Assembly: GCA_963822445.1 (NCBI GenBank)
Contig: CAWGHO010000001.1
Coordinates: 160,001-224,000 of the forward strand
Length of the DNA stretch: 64,000 nt
From: an uncultured Acidobacteriota bacterium
GTDB taxonomy: Bacteria > Acidobacteriota > Thermoanaerobaculia > Gp7-AA8
Reading direction: 5' to 3'
Part shown: piece after piece, positions 1 through 64,000 of the stretch
Layout of the letters: each line of letters begins with the position of its first letter
Numbering within the stretch: the stretch's first letter is position 1
Notes under the pieces: model-generated
The model's database searches: none
Told to the model about the DNA's origin: nothing
Seen by the model: only the letters and a program-made list of their open reading frames with translations
Made by a program: the position numbers and the translations under genes

Positions 1-1611
1 GATGGTCACCGTCTGGTAGACGTAATCGGTGTGGGTCGTGGCGTAGCCGCAGAGCCACGCCTTCCATGAACCGGTGCGCGCCGGACGGCCGGTCGAGCTG
101 TCGATGACGCCCGAGGTCTGCGTCCAGCTCACCGCGCCGGACTCGAAGCCGGGATTCGCGAGAAGCTGCGACGGGGTGCCGCCGCAACCGGTGACGGTGA
201 ACGAGCCCGAGCTGGTGGCCGTGCCGCCCGCGGTGACGACCGAGATCGCGCCGGTCGACGAGCAGTTCGGAACGGAAGCGCTGATCTGCGAGGAGCTGAT
301 GACGCTGAAGCTCGCCGACTGGCCGTTGAAGCGGACCGCGGACGCGCCGGTGAAGTTCGCGCCGTTGATGGTGACGGTCGTGCCGACGCCGCCCGAGGTC
401 GGGCTGAAGCTGGAGATGCTCGGCGCGGGCGTGCCGCCGCCGCCACCGATGAAGCCGGTGTAGAGCAGGCGATTCGGCGAGCCGGTGCCGGCGCTGGTGA
501 TCTTGTTCAGCGAGGAGTTGTCGCGAATCGCCGCCCAGACCGTGGACGGCGAGGCGCTGGTGTTGGTCGACAGATAAAGCGCGCAGGCGCCGGCGACGTG
601 CGGGGTGGCCATCGACGTACCGCTGATCGTGTTCGTCGCGGTGGTGCTGGTGTACCAGGCCGAGGTGATCGACGAGCCGGGCGCGAAGATGTCGGTGCAC
701 GAGCCGTAGTTCGAGAACGAGGAGCGCGCGTCGCTGGAGGTCGAGGAGTTGACGGTGATGCCCTCGGCCACACGCGCCGGTGAGGAGCTGCACGCGTCGA
801 CGTTGCTGTTGCCGGAGGCGAGGGCGTACGTCACGCCATCGGCGATGGAGCGGCGAACCGCGTCGTCGAGGGCGGTCGATGCGCCGCCGCCGAGGGACAT
901 GTTCGCGACGGCCGGCTGCCCGGCGGCGTGATCGGCCGTGACCCAGTCGATGCCGGCGATGACGCCGGCGTCCGTGCCGCTGCCCTGGCAGTTGAGAACG
1001 CGCACGGCGACGAGCGTGACGCCTTTCGCGACGCCGTACGTCGAACCGCCGACCGTGCCGGCGACGTGCGTGCCGTGGCCGTTGCAGTCCGCGGCCGGCA
1101 GCGAGCCGTCGACGGCGTCATAGCCGTTGATGGCCCGGCCACCGAACTGCGTATGCGAGGTCAGGATGCCGGTGTCGATGATGTACGCCTTCACGCCGGC
1201 GCCGGTAGCGTTGTAGACGTAGGTCTGGTTCAGGGGACGGTCGCGCTGATCGATGCGATCGAGTCCCCAGGTCGCGCCGGTCTGGGTGGCGTCGATCGAG
1301 ACTTCGCCATCCTGTTCGACATACGCAACGCGCGGATCGCGGGCGATGGCTTCCGCCGCCCGCTCGGACATGTTCGCGGAGAAGCCGCGGATGGTGTTGC
1401 GGTAGACGTGGTTCTTGCGTCCGCGATGCAGGTTGACCAGGTCGTCGGCGGCGTTATCGACGTCATCGACACCACGGTCTTCGAAGACGACGATCCAGGA
1501 ATCGTGGACGGGCCTGCCTTTCCCTTTGATGACTTTGCCCTCTTTCGGGCCGGCAGCGAGAACGGGAAGAGCGACGAGGATCGCGAAGAGAGAGAGAACA
1601 GCACGCTTCAT
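1..1611 (-). CDS. Secreted S8 serine protease (aqualysin/proteinase K-like) with I9 propeptide, IPT/TIG domain and C-terminal beta domain; runs off the left edge
   Basis: Hand translation from ATG at 1611 (MKRAVLSLFAILVALPVLA signal peptide) gives WGLDRIDQR, IIDTG, DCNGHGTHVAGT and GTSMATPHVAG. No stop before base 1, so it is absent from the ORF track. Confidence 0.9.
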   Translation of the reverse strand, partial: MKRAVLSLFAILVALPVLAAGPKEGKVIKGKGRPVHDSWIVVFEDRGVDDVDNAADDLVNLHRGRKNHVYRNTIRGFSANMSERAAEAIARDPRVAYVEQDGEVSIDATQTGATWGLDRIDQRDRPLNQTYVYNATGAGVKAYIIDTGILTSHTQFGGRAINGYDAVDGSLPAADCNGHGTHVAGTVGGSTYGVAKGVTLVAVRVLNCQGSGTDAGVIAGIDWVTADHAAGQPAVANMSLGGGASTALDDAVRRSIADGVTYALASGNSNVDACSSSPARVAEGITVNSSTSSDARSSFSNYGSCTDIFAPGSSITSAWYTSTTATNTISGTSMATPHVAGACALYLSTNTSASPSTVWAAIRDNSSLNKITSAGTGSPNRLLYTGFIGGGGGTPAPSISSFSPTSGGVGTTVTINGANFTGASAVRFNGQSASFSVISSSQISASVPNCSSTGAISVVTAGGTATSSGSFTVTGCGGTPSQLLANPGFESGAVSWTQTSGVIDSSTGRPARTGSWKAWLCGYATTHTDYVYQTVTI

Positions 1612-1799
1612 TCGTTGAACCCCTTTCAAAGTTGTGCTTGGCGGGGTCCACGGATAGCGAAGGGCCGGCCAGATTTCTTGCCCGCACTAAATCGCTGAAA
1701 AGTAACAGACTTGTGAACGAGGGGGTTTTGCGGGCGGGTCAGCGATTGCGCCAAGAGGACCCAAACGTGGGGTCAGAATTTAGCTACTGGGGTCGACGA

Positions 1800-3816
<2,017 letters not shown>

Positions 3817-3860
3817 TCGCACCTTTGTGAACAGGAGAAGACGGGCGGGGATTCTATGAC

Positions 3861-3941
3861 AGAGGCTCAAAGGCTCAGAGGCTCAAAGGCTCAAAGGCCG
3901 CCCTCCCCTTTGCGCCTTTGAGCCTTTGCGCCTATGCGCCT
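3861..3941. repeat. Inverted pair of 8-nt tandem arrays (ARAGGCTC)n / (CCTTTGMG)n
   Basis: Left arm 3861-3898, right arm 3907-3941, overlapping the der stop codon. Confidence 0.8.
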
Positions 3942-5293
3942 CGTTTCTTCATCCCCTTCCGCGCCCGCACCACGAAATGCATCGGCGTCCCCACCAGGCC
4001 CAGGCCTTCGCGGAACTGGTTGTCGAGGTAGCGCTTGTAGGAGAAGTGCAGGGGCTCTTCGACATTCGAGAACAGCGCGAAGGTCGGCGGGCCGGCTTTG
4101 AGCTGGGTCACGTAGTAGAAGCGGCGCGGTTTGCCGCGGACGGTCGGCGGATTGTGCGCGCTCACGGCGCGCTCGAGGATCGTGTTGAGCTCCGAGGTGC
4201 GGAAGCGGCGGCGGTAGCCTTCGACGATCGTGTCGATTCTCGGGAAGACCTTCTCCACGCGCCGGCCGGTCTTCGCGGAGATGAACTCGAGCGGCGCGTA
4301 GGCCAGAAACTTCAAACGAAAGCGAAGCTGCTCCTCGAACTTCTTGTAATCATCCTGCTCGTGCGCTTCGGCATCCCACTTGTTCACCAGGATCAGCGCG
4401 GCCTTTCCCGCTTCATCGGCGTAACCGGCCACGGTCGCGTCCTGCGCCGTCACGCCTTCGGTCGCGTCGATCATCACCAGCGCGATCTCGCACCGCTCGA
4501 TCGCCTTTCGCGCGGAGATCACGGCCAGCTTCTCCGCCTCGTCGGTGGTCTTGCCCTTTCGACGGATCCCGGCCGTGTCGATGATCAGGTACTGCTTGTT
4601 GTTGCGCGTGATCTCCATGTCGATCGCGTCGCGCGTCGTTCCGGAGATCGGTGAGACCACGGCCCGCTCCTGCTGGGTGAGCTTGTTCAGCAGCGAGGAC
4701 TTGCCGACGTTGGGACGGCCGATGATGGCCACGCGGATCGGGCCCGTCTCGTCTTCATCCTCGTCTTTCGCCGATTCCGCGGGGACGATCTCGGAGATCG
4801 TGTCGAGCACTTCCTGAACGCCCGTCCCATGCTCCGCGGACATGCCGATCACGCGCTCGAAGCCGAGCTCCCAGAAATCGTTGATGGCCTCTTCAGCATC
4901 CCGGCGATCGGTCTTGTTCACGATCAGAACCGTCTTCGCTGATTCGGAACGCAGGTCCTGGGCGATCTCGCGGTCTTCCGAGACCACGCCCGCCGCGCCG
5001 TCGACCACGAAGAGGATGAAGTCCGCATCCTCGAGCGCCCTGCTGGCCTGATCGCGAATCTCGCCCGCGAACGCGGACATCGGCGAGTCGCCGTATTCGA
5101 GTCCGCCCGTGTCGGTCAGCTCGTAGCGGCGGCCGTCATCGAGCTCGACGACGTCGGTCAGCCGATCGCGGGTCATGCCCGGGAGATCGTGCGTGAGCGC
5201 GCGCCGTTTTCCGGCGAGGCGATTGAATAGCGTCGACTTGCCGACATTCGGCCGGCCGACGATGACCACTTTTTTCAGGTTGTGATTTGCCAT
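3932..5293 (-). CDS. der: Ribosome biogenesis GTPase Der (EngA)
   Basis: Two GRPNVGKS P-loops, DTGG/DTAG, NKTD/NKWD and a KH-like C-terminus. Start taken at MANHNLKK. Confidence 0.96.
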   Translation of the reverse strand: MANHNLKKVVIVGRPNVGKSTLFNRLAGKRRALTHDLPGMTRDRLTDVVELDDGRRYELTDTGGLEYGDSPMSAFAGEIRDQASRALEDADFILFVVDGAAGVVSEDREIAQDLRSESAKTVLIVNKTDRRDAEEAINDFWELGFERVIGMSAEHGTGVQEVLDTISEIVPAESAKDEDEDETGPIRVAIIGRPNVGKSSLLNKLTQQERAVVSPISGTTRDAIDMEITRNNKQYLIIDTAGIRRKGKTTDEAEKLAVISARKAIERCEIALVMIDATEGVTAQDATVAGYADEAGKAALILVNKWDAEAHEQDDYKKFEEQLRFRLKFLAYAPLEFISAKTGRRVEKVFPRIDTIVEGYRRRFRTSELNTILERAVSAHNPPTVRGKPRRFYYVTQLKAGPPTFALFSNVEEPLHFSYKRYLDNQFREGLGLVGTPMHFVVRARKGMKKRGA

Positions 5294-6612
5294 GCTCCGT
5301 ACATCAGCAGCGCGCCGGTGGCGGTATTGAAGAAGTTGAGCGCGCCATTCGGGACGGGCCTGATGCGCTTCCGATTCCAACTCCCGGCGATGCTCTCGAT
5401 GTAAGACCCCGCGAATGCGCTCGCCGTGATGAGCGCCATCGCCTTCCCGCCCGTCCGCAATCCCAGATCGGGCAGGTAACCGTAGTCCAACGCGATCACG
5501 CCCGCAACGGCTACCACGAATCCGCCGATCAATCCCGCCAGCGTCCCCTCGACCGAGATCGCCCCCTCCGTGCCCACGGGCACCCGTTTCAGGGTGAGCG
5601 GGAGAAACGGGCGGCGGCCGAGGAGCTGGCCGATTTCCGAGGCGGTCGTGTCCGCCGCCGCGGTGGCCAGCGAGGCGATGCCCATGAGGTAGATCGGGAT
5701 CACGACCTCAACATCGATCGCTCGCGAGACGGCGATCGCGCAGATCGTGGCCACTCCGGCATTCGAGAACGCGTGACTGAAGCCGCGCCGGCCACCCTTT
5801 TCCTGCGCGAGGCCGAGCGCCGATTTCCGCTGGTAGCCGAGCTTCGTGACGCCGGTGCCGATCACGAAGAAGACCAGCAGAGCCAGGTACATCGGCCAGC
5901 CCGAGCACAGGATGATGATGTTGCCGAGCGCCCAGCCGCCGAGGGCTCCGGAGAAGGTGACGCTGCGGGCGAAGTAACCGGCCAGCGCCAACGCGGCGTT
6001 GACCACGAGCCAGGGAACGATGTCCGGATAGACACCGAATGGTTGCGCGGGACTCAGACCGGCGATCACCAGCGCGGTCGCGGCGGCGAACGGCACGGTC
6101 ACGTTGTCATCAAAGTGCAGCGCGAGCGATTCGGTGATCGAGGCCGCGGCTGCGGCAATGAGCACGACGATGGGATGGCGGTAATCCATCCAGTAGGCGA
6201 CGGCGATTCCGGAGAGTGCGCTGGCAACGAAGCAGCTCAGCAATCCGCCCCACGACTTGTCGCGATTCCAGGGCAGTGACCCGATTCGCATCCACTTGCC
6301 GGCCAGCGTCGCCACGCCGTCACCGAAAGCGAGCATGGCCCAGGCGATCGCAGCGTAGTGAAGGTGATTGCGGAACACGATCACCAGCACGAGGACCGCC
6401 ATCGGATAAAGAACGATCCCTTCATCGAATCCCCGCTCGTGCCGCGCGACGCGTTTTCCGACCAGGCGGTGCAGCAAAAACCAGTTGCTGAAGATGGCGA
6501 TCAGACAGATCGCCGCGGCGATGTGCCAGGGGAGCCATTTCAGGGCGAGCGCGCCGAAGCCGATGGCGATGTGCAGCGACTTGCGCAGGACCTCGTTGGT
6601 GACATGAGCCAT
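5275..6612 (-). CDS. Membrane protein: SEC59/phytol-kinase-like N-terminal domain fused to DUF92 (TMEM19)
   Basis: RKSLHI, GDGVATLAGK, KSWGG and DDNVTVP (CTP-dependent isoprenoid kinase-like), then ADTTASEIG and GTEGAISVEGT (DUF92). Confidence 0.8.
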   Translation of the reverse strand: MAHVTNEVLRKSLHIAIGFGALALKWLPWHIAAAICLIAIFSNWFLLHRLVGKRVARHERGFDEGIVLYPMAVLVLVIVFRNHLHYAAIAWAMLAFGDGVATLAGKWMRIGSLPWNRDKSWGGLLSCFVASALSGIAVAYWMDYRHPIVVLIAAAAASITESLALHFDDNVTVPFAAATALVIAGLSPAQPFGVYPDIVPWLVVNAALALAGYFARSVTFSGALGGWALGNIIILCSGWPMYLALLVFFVIGTGVTKLGYQRKSALGLAQEKGGRRGFSHAFSNAGVATICAIAVSRAIDVEVVIPIYLMGIASLATAAADTTASEIGQLLGRRPFLPLTLKRVPVGTEGAISVEGTLAGLIGGFVVAVAGVIALDYGYLPDLGLRTGGKAMALITASAFAGSYIESIAGSWNRKRIRPVPNGALNFFNTATGALLMYGAWQITT

Positions 6613-6630
6613 GCGGAGGCGAACGATACA

Positions 6631-8046
6631 ATGCCCGCCGGTTTGACTGACGCCCCTCCTCCCCTGCTTTCGGTGATCGTGCCCTGCTACAACGAGCGGG
6701 CCACGGTCGCCGAGCTCCTGCGCCGCGTGCGCGAGGTGCCGGTCGACAAGGAGATCATCGTCATCGATGACCAGTCGACCGACGGCTCGCGCGAAGTCGT
6801 CGCGTCACTCGCGGCGCAATGGCCGGAGATCCGCCATCTCATTCAGCCGGCGAACCGCGGCAAGGGCGCCGCGATCCGCCGCGGCATCGACGAGGCTCGC
6901 GGCGACATCGTGCTCATTCAGGACGCCGATCTCGAGTACGACCCCGAGGAGTATCCGAAGCTCATTCAGCCGATCGTCGATGGCCATGCGGACGTCGTGT
7001 ACGGCTCGCGCTTCGAAGGCTATCCGCGGCGGGTGATGCTCTTCTGGCATCGCATGGGAAACACCTTCCTGACCTTCCTCTCCAACATGACCACCAACCT
7101 CGATCTCACCGACATGGAGACCTGCTACAAGGTCTTCCGCCGCGAGATCATCCAGTCGATCAAGCTCAAGTCCGATCGGTTCGGCATCGAGCCGGAGATC
7201 ACCGCCAAGGTCGCCAAACGCGGCTATCGCATTTACGAAGTGCCGATCTCGTACTACGGCCGCGATTACTGGGAAGGGAAGAAGATCAACTGGAAGGACG
7301 GTTTCGTCGCGCTCTGGACGATCCTGCGCTACGGCCTGTTCGACGATCGCGACACCGAGCCGCGCACCTACACGCAACTGCGCCGCCGCGCGCGCCTGAA
7401 GAAGTACAACCGCTGGGTCTGGGAGCGCCTGCAGCCGTTCGTCGGTCAGCGCGTGCTCGAAGTGGGCGCGGGCAGCGGAACGATGACCCGCTTCCTGTAT
7501 GGCCGCGAGCTGATCGTCACCACTGATCGCGAAACCGCGTATCTCGACCGCCTGCGCAATTACTTCCGCCGCCGTCCGGGAATCGTCGTGGAGCGCTGCG
7601 ATCTGGAGTCGGACGAGTCGCGGGAGCTGGCGCGATACAAGTTCGATACGGTGATGCTGATCAACGTGCTCGAACACACGAACGACGACGCCGGTGCGTT
7701 GCGCCGCGCGCATCAGCTGCTCGAGCCGCGCGGACGGGTCGTGATCTTCGTTCCCGCGGACAAGTCGCTGTACGGCTCGATGGATGAAGGGATCGGCCAC
7801 ACGCGCCGCTACGAGAAGGACGAGTTGATCGCGCGCGTTCGCGAGGCTGGGTTCACGCTCGAGTACGCGAGCCATCAGAACCAGATCTCCCGCCTGGCCT
7901 GGCGCATCAACTCGAAGCTCCTCGGCCGGAAAGCACTGCCCAGCGCGCAATCGCGGCTCTTCGATTTCTTCGTGCCGCTGTTCCGCGGACTCGAAGGCGA
8001 GAATCCATCGAGTGGCTTGAGTCTGATCGCGGTAGGCCGCAAATGA
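6631..8046 (+). CDS. DPM1-like GT2 glycosyltransferase fused to a class I SAM methyltransferase
   Basis: SVIVPCYNE, IDDQSTDGS, QDADLEYDP, DMETCYK; C-terminal VLEVGAGSG and NVLEH. Confidence 0.88.
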   Translation: MPAGLTDAPPPLLSVIVPCYNERATVAELLRRVREVPVDKEIIVIDDQSTDGSREVVASLAAQWPEIRHLIQPANRGKGAAIRRGIDEARGDIVLIQDADLEYDPEEYPKLIQPIVDGHADVVYGSRFEGYPRRVMLFWHRMGNTFLTFLSNMTTNLDLTDMETCYKVFRREIIQSIKLKSDRFGIEPEITAKVAKRGYRIYEVPISYYGRDYWEGKKINWKDGFVALWTILRYGLFDDRDTEPRTYTQLRRRARLKKYNRWVWERLQPFVGQRVLEVGAGSGTMTRFLYGRELIVTTDRETAYLDRLRNYFRRRPGIVVERCDLESDESRELARYKFDTVMLINVLEHTNDDAGALRRAHQLLEPRGRVVIFVPADKSLYGSMDEGIGHTRRYEKDELIARVREAGFTLEYASHQNQISRLAWRINSKLLGRKALPSAQSRLFDFFVPLFRGLEGENPSSGLSLIAVGRK

Positions 8047-8846
8047 AACGCGCCGCGGTGATCCTCGCCGGCGGTGCGGGCACGCGACTGCGGCCGCTCA
8101 GCTCCGACGAGAATCCGAAGCAGTTTCTGAAGCTGTTCGATGGCCAGTCGCTCCTGCAACTGACGTTCGATCGCCTGCGCCGCATCCTCCCCGCCGACGC
8201 GATCTTTGTCTCAACGAACGACCAGTACGCGGCGAAGAGCCTCGAGCACCTGCCCGAGCTGCCGCCTGAAAACGTGATCGCCGAGCCGGCCCGCCGCAAC
8301 ACGGCGCCGGCCATCGCCCTGTGCACGTTCGAGATCGAAGAGCGCATCGGTCCCTGCACCGTGTCGTTCCTCGCCTCGGATCACTACATCGGCAAGGTCG
8401 ACGAGTTCGTGCGCGTGCTCTCCCGCGCATACGACTTCGCCGAAACGAATGACTATCTGATGACGATCGGCATCGCGCCAGACGAGCCCACCACCGGCTT
8501 CGGCTATCTCGAGCTCGGCGAAACGCTCGATGGCGAAGTGATGCGCGTGCGCGCCTTCACCGAAAAGCCGGACCGCCCCCGCGCGGAGGAGTTTCTGCGC
8601 GCGGGAAATTACGCCTGGAACGCGAGCATGTTCGTCTGGCGCTCGGAGGTCTTCCGCCGCGAGCTCGCCGCGGTCGCACCGGACCTTGCCGGCGTGACCC
8701 GCGCAAATTACGAGGAGATGCCGTCGATCTCGATCGACTACGCGCTGATGGAAAAGTCGCCGCGCGTCGCCACGATTCGCGGGGATTTCGAATGGTCGGA
8801 TGTGGGGACGTTCGAGGCTCTGCGGCGCGTCGGCGTGGATGTTTAG
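8043..8846 (+). CDS. manC: Mannose-1-phosphate guanylyltransferase (no PMI domain)
   Basis: ILAGGAGTRLRPLS..PKQF, EPARRNTAPAI, SDH, FTEKP, SIDYALMEK, WSDVG. Confidence 0.88.
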   Translation: MKRAAVILAGGAGTRLRPLSSDENPKQFLKLFDGQSLLQLTFDRLRRILPADAIFVSTNDQYAAKSLEHLPELPPENVIAEPARRNTAPAIALCTFEIEERIGPCTVSFLASDHYIGKVDEFVRVLSRAYDFAETNDYLMTIGIAPDEPTTGFGYLELGETLDGEVMRVRAFTEKPDRPRAEEFLRAGNYAWNASMFVWRSEVFRRELAAVAPDLAGVTRANYEEMPSISIDYALMEKSPRVATIRGDFEWSDVGTFEALRRVGVDV

Positions 8847-8895
8847 CTCGATGCCACAGGGGACGACCGGGGGCCTCCGGACATCTGAGCCTTCC

Positions 8896-8901
8896 TGTCA
8901 A
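8896..8901 (-). promoter_or_regulatory. -35 box TTGACA in the IS right end; pairs with -10 TATAGC (10419-10414) only in the circular form
   Basis: Predicted junction TTGACA-ggaaggctcagatgtcc(17 nt)-TATAGC. Confidence 0.8.
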
Positions 8902-8902
8902 G

Positions 8903-10147
8903 TCAGGCAGCAGCTGTGGCGAGGGTTGAGCCTCGGGTGGCGAGCTGCCGCAGATAGAGAGCTTCGTCGTAGACGGTGCGATTGTTCCAGCAGGCGTAAA
9001 GGACGCGGATCCAGCGGTAAGCGAGCGTGCGGATAGCCTCGTGGTGGCTGTGTCCGCGCGCGCGTTGCTGCTTGTAGAAGGCTCGAGCCCATTCGGACTG
9101 ACCGATCGACACGCGGGCGTACTCATGGAACGTCTGACGCAGGAACTTCGGACAGGCCCAGCGCATGTGCACGACCGCCGTTTTGCCGCTCCGGCGGAGA
9201 ACCGGGGCGATGCCGCTTCGGGTGGCGACGTTGACGGCGCTGCCGAAGCGCTTGCGATCGGTCCCGAAGGCGGCGGCGAGCCGCGGCGCGAGCTGTTGGC
9301 CGGCGCCAGGGAAGCTCGCGAAGATCGACGCGTCCTGGTGGGCGGCGAACGCCGCCGAGATCTTCTGGTCGTACGTGGCGATGCTCGTGTTGAGGGCCCG
9401 GATCTGCGCAACCTCGCTTCCGATCAGCAGCACGGCAGCGTCAGTGGTGACCTGATCGTCGTGGAACGCGACCTCTGAACGGATCTCGGCGAGCCTCTGG
9501 TCGATCCACGCGGCCGCGTGATGACGACCCGCATAGAACCTCCTTATCGCGGACGGCCGAGCCCTTTGGATGGCCTCGAGCGTCGGCCAGCGTTCGAGGA
9601 AGTCACAGGCCTGCGCCGTAATCAACGCGCCGGCCCACTGGAGCGCCTGCGGGTAATACGTCTTGAGCCGATCGGTCATGCGTTGGACGTGTTGCGTCCT
9701 CTGATCGACGAGCTCCCGCCGATCCTCGGTCAGAAGCCGCAGCAGACGCGTAGAAGCGTCGTCGGCGATGAACGGGCGCAGCTCGTTGCGGTGCTTACGA
9801 AGCAGGTCGAGCAAGGACGCCGCGTCGGTCGGATCGTCTTTCGAAAGGCTCGGATGAAACGCCTCACGATACCGGGCTGCACTGCGTGGGTTGATCGGAT
9901 ACAACGTGACGAACGGATAGCCGCTGAGCGCGTCGAAGACCGCGCCGCGGGACTGCTCGATGGCCACGGCGATCGGTGCCCCGCCGAAGCGCGCCTGCAG
10001 CGCTTCGATCCATGCGCGCAGAGCCGCAGGCGTGTGCTCGATGCGCTCGTTCGTGCACGTCTGCTGTTGCTCGTCCCAAAGAGCCACCTCGTGCGATGTG
10101 TCACCCCAATCCAGCCCCACCAACGCCCCAAACTCGAACTCGGTCAT
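8903..10147 (-). CDS. IS110-family transposase/recombinase
   Basis: RuvC-like DEDD (GLDWG, AIEQ, KDDPTDA) and C-terminal Tnp domain SGIAPVLRRSGK. RBS AAGGGAGG lies upstream of MTEFEF. Confidence 0.95.
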   Translation of the reverse strand: MTEFEFGALVGLDWGDTSHEVALWDEQQQTCTNERIEHTPAALRAWIEALQARFGGAPIAVAIEQSRGAVFDALSGYPFVTLYPINPRSAARYREAFHPSLSKDDPTDAASLLDLLRKHRNELRPFIADDASTRLLRLLTEDRRELVDQRTQHVQRMTDRLKTYYPQALQWAGALITAQACDFLERWPTLEAIQRARPSAIRRFYAGRHHAAAWIDQRLAEIRSEVAFHDDQVTTDAAVLLIGSEVAQIRALNTSIATYDQKISAAFAAHQDASIFASFPGAGQQLAPRLAAAFGTDRKRFGSAVNVATRSGIAPVLRRSGKTAVVHMRWACPKFLRQTFHEYARVSIGQSEWARAFYKQQRARGHSHHEAIRTLAYRWIRVLYACWNNRTVYDEALYLRQLATRGSTLATAAA

Positions 10148-10159
10148 CACACCCTCCCT

Positions 10160-10410
10160 TCGGGTTGGCTTTGGCCGCGCGCAAGGCCTATAGTCGAGTC
10201 GTGCTCCGACAGCATCTGAGAATGCGTTTCGGGCCAAAGCACTTCGTCCCGCTCGAAAGTCCGGAGGGATTCGTCGATCCGAACACGGGCGGAATTCGTA
10301 GCGGGACGAACCCTTCCTCTCAGTATCGCGCCGCCTGAACCCGATTCTCCCGATTGCCACCCAACGGGTACTTCTCTGAGGGCTGAGGGAGAAGCGGAGA
10401 GACGGCCGGA
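10160..10410 (-). ncRNA. Putative IS110 bridge RNA (target-binding loop 10243-10310, donor-binding loop 10168-10240)
   Basis: Stems UUCGUCCCGCU/AGCGGGACGAA and GCUUUGGCC/GGCCAAAGC enclose segments matching the target flanks and the donor ends. Transcript ends are estimated. Confidence 0.8.
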
Positions 10411-10557
10411 CAAGCTATAGGCGGGCCGGCCACGGGCCGGCAGGCGCTGGTTGTGCCTTCTGCCGAGCTCACGGTAGCTAGCGCGGATCGCGTTCACGCC
10501 AACATGAGCGCTGCCGGCCGTGCCGGCCCGCCGGAGGCCTCTGGTTTCCCTGTTGCA

Positions 10558-11391
10558 TCACGCGAACAATCGCGTCGCGTTGTCCCAGAGGATCTTCCGC
10601 TCGACCTCGTCGCCCAGCCCCAAAGACAGAAACTCCTCCACATTCCGCTTCATCGACGCCACGCCGGGTGAAGGCCAATCCGTCCCCCACACCACCTTGT
10701 CCGCGATCTGCGCGACGCGCGGGAAGTACTTAGGCAACGCTTTGGGCGGGATGCCCGACAGGTCGATGTTCACGTTCGGGTGGCGGCGGGCCAGGAAGAA
10801 CGCCGTCTCGCCGTACAGCGGACGGCCCGCGTGCGCGAGGATGATCTTCAGATTCGGGAAGTCCACGGCCACGTCATCGACCGGCATCGGGTCGGCGAAA
10901 ACGTTGCGGGCGCGCGGGAACACCGACGTTCCCGTGTGGAACATCACCGGCACGCCGCGCGCTTCGCATTCGCGATAGATCTCCGCGAGCTGCCACAGCT
11001 CGCCGCGGTACGCGTTCGGCGAGAAGAGCTGGTGCGGCGGATGGATCTTGATCATGCCGATGCCGAGGTCGAGGACGCGGCGGATCTCGTCGCGGACGTT
11101 CATCTCGTGCAGCGGATTGACCGAGCCGACCGGCACCAGGCGATCGCGGTGGTCCTTCGTGTAATCCGCGATCCAGTCGTTCACTTCGCGGGTGAAACCC
11201 ATCACGTCCGGTGAGACGTAGTTGATGCAGCACAGACGCTCCACGCCCTGCTCGTCCATGTGGCGCAGGAGATTCTCCGGCGTCGACAGGATGTCCTTCG
11301 CGTTCGCGTGTGAAGGATCGTCGATCATGGCCAGCGCATCGGGATTGACCATCTGCCACGGCTGGATGTGGACGTGAACGTCGAAAATCAT
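10558..11391 (-). CDS. Amidohydrolase family protein (Amidohydro_2)
   Basis: DVHVH, KIHP, FHTG, LAHAG, WGTDWP. Confidence 0.9.
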   Translation of the reverse strand: MIFDVHVHIQPWQMVNPDALAMIDDPSHANAKDILSTPENLLRHMDEQGVERLCCINYVSPDVMGFTREVNDWIADYTKDHRDRLVPVGSVNPLHEMNVRDEIRRVLDLGIGMIKIHPPHQLFSPNAYRGELWQLAEIYRECEARGVPVMFHTGTSVFPRARNVFADPMPVDDVAVDFPNLKIILAHAGRPLYGETAFFLARRHPNVNIDLSGIPPKALPKYFPRVAQIADKVVWGTDWPSPGVASMKRNVEEFLSLGLGDEVERKILWDNATRLFA

Positions 11392-11491
11392 AGTCGTTAG
11401 TGGTTAGTCGTTAGTCGTTAGTAGGGCGGACAGGAGCCGCGCGAGACGGACGTTCATGCTACTAACGACTAACCACTAACGACTAGCGACT
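11391..11491. repeat. Inverted pair of 7-nt tandem arrays (TAGTCGT)n / (ACTAACG)n
   Basis: Arms 11391-11424 and 11459-11491. The left arm recurs identically at 51111-51143. Confidence 0.85.
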
Positions 11492-11934
11492 CAAACAAGC
11501 ATCACCAGCCGCATGCACACAGCGCTCTCCGGGCAGGCATCCTGGAACTCGCGGGAGCTGAGCAACTGCGGATGCACTTCATCGCGGTCGATGGTCTTGA
11601 AGCCGCGCTTCTTGAAGTAGGCCTCGGCCGTGGTGGTGAGCAGGTAGAACTCGCGCAGTCCGCGCGAGGCCAGGCGATCGAGGAGCTGGCGGACGATGCG
11701 GCGTCCGAGACCGTGGCTGCGGTGCTCCGGTTTCACGGCGACGGAGCGGAGCAGCGCCGCAAACTGATACGCCTCCGCACCGCCGCAGGCGACGATCTTG
11801 TCGCCGTCGCGGGCGACGAGAAACGTCTTCCAGTGATCGTCGACGCCGGCCGTCGGAAGCTCGTTCTCGATGAGGAGAGTCTTGATGGCCTCGACGTCGG
11901 CCGCGGTCGCGGGACTGATGGTGATCTCGGACAT
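11491..11934 (-). CDS. GNAT N-acetyltransferase (ArsN2/ArgA-like)
   Basis: ALLRSVAV..HRSHGLG, YLLTTTAEAYF, EFQDACPESAVCM. Confidence 0.85.
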   Translation of the reverse strand: MSEITISPATAADVEAIKTLLIENELPTAGVDDHWKTFLVARDGDKIVACGGAEAYQFAALLRSVAVKPEHRSHGLGRRIVRQLLDRLASRGLREFYLLTTTAEAYFKKRGFKTIDRDEVHPQLLSSREFQDACPESAVCMRLVMLV

Positions 11935-11951
11935 GGACGAGCCGGGATCAT

Positions 11952-11983
11952 AAAACGAAAAGGCCGGGCTCGAGGCCCGGCCT
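11952..11983 (-). terminator. Intrinsic terminator downstream of 12010..12390
   Basis: Minus strand AGGCCGGGC-CTCGA-GCCCGGCCT followed by TTTCGTTTT. Confidence 0.75.
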
Positions 11984-12009
11984 CTCACATCATCTATTTA
12001 CTGCTCAGG

Positions 12010-12390
12010 TCAGTGCCGCCCGCTGGACGAATCACCGATGCCGGAGCTGCCGCTGTTGCTGTTGCGGCCGCCCGACTGCTCGTTACGGTCGAAGTCGCTC
12101 TGCGAGCCTGAACGGCGGCCCGAGGAGCTGCCCAAGCTGCCCTGGCCCGAGCGGCGGCTGGACTCGTTCTCCATACCGGATTCACGGTTGGTCACTTCAT
12201 CGTTATTTCGGTTGCGGTTCATTTCTCCTCCTTCGCTCAGATTCTCCGAGCGGCCGATGCTCTGTCCGAACTCGGCGCTCGTTCCGCTGTTCTCGCGCCG
12301 CCCCTTCTCTTCCTCGGTCTGGCGGTTGAGCTGGCCAGCCTCGGTCGGGGTCGTGCGCTGACTCACGCGATCTCTTTCGCGATTTTCCAT
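12010..12390 (-). CDS. Small hydrophilic low-complexity protein (hydrophilin-like)
   Basis: GGAGG RBS before MENRERDR; S/G/R/E/N-rich; has its own terminator. Confidence 0.65.
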   Translation of the reverse strand: MENRERDRVSQRTTPTEAGQLNRQTEEEKGRRENSGTSAEFGQSIGRSENLSEGGEMNRNRNNDEVTNRESGMENESSRRSGQGSLGSSSGRRSGSQSDFDRNEQSGGRNSNSGSSGIGDSSSGRH

Positions 12391-12454
12391 TGCACCTCCA
12401 TTTGTTGGCCCCGGCACGTGCCGTGGACACTCCAAATAAGTGCAATCGGGATAC

Positions 12455-13170
12455 CTACCGCAGCTCGAAAGTCACTGACACCGTGAAACTTAGCTCTTCC
12501 GTACCGGCTTCGACGGGCACGTCCGCGTTCCCCACTCTGGCTTCCATGGCCATCTGCCGCATCATCGGCTGCGGCTGCTGGGGATGCTGCACCCCCTCGC
12601 TGATGACGATGGCCCGGCCGAGGGTGCGGCCGGCGGCCTGGGCGAGGAGAGTTGCCTTGGCCCGGGCGTCGTCGAAGGCGGCCTTCAAACCGGTCTCGCG
12701 GCCGCGACGCGGATCGGAGACCTGGAACTGAAGTCCCGACGAGGTGTTGACGCCGGCGCCGATGGCGATGCCGAGGAGCTTTCCGGCCTGGTCGACCTTG
12801 TCGCTGCGGACGGTGATGTTGTTCGAGACCTGGTAGCCGAGGATCCGGGGAAGGCGGCCTTCCTGATAGTCCTGCTGCGGGTAGATGTTGAAGTTCGAGG
12901 TCTGGATGTCCTTGTCCGTCGCACCGGCCTTCTTCAACGCGGCGATGACCGCGGCGACGCGGCGGTTGTTTTCGGCGACGGCGTCATCGACGGTGTTGGC
13001 GACGGTCTGCACGCCGACCTGAAGTTGAAGCGGTCGGGCGTCATCAGGGTACTTCCGGTGCCGGTGACGCTGACCGTCTCGACCATGGTTGGTGCGACAG
13101 GCGTCGATGTCTGGGCGAGCGCTCCGGTGGCCGCGCTGAACGCGATCAAAAACAGGAGAAATCTTTTCAT
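12455..13170 (-). CDS. SIMPL (DUF541) domain protein, frameshift near 13020
   Basis: Signal peptide, TVSVTGTG...PD, DIQTSNFNIYPQ, GYQVSNNITV, DARAKATLLA, V+FEL end; split across two ORFs. Confidence 0.85.
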
Positions 13171-13221
13171 GTAACCTCCTGTATTGGGTGGTCGCAGTAT
13201 GCGCGCCAGCTAACCCACCGA

Positions 13222-13458
13222 ATGGCAGATCCCAACGACAAAGTACCCGGCCAGGCGCCGGGCCGGTATTACGTGGATTCGCAGTGCATCGACTGCGATC
13301 TCTGCCGTGAAACATCGCCGAACAACTACACCCGCAACGACGGCGACTGCTTCTCGTTCGTCTACAAACAGCCCGAGACGCCGGAGGAAGAGATCCTCTG
13401 CAAGGACGCGATGGATAACTGTCCGGTGGAGGCGATCGGGAACGACGGCGGCGTGTAG
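13222..13458 (+). CDS. Ferredoxin
   Basis: CIDCDLC and CPVEAI. Confidence 0.9.
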   Translation: MADPNDKVPGQAPGRYYVDSQCIDCDLCRETSPNNYTRNDGDCFSFVYKQPETPEEEILCKDAMDNCPVEAIGNDGGV

Positions 13459-13483
13459 TGTGGGCCTCCGGCCTACCTCTGGG
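13453..13483. repeat. GTAG-type REP-like unit
   Basis: GTGTAGTGTGGGCCTCCGGCCTACCTC is nearly identical to the reverse complement of 40366-40392. Confidence 0.7.
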
Positions 13484-13496
13484 CGGAGGAACGCGA

Positions 13497-13925
13497 TCAG
13501 TGCAGCTTCTTGTCGACCGACACCTGGTCGTGCCAGTCGTCGGCGAGCAGGACCTCGATCAGCTCCTGTAACTCTTCCATGTGGAAGGGTTTGGTGAGCG
13601 CGGCGGTCATGTTGTTCCCCTTGGTGATGGTGAGGATGTCGCCCTTGCCGGAGGCTACGACGACGGGGGTCTGCTTGCCCTGCTGCTGGTACCAGGCGAT
13701 CCACTCCTCGCCGCTCATGCCCGGGAGGTTGAGGTCGAGGAGGATCAGGCGCGTATCGGGGTTGGAGTTGAGGAGGCTCATTCCTTCGACGGCGCCGGTC
13801 GCGGACAGCACTTCGTACCCGCGCTTCTGCAGATACGACTTGTAGAGCGCGAGCACCTCGGGATCGTCTTCGATCGCGAGGATCTTGTTGTTCGGATTGG
13901 ACTTGCTCGTTCGCGTCTCCAACAT
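13497..13925 (-). CDS. Single-domain response regulator
   Basis: IEDD, LLDLNLPGMSG, ASG, TKPF; GGAGG RBS. Confidence 0.9.
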   Translation of the reverse strand: MLETRTSKSNPNNKILAIEDDPEVLALYKSYLQKRGYEVLSATGAVEGMSLLNSNPDTRLILLDLNLPGMSGEEWIAWYQQQGKQTPVVVASGKGDILTITKGNNMTAALTKPFHMEELQELIEVLLADDWHDQVSVDKKLH

Positions 13926-14004
13926 CGATACCTCCTGAAGGCCGTGTCTTGCGATTTCCATGCTAACTGCTGAGCCGCTCGGCAGCCGCTACAATCCGGT
14001 TCCG

Positions 14005-14272
14005 ATGGGTCTCGCCGTCTGGATCATTTCGGGTGTCGCCGCGTGGGTCGTGGCCAGGCTGATCCCGGTCGCCCGGGCGAAAGCATGGGTCGCCGAGCTG
14101 GCCCTTTCGTATCATCACCGCGGCCCTCCTCGGTCTCGCGGCAACAGCGGGAGACTTCGGCGGGTGGAAGGAACCGGACTGGCGGGCCGGACTCTTCGCG
14201 TTTTTCGGGGCCTTCACGGTGCGCGGAGTTTTCCGGCTCGTCACCATTTTCCGCCATCGACATCTACAATGA
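14005..14272 (+). CDS. Small membrane protein (GlsB/YeaQ/YmgE-like), frameshift near 14110
   Basis: MGLAVWIISGVAAWVVARLIP continues in another frame as IITAALLGLAATAGDFGGWKEPDWRAGLFAFFGA. Confidence 0.5.
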
Positions 14273-14304
14273 AGGGCATCCCATTCGCCCCCGGAGGCAG
14301 CCCC

Positions 14305-14793
14305 ATGAAATCGATCGTTCTGGCTTTGTCGGCCGCTGTCCTTCTGTCGTCCTGCGCCGCATACCGCGCCCAGCACACCACGACGGACCTCAACACCACC
14401 CGCAGCGAAACCGACGCACGCAACGTGATGCCCGATCCGAAGGTCGTCGCCGCGTTCGAGTCCCAGCCGCTTGCCGTGAAGCAGGCCCTGCTGATCTCGG
14501 AGGTCGACCGCTACATCGACGAACTCAAAGCGAACGGGAAATACGACTGCTGCGTGAAGCCGGCCTGCCGCCAGTGCGCAATCAGCGCCGGCGAGTGCCA
14601 CTGCCGCGAGGTCATCGACGCGAACGGCCCCTGCTGCGGCGAATGCACGCAGTCGTGGGTGGAAGGCCGCGGCAACATCGCCGGCGTCGACCGCGAACAG
14701 GTCCTCGCCCACCTCGGATGCGTGCGCGAGCTGTACGAAAAGAAGGTTCCGGAAGGCGTGACCGCGCCCGGGCAGAAGAAGGATCAGGAGTAA
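14305..14793 (+). CDS. Cysteine-rich lipoprotein, function unknown
   Basis: GGAGG RBS, lipobox LLSSC, and 10 further Cys in a compact segment. Confidence 0.75.
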   Translation: MKSIVLALSAAVLLSSCAAYRAQHTTTDLNTTRSETDARNVMPDPKVVAAFESQPLAVKQALLISEVDRYIDELKANGKYDCCVKPACRQCAISAGECHCREVIDANGPCCGECTQSWVEGRGNIAGVDREQVLAHLGCVRELYEKKVPEGVTAPGQKKDQE

Positions 14794-15098
14794 CGCGCAA
14801 CCGCTTCCCGCGCGATCCGCTCCACTTCCTTCAGATCCACGCCGCGCGCGTTCGTCACCTCGCCGAGCGCGCGCAGTCCTTCCTTCAAACGCTCCACCGC
14901 CGCTCGCCGCTGGCCGCGGGCGATGTGATGCATGCCCGTGCTGATCTGGAGCATGAGGCGCACGAGCGGAACCTCGTCGCGCACGGCTTCGAAGTAGAGC
15001 TCTTCGAACAGATCGCTGGCCTCGAGCCAGTCGCGGGCGTCGAAGTGCTCGCGGGCCGCGGCGAAACGGGGATCGTCCTCGAGCGGCGGTTGGAGCAT
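14784..15098 (-). CDS. DUF309-like protein
   Basis: F.....W.EA.D.FEELY, LQISTGMHH..RG, GVDL. Confidence 0.7.
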   Translation of the reverse strand: MLQPPLEDDPRFAAAREHFDARDWLEASDLFEELYFEAVRDEVPLVRLMLQISTGMHHIARGQRRAAVERLKEGLRALGEVTNARGVDLKEVERIAREAVARYS

Positions 15099-15109
15099 GA
15101 GGCGATCTT

Positions 15110-15211
15110 ACGTGGGGCGGGCGTCCCGCCCGCATCGCGCGGGGCATCCTGCCCCGCGCTGCCCGCCGGGCGACACGCCCAGCGGAACGCGGCCGGGACG
15201 GCCGCCGTACG
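15110..15211. repeat. GC-rich REP-like hairpin cluster
   Basis: GCGGGCGTCCCGCCCGC, GCGCGGGGCATCCTGCCCCGCGC and GCGGCCGGGACGGCCGC hairpins between divergent genes. Confidence 0.55.
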
Positions 15212-15228
15212 CGCTTACCATTCCCCGC

Positions 15229-16095
15229 GTGATCCGCGCGCTCGCGATCCTGATCCTCCTCCCCCTCAACCTCCTCCTCTGGGGCGCGCCCATCCTCCTC
15301 GGCGGCCTGGTCAAGTTATTGACCTTCGGCGCGGCGCGCCGACGGGTCATCGTCGTTCTGGTCTGGCTGGCCGAGCGATGGTCGATGTGCAACAACCTCG
15401 TCTTCGATGCCTTGCTCGATACGCGGTGGCACATCGAAGGTGCAGAGAACTTCGACCGCCAGGGCCACTACCTCATCATCAGCAATCACACCTCCTGGGT
15501 GGACATCTTCGCGGTGCTGCGCGTCGTCCTCGGCAAGGGACCGTTCATTCGCTTCTTCCTCAAGCGTGCGTTGATCTGGTCGCCGATCGTCGGCCAGGCC
15601 TGCTGGGCGCTGGAGTTCCCGTTCATGCGGCGCTACGCGCCGGAGTACCTCGCCCAGCATCCGGAAAAACGGGGACGCGATCTGGAAACGACGCGGATCG
15701 CCTGCCGCCGCTATCGCAAGATCCCCGTCTCGATCGTGAACTTCGTCGAGGGCACGCGTTTCTCCGAGGAGAAGCATGAGGATCAGCAGTCACCCTACCG
15801 GCATCTGCTGCGGCCGCGCATCGGCGGCATCAGCTTCGTCATCGCGTCGATGGCCGAGCAGCTCGATGCCATGTACGACGTGACCCTGATCTACCCCACC
15901 CGCGACGTCAGCATGTGGCAGTACGCCACCAACCGCCTGCCGTGGGTGGAGATCCGCGTGCGGCGCATCGAGATCCCGGTGGAGTTTCACAGCGCCGCCA
16001 TCACCGAGCACGGCCCGGAGCGGGACCGCTTCAAGGCATGGGTGGAGCAGATCTGGCGGGAAAAGGACGAGATCATCTCCGCCGTTCTTGACTAA
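15229..16095 (+). CDS. YihG-like lysophospholipid acyltransferase
   Basis: NHTSWVD, FFLK, FPFMRRY, NFVEGTRF, YDVTLIYP. Confidence 0.88.
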   Translation: MIRALAILILLPLNLLLWGAPILLGGLVKLLTFGAARRRVIVVLVWLAERWSMCNNLVFDALLDTRWHIEGAENFDRQGHYLIISNHTSWVDIFAVLRVVLGKGPFIRFFLKRALIWSPIVGQACWALEFPFMRRYAPEYLAQHPEKRGRDLETTRIACRRYRKIPVSIVNFVEGTRFSEEKHEDQQSPYRHLLRPRIGGISFVIASMAEQLDAMYDVTLIYPTRDVSMWQYATNRLPWVEIRVRRIEIPVEFHSAAITEHGPERDRFKAWVEQIWREKDEIISAVLD

Positions 16096-16120
16096 TACCT
16101 TGGTACATTTGTACCATAAT
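16088..16120 (+). promoter_or_regulatory. Candidate promoter with palindromic operator TGGTACA-TT-TGTACCA
   Basis: TTGACT at 16088-16093, a perfect 7-bp inverted repeat at 16101-16116, and TACCAT/CATAAT just before the ATG at 16124. Confidence 0.55.
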
Positions 16121-16123
16121 CAC

Positions 16124-16384
16124 ATGAACGACAGCATCCCCGTGGAGCGCATCCAGACCGGCGTGCGCATGGAAAAGCGGCTGGTCAAAGTCCTCAAGGG
16201 CCTGGCCGAGTACCACGACATGACCCTCGGCGACCTCCTCGAAGGCATCGTCCTGCACGCCTTCGAAGGCAAGAGTCCCTTCAAAAAGGAGTCGCTGCAG
16301 AAGATCGTCGAGCTGAAGAAGGTCTACGGTCTCGATCTCGACGCGACCGCCAGTCACCGGCTCACGGAAAGGAGGAAGTCATGA
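16124..16384 (+). CDS. Small putative ribbon-helix-helix DNA-binding protein
   Basis: IQTGVRM beta strand, then helices LVKVLKGLAE and TLGDLLEGIV. Confidence 0.6.
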   Translation: MNDSIPVERIQTGVRMEKRLVKVLKGLAEYHDMTLGDLLEGIVLHAFEGKSPFKKESLQKIVELKKVYGLDLDATASHRLTERRKS

Positions 16385-16767
16385 CCGACCGCGAGCTGAT
16401 GGACGCATTCGAGTCCTGCACGCTGGACCCTGCGCTCTTCAGCCATCGCCAGCACGTGCGCGTGGCCTGGATCTGTCTTTCCGAGGCGCCGCTGATCGAG
16501 GCTCTGACACGGTTCGTGGAGAGCCTCCGCCGCTTCGCGACGAGCGTCGGCAGTCCGGGGCTGTATCACGAGACCATCACCTTCGCGTTTCTGTTCGTCA
16601 TTCACGAACGGATGCAGGCCGGATCGGCGATGACGTTCGAAGAATTCGAGAACGCTAATCCCGATCTGTTCCGCTGGAAGCCTTCCATTCTCGACAGGTA
16701 CTACAAAGCGGAAACGATTGGCTCGGACCTCGCCCGGCGCACGTTCGTGATGCCCGACGCGCTGTAG
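16381..16767 (+). CDS. Hypothetical protein
   Basis: GGAGG RBS, ATGA overlap, motifs FSHRQHVRVAW and YHETIT. Confidence 0.75.
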   Translation: MTDRELMDAFESCTLDPALFSHRQHVRVAWICLSEAPLIEALTRFVESLRRFATSVGSPGLYHETITFAFLFVIHERMQAGSAMTFEEFENANPDLFRWKPSILDRYYKAETIGSDLARRTFVMPDAL

Positions 16768-16776
16768 GATTTCCCG

Positions 16777-17274
16777 ATGCAATTCCACATCGCCCAGATC
16801 AACATCGCCTGGATGAAGGCGCCGCTCGACTCGCCGGTCATGGCCGGGTTCATGGCGCGGCTCGATGAGATCAACGCCCTCGCCGAACGCAGCGAGGGGT
16901 ACGTCTGGCGGCTGCAGACGCCGGAGGGGAACGCCACCTACCTCCGCCCCTACGAGGACGAGCGCATCATCGTGAACATGTCGGTGTGGAAGAGCGTCGA
17001 GGCGCTGAAGAACTACGTCTACCACACCGCTCACGCCGAGCTGCTGCGCGATCGCAAATCGTGGTTCGAGCATGTGAAATCCGCCTACCTCGCGATGTGG
17101 TGGGTGCCGGCAGGACATCTGCCGGGAGTCGACGAAGCGAAGAAGCGGCTGGCTCATCTCGAAGAGCACGGACCGTCGCAGTTCGCCTTCACCTTCAAGA
17201 CGATTCATCCGCCCGACGAGGAGTTCCTGACGGGATTTGACTGGTCGGTGTTTCAGCCCTGCCCGGCGTCGTAG
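16777..17274 (+). CDS. DUF3291 domain protein
   Basis: HIAQINIA, NMSVWKS, WWVPAGHLP, GPSQFAFTF. Confidence 0.85.
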   Translation: MQFHIAQINIAWMKAPLDSPVMAGFMARLDEINALAERSEGYVWRLQTPEGNATYLRPYEDERIIVNMSVWKSVEALKNYVYHTAHAELLRDRKSWFEHVKSAYLAMWWVPAGHLPGVDEAKKRLAHLEEHGPSQFAFTFKTIHPPDEEFLTGFDWSVFQPCPAS

Positions 17275-17282
17275 AATCCATC

Positions 17283-17325
17283 TACGAAGTCTTTCGTTGA
17301 CATCTTACGAAACCTTTCGTATGCT
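17283..17325 (+). promoter_or_regulatory. Sigma70 promoter overlapped by two TACGAA-N4-TTCGTW operators
   Basis: TTGACA (17297-17302), 17 nt, TATGCT (17320-17325). Palindromes at 17283-17298 and 17306-17321. Confidence 0.8.
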
Positions 17326-17357
17326 CCTCCGTAGAACGACAACCGGAGGCACGATTC

Positions 17358-17747
17358 ATGGGCGACAAACCGATCCCCAGACCCACCGATGCGGAGCTCG
17401 CCATCCTGCGCGTGCTTTGGGAGCTTGGGCCCAGCACGGTCCGCGAAGTGCACGACGCCATGAGCCCCACCCACGACACGGGCTACACGACCGTGCTCAA
17501 GCTCCTCCAGATCATGATCGACAAGCGCCTGGTCGTTCGCGACGAATCCCAGCGCGCCCACGTCTACGCCGCGCGGGAAACCGAGCAGCGCACGCAGCGG
17601 CAGCTGATCGGTGATCTGATCGACCGCGCATTCGGCGGCTCGCCCGCCAAGCTGGTCATGCAGGCGCTTTCCGGAACCAAGGCGACGGCCGAGGAGCTGA
17701 CGGCCATCCGCAGCATGCTCGAGAAGATTGAAGGAGAGGCGAAATGA
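17358..17747 (+). CDS. BlaI/MecI/CopY family repressor
   Basis: PTDAELAILRVLW, YTTVLKLLQIM..K, FGGS...LV. Confidence 0.93.
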   Translation: MGDKPIPRPTDAELAILRVLWELGPSTVREVHDAMSPTHDTGYTTVLKLLQIMIDKRLVVRDESQRAHVYAARETEQRTQRQLIGDLIDRAFGGSPAKLVMQALSGTKATAEELTAIRSMLEKIEGEAK

Positions 17748-19648
17748 ACGCGACGCAGCTCTTGACCGGACCTCTGGCCCAGGCGATCGGCTGGGCATTG
17801 CTGCATCTGCTCTGGCAGGCCACGATCGTGGCCGCAATCCTCGCCGCCGTGCTCGCGCTCATTCCGCGCCAGAGCGCGAACGCCCGCTACTCCGCGGCCT
17901 GCGGCGCGCTCGGCCTCGTGTTCGCCTTGTTCATCGCTACAGCGTGGAAGACGTATGACCCGGCAGTGGCGCCGGTGACGACGGCGCCGCTCACGGAATC
18001 GCAGGCGACGAAGATCACCGTTACCAACGTGCCGGTCGCACCCTGGCCACCATCGCCGCGGAAACGTGGCGCGACCGGATGATGTCGATGGTCGCCAGCG
18101 CGCGCCAGTCGCTTCCGATGGTCGTCGCGGTCTGGCTGTTCGGCGTGGTCTTCCTCTCTTCACGACTGCTCATCACCTGGATGCGCGCGCGCCGCCTCGC
18201 GGACACGGGGCAGCCCGCCAACATGTCAATGGCAGCGCGTCGCCCGCCGTCTCTCTAACGCCCTCGGATTACGCCGCGCGGTGCGCCTTCTCGAATCAGC
18301 GGCCGTCGAAGTCCCGTCGGTCATGGGCATGCTTCGCCCGGTCATCCTCCTCCCCGCCAGCACCCTCACCGGACTCACGCCCGCGCAGATCGAAATGGTC
18401 CTCGCGCACGAGCTCGCACACATCCGCCGCCATGACTTCCTGGTGAACCTGCTGCAGGCCGTGGTGGAGACGCTGATGTTCTACCACCCGGCGGTCTGGT
18501 GGATGTCGCGCCGCGTGCGCATCGAGCGCGAGAACTGCTGCGACGACATGGCCGTGGCCGTGTGCGGTAATCCGATTCAGTACGCGAAAGCACTCACCCG
18601 TCTCGAAGAGCTGCGTTCCGCGCCGAGTCTCGTCGTTGCCGCGAATGGCGGGTCGCTTCTCGATCGCATCCGCCGCATCGCCGGCGGTCGCGCCGAATCG
18701 ACTGCCGTCAGCGCACGCTGGGCCGCGGCGATGATCACCCTGGTGGTGCTCGCGGTCGGCGTCGGCATTCCGTCGCTCCCCGCCTTTGCGGAGCGCGAGC
18801 AGAAGGCCACCGAACCGGCGAAAGCAAAAGTCGACGTCACCGCGCCGGTCGAGCCTGAGGAAACGGAAGAAGCGGAGTCGGTCGACACTCCCGAGCCGCC
18901 CGAAGTCGACGCCGATTACGAAGCCGCTGTGGCCGATGTGGAGGATGAGGACGCGGACGACGACGAGGACTACAACATGGTCCCGGCGATCGCGCCCATG
19001 GCTCGCGCCGCCGCTCTGGCCGCAATCGACTCGGTCCGCGCCGCGCCGATGCCGATGCCCACGCCGATGGTTGCCGGAGTTCGCGCTCCGCGCGTTCCTC
19101 ATGCCCCACAGATCGCCTTCAACAACGACTTCGATTTCGACTTCGACGACAACGACGATGACGACGAAAACGACGACGAGAAAGGGAAGAGCGCGAAGAA
19201 GATCGGCTCCGAACGGCTCACCGTCGACGAATTGATCAGCCTTCGTGCGGTCGGCGTCACCCCCGAATACATCGATTCGATGCGTGCGATCTTCGGCGAG
19301 CTCACCGTCGGTGAGGTCTCCGGCCTCAAAGCCCTGGGCGTCTCCGCGGAGTACGTGCGGGAAATGCGTGCAGCGGGACTCGAAGTGAACAGCGCCGGCG
19401 TCGCCAAAGGATTGCGCGCCCTCGGCGTGAGCGGCGACTACGTTCGCGAGATCCGCGCCGCGGGCGTCAATCTCAAGACAGCCAAGGAAGCGCAGTCGCT
19501 CAAGGCGACGGGCGTGACCGTGAAGTTCGTCCAGCAGCTCGCGGCCGCGGGCTACACCAACCTGACGCCCAAAGAGATCTCGCGGATGGCGGCGGTGGGC
19601 GTGGACGAAGACTTCATCCGCGAAATGTCGAAGTACAAAAAGAAGTAG
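17744..19648 (+). CDS. BlaR1-like M56 metallopeptidase sensor with C-terminal repeats; frameshifts near 18040 and 18230-18280
   Basis: GWALLHLLWQ, HELAHIRRHD, ERENCCDD, acidic/Pro linker, GVTPEYI-type repeats. Confidence 0.85.
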
Positions 19649-19679
19649 CCCGCTCACTCCACAACCAAGGAGACGAACC

Positions 19680-20663
19680 ATGAAGCGCACTCTGACGCTC
19701 ACGCTCGCAGTGTTTCTACTCGCGGCCGCCGCTTCGGCGAATGTGACCGGAAGTTGGACGGCCACGACCCAGGATGAGAAGGACGGCCGCATCCATCTCA
19801 ACATCACCCGCGGCCGGTTTCAGAACATGGGCAACACCTTCAACCTGGCCGCATTCAGCGGTCTGAGCGCGGCCCAGATCAACGCCCCTGCCCAGACTCC
19901 TGTGCAGTTCGACATGCGCCGCGAGGCCGGTCTGGTGTCGTTCGAAGGCGTCTTCCGCAACGGCGACGGCGCGGGCCACTTCACCTTCACCCCGAATCAC
20001 GGCTACGCCAACACGCTCGGCGCCATGGGCCTCGAGCTCGACCTGAACAAGCACGGCAAGGACCGCACCGACGAGGAAGACCTCTTCATCCTCGCCGTGC
20101 ACGACGTCTCGACCGAATTCATCCGCTCGATGCAGGCGGAAGGCTTCAAGCTGTCGCTCGAGAAGTACCTCTCCATGCGGATCTTCAACGTGAACACCGA
20201 TTACATCCGCGAGATGCGAGCCCTCGGCTACAAGGACATCAGCGCGGACAAGCTCATCGAAACGAAGATTCACCGCGTCACTCCCGACTACATCCGCAGG
20301 ATGCGCGCGGCGGGCTGGGACCTGCCGCTGTCCAAGCTCGTGGCCAGCCGCATTCATGGCGCGACGCCGGAGTTCGCCGAGGAGATGCGCAGGCTCGGCT
20401 ACGGGAACCTCGATCACGACGACCTGATCGCGTTCCGCATTCACGGCGTAACGGCCAAATTCATCGAAGAGATGCGCAAGCTCGGCTACGACAAGATCGA
20501 CGCCGACGACCTCGTGTCCATGCGCATCCATCGCGTGACGCCGGAGTTCGTTCGCGAGCTCGAAGCGGCCGGCTACACGAAGATTCCGGTCGACAAGCTC
20601 GTCTCGATGCGCATCCACGGCGTCGACGCGAAGTTCATCAAGAAGATGAACGACGTCGACTAA
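19680..20663 (+). CDS. Secreted protein with ~25-aa tandem repeats (L..MRIH.VTPEF..E)
   Basis: Signal peptide, AAGGAG RBS, about seven repeat units. Confidence 0.85.
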   Translation: MKRTLTLTLAVFLLAAAASANVTGSWTATTQDEKDGRIHLNITRGRFQNMGNTFNLAAFSGLSAAQINAPAQTPVQFDMRREAGLVSFEGVFRNGDGAGHFTFTPNHGYANTLGAMGLELDLNKHGKDRTDEEDLFILAVHDVSTEFIRSMQAEGFKLSLEKYLSMRIFNVNTDYIREMRALGYKDISADKLIETKIHRVTPDYIRRMRAAGWDLPLSKLVASRIHGATPEFAEEMRRLGYGNLDHDDLIAFRIHGVTAKFIEEMRKLGYDKIDADDLVSMRIHRVTPEFVRELEAAGYTKIPVDKLVSMRIHGVDAKFIKKMNDVD

Positions 20664-20668
20664 CGAAG

Positions 20669-20766
20669 TGTCATCCCGAGCGTGAGTCGAGGGACCTGTG
20701 TGGCTGGGCGGCTCAAGACGCGTGCCGCCCGGCACCCCAGGTCCCTCGACTTCGCTCGGGATGACA
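20669..20766. repeat. REP-like inverted repeat (GTCATCCCGAGC...GTCGAGGGAC type)
   Basis: TGTCATCCCGAGCGTGAGTCGAGGGACCTG ... CAGGTCCCTCGACTTCGCTCGGGATGACA between convergent genes. Confidence 0.85.
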
Positions 20767-20772
20767 TGCGAG

Positions 20773-23700
20773 CTACTTCACCTTCACGGCGGCGACATAC
20801 CGGATGTCGCCGCCGCCCTGCACCAGCCGGAACGGATGAATCTCCACCTGCCCGTTCCGCATGACCGTCACCACTCCCCGGCTCACACCCATCGGTCCCG
20901 CCGCGAAGTAGCGCACGCCGATGTGATACGTGCCCGGATCGACATTGCTCGTGCGGATCACTTCCGGCCCGAGGCCCTGGGTGATGTCTTCGTAGAGCGT
21001 GAGTCCGGACGGCGTCGAGCGGTTCTGGTAATAGCACTCCGCACCGCGTGGATCGATGACGTGCAGATCGACGTCGTTCGCATCGGTCTCCCAGGCCAAC
21101 GTAACGCGCAGCGCGTCGACGCGTAACAGATCGACGTCATGCTCGCGCGCGCGATCGGCGATCTCCGCGCGGCGCGATGGATCCTTCGCCTGCCAGGCGC
21201 GGTAGACGTAGGCGAGCTCCTCGCGGATGACCCGCTGCACGTTGCCGTACCACTGCGGGAAGGTCTGGCGCGTCGCCGACTCGAGCACGCGCGCGGCTTC
21301 TTCGACCTGTCCGTCCTGCCGGAGCATCAGCGCGAGATGCCGGTAGCCGTTCGCGCGATCCGGCCGCACTTCCAACGCCTTCCGCAGCGGCGCCTCGGCC
21401 AGTTTCGCGCGCTTCGCACGCAGCAGAAGAAGACCCGCGCGCTGCAACAGTTCCGTCTTCGCCGGAGCGACTTCGATCAGCGACGCAAACGCGCGGGCAG
21501 CTTCCGATTCCTTGCCGAGGTTGTCCGCGGCCATGCCGAGGACTTCGTAGACCTGCGGGTTTTCCGGGTCGTACGGCTGCCAGCGGAGCGCGACCGAACG
21601 CAGCGACGACCATTCGTTGTGCGCCGCGAGCGCCTCGCTGAGCTGGTTGTACAGCTCGCGATTCTGCGGCTCCGCTTTCAGCTTCGCCTCGAGCTCCGCG
21701 ATGACGGATCTCGACGGAATCTCGCGGCGCGTCCAATCGCGACGCTCGCGCTTCTCTTCGCGCGGCGGCGGAGGGGTCGGGCGCGGGGGTGGTGGAGGCG
21801 GTGGCGGCATCACGGACGGTGCGGCGATGCGCGGGGCTTCGGCAGCCATGGTGATAGTTTCCGAGACTGCACCGACCCGCATCGCATCGGCTTCCACTCC
21901 CGCTTCCTGAACCGAGTCCTGCACGAAGTCCACCGGCGGAGGAACCGCCGCCGGCTCCGGAACTGGCACAGGCACGGGCGCGGTCGAGGACTTCTGCCGC
22001 TCCATCGGAACAGGCATGGGACGCGGCGGACGCGGTGCACGCGGCATCGGAATCGGCTGCATGGGAGTCCGGTCCAGCCGTCCGATACCTCCCGCATCGA
22101 CGGTGAGAATCGCCGCGAGCGCACGCCGGTCGATTCCGAAACGCTGGTAATCCCACTCGCTCTCCAGCACAAGCATCGTGGTCCGCGGAATGACCACACG
22201 CTGCTCGATGCTGATCCGGACCTGCTCGGTCGCCAGCGCCTTCCGCACCGCTTCCGACGGCTCACTGGCTTCGCGCTCGGCCAGATACTCGAGATACGCG
22301 CGATAGGCCTCGCGTTCGAGCAGCGGCGCGAACGTCGATGCGGCGAGACGCGCCGTTGTGCGCGCGCCGGCGACCTCCGGCTCCCGTCCCGCTTTGACTT
22401 TGCCGAGGACGAAGATCTCTTCGCCGTTGCCGACGTCGTCGAAGTGCGTCGGATAGAGCCACTCGGCGGAAGGATCGGTCACGTCGACCGAGCCACCGAG
22501 CGGACGGCGGAGCTCAGCCGCGGCCGCGCGCGCGGCGCCATCGATCGCATCGGTGAACGGAACGCGGATCACCCGACCCCGCCCCGCGGTCAGCTTCTTC
22601 GCCACGGCGCCGTCTTCCCGGCTGCCGAGGACGAGCGCGTGCACGATGCCGCGGCCGGCGATCGATTCAATCTTCGTGTCGCCGAGGGTCGGGACGAGGT
22701 CGCTGGCGATGACGATGGCTCGCGAGGGGTCGTCACGAAGCGCGCGATTCGCATCGGCCACGACCGCGGAGAGGTCCGTGCCGCCGAGGAAGAGGCGGGT
22801 GCGGAGCAGGTCGCCGGCGCGGCGGGACATCTCCGCGGCCGTGCCCGAAGCGAGCGGCACAACCTCGTTGTCGAAGGCCACGAGCTGCACAGAATCCTGT
22901 GCAGGCAGTGCCGCCAGGGTCTTCTCGATGCCGCGGATCCGGTGAATCGCGCCTTCGGCCGAAGAGGCGGACGTGTCGACGTAGAAGCGGTAGGCGGTAG
23001 GCGGCAGGCGGTTCGCGGTGGAAACCGTGGGGCGGAGTGAGGCCAGGTAAAAGTCGCCGGCGCGAAGAATCTGGGGGCCGTCGGTTGCGCGCGAGGTCAG
23101 GACGATGTCGCGATCGGGAGTCCAGTCGCGCTCGTCGAACGACGTCACTTCCGCGCTGCTGGTGGTGAGCTTGCCGCGGGTCTCTTCACCCGGCAGCGGT
23201 GTGACGAATCCGCGGAACGTCAACTTGTTGACCTTGGGCAGACCGCGCAGCGGCAGGGCGTAGGTGCGGACGCCATCGCGGGCCGGCAGCAGTTGCGTAT
23301 ACGAAAGCACCAGGTGCACCGGCGCGTTGGCCTCGATCGGGAAAATGCGCGCCGAAAAGCGGTTCCCCTGATCCTGCTCGAGCAGCGCCGGATCGCGCAT
23401 CTGATGCAGGAACTGCTCGTAAACCTGATTGGCGCGAAGGCGCTCGACCACCTCCCCTTCCATCAGGTGCCCGTTCACGTCCTTGGCGAACCGGCTGATG
23501 GCGGCGTTCGGCGGCAGGGTGCAGGTGAAGCGGCCTTCGATCCGCCGCGCCTGCGGATTCCGGAATCGGAACTCCAGCTCCGTCAGCGAGAGCATCCCGT
23601 GGATGGCCACCCGGGCCGAGACTTCCTCGAGGATCAGCTCCTGCCCGTCGGGGTCGGCGAAGGTCACCGGCGGAGTGGCGGGCTGCTCGGAGACGGTGGG

Positions 23701-23808
23701 AGTCGCGGCGGGCGTCGTGGCCTGAACGGCGGCCAGAGTCACGGCTGGATTCGCTCGAACCGTACCGAGCAGGAAGTGGACGATCAGCGCGAGCAGTAAG
23801 GAACTCAT
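20773..23808 (-). CDS. Secreted VIT + vWA-like + TPR + YfaP/DUF2135 protein
   Basis: ELEFRFRNP...EGRF (VIT), VDTSAS and GGTD (vWA), Pro-rich linker, TPR-like helices, LAWETDANDVDLHVIDP and DITQGLGPE. Confidence 0.82.
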   Translation of the reverse strand: MSSLLLALIVHFLLGTVRANPAVTLAAVQATTPAATPTVSEQPATPPVTFADPDGQELILEEVSARVAIHGMLSLTELEFRFRNPQARRIEGRFTCTLPPNAAISRFAKDVNGHLMEGEVVERLRANQVYEQFLHQMRDPALLEQDQGNRFSARIFPIEANAPVHLVLSYTQLLPARDGVRTYALPLRGLPKVNKLTFRGFVTPLPGEETRGKLTTSSAEVTSFDERDWTPDRDIVLTSRATDGPQILRAGDFYLASLRPTVSTANRLPPTAYRFYVDTSASSAEGAIHRIRGIEKTLAALPAQDSVQLVAFDNEVVPLASGTAAEMSRRAGDLLRTRLFLGGTDLSAVVADANRALRDDPSRAIVIASDLVPTLGDTKIESIAGRGIVHALVLGSREDGAVAKKLTAGRGRVIRVPFTDAIDGAARAAAAELRRPLGGSVDVTDPSAEWLYPTHFDDVGNGEEIFVLGKVKAGREPEVAGARTTARLAASTFAPLLEREAYRAYLEYLAEREASEPSEAVRKALATEQVRISIEQRVVIPRTTMLVLESEWDYQRFGIDRRALAAILTVDAGGIGRLDRTPMQPIPMPRAPRPPRPMPVPMERQKSSTAPVPVPVPEPAAVPPPVDFVQDSVQEAGVEADAMRVGAVSETITMAAEAPRIAAPSVMPPPPPPPPRPTPPPPREEKRERRDWTRREIPSRSVIAELEAKLKAEPQNRELYNQLSEALAAHNEWSSLRSVALRWQPYDPENPQVYEVLGMAADNLGKESEAARAFASLIEVAPAKTELLQRAGLLLLRAKRAKLAEAPLRKALEVRPDRANGYRHLALMLRQDGQVEEAARVLESATRQTFPQWYGNVQRVIREELAYVYRAWQAKDPSRRAEIADRAREHDVDLLRVDALRVTLAWETDANDVDLHVIDPRGAECYYQNRSTPSGLTLYEDITQGLGPEVIRTSNVDPGTYHIGVRYFAAGPMGVSRGVVTVMRNGQVEIHPFRLVQGGGDIRYVAAVKVK

Positions 23809-23936
23809 GCCGCTTAGACGGCGCTGGTGGCCCGGAGGAAACCCGCGTGGGCTGCATCACAGCCTGTCCGGAGGAATCCAATAACAATAACCGCCGTTCC
23901 GGTCCCTGGTTCACCCACAAGAAAGGTCCAACCCTG

Positions 23937-26900
23937 ATGCGCTTTCGCACACTCGGTGTTTTCGCCGTAGCCCTGCTCGTCCTTTCCGCGCCATCCGCCA
24001 TGGCCACCGACTACTACGCGGACGTGTCGGGCGGATCGTGGACCTCGAACACGACCTGGCATCTGGTCTCGAACTCCGGGCCTGTCGCACCGGCGGGCAC
24101 GTATCCAGGCTCGGCTACGGGTGACAAGGCCATCATCGATTTCCAGGGGATCGCCGTCACGTTGTCAGCGGCCGTTCCGAACGCGGTCACGATCGACTTC
24201 AACAACGTCTCCTGCTCGCTCACAGTGACCACCGGCGGATCGGTGGCGCTCACCGGCGCCTCGCAGATCGCCGGCGGCACGATTCTCAGTCTCACCGGCG
24301 GCACGGTGGACAACGGCGGCACGCTGACCATCGGCTCGACCTCGGCCATCAACTGGTCGACCGGCACGATCACCGGCGCGGGCACGACCATCATCAGCGC
24401 CGGCGCCGACCTCAACGCGACCGGCAGCTCGATGATCGTCACCGGGGGCCAGACCATCAACGTGTTCGACACGCTGACCTACGGCGCATCGGCGAGCGGC
24501 CTCGCCGTCAACAGCGGTGCGAAGATCGTCGTGCAGAGCGGCGGCCTCTTCGACGTCCAGAACGCCAACGGCATCGCCGGCGACAACCTCGGCGGCGCCA
24601 ACATCACCGTCAATTCCGGCGGCACCTTCCTCAAGTCCAACGGCAACTTCGGCACGAACATCAGCCCGACCTTCAACAACAACGGCACGGTCCAGGTCAA
24701 CATCTCCTCGATGGGATTTGCGCGCGGCACCCACACCGGCGCGTTCATCATGAACGGGCCGACGACGGGGCTCGGGTTTGCCTTCGGCGGGACGCACACC
24801 TTCAGCGGCGCGACGGGCTCCATCAGCGGTACGGGTTCGGCCTTCTTCGGCGGCCCGACCGTGATCTCTGCCGGCGCGGACCTCGACATCTCGAACCTGA
24901 GCAACGACAGCTTCTCGTCGATTTCCGGCAACGGCACGGTCAATCTCACGGGCACGTTCACCTGGAACGCGAGCTCGATCAGCGGCATCACCTTCAACGC
25001 GCTCGGCGGCTCGACGGTCAACCTCACCGGCGCCGGCAACACCTCGATCGCGAGCGCTGCGCATTTCAACAACGCCGGCACGATGACCATCAACCCGGGC
25101 GCCACCTTCTCCATCGTCAGCGACGCTCACCTGACCAACAACGGCACGATCAACATCGCCGGCGACCTGACCATCAACTCCGACGGCGCGCCGCTGGCGC
25201 GCATCGACAACCTGGCCACGCGCAGCATCAACAAGACCGCCGGCGCGGGCGCGGCCTACATCGCCGTCAAGCTCAATAACGCCGGCAGCGTCTCCGCGCT
25301 GTCGGGCCTCCTCAAGCTCCAGCAGGGCGGCACGCACAGCGGCTCATGGGGTCTCGGCACCAGCGCCGCGCTCGTCTTCGACGGCGGCACCCACCAGTTC
25401 ACCGGCGGCAGCTTCAGCGGCAGCACCGGCACGGTCGGACTCAACGCCGGCGTCATGGACGTCGACGCCAACATCACTCTCGCTTCGGGCATCGCCTTCC
25501 AGCAGAGCGGCGGCGTCCTCACCGGCGCGGGCAACTTCACCGCCGGCGGAGCGTTCCTCTGGACCGGCGGCACGATGAGCAACGTCTCCGGCAACGGCCA
25601 GACCATCCTCACCGGCACGAGCTCGCAGATCGCCGGCACGACCAGCACGATTGTTCTCTCCGGACGCACCATCTCCAACACCGGCACGTTCACGTACAAC
25701 CCGACGACCGGGATCGAGCTGTCGATCGATGACGGCGGGCTCTTTCTCAATACCGGCACGTTCAACTGGGTCGGCGATGCGGAAATCGACTCCAACCAGG
25801 CCAGTACTCCCCGCTTCACCAACGGCGGCGTGATCAACAAGAGCACCGGTACGGGCGTGGCCAACATCTACGCGGTCTTCAGGAACAACCAGACCCTCAA
25901 CCTGACCAGCGGCAGCATGGCCTTGCACGGTGGGGGCGACACGCTCGGCACAATCACCTTTATCAACGCCGCCAACAGGATGATCATCGCCAACGGATCC
26001 TTCTCGACGACGCAGCCGACCCTCACCGGCGGCGGCGTGATCGCTGTCGACGGGCCGTTCGCGACGCTCGGCCTGACCGGGACGGTGACCATTCCCCAGA
26101 TGGAGATTCTGAACGGCGGCACCGTCGCCGGCGGGACGCTCACCATCGGCACGTCACTGATCTGGCGCAACGGCACGATGCTCGGCGGCGTCACCAACAT
26201 CAACGTTGGTGCAAACCTCATTGCGACTTCGCTCAACGGCGCGCTCACGCTCGATACGCACAGCCTCACCAACAACGGCACGTTCACCTGGGACGGCTCG
26301 AACACTCTCCAACTGATCAACGGCTCGTCGCTGATCAACAACGGCACCTTTAACGCGACCGGCAACGGCACCATCGGCGGGACGGCCCCGGCGAACGCCA
26401 TCACGAACAACGGCACGTTCGAGAAAACGGGCGGCACGTCAGGCACGCGCATCGATCCGGTGTTCGGCAACAGCGGCCAGCTCAGCTCCGAAGTGCCGGG
26501 CCAATCGCTGATCATCGCCGGAGGCGGCTCGCAGACCGGCGGAGGGTCGCTGGTGACCGTCACCGGTGCGCTGATCGATTTCTTCGCCGGCACCTTCACC
26601 GTTCCGCCCGGAACCTCCCCGTTCATGGGCAGCGGCATCTTCCGCGTCAACGGCGGCACGCTGTCGATCACGGGCAGCCTGAACATCCCCGCCCCCGCCA
26701 CGCTGGTCGTCGACAGCGGCGCGCTCAACGTCGCGGTCTCCTCGACCTTTCAGATCTTCGGCGGCCTGACCTGGAACGGCGGCACGCTGCAGGGCGACGG
26801 CACGACCCGCACGTTCGGCGGCTCGATCGGCAACACCGCCGCAAAGACGCTCAACAACAATCACACCCTGACCGTTGCCGGGGGCACGTTCAACTACACC

Positions 26901-29900
26901 GCGACAAGCCCGAACCTGCTGACGATCGGCGGCACAGCGAACTTCAACATCGAGAACAGCGCCACGGTGGTGATGGCCGCCAACTCGGCGATCACCGGCA
27001 CGTCGACTGACGGTCTGACCATCAGTTTCGGCGCGACGCTCGACACGTCCGCGGGCACGAGCACGGTCAGCAACGGCACGATGTCGGGCGGCACCATCGC
27101 CACCGGCGCAAGTGGACGTCTCGATTTCGGCAGCGGCGCCTTCGCGATCAACGCGGGCAGCGTGACCGGAACCGGAACGATCGGCGTCATCGGCGCGACC
27201 CTCACGGTCAATGCCACCATCACCTTCCCGAATCTCATCCAGAGCGGCGGCACACTCACGGGCACCGGCGCACTCACCGTCAACGGCGGCACGTGGACGG
27301 GCGGCACGATGACGGGCACCGGCAGCACGACGGTCGGCACCGGCGCGTCGTTCGGCATCGCGGCCGGCTCCGGGAAGACGCTCGCTCGCAACCTGAGCAA
27401 CAACGGCACGGTGGGGATGACCGATGGCTTCGCCCTCAGCGGCACAGCCATTGCCGCGAACGGCGGAACAGGCACCTGGAACGACACCGCGGCCGCGGTC
27501 ATGACCTGCGCCGCCTGCACGGGCAAGTTCCACAACCTCGGCTCGTACAACAAGAGCGGCACCCTCACCAGCCACTCGGTCCGTTTCGACAACGACGGGA
27601 CACTGACGATCGGCGTCGGCGCGCCCGGTCTTCGCTTCCTCGCCGGCGGCACGCACAACGGCGACTTCATCACCAATACAGGCAGCGTGGACTTCGGCGG
27701 CACCCAGACCTTCAACGCGACCTCGGACACCACTGGTGGCGGGTTCGTAAGCTACCTCGACAACACCGTTCATCAGGGAACGCTCGTAATCAGCAGCACC
27801 GCTCCAACCAGCGGTGTTTCGCTCAACAACGGGTCCAATGTCACATTCAACACGGCGTCGGCCGTTCAGACGCCGCGAATCATCATCACCGGTGATCTCG
27901 ATGGAACGTCTGCTGTCACGCTCACCGGGCCAACCACCAGCATCTGGCAGGGCGGCACGATCGGCGGCACCGGTCCATTCACGATCGGCAGCGGCGCGAC
28001 GCTGTCCGTCGAGTCCGCCACCGGAATTCTCGACGGCCGCACAATCACCAACAACGGCACGCTTTCGGTCACCCGCAGTATTGCCGCTGGTCTTGGCGGC
28101 GGATCAATCATCAATACGAGCGGATTCCGCGCTCAGCCGACCGCCAACATCACCATCGGCCCTGCCTTCACCAATCAGGGGCTGGCCCAGTTCCAGGCAT
28201 TCGATACGGCCTTCAACGGCGGCTACACCCAGACCGCGGGTTCCACGCAGCTCATCGGCGGCACGTTCTCCTCGCCGCTCACCGTCAACATCGACGGCGG
28301 CACGGTCACCGGCAACGGCACCATCTCCGCCAACGTCAGCAACGACGGCACGTTCGCGCCGGGTGCCTCCGCCGGCACGATCACCATCGCCGGCAACTTC
28401 ACCCAGTCCAACACCGGCGTGATCAACAGCGAGATCGGCGGCACGGCGCCGGGAACCGGCTACGACCAGCTCGTCGTTACCGGTGCGGCAACGCTCGACG
28501 GCACGATGAACGTCACGTTCATCAACGCGTTCACCCCGGCCGACGCCAACGTCTTCGATCTCGTCACCTGGGCCTCGCACACCGGCGCGTTCGCGACGGT
28601 GAACCTGCCGCCGTTCCCTCCCGGCACGCTGATCCCGACGTACGAGACCAACGCCTTCCGCATCACCGCCGACGCCGTCGGTGACCTCGGCATCACCAAG
28701 ACCGGCCCGGCCAACGCCACGGTCGGACAGAACATCTCCTACTCGATCGTCGTGAACAACGGCGGGCCGTCTGCGGCCGACAACGTGATCGTCAGCGATC
28801 CGACGCCGGCCAACATGACCTGGGTCTCGAACAGCGGCGATTGCACGACCGCCTTCCCCTGCTCGCTCGGAACCGTGGCCGCGGGGGCGACGAAGACCAT
28901 CACCGCGATCTTCACCGTCACCGGCGGCGCGGGAACGAACATCACCAACACCGCCACGGTCTCCACGACCTCCACCGACAACGTCACCGCGAACAACACC
29001 GCCAGCTCGACGGCCTTCGTCGATCTCGCCGACGTGTCCATCACCAAGACCGGTCCGGCCAGCGCGGCCTTCGGCCAGAACGTCTCCTTCACCATCACCG
29101 TCACCAGCAACGGACCTTCGCCGGCGAGCAATGTGATCGTCAGCGATCCCACGCCGGCCAACATGACCTGGGTCTCAAACAGCGGCAATTGCACGACCGC
29201 CTTCCCCTGCTCGCTGGGCACGCTCAACTCCGGCGTCACCAAGACCATCACCGCGACCTACACCATCACCGGCGGCGCGGGCACCAACATCACCAACACC
29301 GCCACTGTCTCGACGTCGACGCCGGAAAGCACGACCGCGAACAACAGCGGCAGCGCGACGGTCTTCGTCGACCTCGCCGACCTGGCGATCACCAAGACCG
29401 GTCCGGCCACGGCCCAGGCAGGCGGCGACATCTCCTTCACCATCACCGTTGCCAACGGCGGTCAGTCCGCCGCCAACAACGTCGTCGTCAACGACCCGAC
29501 CCCGGCCGGACTGAACTTCCTGTCGAACAGCGGCGACTGCACCACGGCCTTCCCCTGCTCGCTGGGCAGCGTTCCCAGCGGCGCGACGAAGACCATCATC
29601 GCCACCTACTCGGTCGCCGCCGACAGGTCGGGTACGACCATCACCAACACCGCCACGGTCACCACGACCACCACCGACGACACCTCCAACAACAGCGCGA
29701 GCGCCACGGTCGCCATCGACTGCCTCAACTCCACGCCGACGAATCTCACCGCAACCGTCGGTGCGGGCGGCGACGGAACGCTCTCATGGCGCGGTACCGG
29801 CGAGTCGTACATCGTCTTCCTCGGACCGCAAGGCTCGGGCTGCAGCACGCAGTTCGCTACGACCGCGTCGCGCTCGGTTTCGTTCTCCGACCTCGCGCCG

Positions 29901-32069
29901 GGAACCTACGAGTGGCGCGTGCAGAGTCTTGCCGAGAACTGCGACACCTTCACCAGCGCCTGCGTGACGTTCACGGTGGCTGAGGACACGCCGGATTGCA
30001 CGGTGCCCGCGGCGCCGATCGTCAGCGTCGTCGGCCAGACCACCTCGGCCAAGACGTACGAAGTGCAGTGGGAACCGGTGCCGGGCGCGGTCCGTTACGA
30101 GATCGACGAAGCCACGAACCCCGAATTCCTCGGCGCCACGCGGCTGACCGTCACCGGCAACAGCCAGGCCTACAAACACGACGTGATCGTCGCGACCGCG
30201 TTCTACTACCGCGTCCGCGCGTTCGCGAACTGCACCAACACGCCCGGTCCGGACTCGACGACTGTGCGCGTGGTCATCATTCCGCTGCCGCCCAAGGACC
30301 AGGAAGATCCGCAGGTCAACATCCCCGCGGGTAGCGAAGAAGTGGTCGTGCAGACGGTCTTCATTCCGGGTGAGCCGGGACAGAACCTGCTCTACACCGC
30401 GACGACCGACCGTCCGTGGCTGACGGTTCGTCCGCAGCAGGGCGTGATCACGCCGGCCGGCATCAACCTCGAAGTCATCGCCGATCCGAAGACGCTGCCG
30501 AACGGCACGTTCACGGCGAGCATCATCGTCACCATCACCGACGGCACCAGCGGCCGCATCGGCACGCACGGCACGACCGTGAAGACCACGCCGTTCTCCA
30601 TCAACCTCGTCACGCCGGTCACGCCGGTTGCATCCAAGCCGGCGACCTCGCAATACGCGCTGATCATCCCCACCGCCGGTCATCTCGACGGCGTCAACTC
30701 GCACTGGCAGTCCGATATCCGCGTCACCAACGCCGGCTTCAAATCGGCGCGCTATCAGCTGACCTTCACGCCGTCCGGCGGCACGACCCAGGGCGTGAAG
30801 CAGACGAACATCACCGTCGATGCCGGAGCAACGACCGCGCTCGACGACATCGTCCGCAACTGGTTCGGTCTGGGCACGCTCAACGACGGCGCGAACGGCA
30901 TGCTCGAGATCCTGCCGCTCGATGATGCGGCCACGACCTCCCTGACCACCGTCGCGTCGAGCCGCACGTACAACGTCAGCGGCAACGGAACCCTCGGCCA
31001 GTACATCCCGGCCGTACCGTTCCCGAGCTTCATCGGCCGCGCGCTGCCGAACGCGTTGCCGCAGGTTCTCAGCCTGCAGCAGATCGCGCAGTCCTCGCAG
31101 TACCGCACGAATGTCGGCCTCGCGGAAGCGGGCGGCGCCTCGGTCAATGCGGTCCTGAGCGTCTTCAACGCGAACGGCTCCAAGCTCGCCGAGATCCCGG
31201 TTGCGCTCGCGGCCGGTCAGCAGTTGCAGATGAACCAGCTCCTGGCCACGCAAGGCATCGAGCTGAACGACGGCCGCATCGAAGTGAAGGTCACCGGCGG
31301 CGACGGCAAGATCACCGCGTACGCCTCGGTGGTCGACAGCGCGACGCAGGACCCGCTGCTCGTCAGCGGCACGCCGCTTTCGGGCTCCGGCGCGACGAAG
31401 TTCGTCCTGCCGGGCGTGGCCAATCTCGACAATCCGGTCGCGCACTGGCGCACGGACATGCGCGTGTTCAACTACGGCAACTCCTCGCAGCCGGCGACGC
31501 TGACCTTCTTCCCGTTCAACAACGGTCCGTCGAAGACCGCGCAGGTTCTTCTCGGCGCGGGCCAGATCATGACCCTCGACAACATCCTGAAGACGCAGTT
31601 CGAAACGGAGAACACCGGTGGTGTGGTCCACCTCACGACGCCGAATCCGGCTTCGCTCGTCGTCACCGGCCGCACGTACAACCAGACCGAGAACGGCACG
31701 TTCGGCCAGTTCGTACCGGCCGTGACCGTCGATCAGGCGGTCGGCGTGAACGAGCGGACGCTGCACATCCTGCAGGTCGAGGACTCGACGCGCTATCGCA
31801 CGAACATCGGCCTGGCCGAGGTGACCGGGAAGCCGGTGACGGTGGAGATGCAGATCGTCCTGCCGGATTCGAAGATCACCCCGACCATCCAGATCCCGCT
31901 CGCCGCGAACGAGTTCAGGCAGTTCAACGTGATCCGGGACCTCGGCGTCGGCAACGTCTACAACGCGCGCATCACCGTGCGCGTGCTCGACGGCCAGGGC
32001 CGCGTAACGGCCTACGGATCGGTGATCGACGAGGTCACCCAGGATCCGACGTACGTGCCGGCGCAATAA
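23937..32069 (+). CDS. Giant secreted adhesin-like protein: G/T/N-rich beta-strand repeats, 3 DUF11, FN3-like, BACON-like and shared C-terminal module
   Basis: Intact ~2,710-codon ORF with signal peptide MRFRTLGVF; GYDQLVVTGAATLDG; DL.ITKTGP repeats. Confidence 0.88.
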   Translation: MRFRTLGVFAVALLVLSAPSAMATDYYADVSGGSWTSNTTWHLVSNSGPVAPAGTYPGSATGDKAIIDFQGIAVTLSAAVPNAVTIDFNNVSCSLTVTTGGSVALTGASQIAGGTILSLTGGTVDNGGTLTIGSTSAINWSTGTITGAGTTIISAGADLNATGSSMIVTGGQTINVFDTLTYGASASGLAVNSGAKIVVQSGGLFDVQNANGIAGDNLGGANITVNSGGTFLKSNGNFGTNISPTFNNNGTVQVNISSMGFARGTHTGAFIMNGPTTGLGFAFGGTHTFSGATGSISGTGSAFFGGPTVISAGADLDISNLSNDSFSSISGNGTVNLTGTFTWNASSISGITFNALGGSTVNLTGAGNTSIASAAHFNNAGTMTINPGATFSIVSDAHLTNNGTINIAGDLTINSDGAPLARIDNLATRSINKTAGAGAAYIAVKLNNAGSVSALSGLLKLQQGGTHSGSWGLGTSAALVFDGGTHQFTGGSFSGSTGTVGLNAGVMDVDANITLASGIAFQQSGGVLTGAGNFTAGGAFLWTGGTMSNVSGNGQTILTGTSSQIAGTTSTIVLSGRTISNTGTFTYNPTTGIELSIDDGGLFLNTGTFNWVGDAEIDSNQASTPRFTNGGVINKSTGTGVANIYAVFRNNQTLNLTSGSMALHGGGDTLGTITFINAANRMIIANGSFSTTQPTLTGGGVIAVDGPFATLGLTGTVTIPQMEILNGGTVAGGTLTIGTSLIWRNGTMLGGVTNINVGANLIATSLNGALTLDTHSLTNNGTFTWDGSNTLQLINGSSLINNGTFNATGNGTIGGTAPANAITNNGTFEKTGGTSGTRIDPVFGNSGQLSSEVPGQSLIIAGGGSQTGGGSLVTVTGALIDFFAGTFTVPPGTSPFMGSGIFRVNGGTLSITGSLNIPAPATLVVDSGALNVAVSSTFQIFGGLTWNGGTLQGDGTTRTFGGSIGNTAAKTLNNNHTLTVAGGTFNYTATSPNLLTIGGTANFNIENSATVVMAANSAITGTSTDGLTISFGATLDTSAGTSTVSNGTMSGGTIATGASGRLDFGSGAFAINAGSVTGTGTIGVIGATLTVNATITFPNLIQSGGTLTGTGALTVNGGTWTGGTMTGTGSTTVGTGASFGIAAGSGKTLARNLSNNGTVGMTDGFALSGTAIAANGGTGTWNDTAAAVMTCAACTGKFHNLGSYNKSGTLTSHSVRFDNDGTLTIGVGAPGLRFLAGGTHNGDFITNTGSVDFGGTQTFNATSDTTGGGFVSYLDNTVHQGTLVISSTAPTSGVSLNNGSNVTFNTASAVQTPRIIITGDLDGTSAVTLTGPTTSIWQGGTIGGTGPFTIGSGATLSVESATGILDGRTITNNGTLSVTRSIAAGLGGGSIINTSGFRAQPTANITIGPAFTNQGLAQFQAFDTAFNGGYTQTAGSTQLIGGTFSSPLTVNIDGGTVTGNGTISANVSNDGTFAPGASAGTITIAGNFTQSNTGVINSEIGGTAPGTGYDQLVVTGAATLDGTMNVTFINAFTPADANVFDLVTWASHTGAFATVNLPPFPPGTLIPTYETNAFRITADAVGDLGITKTGPANATVGQNISYSIVVNNGGPSAADNVIVSDPTPANMTWVSNSGDCTTAFPCSLGTVAAGATKTITAIFTVTGGAGTNITNTATVSTTSTDNVTANNTASSTAFVDLADVSITKTGPASAAFGQNVSFTITVTSNGPSPASNVIVSDPTPANMTWVSNSGNCTTAFPCSLGTLNSGVTKTITATYTITGGAGTNITNTATVSTSTPESTTANNSGSATVFVDLADLAITKTGPATAQAGGDISFTITVANGGQSAANNVVVNDPTPAGLNFLSNSGDCTTAFPCSLGSVPSGATKTIIATYSVAADRSGTTITNTATVTTTTTDDTSNNSASATVAIDCLNSTPTNLTATVGAGGDGTLSWRGTGESYIVFLGPQGSGCSTQFATTASRSVSFSDLAPGTYEWRVQSLAENCDTFTSACVTFTVAEDTPDCTVPAAPIVSVVGQTTSAKTYEVQWEPVPGAVRYEIDEATNPEFLGATRLTVTGNSQAYKHDVIVATAFYYRVRAFANCTNTPGPDSTTVRVVIIPLPPKDQEDPQVNIPAGSEEVVVQTVFIPGEPGQNLLYTATTDRPWLTVRPQQGVITPAGINLEVIADPKTLPNGTFTASIIVTITDGTSGRIGTHGTTVKTTPFSINLVTPVTPVASKPATSQYALIIPTAGHLDGVNSHWQSDIRVTNAGFKSARYQLTFTPSGGTTQGVKQTNITVDAGATTALDDIVRNWFGLGTLNDGANGMLEILPLDDAATTSLTTVASSRTYNVSGNGTLGQYIPAVPFPSFIGRALPNALPQVLSLQQIAQSSQYRTNVGLAEAGGASVNAVLSVFNANGSKLAEIPVALAAGQQLQMNQLLATQGIELNDGRIEVKVTGGDGKITAYASVVDSATQDPLLVSGTPLSGSGATKFVLPGVANLDNPVAHWRTDMRVFNYGNSSQPATLTFFPFNNGPSKTAQVLLGAGQIMTLDNILKTQFETENTGGVVHLTTPNPASLVVTGRTYNQTENGTFGQFVPAVTVDQAVGVNERTLHILQVEDSTRYRTNIGLAEVTGKPVTVEMQIVLPDSKITPTIQIPLAANEFRQFNVIRDLGVGNVYNARITVRVLDGQGRVTAYGSVIDEVTQDPTYVPAQ
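28683..29720 (+). repeat. Three 348-nt (116-aa) DUF11-type coding repeats
   Basis: Units start at 28683, 29031 and 29379. Confidence 0.85.
30318..32069 (+). repeat. 1,752-nt copy 1 of a duplicated C-terminal coding block
   Basis: Colinear with 38572-40323, same length, with long identical DNA runs. Confidence 0.92.
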
Positions 32070-32166
32070 CCCGCCTTCTCCCCGGGAGCGACGGCCGTCA
32101 CGGCCGCCGCTCCCCCCGGGGGCGTAAAATCGCCCATTCGCCGCCTGGTGCCTCGGAGGACTGTGT

Positions 32167-35100
32167 ATGGGCTCTCGTTTCCAGTGGTTCGTTGTGACTC
32201 TGGTTCTCTGCGCGGCATCGGCAGCGCAGGCCGGTTCGTACACCGTGACGACTACGGCCGACAGCGGGGCCGGCTCGCTGCGCCAAGGCATCCTGGACGC
32301 GAACTCGGCGACGTGCACGAGTCCGTGCACGATCCAGTTCGACGCCACGCTCTTCGCGACGACGCAGACCATCAACACGGCCTCGAATCTCTCCATCACC
32401 GCGAGTAACGTCACCATCGACGGATTCGCGAACGGGGTCGGCTCGGCCAACAACAGCGCGTTCGGGAGCTCGGACAACTCCGTGCAGCGCGTGGTCGTCA
32501 ACGGTCCGTCGACGACCTGTTGCCCGGTGATCACCATCTCCGGCTCGAACGTCACGATCCGCGGCCTGGTCATTCAGGACGGCCAGACGGGCATCACTGT
32601 CAGTGGAACCGGGAGCGCGACGATCGCCGGCTGCAAGATCGGCACGAATGCCCTCGGTACGGCCGCGGTCCCGAACCTCATCGGAATCTCCGTGAGCGGA
32701 ACCAGCCCCACGGCCACGATCGGCGGCTCCAATGCGGCCGACCGCAACCTCATCAGCGGCAACAGCGGTTCGGGCATCAGCCTGGCCTCTGCCGGCAACG
32801 TCGTGATCGGCAATTACATCGGCACGACCGCGCTGGGCTCCGCCTTTCTCGCCAACGCCACCGGTGTGAGTGTCTCGAACAGCAATAACACCGTCGGCAA
32901 CACGTCGATGGGCAACGTCATCAGCGGCAATACGGGCCGAGGCATCGACGTCCTGCTCGGCACCGGCACGGCCATGGGCAACAACCGCATCGGCACCAAC
33001 ATCAGCGGAACGGCCGCTGTGGCGAACAACGCCGGCATCTTCGTCGGCGGCGGGGGCACGCCCGGAAGTGTCAGCATCGGCGGCACAGGACAGCCCAACC
33101 TGATCTCCGGCAATACGACCAGCGGCATCGAGATCAACAACTCCAGCGGGTCGAACATCGTGTCGTTCAACTTCATCGGATTGAACGACGGGTCCAGCGC
33201 AACGATCCCCAACGGCGGTACGGGAATCGTCCTCACGGCGATCGGCTCTTCGAACACGATCACCAACAACCGCATCGGCGGCAACGCCTTCTACGGCATG
33301 ACCCTCAACGGCGGCGCCGACACCACCATCCAGAACAACTTCATCGGCTACGTCAGCGGCACGCCCCGCCCCAATGGCCTCGGCGGAGTCCGCATCACCG
33401 CGGCGACCGGCACCACGACCGTCTTCGCGAACTCCATCCGTAACAACGGCGGCGTGGGGGTGGACGTCGATGGTGTGATCATCGGCGTAGCCATCAAGCA
33501 GAACGAGATCGCGGACAACACGGGCATCGGCATCGATCTGAAAAACGGATCCGGATCGCTCGGCGCGACGGCCAACGACGCCGGTGACACCGACACCGGG
33601 GCCGGCAACCACCTCCAGAACTTCCCCGCCATCACGTCGGCGTCCGTGGACGGCCCGACCGGCTCGTCGACGCTGACCCTCAAGTTCAACGTGGACTCCG
33701 CCAACGTCGGAACGACCCTGGGGATTCGCGCCGAGGCGTTCAAGGCCGACACCGATCCGACCAATCCCGAGGGACTCACGTTCCTTCAGGGGCAGTGCTT
33801 CGCGAGCAACAACATCAGCAATGCCACGATGACCATCCCCACCGCGGGCGTCGCCCCCGGCGACAAGATCGTGATGACCGCGACCAGCTACACGAACACG
33901 ATCTGCTCCAGTGTCAACGAGGGAACCTCGGAGTTCTCGCCCGGTGCGACCGTCGCCGTGGCACCAGGCTTCGTCATCAACACGAACAACTCCGGCGCGG
34001 GGTCCCTGCGCCAGGCCATCACCGACGCGAACAGCGGCGCGTGCGCATCGCCCTGCGCGATCACCTTCAACATCCCGAACACCGATCCGAACTTCTCGGG
34101 CGGCGTTTACACCATCCGCCCGACCACGGCGCTCCCCGACATCCTGGCTTCGAACACCACCATCGATGGTGCGACGCAGACGGTGTTCGGCGGCGACACG
34201 AACCTGAGCGGCCCGGAGATCGTCATCAACGGCTCGCTCATCACCGGGGCCTCGGCCGGTCTGCAGATCGCCGCGCTAACCGCCGGCCAGGGCAACAACA
34301 TCGCCATTCGCAATGTCGTGGTGAACGGCTTCCCGAACGAGGGCATCTTCCTGGACGGATCGGCGCTGGCCTTGACGAACATCTCCATCACCGGGAACTA
34401 CGTCGGCACCGATCCGACCGGCACCAGCGCCGTCCCGAACGCCACCACCGGGATCTACGTGGGCGGTCTCGTGAGCGGTGCCTTCATCGGCACGCAGAGC
34501 AACGGCAATCTCATTTCAGGCAACACCCAGAACGGCATCATCCTCGACGGGGCGAGCGGCAACTTCGTCCAGAGCAACATCATCGGCCTCAATGCCTCCG
34601 GCACCGCCGCCCTTCCCAACGGCTTCGTAGGCATCCAGATCAGCGGCGCGGCGCAGAACAACACGATCGGCGGCGGCGTCGCCGGCACGGGCAATACCGT
34701 CTCCGGCAACCTGCGGCAAGGCATCGCCATCCTGGACAGCGGCACGAACGGCAACGTCGTTCAAGGGAACTACATCGGCACCGATACGTCCGCCGGCACT
34801 GCCATCGGCAACGGCTGGGCAGGCATCGGGATCTGGAACGGCGCGCAGAGCAACACCATCGGCGGCACGACCCTCGGCGAAGGCAACGTCATCTCCGGGA
34901 ACGGCGAGGACGGCGTCGCCATCCGCGATCTCAACACTTCTTCGAACATTCTCGCCGGCAACTACATCGGCACGAACGCCTCCGGTTTCCTCGCCGTCCC
35001 CAACGGCTGGTACGGCGTGGACATCTTCAGCGCCGCCACGAACAACACCGTGGGCGGCAGCGTCGTTTCGGCGATGAACGTCATCTCCGGCAACACTCTC

Positions 35101-38100
35101 GGAGGCGTGCTCCTCTCCGACTCCGGCACTACCGGAAACGTGATCAGCGCAAACCGCATCGGCCTCAATGGCGTCGGGAGCGGGGCGCTCGCGAACCTCG
35201 GCCCCGGTGTGCTCATCGCCGCCGGTGCATCCGGCAACACCCTCGGCGGCGGCACGGTGGCCGCCAACGCCATCGCTCACAACGGCGCGGCCGGCGTGGC
35301 CGTCACGGGCGCCTCGATCGAAAACAACATCCGCTACAACTCGATCTTCTCCAACACCGGCCTGGGCATCGACCTCGCGAACAACGGGGTCACGGCGAAC
35401 GACGCGGGCGACGGCGACAGCGGCCCGAACGCGCTGCAGAACTTCCCAATCCTCGCGATGGCCAGCTACAACAGCGTTTCGAACCAGACCACGATCAGCG
35501 GCACGCTCAACAGCCTTCCTAGCACGCAGTTCGACATCGACTGGTATTCGAACACGGCCCTCGACGGCAGCGGCCACGGCGAAGGCGAGGTCTACGAAAC
35601 GACATCGACCTTCACCACCGACGCACTCGGCAACGCCAACGTCAGCATCATCCTGCCCGGCAATCGCCGCACCTCGAACATCGTCGCAACAGCGAGCCGC
35701 GTCAACGGACCGGTGCGCGAGACATCGGAATTCAGCGCGACCGCGCCGAACAATCCTCCCGTGGCGAACAACGACACGCCGCCCGCGACGAACGAGGACA
35801 CGCCCACGACGTTCGATCCGCGCGCGAACGACAGCGATCCGGAAGGCGGAACGTTCACCATCACCTCGAACACGCAGCCTTCGCCGAGCGCTGGCTCGGT
35901 CACCTGCTCGGCGACTTCGTGCACTTTCACGCCGGTCGCGGATTACAACGGTCCGGCCTCGTTCAACTACACCATCACCGACGACCTCGGCGCGACCGCG
36001 ACCGCCACGGTGAACATCACCGTCAACGCCGTCAACGACCCGCCCGTCGCAAACACCGACGCGATCAACACCTCTGAAGACACGCAAGGCGCGGTGAACG
36101 TGCTGACCAATGACACCGACGTCGATGGGCCGTCCGCGCTCAGCGTCACCGGCAACACGAACGGCGCGAACGGAACGGCTGTTTGTTCTCCGATCGGCAA
36201 CTGCACCTACACGCCGAACCCGGACTTCAACGGCGCCGACTCGTTCACGTACACGGTCAGCGACAGCTCCGCTGCCTCAGTCGGCACGGTCAACGTCACT
36301 GTCAACGCCACGAACGATCCGCCGGTCGCCAACCCCGACGCGATCAACACCACCGAAGACACGCCGAACTCGGTGAACGTGCTCACGAACGACACCGACG
36401 TCGACGGACCGTCCGCCCTCACCGTCACCGGCAACACCAACGGCACCAAAGGCAACGTGGTCTGCACGGCCGCCGGAGGGTGCACGTACACGCCGAACCC
36501 CGATGAGAACGGCGCGGACTCGTTTACTTACACCGTCAGCGACGGCGTCGCGTCCACGGTCGGCACCGTCAACGTGAACATCAGTTCCGTGAACGATCCG
36601 CCGGTCGCGAACACCGACGGGCTGGGTACGACCGAAGACACGCCCAACAGCGTCAATGTGCTGGCCAACGACACCGACGTGGATGGACCGTCCGCCCTCA
36701 CCGTCACCGGCAACACCAACGGCACGAAGGGGACCGCGGTCTGCACCGCGGCCGGGTCATGCACGTACACGCCGAATCCCGATCAGACCGGGACGGACTC
36801 CTTTACGTACACGGTCAGCGACGGCCTCGGCTCGTCGGTGGGCACGGTCAACGTCAACATCACCGCCACCAACGATCCGCCGCTTGCCAACCCCGACACG
36901 ATCAACACGGCCGAAGACTCCCCGGGCTCGGTGAACGTGCTGACGAACGACACCGACGTGGATGGACCGTCCGCGCTCAGCGTCACCGGCAACACCAACG
37001 GCACGAAGGGCAGCGCGGTCTGCACGGCTGCCGGCAACTGCACCTACACGCCGAATCCCAATCAGAACGGCGCGGACTCGTTCACGTACACCGTCAGTGA
37101 CGGCAGCGCATCCTCCGTCGGCACCGTCAACGTCAACATCGGCTCCGTGAACGATCCGCCCGTCGCCAATGCGGATGCCCTCACCACGAACGCGAACACG
37201 CCTGGCTCGGTCAACGTGCTCACCAACGACACCGACATCGACGGACCGTCGCCGCTGACCGTGACCGGCAACACCAATGGCACAAAAGGCACGGCCACGT
37301 GCACGGCCGCCGGCAACTGCACCTACACCCCGAACCTCAACGAGAGCGGCGGCGACTCCTTCACGTACACGGTCTTCGATGGAGCGTCGAGCGCCACCGG
37401 AACGGTCAGCGTGACCATCGGCTCGCCCAATTCTCCGCCCAACGCCGTCGACGATTTCGCCGACACGGTTCAGAACACCGCGGTGACCATCAACGTTCTG
37501 GCCAACGACTCCGATCCGGAGAGTCAGCCGCTGACGCTCGTCGCCAACACGCAGCCGGCCAACGGCGGGGTTTCCTGCCAGCCCGACGGCAATTGCACGT
37601 ACACACCGAACAGCGGCTTCACCGGTGTCGACTCCTTCACCTACACCGTTCAGGACAGCGTCGGCGCAACCAGCAATGCCACGGTGGCCATCAACGTCAG
37701 CGGCTGCCCCGAGGCGCCGGCGTTCCTCAGTCCCGCTCCGAATGCGACCGGTGTTCGGACCACGGGAAGGCTCTCGTGGGACAACACCGGCGCGGACTCC
37801 TACAACGTTTACCTCGGCCGCGCCGACGGCGACGGTTGCGACCCGCTGATCGGCTCGACGCTCGGGACGTCCATCTCGTACGCGAACCTCGAGCCCAACA
37901 CCCGTTACCTCTGGCGCGTCGAAGCGGTCAGGCAGGGCTGCCAGCCCGCCTCTAGCGCATGCGTCGCATTCACGACCGGTCCGGCTTGCAACGTATCTCT
38001 GACGCTCGTGAAGCCGCTCGGCGGAACCGTGGCGTCGCCCATCGAGTTCGAATGGCAGGCCGTCAGCGGCGCCACGGCGTACACGGTCTTCGCGAAGATC

Positions 38101-40323
38101 GGCGGCGGCGACTTCACGGAGCTCGGAACGACGACGTCGACGAAGCTCACGGCATCACTCGGTTCCGACGGCTCTATGGAGTGGTTCGTCATCGCGACCA
38201 TTCCTGGCTGCGGCAACGTCCAGTCGCCTGTCGCCGCCTTCAACCTCTGCAACAGACCGGGCAGACCTCTGGCCCGCGTCGTCGGTGAAGCCACTTCCGG
38301 CCAGCTCTACCGCGTCGAGTGGGACGCCGTTCCCAACGCCGTACGCTATGAAGTCGACCAGGCCACCAACGCCGCTTTCACCGGCGCCACCACCATCTCC
38401 ACCACGGACCTTTTCGTTGCCTACCGGCACGAGCTGACCAACGGCGCTCAGCCGTTCCACTACCGCGTCCGCGCCTTCACGGCGTGCACGCCAACCGCCG
38501 GGGACTACTCCGTTCCCATCCGCATCGTCATCATCCCGATCCCGGATCCGAGCGAACCGAACCCGAGCACGAACGTCCCCGCCGGCAGCGAGGAAGTGGT
38601 CGTGCAGACGGTCTTCATTCCGGGCGAGCCGGGACAGAACCTGCTCTATACCGCCACGACGGACCGTCCGTGGCTGACGGTGCGCCCGCAGCAGGGCGTG
38701 ATCACGCCCGCCGGCATCAACCTCGAAGTCATCGCCGATCCGAAGACGCTGCCGAACGGCACGTTCACGGCGAGCATCATCGTCACCATCACCGACGGCA
38801 CCAGCGGCCGCATCGGCACGCACGGCACGACCGTGAAGACCACGCCGTTCTCCATCAACCTGGTCACTCCGGTCTCGCCGGTCGCGTCCAAGCCGGCGAC
38901 CTCGCAGTACGCGCTGATCATTCCCACCGCCGGTCACCTCGACGGCGTGAACTCGCACTGGCAGTCCGACATCCGCGTGACCAACGCCGGGTTCAGATCG
39001 GCGCGCTATCAGTTGACGTTCACGCCGTCGGGCGGCACGAATCAGGGCGTGAAGCAGACGAACATCAACGTCGATGCCGGAGCAACGACCGCGCTCGACG
39101 ACATTGTCCGCAACTGGTTCGGTCTGGGCACGCTCAACGACGGCGCGAACGGCATGCTGGAGATCCTGCCGCTCGATGACGCGGCCACGACCTCACTCAC
39201 CACCGTCGCGTCGAGCCGCACCTACAACGTCACCGGCAATGGAACCCTCGGCCAGTACATCCCGGCCGTGCCCTTCCCGAGCTTCATCGGCAGAGCCTTG
39301 CCGAACGCATTGCCGCAGGTTCTCAGCCTCCAGCAGATCGCGCAGTCCGCGCAGTACCGCACCAACGTCGGTCTCGCCGAAGCGGGTGGCGCGTCTGTCA
39401 ACGCCGTCCTGAGCGTCTTCAACTCGGGCGGCTCGAAGCTCGCCGAGATCCCCGTCGAGCTCGCGGCCGGCCAGCAGTTGCAGATGAACCAGCTCCTCGC
39501 GACGCGCGGGATCCAGCTGAACGACGGCCGCATCGAGGTGAAGGTCACCGGCGGCGACGGCAAGATCACCGCGTACGCCTCGGTCGTCGACAGTGCAACG
39601 CAGGATCCGCTGCTCGTCAGCGGCACGCCGCTTTCGGGCTCCGGCTCCACGAAGTTCGTCCTGCCCGGCGTCGCGAATCTCGACAATGCGGTCGCGCACT
39701 GGCGCACGGACATGCGCGTGTTCAACTACGGCACGAGCTCGCAATCGGCGACGCTGACCTTCTTCCCGTTCAACAACGGTCCCTCGAAGTCGGTCCAGGT
39801 GTCGCTGCCGGTCGGACAGGTGATGACCCTCGACAATGTTCTGACGACGCAGTTCGGGTCGGAGAACACCGGCGGCGTGGTGCATCTCACGACGGCGAAT
39901 CCGGCTTCGCTCGTCGTCACGGGCCGCACTTACAACCAGACCGCCAACGGTACGCTCGGCCAGTTCGTGCCGGCAGTCACCGTCGATCAGGCTGTCGGCG
40001 TGAACGAGCGCACGCTGCACATCCTGCAGGTCGAGGACTCGACGCGGTATCGCACGAACGTCGGCCTGGCCGAGGTGACTGGCAAGCCGGTGACGGTGGA
40101 GATGCAGGTCGTGCTGCCTGACTCGAAGATCACCCCGACGATCCAGATCCCGCTCGCGGCGAACGAGTTCAGACAGTTCAACGTGATCCGGGACCTCGGC
40201 GTCGGGAACGTCTACAACGCGCGCATCACCGTGCGCGTCATCGACGGTCAGGGCCGCGTCACGGCGTACGGCTCGGTGATCGACGAGGTGACGCAGGATC
40301 CGACGTACGTACCGGCACAGTAG
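32167..40323 (+). CDS. Giant secreted protein: right-handed beta-helix repeats, 7 tandem-95/cadherin-like Ig repeats, FN3-like, BACON-like and shared C-terminal module
   Basis: Signal peptide, VTTTADSGAGSLRQ twice, GNYIGT/N.ISGN repeats, NDPPVAN.D repeats. Confidence 0.88.
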   Translation: MGSRFQWFVVTLVLCAASAAQAGSYTVTTTADSGAGSLRQGILDANSATCTSPCTIQFDATLFATTQTINTASNLSITASNVTIDGFANGVGSANNSAFGSSDNSVQRVVVNGPSTTCCPVITISGSNVTIRGLVIQDGQTGITVSGTGSATIAGCKIGTNALGTAAVPNLIGISVSGTSPTATIGGSNAADRNLISGNSGSGISLASAGNVVIGNYIGTTALGSAFLANATGVSVSNSNNTVGNTSMGNVISGNTGRGIDVLLGTGTAMGNNRIGTNISGTAAVANNAGIFVGGGGTPGSVSIGGTGQPNLISGNTTSGIEINNSSGSNIVSFNFIGLNDGSSATIPNGGTGIVLTAIGSSNTITNNRIGGNAFYGMTLNGGADTTIQNNFIGYVSGTPRPNGLGGVRITAATGTTTVFANSIRNNGGVGVDVDGVIIGVAIKQNEIADNTGIGIDLKNGSGSLGATANDAGDTDTGAGNHLQNFPAITSASVDGPTGSSTLTLKFNVDSANVGTTLGIRAEAFKADTDPTNPEGLTFLQGQCFASNNISNATMTIPTAGVAPGDKIVMTATSYTNTICSSVNEGTSEFSPGATVAVAPGFVINTNNSGAGSLRQAITDANSGACASPCAITFNIPNTDPNFSGGVYTIRPTTALPDILASNTTIDGATQTVFGGDTNLSGPEIVINGSLITGASAGLQIAALTAGQGNNIAIRNVVVNGFPNEGIFLDGSALALTNISITGNYVGTDPTGTSAVPNATTGIYVGGLVSGAFIGTQSNGNLISGNTQNGIILDGASGNFVQSNIIGLNASGTAALPNGFVGIQISGAAQNNTIGGGVAGTGNTVSGNLRQGIAILDSGTNGNVVQGNYIGTDTSAGTAIGNGWAGIGIWNGAQSNTIGGTTLGEGNVISGNGEDGVAIRDLNTSSNILAGNYIGTNASGFLAVPNGWYGVDIFSAATNNTVGGSVVSAMNVISGNTLGGVLLSDSGTTGNVISANRIGLNGVGSGALANLGPGVLIAAGASGNTLGGGTVAANAIAHNGAAGVAVTGASIENNIRYNSIFSNTGLGIDLANNGVTANDAGDGDSGPNALQNFPILAMASYNSVSNQTTISGTLNSLPSTQFDIDWYSNTALDGSGHGEGEVYETTSTFTTDALGNANVSIILPGNRRTSNIVATASRVNGPVRETSEFSATAPNNPPVANNDTPPATNEDTPTTFDPRANDSDPEGGTFTITSNTQPSPSAGSVTCSATSCTFTPVADYNGPASFNYTITDDLGATATATVNITVNAVNDPPVANTDAINTSEDTQGAVNVLTNDTDVDGPSALSVTGNTNGANGTAVCSPIGNCTYTPNPDFNGADSFTYTVSDSSAASVGTVNVTVNATNDPPVANPDAINTTEDTPNSVNVLTNDTDVDGPSALTVTGNTNGTKGNVVCTAAGGCTYTPNPDENGADSFTYTVSDGVASTVGTVNVNISSVNDPPVANTDGLGTTEDTPNSVNVLANDTDVDGPSALTVTGNTNGTKGTAVCTAAGSCTYTPNPDQTGTDSFTYTVSDGLGSSVGTVNVNITATNDPPLANPDTINTAEDSPGSVNVLTNDTDVDGPSALSVTGNTNGTKGSAVCTAAGNCTYTPNPNQNGADSFTYTVSDGSASSVGTVNVNIGSVNDPPVANADALTTNANTPGSVNVLTNDTDIDGPSPLTVTGNTNGTKGTATCTAAGNCTYTPNLNESGGDSFTYTVFDGASSATGTVSVTIGSPNSPPNAVDDFADTVQNTAVTINVLANDSDPESQPLTLVANTQPANGGVSCQPDGNCTYTPNSGFTGVDSFTYTVQDSVGATSNATVAINVSGCPEAPAFLSPAPNATGVRTTGRLSWDNTGADSYNVYLGRADGDGCDPLIGSTLGTSISYANLEPNTRYLWRVEAVRQGCQPASSACVAFTTGPACNVSLTLVKPLGGTVASPIEFEWQAVSGATAYTVFAKIGGGDFTELGTTTSTKLTASLGSDGSMEWFVIATIPGCGNVQSPVAAFNLCNRPGRPLARVVGEATSGQLYRVEWDAVPNAVRYEVDQATNAAFTGATTISTTDLFVAYRHELTNGAQPFHYRVRAFTACTPTAGDYSVPIRIVIIPIPDPSEPNPSTNVPAGSEEVVVQTVFIPGEPGQNLLYTATTDRPWLTVRPQQGVITPAGINLEVIADPKTLPNGTFTASIIVTITDGTSGRIGTHGTTVKTTPFSINLVTPVSPVASKPATSQYALIIPTAGHLDGVNSHWQSDIRVTNAGFRSARYQLTFTPSGGTNQGVKQTNINVDAGATTALDDIVRNWFGLGTLNDGANGMLEILPLDDAATTSLTTVASSRTYNVTGNGTLGQYIPAVPFPSFIGRALPNALPQVLSLQQIAQSAQYRTNVGLAEAGGASVNAVLSVFNSGGSKLAEIPVELAAGQQLQMNQLLATRGIQLNDGRIEVKVTGGDGKITAYASVVDSATQDPLLVSGTPLSGSGSTKFVLPGVANLDNAVAHWRTDMRVFNYGTSSQSATLTFFPFNNGPSKSVQVSLPVGQVMTLDNVLTTQFGSENTGGVVHLTTANPASLVVTGRTYNQTANGTLGQFVPAVTVDQAVGVNERTLHILQVEDSTRYRTNVGLAEVTGKPVTVEMQVVLPDSKITPTIQIPLAANEFRQFNVIRDLGVGNVYNARITVRVIDGQGRVTAYGSVIDEVTQDPTYVPAQ
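35749..37705 (+). repeat. Seven ~93-aa Ig-like coding repeats
   Basis: Units at 35749, 36034, 36313, 36592, 36871, 37150 and 37429 (279-nt period after the first). Confidence 0.9.
38572..40323 (+). repeat. 1,752-nt copy 2 of the duplicated C-terminal coding block
   Basis: Colinear with 30318-32069; both end EVTQDPTYVPAQ. Confidence 0.92.
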
Positions 40324-40327
40324 CTGC

Positions 40328-40392
40328 GTGTAGTGTGGGCGTCCCGCCTACCTTCGGTTCCCCCCGAGGTAGGCCAGAGGCCCACACTACAC
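40328..40392. repeat. GTAG-type REP inverted pair
   Basis: GTGTAGTGTGGGC...GCCTACCT...AGGTAGGC...GCCCACACTACAC. Confidence 0.8.
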
Positions 40393-40418
40393 GGGGCCCG
40401 CTGCTATCGTTCGGCCGC

Positions 40419-40973
40419 ATGTTCAATCTCCTCGTGCTCGACCACTTCCTCGACCCCGAGGCGCGCGCGGCGCTTCTGCGCGAGCTCGAGTCAGCGAGCG
40501 GTGCCGAGGCGGAGGTGTACGGCGCGAGTGCGAGTGGCGCGGTCGACGCCCGTACGCGCAGTGCGAAAAAGCTCGTCGTCGCACCGGCGACGCGAGAGAT
40601 GGTGCGGACGGCGTTCGGCAACGTGCAGCAAAAGCTCGAGCAGCATTTCGCGATCCCACTCACCTCGTTCGAAGCACCGCAATTCCTTCGCTACCAGACC
40701 GGCGATTTCTTCGTCGCGCATCAGGACGGCAACACCCCGGTCATCCACGACGACGCCAGGCACCGCCGCGTGTCCGTGGTCGTGTTCCTCAGCGACGAGA
40801 GCGCGTACTCCGGCGGCTCGCTCGTGCTGCACGGCCGTTATCCCGACTTCGACAAGCGTCATCCCGTGCCCTCCGCGCCGGGCTCGCTGATCGCCTTCCC
40901 GTCCGAGACGACGCATGAAGTCACGCCGCTGACGGACGGCCATCGCTACACCATCGTTACCTGGTTCCGGTGA
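40419..40973 (+). CDS. 2OG-Fe(II) oxygenase (prolyl-hydroxylase/PKHD-like)
   Basis: LRYQTGDFFVAHQD, YSGGSL, HEVTP, GHRYTIVTWF. Confidence 0.88.
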   Translation: MFNLLVLDHFLDPEARAALLRELESASGAEAEVYGASASGAVDARTRSAKKLVVAPATREMVRTAFGNVQQKLEQHFAIPLTSFEAPQFLRYQTGDFFVAHQDGNTPVIHDDARHRRVSVVVFLSDESAYSGGSLVLHGRYPDFDKRHPVPSAPGSLIAFPSETTHEVTPLTDGHRYTIVTWFR

Positions 40974-41672
40974 TCAGCCGAGATCGAAGAGGAGCAACTC
41001 GGCGGCTTCGGTGGCTACGATGGCGAGCGTCGACTCGTTCTCGATCGCGGCGCCGTCGCCGGCGTTGACCGCAGTGCCGTTGACGGTCACGCTGCCGCGC
41101 GCGACCTGCAGCCAGGCGCCGCGGCCCTCCGCGAGTGAATGCTCGACGCGTTGTCCGTCATCGAGAATCGACGCGAACACCCGCGCGTCCTGATGAATCT
41201 TCAGCGCGCCCTCTTCGCCGCTCGGCGCGACGACCAGCCGCAGTTTCCCGCGACGCTCGTCATCGGGAAACATCTTCTGTTCGTATCCCGGCTCGATCCC
41301 GGCGCGCTCGGGCATGATCCAGATCTGGAAAAAGTGCACCGGCTCGGAATCCGATCCATTGAACTCGCTGTGCACCACGCCGGTTCCCGCGCTCATCCGC
41401 TGCACTTCGCCGCGGCGCAGCACGCCGTCGCCGCCGGTGCTGTCTTTGTGGGCAAGCGCGCCTTCCATGACGATGGAGATGATCTCCATGTTCTCGTGCT
41501 GGTGCGCGCCGAAGCCGCGCCCCGGTGCAACGGTGTCCTCGTTGATCACCCGCAACGTGCGGAAGCCCATGTGCCGCGGGTCGTAATAATTCGCGAAGGA
41601 AAAGGTGTGTTGCGACTTGAGCCAGCCGTGATCGCCCAGCCCCCGCGCCGCCGACTTCCGAACAGTGATCAT
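40974..41672 (-). CDS. Pirin family protein (YhhW-like)
   Basis: HTFSFANYYDP, HQHENMEI, MSAGTGVVHSE, FQIWI. Confidence 0.93.
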   Translation of the reverse strand: MITVRKSAARGLGDHGWLKSQHTFSFANYYDPRHMGFRTLRVINEDTVAPGRGFGAHQHENMEIISIVMEGALAHKDSTGGDGVLRRGEVQRMSAGTGVVHSEFNGSDSEPVHFFQIWIMPERAGIEPGYEQKMFPDDERRGKLRLVVAPSGEEGALKIHQDARVFASILDDGQRVEHSLAEGRGAWLQVARGSVTVNGTAVNAGDGAAIENESTLAIVATEAAELLLFDLG

Positions 41673-44305
41673 CGATCCTCCTCGACCTCGCGCATCCAGA
41701 CGTCCGCCTCGGTCGTGCGTTCCGAGAACAACAACGTTTGCGCATTCCCGGAGATGCTCATCGCCGCGATCGCGTACGGCGTCGACACATCACGAATCGC
41801 GCCCGTGTCGATGTTCACGATGCGCAGCCGAGACCCTTCGCTGAAGAGGATCTCGCGGCCGCCGGGGAGGAACAACGGCCGCGCGCCGGTCGACGTCACC
41901 GGCCGGTAAGTCCTTTCGGTCAGCGAATACAGCATGATGCCCGGTCTTCCGCGAAGCTCGCCGGCCAGCAGCGTGCCGTCGGGCGACCAGCTGTTCATCG
42001 CCGGCCGGCTTCCCTGCAGCGCCGCGGGCAGTTCCTCGACCACGGCATCGTCGCGCGTGAGATCGAGGAGGAACGTGTGCTCGTAGTTGAAGAACGCCAG
42101 CCGCTTGCCGTCGGGCGAAACGGACGGATACCAGCCGCTCTGTCCCGGCTTCGTCGCGCGCGCCAGTCCGCTGCCGTCGGCGTTGATGCGGAAGATCTCG
42201 TACTTTTCACCGTCGCGCTGCGAATAGAAGTAGATCTTCGTTCCGTCGGGCGACCAGGTCACGCCGCGATCGCGCGCGGCGTCGTTCGTGAGCTGGCGGA
42301 TCTCCCCCGTCGCCACTTCGACGACGAACACGTCTTCCTGCCCGCCGCGATTGGTGACGGCCAGAAACCTGCCGTTGGGCGAGATCGCCGAGCTGAACAC
42401 GAGGAACGATCCGGCCAGCACTGATTTCGCTTCGCCGCTGGTCGTGCCCGTCACCGGATCGAACGCAACCACACGCAACGACTCGGTGAGATCGATCGAC
42501 GCGAAGAGCATCCGGTGGCCGGCCTTCGACACGGTGTAGTGCCCGCTGTAGCGCGCGGGGGTCATGAGCGGCTCCGGCTCGCCGCGCGGCTTGCCGCTTT
42601 CCTCGTCGATGGCGATGCGCCAGAGGTTCATGGCGCCGTTGCGATCGCTGCCGAAGTAAATGTGCTTGACCGTCCGCCGACCAGATCGGGTTCCAGTCGA
42701 CAGCCGCGTCGCTGGTGACGCGCACTGCCGTCTCGCTCGGTTTTTCAGCGCGCGGATCGAGCGTCCAGATGTCGCGTTGCGCGGACTCGCTGGCGATGCC
42801 CCAGTAGACGATGCGATGGCCGTTCGGCGACCAGTTCGGCTGCACGCCGTCGCTCTGGAGAAGGATCTTGCGCGTTCCCGTCGCGGCGTCGACCACCCAG
42901 AGCTCGCTCATCGTTCCCCGCGACGTCGGCGTGAAGGTGACGCTTTCCGTCGCGCAGACGATCTGCTTGCCGTCCGGCGACCACGCGGGATTGAAGCAGC
43001 TCGGCGCGATGCGCCGCGCCGACTCACCCGTCGCTCCCATCACGAACACCCCGCCGCCATCGCACTCCGATCGATACGCGATCTGTGAGCCGTCCGGCGA
43101 GAAGGCCGGCTGCGAATCACCGGCCGTGCAGCGCTTCGTCAGATTGATCGCATTCCGGCCGTCGACGCGCTGCAGGTGAATGTCCGCCTCCGCGCCGATC
43201 CGCGAACGAACACGAACGTCGCGCCGTCGGGCGAAAGCGCGGGCGACATCTCCACGCCGTCTTCGTGCGTGACCTGGCGGAAGCGCGCGTTCTCCGCGGC
43301 TGCTGCGGCACGCGTGATGCGCGAGCGCAACAGCCATCCCGCCAACGCTCCGAGCACGACCAGCGCGATGGCACCGCCGACAGCGAACGCACGTCGCGTC
43401 GCGAACGGGCTCACCGTCTCGACGGTCGGCATCGTTCCCGATCCGCTCGAAAGGACGTCGAGCTGGAATGCGAGATCGCGCGCCGACTGGAAACGCTGCT
43501 CGGGATTCTTCTCCATGCAATGCCGGATGACGCGGCACAAGCCCGGCGACACGTTCGGATTGATCTCGGTGACCTCCACCGGGTCTTCGCGCAGGATCGA
43601 CGACATCGTGTCCGCCGGTGAGTCGCCGCGGAAGGGATGCTCGCCGGCGACCATCTCGTACATGAGCGTGCCGAGGGAGAAGATGTCGCTGCGTCCGTCG
43701 ACCGCTTGTCCCCGAACCTGTTCCGGCGACATGTACCCGACCGTGCCGATGACCGTCCCCGGCGACGTGTCCTGACTGAGCGTCTGCTCGTCGGACAACG
43801 CCGAGTCGTCGGGACTGCGCAACTTGGCCACGCCGAAGTCGAGGATCTTCACCCTTCCGTCGCGCGTGACGAAGATGTTCTCCGGCTTCAGATCGCGATG
43901 AACGATCCCCCGCTCGTGCGCGGCGGCCAGGCCGTTCGAGATCTGGATCGCGTAATCGACGGCCTTGCGGATCGGCAGCCTCGTCGCGGTTCCGTCGTGC
44001 CGCAGACATTCGCGAAGCGTCGAGCCTTCGAGGAGCTCGGTGACGATGTAGGGTTTTCCGTCAGCTGACCCGACGTCGAAGATCGTCAGCAGATTCGGAT
44101 GGTTGAGCGCGCCGATCGCGCGCGCCTCGATCTCGAAGCGGTGCATGCGATCGGCGTAGCGCGCGAACGTCGCCGGCAGGACTTTGACCGCGACCTCGCG
44201 CCGGATGCGAGGATCGAAGGCCCGCCAGACCTCGCTCATGCCGCCGGCTCCGAGGCGCGAGACAATCTCGTACGGACCCAGCTTCGTTCCCGCTTCGACC
44301 GACAT
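41669..44305 (-). CDS. Hanks-type Ser/Thr kinase with TM helix and TolB-like (PD40) beta-propeller; frameshifts near 43195 and 42670
   Basis: LGAGGM, VAVK, HRDLKPEN, DFG, YMSPEQ, then repeated W/FSPDG motifs over three frames. Confidence 0.88.
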
Positions 44306-44389
44306 GGACGGAGGTCATTCTCGCGGCTTCGTCAACAAACGGCAACGGCGTGAGCCTCCTCACGCAACCTCTTTCGCTCAGAACCGAAT

Positions 44390-44632
44390 ATGCACAACGT
44401 CATGAGCTACACGGATTGGCTACGCAAACAGGTTGCGAGACTCGAAGCGGAGATCGGCAGTCACTCGGTCTTCGACAGCGAGAACCCCGCATCGACCGCG
44501 CAATTGAAGGAACTGCGCTCGAAGGTCGTCATTCACACGTATCTGCGCCAGCAGTTGCTCCGCCGCGACACGCAGGTGTCGCTCGAGGAGTACGACACGC
44601 AGGAGTTCGTGCTGGTGCGCAAGCCGGCTTAG
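44390..44632 (+). CDS. Small hypothetical protein
   Basis: Fills the gap with plausible composition; the start may be 44402. Confidence 0.5.
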   Translation: MHNVMSYTDWLRKQVARLEAEIGSHSVFDSENPASTAQLKELRSKVVIHTYLRQQLLRRDTQVSLEEYDTQEFVLVRKPA

Positions 44633-45012
44633 ATGGGTCGTTGCAGCGAGCCGGGATCCTCCCCGGCTCGCAACGAGATCTCCGCCCCTTCCTTCCCCAT
44701 CGCCAGACATTCGAAGAGATTGCGGACGTATTGGCCGAGGCGGTCGCCGCGGATGCCGGAGGCTTCGAGGGCGGTGACCAGTCGCCGGCCGAGCTCGGCG
44801 GCCGACTCACGCGCGGTCTCCGCCTCCGCCGGGTAGGGGTTTTCCTCTTCCTGCACGTACTGCGAGAGCAGCACATCGAGCCGCTCGGCGATCTCGAGCA
44901 ATTCCTCCCCTTCGATGCCGTGCTCCTCGCAGTGCCGCTCCAGCATCCGGACGATGCGCGAGGCCACGCGGCCGGCGTGCGGAAGGTCGAGCGGGATATC
45001 GAAATGAGGCAC
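44629..45012 (-). CDS. Hypothetical protein
   Basis: Helical acidic ORF (DRLGQYVRNLFECLAMG..GAEISLRAGE); start uncertain. Confidence 0.6.
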   Translation of the reverse strand: MPHFDIPLDLPHAGRVASRIVRMLERHCEEHGIEGEELLEIAERLDVLLSQYVQEEENPYPAEAETARESAAELGRRLVTALEASGIRGDRLGQYVRNLFECLAMGKEGAEISLRAGEDPGSLQRPI

Positions 45013-45040
45013 CGCTCGAAGTCTATACTCCGCTCCCTTC

Positions 45041-46177
45041 ATGGCCATCCGCGCAATCCTCTTCTTCGCAATCGCCCTGGTGATCTTCGTTCCCTTCAAC
45101 TGGATTACGTACCGCCAACTCGTCCGCATTCACCCACGCCGCAAGCGCTGGATTCTCGGCGCACTCATCGCCGGCAACCTGATGTGGCCCTTTTTCCCGA
45201 TGCTGCGGACGTTCACGCCGTTCGCACGTGTGACCCGCGCGATTCTCGGCCCGATGTGGTTCGCCTGGACGTCCTTCGCGATCGTGTACGCCGCGGTGAT
45301 CTTCCTCGTGCTCATTGCGTGGCTGCCCTTCCGCCGGAAACGGTTTGCCGAATTCGCGCGCTGGCCTTCGCGTGTTTTTCTGACGCTTACGATCGTGGGA
45401 AGCGTCGTCGGCTTCTATCAGGCAGTCGTGCCGTTGCGGGTCGAGCACGTGCCGGTGCGCATCGCCGAATCTGCCGCCGTCGCTGCACGGCATGCGGCTC
45501 GCGCTGCTCGGCGATCTGCACGTCGGCCTCTTCACGCGCCCATCACGACTCGATCAGATCTTCACGACCACCGCGTCGCTGAATCCCGAGGTCGTGATGA
45601 TCGCCGGGGACATGATCGACGACGATCCGTACTTCGTGCCGAAGCTGCTGCGCGGCACGCGAACCCTTCCCGCGACGATCCCCATCCTCGCCGTCTTCGG
45701 CAATCACGAGATGTACGGCGCGCCGGAATGCGGTCATCGACCCGGTTGCGCGGCAGCCGCATCCGTCTGCTGGTCGAATGAGGGATTCCCGCTCCGCGAT
45801 CTCTGGATCGCCGGCGTGTCCGATCGCGCCGCCAGCCAGATGCCGAACCTGAAGCACTTCACTCCCGATCTCGCGAAGGCGTTGGCCGGGAAACCGCCGA
45901 ATGCGATTCCGATCGCGCTCTCCCATCAGCCGACGATCATCGCCGACGCACGAAAGCATGGCGTACCGCTCGCCCTCTGCGCGCACACGCACGGCGGGCA
46001 GCTCGGTTTCCGTCCGTTGCGCTGGTCGCTGGCCGGTGTATTTCTGCCGTACCACATGGGTCTTTACGACGTTCCGCCGACCCAGCTCTACGTCAACACC
46101 GGCACCGGCTACTGGCTGCTGCCGTTTCGCCTCGGGATGACGCCGGAGATCACGCTGATCGAATTGCAGGCCGGTGA
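45041..46177 (+). CDS. Membrane-anchored calcineurin-like metallophosphoesterase (YkuE-like), frameshifted
   Basis: TM N-terminus, GDLHVG, AGDMID, GNHE, SHQP, HTHGGQ, PEITLIEL. Confidence 0.85.
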
Positions 46178-46985
46178 GGACCTCGCCACAGCGCTCTTCG
46201 ATCTTCAGCGTCGCCAGTTCGTCCCCGCGGGTGGGGCCGATGTTGACGATGGCGATCGGCAGCCCGCGCTCCGATGCGCGCTTCACGAAGCGGAAGCCCG
46301 ACCAGACCGTGAGCGACGAGCCGACGACGAGCATCGCGTCGGCTTCGTCGACGCGCTGCATGGCGTAGCTGACTTTGTCGCCCGGCACCGACTCGCCGAA
46401 GAAGACGACCGCCGGCTTGAGTACGCCGCCGCAGCGATCGCATTCGGGGACGCGAAAGCCGCCGATCACGCTTTGCGCTACTTCCGAATCGCCGTCCGGC
46501 GCAAAGTCCGCTTCGTCGGCCTGCAGGCGGTCCCACTCGGCCGCGGCGAGCCATTCCGCGTTGAGCATCGCCAGCCGCTCCTGCATCTCCTCGCGCGGAA
46601 TCTCGCGCGCGGCAATCGAGGCAGACGACGACGCGGTTGCGTCCGTGAAGCTGCACGACGGCGCGGCTGCCGGCTTCCTGATGCAGATCGTCGACGTTCT
46701 GCGTGATGAGCTGATGCACGCGGCCGCTCGACTCGAGCTCCGCCAGCGCGCGATGGGCCGCGTTCGGCCGCGCGGCATCGAAGCGCGGCCAGCCGCGAAA
46801 GCTGCGCGCCCAGTAAAACCGCCGCACTTCCGCGCTGCGCACGAACGCGCTGAAGTAGATCGGCTTGTGCCGCGTCCACGCGCCGCCCGGGCTGCGATAG
46901 TCGGGAATGCCCGATTCCGTGCTGCAGCCGGCGCCGGTGAGGACGACCAGGCGGCGGGAGGATGCGAGGAAGGCGAGCGACGGGT
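46150..46985 (-). CDS. cobB: NAD-dependent protein deacylase (sirtuin, SIRT4-like class), frameshifted; start uncertain
   Basis: LTGAGCSTESGIPDYR, TQNVDDLH, LHG..C..C, C..CGGVLKPAVVFFGE, GSSL.V.SG. Confidence 0.85.
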
Positions 46986-48493
46986 CAGGGCTTGAACGGC
47001 TCCGTCATCGTCTCCCCCGTGGCGATGTCCACCAGCGCGTGCACGAGCACGCGCGCGCCGCGCTGGAGGTCGTCGATGGAGATCTTCTCGTCGAGATCGT
47101 GGCCGGGATACGGCTTGCCCGGGAACCACATGCCGAAGGCGATCGCGTTCGGCAGCCGCTTCGCGTACGTCGCGCCGCCGGAGATCGCCGGCTTCGCCGT
47201 CTCGCCGGTGGCCCGCGAATACACAGTCATCAGCCGTTTCACGATCTTCGCGTTCGGATCGAATCCCAGAGGCTCGTCGAGGAAATACGACTTGTCTTCG
47301 ACGACGGCCAGCGACGAGCCCTGCTTCCGATTGAAGGCGTCGAGAACCGAAAGAAGATGCGCCTTCATCTGCGCGGCGGTGCGCGGCGGAATGCGGCGCA
47401 GGTTGATGTAGAGCATCCGGCGGTCATCCTCGTCCGACACGGGCTTGATCGTGCCGACGTTGACGCCGAATCGTGCCCAGATCGGATCGTTGTCGGTGAT
47501 GCCGAGGCCGGTGCCGTGCAGGTCCTTGCCCGCAAGGCGCGCGAAGGCCAGCAGATCGTCGGCGCCACCACTCGGCAGTTTGCCTTCGAGCACGCGCGCC
47601 AGCGCGACCAGCGCGTTGCGGCCACCGGTCAGGTTCACTCCCGAATGCGAGGACTTGCCGTACGCAACGATGTGAAGCATCGGGCCGTCCATGCCGATCA
47701 CGAGGCGCGTGTCGGGTGGAAGCTTAGTCTTCGCCTTCTCCATTTCCGCGATGAACGGATCCCAGTTCATCGACTCCGCCGTCCACCGCAGCTTCACCTC
47801 GGCACGATCGGGCACGATGCTCGGCGAGATCCCTGCGTCCATGAACGCGACCTCGAACGGCCGCTTCCTGCCGGGCCGCGACTTGAGCGCAGTTGCGACG
47901 CCGAATCCGTCCCAGGCCTTTTCGCCGACGACCACCGGGAACTCCGAGTCGAGCACCAGCGAGTAGTCGGGCGGCTGATGATCTTTGAGGTACTCCTCGA
48001 TCTCCGTGGCCGCCGATTCCTCTTCGCTGCCGACCAGCAAGCGGATGGTGTGTGTCCGTTCGATCCCGCTCTCCTGCAGCGCTTTCATCGCCAGCAGCGC
48101 CTGAATCAGCGGACCCTTGTCGTCGGCCGAGCCGCGACCGAGTACGTAGCCTTCTCGGACCTCGCCGGCGAATGGCGGAAAGGTCCAGGCCTCTTCTTCG
48201 ACCGGCTGCACGTCGCCATGAATCAGCAGGCCGAGAACCGGCGCGCCTTCCGGTCCCGGAAGCTCGATCTCGGTGATCTTTCCCGCGTCGCGCGCGACGA
48301 AGCCGAGGTCCGCCGCGGTTTTCATCAGCCACGCTTTCTGCTCCGCGTGCGCCTCGGGGTTGTGGGCGTACGTGCGGAACCGAATCACCTCGGTGAGCAT
48401 CGGCACGAGCTTCCCGGCCTGATGCTTTTCGTAGTGCTGCAGAACGCGATCGGTGTTCGCGGCCAGCGACGCCACGAGAATCAAGGCCAGCAT
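46985..48493 (-). CDS. Secreted M20 family dipeptidase (PepV/Sapep-like)
   Basis: HGDVQP, GRGSADDKGP, GSEEE, GGATYAK, H..DE. Confidence 0.88.
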   Translation of the reverse strand: MLALILVASLAANTDRVLQHYEKHQAGKLVPMLTEVIRFRTYAHNPEAHAEQKAWLMKTAADLGFVARDAGKITEIELPGPEGAPVLGLLIHGDVQPVEEEAWTFPPFAGEVREGYVLGRGSADDKGPLIQALLAMKALQESGIERTHTIRLLVGSEEESAATEIEEYLKDHQPPDYSLVLDSEFPVVVGEKAWDGFGVATALKSRPGRKRPFEVAFMDAGISPSIVPDRAEVKLRWTAESMNWDPFIAEMEKAKTKLPPDTRLVIGMDGPMLHIVAYGKSSHSGVNLTGGRNALVALARVLEGKLPSGGADDLLAFARLAGKDLHGTGLGITDNDPIWARFGVNVGTIKPVSDEDDRRMLYINLRRIPPRTAAQMKAHLLSVLDAFNRKQGSSLAVVEDKSYFLDEPLGFDPNAKIVKRLMTVYSRATGETAKPAISGGATYAKRLPNAIAFGMWFPGKPYPGHDLDEKISIDDLQRGARVLVHALVDIATGETMTEPFKP

Positions 48494-48942
48494 CAGAACA
48501 ACCTCCGTCCTTCATGTGCGAGGAGCCACTGCTTGCGCTCGATGCCGCCGCCGTAGCCGGTGAGCGTTCCGTCCGAGCCGATCACGCGATGACAGGGCAC
48601 GATGACCGGAATCGGATTCGCGCCATTCGCTGCGCCGACCGCACGAATCGCGGCGGGCCGGCCGATGCGCCGCGCGAGCTCGGCGTAAGTGATGGTGTCG
48701 CCGTACGGAACGCGCAGGAGCTCGTTCCAGACGGCGAGTTGGAACTCGGTGCCGTGAAGGGCCAGGGGAAGATCGAAGACGCGGCGTTGACCGGCGAAGT
48801 ATTCGGAAAGCTGATGCGCCACCCGGCCGACCGGGTCCCTCGACTCCGATCCGGATGACAGGGAACGGAAGGTCAATTGGGTGAGTTTGCCGTCGTCGTC
48901 GAGAACGGCGGTGAGCGGGCCGATCGGGGTCTCGATGATCAT
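48493..48942 (-). CDS. ogt: Methylated-DNA--protein-cysteine methyltransferase
   Basis: GTEFQLAVW, RAVG.ANGANP, PCHRV. Confidence 0.93.
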   Translation of the reverse strand: MIIETPIGPLTAVLDDDGKLTQLTFRSLSSGSESRDPVGRVAHQLSEYFAGQRRVFDLPLALHGTEFQLAVWNELLRVPYGDTITYAELARRIGRPAAIRAVGAANGANPIPVIVPCHRVIGSDGTLTGYGGGIERKQWLLAHEGRRLF

Positions 48943-48994
48943 CGGATGGATATCGTAAAATACCGCGCACCGCCATTCATCCGAGGAGAATCAC

Positions 48995-49984
48995 TTGAAA
49001 ACCTTCTTCAAGGTCGTTGGGATCTTGTTGCTCGTCGTGGTCGCGCTGGCCGCGATCGGAGTCTCCTGGCTGGCGCTCCGCAAGCCCAATCAGCGGCCCG
49101 CCAGCGCGGAAAAAATCGAGGTCACGCCGGAACGGCTCGCCCGCGGCAAGTACCTCGTCAACAACGTCACCATCTGCTTCGACTGCCACGCCGAGCGGAC
49201 CATGGCCTATGGCCTTCCGATCAAACCCGGCCAGGAAGGCGTGAAGGGGTTCATCTGGGATCAGAAGATCGGATTCCCGGGCGTGCTCGCGGCGTCGAAC
49301 ATCACTCCCGACGCGGAAACAGGTCTCGGCAAATGGACCGACGGCGAGATCCTCCGCGCGATCCGCGAGGGCGTCGATCGCGAGGGGAAGGCTCTCTTCC
49401 CGATCATGCCCTACGGCCATCTCCGCAGCCTCAGCGATGAAGACGGCAAGGCCATCGTCGCGTACCTGCGCACGCTCGAGCCGCTGCGTTACGAGAAGCC
49501 GAAGAAGGCGCTGAACATGCCGCTGCCGCTCGTCGAGAAGTTCGGGCCGAAGCCGGTCGACGCGCCGATCGCCACGCCCGACAGAAGCGACACGCTGGCT
49601 TACGGCAAGTACCTGACCACCATCGCCACCTGCGCCGAGTGCCACACGCCGAAGGATGACAAGGGCAACACCCTCCCCGGAAAGGAATTCGCCGGCGGCT
49701 GGGAAATGCACACGCCGACGTTCCGCGTGGTCACCTCGAACATCACCCCACATCCGACGAACTGGATGGGCACCGCCACGAAGGAAGAGTTCATCGCCCG
49801 CTTCAAGGCCTTCGAGAACATCGATGCATCGAACGCACCGCCGGCGCAGCCGGGCAGGAACACGCTCATGCCCTGGCTCACCTACTCCGGCATGACCGAA
49901 GAAGACCTCGGCGCGATCTACACCTACCTGAAGACCCTTCCGCCGATCGAGAACAGGGTGAATCCGTTTCCGGACGCGAAGTAA
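48995..49984 (+). CDS. Membrane-anchored di-heme cytochrome c
   Basis: CFDCH and CAECH, each followed by SNITP and an MP axial Met. Confidence 0.88.
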   Translation: MKTFFKVVGILLLVVVALAAIGVSWLALRKPNQRPASAEKIEVTPERLARGKYLVNNVTICFDCHAERTMAYGLPIKPGQEGVKGFIWDQKIGFPGVLAASNITPDAETGLGKWTDGEILRAIREGVDREGKALFPIMPYGHLRSLSDEDGKAIVAYLRTLEPLRYEKPKKALNMPLPLVEKFGPKPVDAPIATPDRSDTLAYGKYLTTIATCAECHTPKDDKGNTLPGKEFAGGWEMHTPTFRVVTSNITPHPTNWMGTATKEEFIARFKAFENIDASNAPPAQPGRNTLMPWLTYSGMTEEDLGAIYTYLKTLPPIENRVNPFPDAK

Positions 49985-50011
49985 GTCCTGACCCGTCAGC
50001 GCGGACGCGAG

Positions 50012-50740
50012 TCAGTGCACCTGTTCGAGCGCCCAGACCATCAGCGCCGCGGTAGCCAGTCCGCCGATGGTCGAGAAGATCAGCGCGAAGCGGGGACGCT
50101 CGTGGCCGTGCGGCAGAAGATCGCTTGCGCCGAGGTAGAGGAGGAAGCCGGCGAAGAACGCGAGCTGGTACGCGAGCATCGCCGGCTCGATGCGCAGCAC
50201 GTTCGCGAGCAGCGCGCCGGCGACCGGCGCGAGCGCGTCGACGACCAGCAGGGTGATCGTGCGCCACCGGCTGTTCCGCGTGGCGAGCATGAACGTCACC
50301 GTGTTCAGACCATCGGCGAAGTCGTGAGCGAGCACGGCCAGCAGCACGAGCAGACCCACGTCGCGTCCCGCCTGAAACGCGACACCGATCGCCAGGCCGT
50401 CGAGGAAGCTGTGAAAGGAGAGGCCGATCGCACCGACCAGACCGACGTGATGCTGGTGTCCGGGGCTGTCGTGCGATTTCTCGCTGTGGATGATGGTCAG
50501 CTTCTCGAGCAGAAAAATGGCCACGAAGCCGCCCATGACCGTGAGCATCAGCTTGTGGACGTCGAGGGAATTTGCGGTCGCCGATTCGAAGATCTCCGGA
50601 ATCAGATCGAGGAAGGCCACGCCGATGAGCAGGCCCGCGGAGTAGGCCATGATCGCGTGCAGCGACCGCTGGTAGCGGAAGGCGAAGGCCCCGCCGGCGA
50701 GCGTCATCACGAACGCGAGCAGCGCCCAGGCCGCACTCAT
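50012..50740 (-). CDS. ZIP family metal transporter
   Basis: His-rich loop, HSFLDG, AHDFADG, multiple TM helices. Confidence 0.88.
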   Translation of the reverse strand: MSAAWALLAFVMTLAGGAFAFRYQRSLHAIMAYSAGLLIGVAFLDLIPEIFESATANSLDVHKLMLTVMGGFVAIFLLEKLTIIHSEKSHDSPGHQHHVGLVGAIGLSFHSFLDGLAIGVAFQAGRDVGLLVLLAVLAHDFADGLNTVTFMLATRNSRWRTITLLVVDALAPVAGALLANVLRIEPAMLAYQLAFFAGFLLYLGASDLLPHGHERPRFALIFSTIGGLATAALMVWALEQVH

Positions 50741-50756
50741 AGGGGGCGGATTGTAT

Positions 50757-50792
50757 GTGGGTTACGAGGTTGCGTGGTTACGAGGTTGCGGA
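50757..50792. repeat. Short 8-nt tandem array (GGTTRCGN)n
   Basis: GGTTACGA GGTTGCGT GGTTACGA GGTTGCGG; same unit as at 53330. Confidence 0.6.
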
Positions 50793-50801
50793 GTCAGTCG
50801 A

Positions 50802-51041
50802 TCACGCCGCATAGACGCGCACGAGAAAAACGGTGTCTTCCTTCTTCATCGTGGCGATCGATTCCGTCCCGCGGGCCGGCCTGGTCAGGCTGACCAGTTG
50901 CGCGTCACTGTCCCGGACGAACTGGGAGATCGCCTCGTCGGCGTCGACCGCTTCGACGACCGTACGCTTCGACTCCACCTCGTACGTCGGCCGGTGGGTG
51001 TACTCGTTGGTCAACTCCCGCGCTTCTATCGTGTATTGCAA
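50802..51041 (-). CDS. Small hypothetical protein
   Basis: 79-aa ORF with TTG start and GAGGGG RBS. Confidence 0.55.
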   Translation of the reverse strand: MQYTIEARELTNEYTHRPTYEVESKRTVVEAVDADEAISQFVRDSDAQLVSLTRPARGTESIATMKKEDTVFLVRVYAA

Positions 51042-51110
51042 GCGTTCCCCCTCGGATTTTTCGCTTACAGCAAAAAAAGGAAAGGAGCAATCGCCGCGCC
51101 AGAGAGAACC

Positions 51111-51179
51111 AGTCGTTAGTGGTTAGTCGTTAGTCGTTAGTAGCCGGATCTAACGACCAACCACTAACGACTAACGACT
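51111..51179. repeat. Inverted pair of 7-nt tandem arrays (TAGTCGT)n / (CTAACGA)n
   Basis: Arms 51111-51143 and 51150-51179. Confidence 0.85.
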
Positions 51180-51190
51180 CAGCGAACGCG

Positions 51191-52822
51191 TCAGCGTTCG
51201 CGCAAGTAGTCATGAATGAGCTGCACCGCCATCGCGCCCTCGCCTACCGCGGACCCGACGCGCTTCACCGAGCCGTGGCGCACGTCGCCAGCGACGAAGA
51301 CGCCGGGCATGCTGCTCTCGAGATGGGCGGGCCAGCGGTCGTCCGGCCAGGCGGCGAGATGCTCGCGGCGTAAGTCGCGGCCGGTCAGAACGAAGCCCTG
51401 CTTGTCGCGCGCGACGGCGTCACCGAGCCAGTCCGTGCGTGGTCGCGCGCCGATCCAGATGAACAGCGCATCGGTCTCCAGCTCGCGTCGCGCCTTCGTT
51501 TCCGTCTCTTCGATCGTCACCGATTCCAGCCGCTCCTCCCCCTTTACCGCGAACACGCTCGTCTTCGTCATCAGCTCGACGTTCGGAAGTGAGTTGATCC
51601 GCTCGACGAGGTATTGCGACATGGTCGTCTCGAGCGCCTCGTCGATGGTGATGATGGTCAGCTTCCGCGCGTATCGCGCGAGGAGCAGCGCTGCCTGCGC
51701 CGCGGAGTTGCCGCTGCCGAGGAGACAGATGTCGCGGTCGCGGAAGCGGGCGGCTTCCGCGGCGGCGGCGCCGTAGTAGACGCCGGCGCCGGTGAGCTTG
51801 TCGGCGCCCTCAGCGCGCAGCTTGCGATAGGCCACGCCCACGGAAAGCAGCACCGTGTGACTGACCATCTCCGTTCCATCGTCGAGCGTGAGCAGGCGAT
51901 AGCCGCGATCGTCGCGCAACGACTTCGCGGTCTTCGTCAGCAGAATCTCCGTTCCGAATTTCTGGGCCTGCATGACCGCGCGCGAGGCGAGCTCCGCGCC
52001 GGAGAGGCCGTCGGGAAATCCGAGATAGTTCTCGATCAGCGCGCTCGATCCCGCTTGTCCGCCGGGAACGTCGCGCTCGACGATGACCGTTCGCAGCCCT
52101 TCCGAGCTCGCGTAGACCGCGGCCGCGAGTCCGGCCGGTCCGCCGCCGACGATCACCAGGTCGTAGAACGACGAGTCGGGTGACGTGCTGAAGCCGAGCT
52201 TCTGGGCGAGGTCCTCATCGCTCGGATCGACGAGCTCCGCGCCGTCGGGAAAGAGAATGCGCGTTCCGGAGTCGTGGCGATCGTCATCATCGTCCTCCGC
52301 ACCGGTATCGATCCAGCGGTAGGGAACGCGGTGCCGCGCGAGCAGATCGCGAACGTCATGACAGCGCGGATGCCACTGATCGCCGAAGACCTGGACGATG
52401 TCCGCCGCGGTCGCGGACGATTCCCACGCTCGCAGCGCTTCGCGCACGATTGGTTCGAGCGAGGTCTCCGGCGCTTCCCACGGCTCGGCGACGCTGTAAT
52501 CGACAAGACCTTCGCGCTTGCCGGCGACCGCGAAGCCGGGATCGAGCTCGTCGTCGTAGAGGATGACTTTCATCCCCGAGAACAGCTCTTTCCCGCGCTC
52601 GAGCAGGCCGCGCAGCTCTCCTTCGTCGAGAAGATGTCTGACCAGCATCAGGACGATGGGCTGCTTCTTCGCGTGCGCGTCGTCGATGACTTTTCGCGCT
52701 TCTTCGATGGTTGTCGTGGTGCCGATGTCGAACGTCTCCGCGCAATCGGCCTGCAGAAACTCGCGGCCGCGGGACAGATGTTCTTCATGGGGCTCGATCA
52801 GCAGGATCAGCGGACGACTCAC
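51191..52822 (-). CDS. Thioredoxin-reductase-like FAD/NAD(P) oxidoreductase with N-terminal receiver-like and glutaredoxin-like segments
   Basis: GGGPAGLAAA, GGQAG.S..IENYLGFP, GSGNSA, FVAGDVR, AVGEG. Confidence 0.88.
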   Translation of the reverse strand: MSRPLILLIEPHEEHLSRGREFLQADCAETFDIGTTTTIEEARKVIDDAHAKKQPIVLMLVRHLLDEGELRGLLERGKELFSGMKVILYDDELDPGFAVAGKREGLVDYSVAEPWEAPETSLEPIVREALRAWESSATAADIVQVFGDQWHPRCHDVRDLLARHRVPYRWIDTGAEDDDDDRHDSGTRILFPDGAELVDPSDEDLAQKLGFSTSPDSSFYDLVIVGGGPAGLAAAVYASSEGLRTVIVERDVPGGQAGSSALIENYLGFPDGLSGAELASRAVMQAQKFGTEILLTKTAKSLRDDRGYRLLTLDDGTEMVSHTVLLSVGVAYRKLRAEGADKLTGAGVYYGAAAAEAARFRDRDICLLGSGNSAAQAALLLARYARKLTIITIDEALETTMSQYLVERINSLPNVELMTKTSVFAVKGEERLESVTIEETETKARRELETDALFIWIGARPRTDWLGDAVARDKQGFVLTGRDLRREHLAAWPDDRWPAHLESSMPGVFVAGDVRHGSVKRVGSAVGEGAMAVQLIHDYLRER

Positions 52823-52887
52823 GGAGCACGCTTTTGCGAACGGGGTGCCGCAGCCAGGGCACATTTATTGCTTGAGCCCGGCCCCGG

Positions 52888-53325
52888 ATGGGTCCCGAGC
52901 CAATCTCGATTCTGGTGGTGGATGACGAACCCGCGATTCGTGCGCTGGTCGCCAAGATCGTGGAGCGCGCCGGTTACCGGGTGGACGTCGCCCGCGACGG
53001 TGCGGACGCCATTGCCAAGCTCGAGCAGAACCACTACGCCGTGCTCATCGTCGATCTGATGATGCCCATCCTGGACGGCTACGCGGTCGTCGACTGGGTG
53101 AAGCACCACGCCGACCGCAAGCCCGCCATCATCGTCGTGAGCGCCGCCGACTCCGCCGCGCTCCGCCGCTTCGACGGCTCGATGGTCCATTCGATCATCC
53201 GCAAGCCGTTCGACGTCGATGTCCTGAGCGATCTCGTTTCGGCAGCCGCGAAGACCATCGGCGACGAGGAAGAGGCGGCCCGCGGCAACAACCTCCTCCC
53301 GTTCCCGCGCGAAAGCGCGTGCTGA
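52888..53325 (+). CDS. Single-domain response regulator
   Basis: VVDDE, VDLMMP..DG, VSA, RKPF. Confidence 0.9.
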   Translation: MGPEPISILVVDDEPAIRALVAKIVERAGYRVDVARDGADAIAKLEQNHYAVLIVDLMMPILDGYAVVDWVKHHADRKPAIIVVSAADSAALRRFDGSMVHSIIRKPFDVDVLSDLVSAAAKTIGDEEEAARGNNLLPFPRESAC

Positions 53326-53327
53326 GC

Positions 53328-53480
53328 TGCGGGGTTACGAGGTTGCGGGGTTACGGGGTTTAGAAAACCTGACAACCCGACAACCTGACAACCCGGCTAC
53401 CCCGGAACCAAGTTACCCAGCACTAACCCCGCGACCCCGCGACCCCGTAACCTCGTAACCCCGCAACCCCGCAACCCCAA
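53328..53480. repeat. Inverted 8-nt tandem arrays (GGGGTTRC)n / (AACCCCGC)n with internal ACAACCYG repeats
   Basis: Visible directly between the regulator and the next gene. Confidence 0.8.
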
Positions 53481-53516
53481 AACCAGGCACGAAGTCCGCA
53501 AACCGCCCTGCTCGGC

Positions 53517-54797
53517 TTGGCTTTTTACGTTCGTAAGTCGCTCGCGCATGGCCGCATTCGATTCGGAGTCGCACCGAGAAAGCGTCTCGACGAAATCGAC
53601 TCCGATCCGGCGCTGTCGACAGGAGTCTCCGGCGAGTTCATCCGGCGCAAGACCTCCGGGTTCTATTTCGCCGAGAACCGTCTGCAGGCCGGGGGGCCGC
53701 AGTTCCCCACCGCGCAGACCGCGAGCTCCACTCCCTTCTGGCAATCCGTGTTCGACGGCACGACCCGCGGCTGGGTCTTCCTGGCCATGTGCATCCTCGG
53801 CCTGCTGCTCGTTCTTCTCGGTTTCGCCAACGTAGCCCAGGACAACAACGCCGGATGGGCGCTGGTCATCATCGGACTGATTCTCCTGGCCGTCCCCTTC
53901 GGCCTCACCGCCCAGGTTCGCCGCAGGCTTCGCGAAGAAGAAGAGCGCGAGAAAGCGAAGCGCGAAGAAGAAGAGCAGCGCAATCGCGCCGTCCTCGCCT
54001 CCTACATCGAAGCCCTCGAGAACCTGCGCAAGGATCCCAACGACGACACCCTCGACGTCACCGCCTCAGAGCGGCAGCAGCTCGACGTTCCGTACGAGAT
54101 CTGGAGCGGCTACGCGCGCACGACCGTCCTGCAGATCGCGTTCGAGATGCTCCACCGACTCGGCGCGTCGCGCACCGCGGAGATCAACGAACTGGTCAGC
54201 CGCGCCGCCCGTGCCGCCGGCCTGAAACCGGCCCACGAACTGGCCATCAAGCTCGAGATCTACAAGACCGTGATCTGGCATCTCCTCGCCGACGATCGCC
54301 TCGGCGAGGCGCAGGCCGAGGAGATGAAGCACATCCGGAAAGGCCTGGATATCTGGGATCGGGACGTTCCCGAAGAGCTCCAGGCCATGAACGAATTCGA
54401 CCGCCTCCGTGGTGTCGCCCGTACCAACCTGCCGAAGATCGACGACTGCCCGATCGCGATGAAGATCCACGAGTCCTGCATCCACATCAGCAAAGGCTCG
54501 GTGGTGAAGACAGTCAAGCAGCGCGTCGACGGCAAGCGCGTCGACACCCGCGTCCCCAGCGATCCCGCCACGATCTACATCACCAACCGCCGGGTCATCA
54601 TCGAAGGCAAGAAGACCCAGGAAATCCCGCTGACCAAGATCGACGACATCGAGCTGGACATGGACGAGTACGTGATGACCATCAAGGCCGCCCGCGACAT
54701 CGGACAGGTCAACCTGCAGGTCGAAGAGTCGATCTACACCGCCGCGATCCTGGACATGGCCACGACCATCGACGATCGCCCGCGCGCCTTCGCCTGA
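53517..54797 (+). CDS. Hypothetical membrane protein (2 TM, coiled coil, PH-like C-terminus)
   Basis: Long GC3-rich ORF; ..IYITNRRVII..K..EIPL.KI motif. Confidence 0.7.
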   Translation: MAFYVRKSLAHGRIRFGVAPRKRLDEIDSDPALSTGVSGEFIRRKTSGFYFAENRLQAGGPQFPTAQTASSTPFWQSVFDGTTRGWVFLAMCILGLLLVLLGFANVAQDNNAGWALVIIGLILLAVPFGLTAQVRRRLREEEEREKAKREEEEQRNRAVLASYIEALENLRKDPNDDTLDVTASERQQLDVPYEIWSGYARTTVLQIAFEMLHRLGASRTAEINELVSRAARAAGLKPAHELAIKLEIYKTVIWHLLADDRLGEAQAEEMKHIRKGLDIWDRDVPEELQAMNEFDRLRGVARTNLPKIDDCPIAMKIHESCIHISKGSVVKTVKQRVDGKRVDTRVPSDPATIYITNRRVIIEGKKTQEIPLTKIDDIELDMDEYVMTIKAARDIGQVNLQVEESIYTAAILDMATTIDDRPRAFA

Positions 54798-54985
54798 GCG
54801 TGAGCGACGGCTGGCTGCGAAAATAGTCGCTCGCGAACTCCCGCCTTCGGCTTAAACTGCCCGCCTCCGGCTCGTCACCGGTTCCCCCAACGAACACCTT
54901 CCCCGGTTCCCCGTTCGCGTGCGCCCGCAAGCCGCGCCCGTCATGTCCCCGCCTTATCTGATTTCAGAGGATTGGAGAGAGAGAG

Positions 54986-56407
54986 ATGAAAAAGAGACTG
55001 GTCCCCGTCTTTCTGGCCGTACTTTGCCTCACCGTTTCCGCAGTCGCAGGCCCCCACATGGTCAAGCCGCAGGCAGTCTTCGCGACGGGCGGCCCGAGCA
55101 CGACCAACAACGACGACACGTGCGACATCGCCGTGATGCCGGCCGCCACGTTGTTGCTTCCCTACTTCGAGGTCGACATCGCCAATCCGGCAGGCGAGAC
55201 CACAATCTTCACCATCACCAACACCACCCAGCTTCCCCAGATCGCCCACATCACGCTCTGGACTGACTTTTCGTTTCCGGTGGTCGACTTCAACATCTTC
55301 CTGACCGGCTACGACGTGCAGAGCATCAACCTGCGGGACGTCATCGTCCTCGGCCGCATCGCGCCTGACGCTGACGGCACCGGGTTCGATGTATCGAACG
55401 TCGGCGTGTTGTCCGGCGACGACGTCAACGACATCGTGTTCGACAATCCCGTGATCTCGGAAGCCACCTGCGTCAACCTTCCGGAAGAGTTCCCGGCGCC
55501 CTACGTCGTGCGCATGCAGTCCGCCTTCACCCAGGGCCGGGTCACGCCGGTAGGCCTGGGCGGTCCATGCAACACGGCCGGAGCCGTTCACACGAACGCG
55601 ATCGGTTACGTGACCATCGACGTGGCCGGCGCCTGCAGCACCTCGCTTCCGACCGACGCGGTGTACTTCAACTCCGAGATCCGTTTCGACAACGTGCTGA
55701 TCGGCGACTACATGCAGGTCAATTCCGATCAGAACTTCGCGCAGGGCAACCCGATGGTCCACATCAGGGCGATACCCGAGGGCGGCACGCCGGCCACGAG
55801 GATCGGACCGGCCTTCGTCGTCAACTTCCCGCGCACGTTCTACTCGCGTTACTCGCCGCTCCGGCAGGACGCGCGTCAACCGCTGCCGTCGCTTTTCGCG
55901 GCGCGGTGGATCGACGGCAGCGGCGCCGGATTCGCCACGACGTACAAGATCTGGCGCGAAGGAAACACCACTTCGACCACGACCTGCTCCGCGTACCCGA
56001 TTCTCGGCGGCGCGCTGGGGATCACCGAGCTCGTTCGATTCGATGAAGAAGAGAACCCGGAAACGTTCGCACCCGACATCGTGGTCTCGCCGCCGCCGAG
56101 CTTCGAGCCGCGTCTTCCGGAATCGTCCCGCACCAGCGTCGCCAATCAGTCGATTTATCCGCCGATCACGACGGGCGACGTCGCCGGCTGGATGTACATG
56201 AACCTCGACACGGCCAATGCCGCCGGGAATCCGCCGGCCAGCCAGAACTGGGTCATCGTCTCGATGGCTTCGGAAGGCCGGTTCTCCGTCGACTTCGATG
56301 CGGCCGCTCTCGGGAACGGCTGCACGCCGGAGACGGACCAGTCCGAGGCCGTGGGCGGCTCCGTGCCGATTGGTCCGGCCCCCAACGTCAATCCGTTCGT
56401 TCCTTAG
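54986..56407 (+). CDS. Secreted acidic beta-rich protein of unknown function
   Basis: Signal peptide, then TTNNDDTCDIAVMPAATLLLPYFEVD and GWMYMNLD. Confidence 0.8.
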   Translation: MKKRLVPVFLAVLCLTVSAVAGPHMVKPQAVFATGGPSTTNNDDTCDIAVMPAATLLLPYFEVDIANPAGETTIFTITNTTQLPQIAHITLWTDFSFPVVDFNIFLTGYDVQSINLRDVIVLGRIAPDADGTGFDVSNVGVLSGDDVNDIVFDNPVISEATCVNLPEEFPAPYVVRMQSAFTQGRVTPVGLGGPCNTAGAVHTNAIGYVTIDVAGACSTSLPTDAVYFNSEIRFDNVLIGDYMQVNSDQNFAQGNPMVHIRAIPEGGTPATRIGPAFVVNFPRTFYSRYSPLRQDARQPLPSLFAARWIDGSGAGFATTYKIWREGNTTSTTTCSAYPILGGALGITELVRFDEEENPETFAPDIVVSPPPSFEPRLPESSRTSVANQSIYPPITTGDVAGWMYMNLDTANAAGNPPASQNWVIVSMASEGRFSVDFDAAALGNGCTPETDQSEAVGGSVPIGPAPNVNPFVP

Positions 56408-56419
56408 CTCGCGCCACTC

Positions 56420-56447
56420 GCGGTGCGGCGGCTCCGGCCGCCGCACC
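56420..56447. terminator. GC hairpin between convergent genes
   Basis: GGTGCGGCGGC-TCCG-GCCGCCGCACC, with no clear U-tract. Confidence 0.45.
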
Positions 56448-56457
56448 CAACGTGCGC

Positions 56458-57396
56458 TTACGAGCTGACGCGATTGCGGCCGTCGCGCTTCGAGCGATAC
56501 AGCAACTCGTCGGCGCGGGCCAGCAGCGCTTCCGGCCTCTCCACCGCGCTGGTCGCCGTGGCGACGCCGAATGACGAAGTGAGATGGATGGCCGCTCCTT
56601 CGAATTCGAACAGGCGGTCCTCGAAGGTCGCCCGGATCTGCTGAGCGATCGCCACTGCCGCCTCGATCGATGTGTCCGGCAGAACGATCACGAACTCCTC
56701 GCCGCCCATCCGCGCGTACACATCCGTCTCGCGGACGAACGATGACTGCACGAGCTCCGACGTGACGCGGAGGATGTGATCACCGGCGGCGTGGCCGAAC
56801 TGATCGTTGACCTGCTTGAACTGATCGAAGTCGAAGGTGATCACACTCACCGGCCGCGCTTCCGACGCGGTGTCGAGGATGAACCCGAGCCGCGCCACGA
56901 GGTAGGACTTGTTGTACGCGCCGGTCAGCGCGTCGGTGATCCCTTTCGCATGCAGGGCCTCGGTGAACTCGACCTCGAGCAGCGAATCGACGTAGCGGAA
57001 GATGCAGTTGCCGACCTTCAGCAGACAGCCCTGCACCAGCGGGACGGGCTGCTTGATGCGCATGCCGTTGACGAGCGTGCCGTTCGTGCTGGCCAGGTCG
57101 TTGATGGTGACGGTGTCGCGGATGCGGATGACCTCCGCGTGAATGCCGCTGACGGCGCGCTCGCGAACGCGGATGTCGCACTCGGGGCGTCGGCCGATGA
57201 TCTGCCGTCCCGGACGCAGCCGGAAGACCTGCCCGGGAAGATCGCCCTCCAGGAGGACCAGAGCCGGCTCGTGGGTCTGGGCCCGCTCGACGGCGTCGGC
57301 GTTCGAATCAGCGGACTCGAGCCGGACTTCGGTCGTCTTCCGCGGAATGGGCTTCTCCTCCGCGGGGCGGATTGCATTCTTCAGACGTTCGAGCAT
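56458..57396 (-). CDS. FHA-GGDEF diguanylate cyclase
   Basis: IIGRR..CDI, VSGIHA, STNGT (FHA); DALTG, FKQVND.FGHAAGD, RMGGEEF. Confidence 0.92.
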   Translation of the reverse strand: MLERLKNAIRPAEEKPIPRKTTEVRLESADSNADAVERAQTHEPALVLLEGDLPGQVFRLRPGRQIIGRRPECDIRVRERAVSGIHAEVIRIRDTVTINDLASTNGTLVNGMRIKQPVPLVQGCLLKVGNCIFRYVDSLLEVEFTEALHAKGITDALTGAYNKSYLVARLGFILDTASEARPVSVITFDFDQFKQVNDQFGHAAGDHILRVTSELVQSSFVRETDVYARMGGEEFVIVLPDTSIEAAVAIAQQIRATFEDRLFEFEGAAIHLTSSFGVATATSAVERPEALLARADELLYRSKRDGRNRVSS

Positions 57397-57484
57397 TCTC
57401 TTTCTGGGCGTGACGAGAGTTTAAAGCAGGACGCAGGTGATTCGGGTCACAACCCCGGCATAAACCCAGCAAACGCAACGGGTC

Positions 57485-58264
57485 GTGGACTTTCGCGTCA
57501 ACACCTGGCTCGAGCTCCAGGAAGCCCTCTTCGACAACGCGTGGCAGCCCACGCTGCAGCGGTTCCGATCGAACTACGTCTTCCGCGGCACGCCGCGGGC
57601 CTCGCATGGCCTGGAGACCAGTCTCCAGACCGGCGGGTTCGAGGCCCACGAGCGCCACCTGCTGACGAGCTTCCGCAAGTACGCACTCCGCAACGCGGTG
57701 CATGGGGACTGGGTCTGGAACTGGCTGTCGCTGGCCAAGCATCACGGCCTGCCGACGCGCCTCCTCGACTGGACGTACTCGCCATACGTGGCCATGCACT
57801 TCGCGACGCACAATCCGCTGCACTTCGCCGAGGATGGGGCGATCTGGTGCGTCGATTACCGGCGGACCAACGAGCTGCTGCCGAAAGAGCTGCGCAGAGT
57901 CAGCGACGCAGAAGACGTCAACATCCTGACGACGGAGATGCTGAACCGCGTGGCCACGACCCTGCAGGCCTTCGACGATCTGGCGAAACACGATTTCCTC
58001 GTCTTCTTCGAGCCGCCATCGCTCGACGAACGGATCGTCAACCAGTTCGCGCTCTTCTCCCTGCCCTCGAGCGCGACGATGTCCCTCGAAAATCTTCTAA
58101 AGCAACGCGAAGGCACGTACCGCCGGATCGTGATCCCCGCCGCCCTGAAGTGGGAGGTCCGCGACAAGCTCGATCAGGCCAACATCACCGAACGCGTGCT
58201 GTTCCCGGGCCTGGACGGTCTGTCGCAGTGGCTGAAGAGGTATTTCACGACGAGAAAGGAATGA
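57485..58264 (+). CDS. FRG domain protein
   Basis: VFRG, KHHGLPTRLLDWT.SP.VA.HFA, RIVNQ, LFPGLDG. Confidence 0.9.
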   Translation: MDFRVNTWLELQEALFDNAWQPTLQRFRSNYVFRGTPRASHGLETSLQTGGFEAHERHLLTSFRKYALRNAVHGDWVWNWLSLAKHHGLPTRLLDWTYSPYVAMHFATHNPLHFAEDGAIWCVDYRRTNELLPKELRRVSDAEDVNILTTEMLNRVATTLQAFDDLAKHDFLVFFEPPSLDERIVNQFALFSLPSSATMSLENLLKQREGTYRRIVIPAALKWEVRDKLDQANITERVLFPGLDGLSQWLKRYFTTRKE

Positions 58265-58372
58265 GGGATGAGGAATGAGGGATGAGTAAAAGCGAAGAGC
58301 GAAGCTACTCATCACTCATCACTCATCACTCATCACTCATACCTCATGCCTCATGCCTCGTCCCTCGTCCCT
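58257..58372. repeat. Inverted 7-nt tandem arrays (GRATGAG)n / (CTCATCA)n
   Basis: AGGAATG AGGGATG... followed by ACTCATC x4 and CCTCATG/CCTCGTC units. Confidence 0.8.
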
Positions 58373-58411
58373 CCCTGCAACCGTCTCGCGCCTGATTCGT
58401 AAGTCGATTCC

Positions 58412-59098
58412 GTGAACGCGATCGTCATCGACAGCGTCGTCAAACGCTACGGCCGCACGACCGCGCTGGCCGGCGTCTCGCTGACCATCAACCGTGGTGA
58501 GGCCATCGGCATCATCGGGCCGAACGGCGCGGGCAAGACCACGCTGATGGGCATTCTGCTGGGGCTCATCGATCCCGACTCCGGCTCGATCTCCATCGGC
58601 GGGCGTTCGCCGCATTCACTTGAAACGAAAAAACTCATCGGCTACGTGCCCGAGCGGATCGGGTTCAGCCGGTGGATGTCCGGCCGCGCGCTTGTCGATC
58701 TGCATGCACAGCTCTGCCGCACCTCCGGTACTGAAGCGATGCTCGAGCGCGTCGGACTCGATCGCGCGGCCTGGGACCGGCCGATGAAAAAGTACTCGCG
58801 GGGAATGCTGCAGCGGACGGCGCTCGCGCAGGCCCTGATCGGCAACCCGCAGTTCCTCTTCCTCGATGAGCCGACGTCCGGAATCGATCCGGCCGGTGCG
58901 ATCCGCTTCCGCGAGATCGTCGATGCCCTCAAAGCCGCCGGCGTGACCGTCGTCCTCAACTCCCATCAACTCGATCAGATGGAGCGCGTCTGCGACCGCG
59001 TTGCGTTTCTGCGCGCCGGCCGCATCGAGGCCATCGAAGACGTCGGCAACGAGCGGCTGGAGGACCTCTTCCTCAAACTCGATGGGAGCGTCGCGTGA
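58412..59098 (+). CDS. ABC transporter ATP-binding protein
   Basis: [19 protein letters not shown]. Confidence 0.93.
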
Positions 59099-59805
59099 AC
59101 CCCGCTCTCTTCGTCGCCACCATCCGCCAGCTCTTCTCGCAACCGGTGCGCACCGGCGCGCTCCTCGGCTGCGCGATCCTGCCGCTGCTCCAACTGGCTG
59201 TCGATCCCGATCCGCGACTCGGCTCGCCGAAGTGGGCTGTGTTCATCGCCGTCATCGCGGCTGCGGGAGTGATCGGCCTGGAAGTGTCGACCGGCTCGCT
59301 CGCGCTCTTTTTCACGCGGCCGATCACACGCGCGACGTACGTGTTCTCGCGATGGGCGGGTGCCACAGCAGTCGCCATGGCTCTCGTCATCGTCAGCCTG
59401 GCTGGCGAAGTCGCGCTGATCCTCGCCCGCGATGGTGAGCTGGGCACGACGCCGTTGCTGCTTGCGCTCGCCGATCGACTGAGCGTTGTCATCGGCATCG
59501 TCTCAGTCATGACCTGCTTCTCGGCGATGGTCTCCAGCCTCGGCGATCTCGTGATCTGGCTCTCCATCCACATCGTGGCCATGTCCCTCGGCGCATCCGG
59601 CGACGCCGCGTCGATGCCTCTTCTGACCGACATGAGCATCGCGCTTCGACGCATTGCCAATCCCGAGATCGACTCCTTCCGCGTCATCTCCTCGATGCGC
59701 CTCCCCTGGTCGCATCTCGCCTTCTACCTCGCCACCGTGTTGCTCGCCCTCGGCATGGCCACGTTCGTGCTCAACCGCAAGGAGCTCTCGTATGCGAGCG
59801 AGTGA
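59095..59805 (+). CDS. ABC-2-type permease
   Basis: About six TM helices, E..TGSL...FTRPI.R; GTGA overlap with the ATPase. Confidence 0.82.
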   Translation: MNPALFVATIRQLFSQPVRTGALLGCAILPLLQLAVDPDPRLGSPKWAVFIAVIAAAGVIGLEVSTGSLALFFTRPITRATYVFSRWAGATAVAMALVIVSLAGEVALILARDGELGTTPLLLALADRLSVVIGIVSVMTCFSAMVSSLGDLVIWLSIHIVAMSLGASGDAASMPLLTDMSIALRRIANPEIDSFRVISSMRLPWSHLAFYLATVLLALGMATFVLNRKELSYASE

Positions 59806-61978
59806 CTCCGCGCGGCGCGATCCGCTGATCCTCCTCGCCCTCGGCGCGTTGTTCCTCGCGTTCGGCGCGGCCGCGGCGGTGCTCGAGCATCTCAATCCCA
59901 TCGCCATCCGCAATTACGTGGTCTGGCGAAACGCGAGCGACGCCCGCCGCATCGCCATCGAACAGCAACGGCCGATCCTCTACGCATTCCTCGAGCAGCG
60001 CGACGCGACGTCGATGCAGCTCGAGCGCGAGCTCTTCGGCGATCCGAAGACCGGTGCGGAGCTGAACCGGATGTTCGTGATGGTCCGCAGCGATCCGAAG
60101 ATCGCCGCGCAGTACGGCTTCCGGACCGGGGTCGTGGTCAGCGATGCCGAGGGGGCGCGGCAGACTTCTTTTGGCGGGTATCGGGGGCGGGTGCATGCGA
60201 TCGAATTTCTACGCGCCGCCGCAAAGGAAATGAGCGCGCCCGCGCCGGTCGAGAATGTGGCGAGACCGCTCGTCGAAGCGCTGAGCCGCGTCGGGCACGC
60301 GCACTCGCCGTCGTTTTCGCCGGATGACGCGCGCATCGCTTTCATCGCCGATCTCTCCGGCGAGCCGCAGCTCTGGATCACCGACCGCAACGGCTCGTAC
60401 CCGCAGCTCGTCGCATCGATGGAGCACGGCATCAATGCCGCGCAGTGGTCACGCGACGGAGAGTGGATCGCCTTCGCGTCGGATGGGCAGATCTATCTCG
60501 TGCATCCCGACGGCACCGGTCTTCGTCGCGTGAGTCCGACCGGATCCACCCGCAATCTGATGAGCGGGTGGACGCGCGACGACCTGCTGCCCATCAGCAG
60601 CGTGTTTCGGAACTCGCCGTCGATGGAAGCAGCGCTGTTCGATTCGAAGACCGGACAATCGCGGACGCTGGCGAAGAGTCCCGCATTCGGCGTGATCGTC
60701 GACGTTTCCTGCGACGGCCGCAGCGCGATCGTGCTTCGCCGCGAGGGTGCAATGCGCTCGACGGTGATGGTCGGCGAAGGTGCACGAGAGATCGCGCCGG
60801 CCGCGGGTGATGAGCAGACGATCGCGACGTTCGATTGCAACTCCCGCGACCTCTTCGCCGTCACCAATCACAAACGCGACCGCAGTGCCTTCATGCGCAT
60901 CCGCGGCGGCCAGTTCCAATCCCTCTGGGCACGCGACGACGCCGAGCTCTCCGCGGCCGCGATCGACGACGCTCGCACACTCGCCGCACTCGTCTGGAAC
61001 CGCCACGGCCAGCAGGAACTGGCACTCCTCAATCTACGCGACGGAACGCGCACGAACATCGACCTCCCGCTCAGCAGCATCGCCGACGTCCGTTTCAACC
61101 GCGATGGATCGCAGCTCGTATTCACCGGCAGTGACGCGCAGAAACCTGCAGACATCTGGCTCCTCGACATCAAAACCCGTGAAGCACGCCAGATCACGCG
61201 CAGCAGTCACCCCGGCGTCGATCTGGCGACGCTCGTCCGCCCCGAGCTCATTCACTTCAAAGGTGCGGACGGCTTGCTGCTTTCCGGATGGCTCTATCGC
61301 GCGGTGAAAAGCGACGCCGCCGTGATCAGCCTGCACGGCGGCCCGATGCAGCAGGAAACGGCGAGCATGGGCGCGACCTATCAGGCGCTCGTTGCCGCCG
61401 GCATCACCGTTTTCGCGCCGAACGTCCGCGGCTCGGCGGGATTCGGCAATCGCTTCATGACGCTCGACGACGGCCCGTTACGCGTGAACGCGATCGCCGA
61501 TGTGAAAGCCGCCGCGGAATGGCTCGCACTACATGGCGCAAAACGGCTCGGCGTCATGGGCGAGTCGTACGGCGGCTGGCTCGCGCTCGAAACCGCAACG
61601 CGCCATCCCGGTCTGTTCGCGGCCATCGTCGACTCCTACGGCATGACCGATCTCGACGCGATGATCGACGAGGCCTCACCCGAAGTCGCGCCGATGCTCG
61701 CCGCCGAATATGGGAGCGATCCCGACGAGCTCAGCGTCGACATCGAAGCGATCCGCACACCGACCCTCGTCCTGCACGGCGCGCGCGATCGCATCGTCCG
61801 CCAGGCCCATTCCGACGCGCTCGTTCGCGATCTGCGCCGCCGCCGCGTGCCAGTCGAGTACATCGTCTTCGAGAATGAGGGTCACGGCTTTCACGAAGAG
61901 CGCAATCGCGTGCGCGCGGCGACCGCCATCGTGAACTGGTTCACGAAGACCTCCTGTGACACCATCCGCCGATGTTGA
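59792..61978 (+). CDS. S9 family peptidase with TM anchor, thioredoxin-like domain and beta-propeller
   Basis: HGGP, NVRGSAGFG, GESYGG, HGARD, EGHGF. Confidence 0.85.
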   Translation: MRASDSARRDPLILLALGALFLAFGAAAAVLEHLNPIAIRNYVVWRNASDARRIAIEQQRPILYAFLEQRDATSMQLERELFGDPKTGAELNRMFVMVRSDPKIAAQYGFRTGVVVSDAEGARQTSFGGYRGRVHAIEFLRAAAKEMSAPAPVENVARPLVEALSRVGHAHSPSFSPDDARIAFIADLSGEPQLWITDRNGSYPQLVASMEHGINAAQWSRDGEWIAFASDGQIYLVHPDGTGLRRVSPTGSTRNLMSGWTRDDLLPISSVFRNSPSMEAALFDSKTGQSRTLAKSPAFGVIVDVSCDGRSAIVLRREGAMRSTVMVGEGAREIAPAAGDEQTIATFDCNSRDLFAVTNHKRDRSAFMRIRGGQFQSLWARDDAELSAAAIDDARTLAALVWNRHGQQELALLNLRDGTRTNIDLPLSSIADVRFNRDGSQLVFTGSDAQKPADIWLLDIKTREARQITRSSHPGVDLATLVRPELIHFKGADGLLLSGWLYRAVKSDAAVISLHGGPMQQETASMGATYQALVAAGITVFAPNVRGSAGFGNRFMTLDDGPLRVNAIADVKAAAEWLALHGAKRLGVMGESYGGWLALETATRHPGLFAAIVDSYGMTDLDAMIDEASPEVAPMLAAEYGSDPDELSVDIEAIRTPTLVLHGARDRIVRQAHSDALVRDLRRRRVPVEYIVFENEGHGFHEERNRVRAATAIVNWFTKTSCDTIRRC

Positions 61979-62562
61979 TTCCGACCGGGTCCGTTCATAA
62001 AGCGACAGCCACTGCCAGCACGATCAAGGAAGTGAAGTGCGCGTTCTGCCATCGCCCTTACTTCTACGTGATGACCCGCAGCGGCAGCGGCCGTGACAGC
62101 GCGCCACTCTGGATCGGGCAGACCGACGCGAAGAACAAGGCCGCGGCCGATGCTCATCGCCAGTTGATGTCGCATCTGACTTACGACGTCGATCCGGTGT
62201 CCTGCCCGAACTGCGGCCGCTATCAGCCAGGAATGGTCGCCGCGGCGCGCGATCTGAAGATGTCGATGAAGAAGATCCTGATCATCAGCGGCATCAGTTT
62301 CGCCGTTGCGTTCATCACCGCCGGCCTGACCTACGACGAGAAGAATCCGAGCAACATCGGCTGGCTCGCCTATCTCGTCCCGGTGATCGTCTTCGCGGCC
62401 CTCGCAATTTACCGCGGCAGGAGCGATCCCAATCGCGATGCCGGAACGCGCATCGGAATGAACCTGGCCGGCCCGGCGCGCTTCGACAGCCGCGCGCGGG
62501 CCGAGGCCGCGCTCAATTCACAACATCCGGCGTCCGCCCCTCCCGCTCGTTCCACGCCCTGA
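61972..62562 (+). CDS. Hypothetical Zn-ribbon membrane protein
   Basis: CAFC and CPNC pairs followed by two TM helices. Confidence 0.65.
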   Translation: MLIPTGSVHKATATASTIKEVKCAFCHRPYFYVMTRSGSGRDSAPLWIGQTDAKNKAAADAHRQLMSHLTYDVDPVSCPNCGRYQPGMVAAARDLKMSMKKILIISGISFAVAFITAGLTYDEKNPSNIGWLAYLVPVIVFAALAIYRGRSDPNRDAGTRIGMNLAGPARFDSRARAEAALNSQHPASAPPARSTP

Positions 62563-64000
62563 TCTCCGACACGTTCTGGAAGCCGCGCGGCAGTTTGAGG
62601 CCGCGCTGGGCGCGCTTGCCGAGGTATTGCTCGAGGTCGGCGCCCTTCAGATTGGTGAAGCGCTTGCCCGCGGTGACGATCAGCGTCCCGTTCTGGGGCA
62701 CGACCGCCATGCCGACCACCTTCTCCGGCGCGATCGGCGTGCGATGCAGTTTGATGGTCTGCACGCCCTTGCCTTTCGACAGCGGCGGCAGCTCCGCGAT
62801 CTCGAACACCAGCAGCTTCCCTTCCGTCGACGCCGCCGCGACGAGATCGGTCTCGTAGCTGTGAATCCGCTGCGGCCGCATGACCGTGGCCTTGCCGGAA
62901 ACGTTCACGATCGACTTGCCGGCCTTGCGGTCCGTGACCATGTCGTCGAAGCGGATCACGAATCCATAGCCGTCATCGGTCGACAGCAGCCACAGATCGT
63001 CCGGGCTCGCCCATCATCACGCCGACGAACGTCGCGCCGCCCGGCGGCTGGAGCGATGAGGTCAGCGGCTCGCCGTGGCCTTTCGCCGACGGCAGCTCGT
63101 GCGCGGGCAGCGCGTACGTGCGGCCGGTCGAGTCGATGAAGACCGCGAGTTGATTGCTGCGCCCCTTCGCCGCGGCCAGGAACTGATCGCCCGATTTGTA
63201 CTGCAGCGCGGTGGGATCGAGATCGTGCCCCTTGCCGGCGCGCACCCAGCCGCGCTCGGACAGCACGACCGTCACCGGCTCGGACGGAATCAGCGCGGTC
63301 GCATCGAGCGCGCGCGCGGCTTCGCGCTCGACGATCGGCGAGCGGCGTTTGTCGCCGAACTCCTCGCCGTCGCGGATCAGCTCATCGCGGACCTGCTTGC
63401 GCAGACGCGCCTTCGAGCCGAGGACCTTTTCCAGTTCCGTGCGCTCGTCCTGCAGCTTTTTCTGCTCGCCGCGGATCTCCATCTCCTCGAGGCGGTTCAG
63501 GTACCGCAGTCGCAGCTCGAGGATGTATTCGGCCTGAATCTCGGAGAGCTTGAAGCGCTTCATCAGCGCCGGTTTCGGCTCGTCTTCTTTCCTGATGATG
63601 CGAATGACCTCGTCGACGTTGAGGTACGCGACCATCAGACCGTCGAGGAGATGCAGTCGCGCGTTGACGTGGTCGTAGCGATGCTGCAGGCGGCGGCGGA
63701 CCGTCTCGATCCGGAACTCCAGCCACTCCGCGAGCAGGTCGCGCAGGTTGTACAAGCGCGGCCGGCCGTCGAGGCCGATCATGTTCATGTTGATGCGGTA
63801 GGTCCGCTCGAGATCGGTCGTCGCGAAGAGGTGCGTCATCAGCTCGTCGAGGTCGACGCGGTTCGATCGCGGCACGATCACGAGCGCGGTCGGGCTTTCC
63901 TGGTCCGACTTCGTCGCGGACGTCCTCGACCATCGGCAGCTTCTTGGCCTGCATCTGCTGCGCGATCTGCTGCTGCACCTTCGTGCCGGAGACCTGGAAC
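62513..64000 (-). CDS. parC: DNA topoisomerase IV subunit A, 3' part; frameshifts near 63000 and 63910
   Basis: [60 protein letters not shown]. Confidence 0.9.

Follow-up and report, generated by a model that had tools for sequence, protein, structure and literature searches.

A probable bridge RNA at the left end of a multicopy IS110-group element in an uncultured Acidobacteriota bacterium

Positions 10160–10421 of the window (the whole stretch of DNA that was analysed, 64 kb in length) are probably, with a probability that we put at about 0.88, the left non-coding end of an active IS110-group element, which would encode a bridge RNA ahead of the recombinase gene; this reading draws on the sequences of the element, its copies and its relatives, and on analogy with IS621. 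Comparison with the junctions indicates that the unpaired segments of loop 1 of the predicted RNA are those of the host flanks and that the unpaired segments of loop 2 are those of the element's own ends. The parts of the element and of its target are collected in Table 1.

Table 1 Parts of the IS110-family element and of its target repeat in the window
Feature	Position	Strand	Basis and remarks
Whole IS110-family element	8881..10421	minus	1541 bp including one CC core; copies in the same genome
CC core, left junction	10420..10421	minus	Sole sequence common to both junctions, 10/10 copies
Second copy of the CC core	8879-8880		Immediately beyond the right end
TATAGC, start of the left end	10414..10419	minus	Right-donor segment and -10 hexamer of the predicted split promoter
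5' leader with stem-loop(s), before both guide modules	10311..10413	minus	Fold; differs among copies and relatives
Putative target-binding module (loop 1)	10243..10310	minus	Fold, covariation, guide–flank covariation
Putative donor-binding module (loop 2)	10168..10240	minus	Fold, covariation
Recombinase gene, 414 aa	8903..10147	minus	GGAGG ribosome-binding site at 10157-10153
TTGACA, predicted -35 hexamer, right end	8896..8901	minus	Directly 3' of the stop codon
Right-end terminus CTCAGATGT (left donor)	8881..8889	minus	Junctions in copies
Left half of the target repeat, GC-rich hairpin	10422..10441	minus	Arms GCCGGCC/GGCCGGC, loop CGT
Left target CGGCCCG, 7 nt	10428-10422	minus	Continues from the 3' arm of the hairpin
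Right target GGAGG, then the remainder of the repeat	8874..8878	minus	Junctions in copies
Unoccupied 14-bp target, opposite orientation	10524..10537	plus	Lies in the repeat's second copy, about 100 bp away from the occupied site

The 414-aa protein gave matches to the Pfam families PF01548 (DEDD_Tnp_IS110, 1.6e-28) and PF02371 (Transposase_20, 1.4e-11) and a score of 143.5 bits with the NCBIfam model NF033542 ("IS110 family RNA-guided transposase"), narrowly over the cut-off of 140; judged by its sequence, it is a DEDD/Ser recombinase of the IS110 family, IS110 group. D13, E64, D104, D105, D108, and S320 were invariant in 16 aligned proteins of 40–100% identity. The candidate catalytic residues are D13, E64, D105, D108, and S320, of which D105, D108, and S320 align with D102, D105, and S241 of IS621, named as catalytic residues in the published description from which the residue numbering was taken (PMC11208158). 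The solved bridge recombinases are only remotely similar to this protein: the best sequence match to a solved structure was the ISCro4 transposase (PDB 9t56; E = 2e-5, residues 274–406), and IS621 gave E = 2.4e-4, with the similarity falling in the C-terminal domain only. The first-pass annotation, made from the letters of the window, had taken the pair for an IS621-type IS110 recombinase with a bispecific RNA, and the Pfam and NF033542 matches, as well as the order and geometry of the RNA, agree with this assignment. A long left non-coding end containing the RNA, together with a short right end, is described for the IS110 group (PMC11208160), and the element has an RNA-bearing left end of 272 nt (10419–10148) and a right end of 22 nt (8902–8881). 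There are no terminal inverted repeats at the ends, TATAGC... and ...CAGATGT being unrelated sequences, and the distance from the left end to loop 1 ranged from 52 to 206 nt in the relatives.

A search of the genome (6.0 Mb in 3 contigs) revealed 10 end-to-end copies of the element, nine of them full-length with 96–100% identity and one with an inverted internal segment, as well as two further partial copies. The junctions were identical in all 10 copies (left ...CCCG-CC-TATAGC..., right ...CAGATGT-CC-GGAGGC...), and the insertion point was in every case the same CC dinucleotide of one dispersed repeat. The 414-aa frame was intact in 9 of the 10 copies, and element positions 112–254, which comprise both modules, differed among the 10 at no more than a single base, in one of the copies; substitutions between copies clustered at element positions 16–105, that is, in the 5' leader. 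The description of the element as intact is thus borne out by the frame and the loops alike, and the element is probably recently active as well. It is patchy within the genus, with a match in 3 of the 18 other genomes (78%, 45%, and 42% identity), and no match to it was obtained in the genomes outside the genus (0/12). When the Logan contigs of four DNA runs were compared with 8600–10700, one soil run covered parts of the element at 97–99% identity, including 10171–10336 with one difference; these contigs were short and contained no joints, circle junction, or empty site.

Rejoining the flanks of the element gives a 14-mer target composed of the left target (7 nt), CC, and the right target (5 nt). 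Unoccupied exact 14-mers occurred 32 times genome-wide with the main form of the left target and 8 times with a second form, so that at least 40 empty sites are available, and the main form was present once within the window (Table 1); the empty target that had been reconstructed beforehand from the two flanks is therefore a real sequence of this genome. The form that matches the guide was occupied at 3 sites and empty at 8, and the form with one mismatch was occupied at 7 and empty at 32, with no visible preference for the perfectly matching form in numbers that are too small for such a comparison. A 10-mer spanning the site was found at 112 sites in the genome, including 20 opposite-strand pairs less than 200 bp apart. 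The target repeat is dispersed and intergenic, with a GC-rich hairpin directly 5' of the site, and the three main forms of this hairpin (17, 11, and 6 sites; -8.3 to -11.2 kcal/mol) differ in their arms and keep the pairing. It may be that the hairpin adds a structural check of the target, as reported for ISPpu10; the three compensatory arm variants are what suggests such a role here.

The four guide words lie on the minus strand where the first-pass annotation had placed them, CCGCCCG at 10292–10286, CCTCCGG at 10267–10261, CTCAGATG at 10220–10213, and CTATAGG at 10193–10187, and both junction strings that accompanied them were found. In the convention described for IS621, the bottom strand is the partner of the left guides and the top strand that of the right guides (PMC11208160). 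In the RNA, CCGCCCG belongs to the left target guide region 10293–10284 and is followed by UG. CCUCCGG, which serves as right target guide, can pair with CC+GGAGG at 7/7 positions including the core. The left donor guide, CUCAGAUG, is followed by CUG and matches the right end at 8/8 positions (its last bases but one), and CUAUAGG, as right donor guide, can pair with CC+TATAG at 7/7 positions, again including the core. The circle junction against which the donor guides are read is inferred from the two ends. The left target guide was unchanged across all 10 copies, and its fit to the occupied flank had been put at six of seven positions; this holds, with one substitution, for 7 of the 10 copies, and fails for the other three, in which a variant of the flank matches at 7/7. 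When the 272-nt left end was shuffled 20,000 times with its dinucleotides preserved, the guide words appeared singly in 1416, 1448, 68, and 109 cases, and all four together in none.

The handshake dinucleotides are described as pairing with the non-cognate rather than the cognate DNA, and the donor-loop handshake of wild-type IS621 pairs at one of its two positions (PMC11208158). In the present element, AC of the target loop (10260–10259) pairs with GT of the donor at 2/2 positions and is not complementary to CG of its own target. Likewise as in IS621, CC of the donor loop (10186–10185) pairs with CG of the target at 1/2 positions (the first C with G), and its first base does not pair with T of its own donor. 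Family-wide, in 30 guide sets from relatives (one set was dropped because of a cut flank, and the register is uncertain in some clades), the first position of the donor-loop handshake could pair with the non-cognate target in 20/30 and with its own donor in 1/30, a clear signal, and the signal for the target loop was weak, 15/30 against 8/30 pairing with its own target. In a Colwellia-type clade, the junction dinucleotides at the two ends disagreed in the automatic parse, and the register there is uncertain.

The minimum-free-energy fold of 10421–10148 consists of a 5' hairpin region followed by two stem/internal-loop modules. Module 1 is closed by 11 bp (10310–10300 with 10253–10243) and contains a CGAA/UUCG inner helix, module 2 is closed by 9 bp (10240–10232 with 10176–10168), both stems being perfect as had been claimed, and each module has a hairpin between its left and right guides. 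The fold energy was only modestly better than that of shuffled sequences (z = -2.0; 4 of 200 shuffles folded equally well), so by itself the energy is weak evidence and does not carry the case for the RNA. A scan of species-representative genomes provided 72 loci of relatives, the closest of which come from Thermoanaerobaculia assemblies (82–88% protein identity) and the others from many phyla (35–54%). The structure alignment, made with MAFFT over the module region and not structure-fitted, contained the window and 24 relatives (25 sequences). These were drawn from 36 distinct anchored segments of 41 loci (2 loci had no anchor), after leaving out L033, L035, L036, L040, L062, and L067, which had been anchored on the wrong module, and L029, L045, L056, L060, L065, and L081 as near-duplicates. 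The consensus has 31 pairs in five helices, and compensatory changes on both sides were seen in 22 of the 31 pairs over the 25 sequences. In 93.5% of the cells the two bases could pair, compared with 32–46% when the partners were slid by 1–3 columns, and the covariation score was 0.567 against at most 0.136 in the controls; none of 500 shuffles reached the observed values. Invariant positions make up the frames that enclose the loops (module 1, ACGAA...UUCG; module 2, ACG.A...CG), and the loop segments are variable.

The covariance model R1, built from this MAFFT alignment, gave a full-length match upstream of the recombinase gene at 65 of the 72 loci of relatives, and it matched all 10 copies in the genome of origin and a single site in the window; ten weak antisense matches and one partial match were disregarded. 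A scan of 8500–10900 with Rfam 15 (E ≤ 1) gave no family match, with the reservation that this release may or may not hold a bridge-RNA family. The sole Rfam hit, BTH_s19, was at chance level (14.9 bits against a gathering score of 153) and lay inside the coding region.

The guides in relatives were compared with their own flanks, a check that had been proposed together with the first description of the RNA. Guide segments were taken from the R1 alignment, one set per model match, and the left junction was placed where the right donor guide matched in reverse complement, and the right junction where the left donor guide matched. Since the loop-2 guides thus served to find the junctions, the agreement of donor guides in relatives exists by construction, and only the comparison of loop 1 with the flanks is independent. 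R1 matches with complete guide columns and both junctions located yielded 31 distinct loop-1 sets, of which two had flanks cut by the contig end and were scored 0 and kept in the means. Between the left guide and its own left flank, 6.29 of 8 positions agreed on average, compared with 3.44 (sd 1.29, n = 872) for the flanks of other elements, and the right guide matched its own right flank at 6.26 of 7 positions, compared with 3.06 (sd 1.13, n = 814). Scores of at least 6 were reached by the left guide in 26/31 self comparisons and 44/872 cross comparisons, and by the right guide in 29/31 and 5/814, respectively. The outcome over the 31 guide sets was positive, and it is on this covariation and on homology that the designation of the system as programmable, also taken over from the first description, would rest.

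When the ends of the element are joined over one CC, they form TTGACA-17 nt-TATAGC, a split sigma-70 promoter predicted in silico that would arise only upon circularisation. A split promoter with at least 4/6 matches in both hexamers was found in 23 of the 31 relatives, and relatives carry a TATAG-type hexamer at their left ends. For the integrated element, scanning the minus strand gave no promoter-like site, and a terminator between the RNA and the recombinase gene was likewise not detected. By analogy with IS621, the excised circle would be the main source of both the RNA and the recombinase; integrated IS621 copies are reported to show weak RNA expression too (PMC13626964). The course of transposition that homology with IS621 suggests would be as follows. 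On excision, the two ends would be joined with one CC between them, and the joined TTGACA/TATAGC would turn on the transcription of the bridge RNA and the recombinase. The RNA would then be held by a recombinase tetramer, in which Ser320 and the D13/E64/D105/D108 site would cut and exchange strands at CC. Strand exchange would be aided by the complementarity between GT of the donor and the AC that follows the right target guide, and the outcome would be an insertion flanked by CC at either side.

The left guides deserve separate consideration. In a register that is fixed by the relatives L016 and L018 and homologous to theirs, both of them, for the target and for the donor, read UG at the core positions, the core itself being CC; L016 reads ...GGCCCGCC and L018 reads ...CCUCCCC, each ending in CC, and the relative L017 has UG too. 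Core pairing is thereby left to the right guides; a left guide could contribute no more to it than a U-G wobble, at the first core position. A shifted register of the left guide, pairing CCGCC (with CCG + CC), is possible from the sequence but departs from the one homologous to the relatives. The IS621 assays are described as strongly favouring core pairing (PMC11208160). The lineage has multiplied despite UG, and its left guides thus appear able to do without full pairing to the core.

Several other explanations of the guide matches were weighed. That they are chance similarities in a GC-rich sequence might be thought of because each GC-rich 7-mer alone appears in about 7% of shuffles; however, all four words were never obtained together in the 20,000 shuffles, they occupy homologous loop positions in relatives, and the tracking of flanks by guides over 31 sets, together with the shuffles, refutes this idea, to which we assign practically no weight. 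Another view would see in the leader a mere 5' UTR that controls translation or stability of the recombinase message, and in the end matches subterminal DNA repeats read by the protein. The RNA does adjoin the ribosome-binding site with no terminator in between, and CTATAGG, being the left terminus in inverted form, could be read as a subterminal inverted repeat. Terminal repeats, however, cannot account for the matches of loop 1, since the sequences that loop 1 matches lie in the host DNA beyond the element, and in relatives loop 1 changes together with them. Moreover, the stems co-vary and the loop segments are the variable parts, and the strand asymmetry (left guides sense, right guides antisense) is that described for IS621 (PMC11208160), all of which makes a simple 5' UTR a very improbable explanation.

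More serious, and still unlikely in our opinion, is the proposal that the bridge RNA is real and its left target guide plays a minor part, with the site being chosen mainly by the 7-nt right guide (core + GGAGG), the hairpin, and the protein in a "half-match" style. It would agree with the left guide being devoid of core complementarity and having one mismatch at 7 of the 10 occupied sites, with the second register pairing CCGCC only, and with the conservation of the hairpin 5' of the site via compensatory arms in its three forms (17, 11, and 6 sites). Half-match recombination has been reported for IS621 (10.64898/2026.08.31.748434), and a stem-loop of the target has been reported as a determinant for ISPpu10 (10.64898/2026.03.19.712850). 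Against it stand the relatives, in which guide and flank go together as closely on the left as on the right, the identity of the left guide in 10/10 copies, and the match of 6 or 7 of the 7 left-target positions. The preferred reading is that of a bridge RNA whose four guides would read the target repeat and the element's own ends, and it can be carried one step further, tentatively and with less than even odds: the clade may form a subfamily of bridge recombinases characterized by a 14-bp target read as 7+2+5, a core read by the right guides only (the left ones ending in a UG that is unpaired or wobbles), and a hairpin encoded by the target as a second check. The 414-aa clade, from soil Acidobacteriota to Enterobacterales plasmids, has a common ACGAAU...UUCGAG loop frame. 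If the subfamily reading were true, it would represent a natural system tuned to GC-rich sites with a core logic unlike that of IS621.

Bridge RNAs became an established class in 2024, and computational surveys have covered thousands of orthologues, so one more example leaves the general picture unchanged. The element is a clean further example of the known bridge-RNA type, with a recombinase from a clade distant from IS621. That it is uncharacterised, as the first-pass annotation supposed, is plausible, and the element or its clade may already have been named; a literature search in a limited full-text collection found no paper combining bridge RNA, IS110, and Acidobacteriota. The details worth noting are the absence of core pairing by the left guides and the preservation of the target hairpin through compensatory change. 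A single genome offers 10 copies, at least 40 empty sites, three hairpin variants, and left guides that are unpaired at the core and have spread nevertheless, and such a natural data set makes it convenient to test the weight of core pairing and of target structure outside IS621, as well as the programmability of a distant clade of longer recombinases on GC-rich DNA.

Compared with IS621 as described (PMC11208160, PMC11208158), the element shares the two-domain DEDD/Ser recombinase, the 2-bp core, and the lack of terminal inverted repeats. The left-end RNA is likewise composed of a 5' stem-loop, a target loop, and a donor loop, its left guides having the sense of the top strand and its right guides being antisense to the core and the right flank. 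Handshake dinucleotides, a promoter split over the joined ends, and a target in a repeated extragenic sequence are also common to both. The differences, relative to the same descriptions, concern the protein (414 aa against a solved chain of 328 aa, with a remote likeness confined to the C-terminal domain), the core (CC here, CT in IS621), the right guides (7 nt, comprising the core and 5 nt, against 4 nt), the left guides, which stop before the core with UG here, and the size of the modules (68 and 73 nt against 65 and 68 nt).

In its target, the element is similar to ISPpu10 of Pseudomonas putida, which by its published description also uses a dispersed repeat with a 5' GC-rich stem-loop whose 3' arm runs into the left target (10.64898/2026.03.19.712850). 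Opposite-strand pairs of sites less than 200 bp apart number 20 among the 112 sites here, compared with 40.8% reported for ISPpu10 in the same source, and ISPpu10 differs in having CT as its core. Relatives of another kind are located on the replicons NZ_CP069544.1, AP022422.1, and CP003090.1 (Enterobacterales, Burkholderia), and their proteins are 42–45% identical to the present one over 98–99% of the length. R1 matched upstream of the IS110-family gene at all three plasmid loci tried (90.3, 91.5, and 127.8 bits, respectively), the R1-bearing replicons being an E. coli IncFIA plasmid, a Klebsiella IncN plasmid, and a Burkholderia replicon. These relatives have other guides and other hosts and are annotated solely as "IS110 family transposase." The presence of this RNA family on Enterobacterales plasmids bears on the site choice of those plasmid elements.

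Among three relatives (L015, L016 and L017) whose recombinases share 82-88% protein identity with that of the window and for which the same target is used, as many as 4 of the 11 positions in the left target guide differed from those of the window element; outside this segment the two modules of the bridge RNA were nearly identical in all four elements. In these sequences, the left target guide changes faster than its frame, even with the target unchanged.

This target is carried by a dispersed repeat of approximately 70 nt, spread throughout the element's own genome (G000), in which either of two 5′ parts is followed by a GC-rich hairpin, found in three compensatory forms, and then by the CC site. 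The central 10-mer of the repeat occurs at 112 sites in this genome, and 20 pairs of repeat sites lie on opposite strands less than 200 bp apart; the pair in the window is located between two convergent genes.

Features and loci (window coordinates unless a contig is named)
Feature	Location or accession	Strand
Target repeat	10470-10560	+
Target repeat	10422-10470 and 8850-8880	-
Convergent gene	8043-8846	+
Convergent gene	10558-11391	-
Antisense promoter-like site	10165-10194	+
Copy with inversion (L010, L012, L014)	G000:C3:469299-470839	
Two partial copies (L011, L013)	G000:C1:940359-941429	
Bridge-RNA family, L087	NZ_CP069544.1	
Bridge-RNA family, L088	AP022422.1	
Bridge-RNA family, L089	CP003090.1	

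In one copy of the element, positions 417-577 were inverted in place, which broke the recombinase frame (63-aa ORF; read-through with three TGA codons). At another locus, two partial copies (element positions 849-1541 and 1163-1541), both with a normal right junction, meet in opposite orientations at ~941051, an arrangement that looks like a rearrangement between copies.

The sole promoter-like site within 8700-10700 (TTGGCT-18-TATAGT) is antisense to the element and falls within the donor-binding module; since its -10 hexamer (TATAGT) is complementary to the right donor guide, the site may be a by-product of this guide.

Numerous short contigs of a single Algibacillus agarilyticus assembly (L071-L080) start or stop inside a relative of the element, with a different left flank at each locus, which suggests a high-copy element responsible for the assembly breaks. 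The recombinase query matched 1142 plasmid records, every one below 60% identity, and the bridge-RNA family was found upstream of an IS110-family gene on an E. coli IncFIA plasmid, a Klebsiella IncN plasmid and a Burkholderia replicon.
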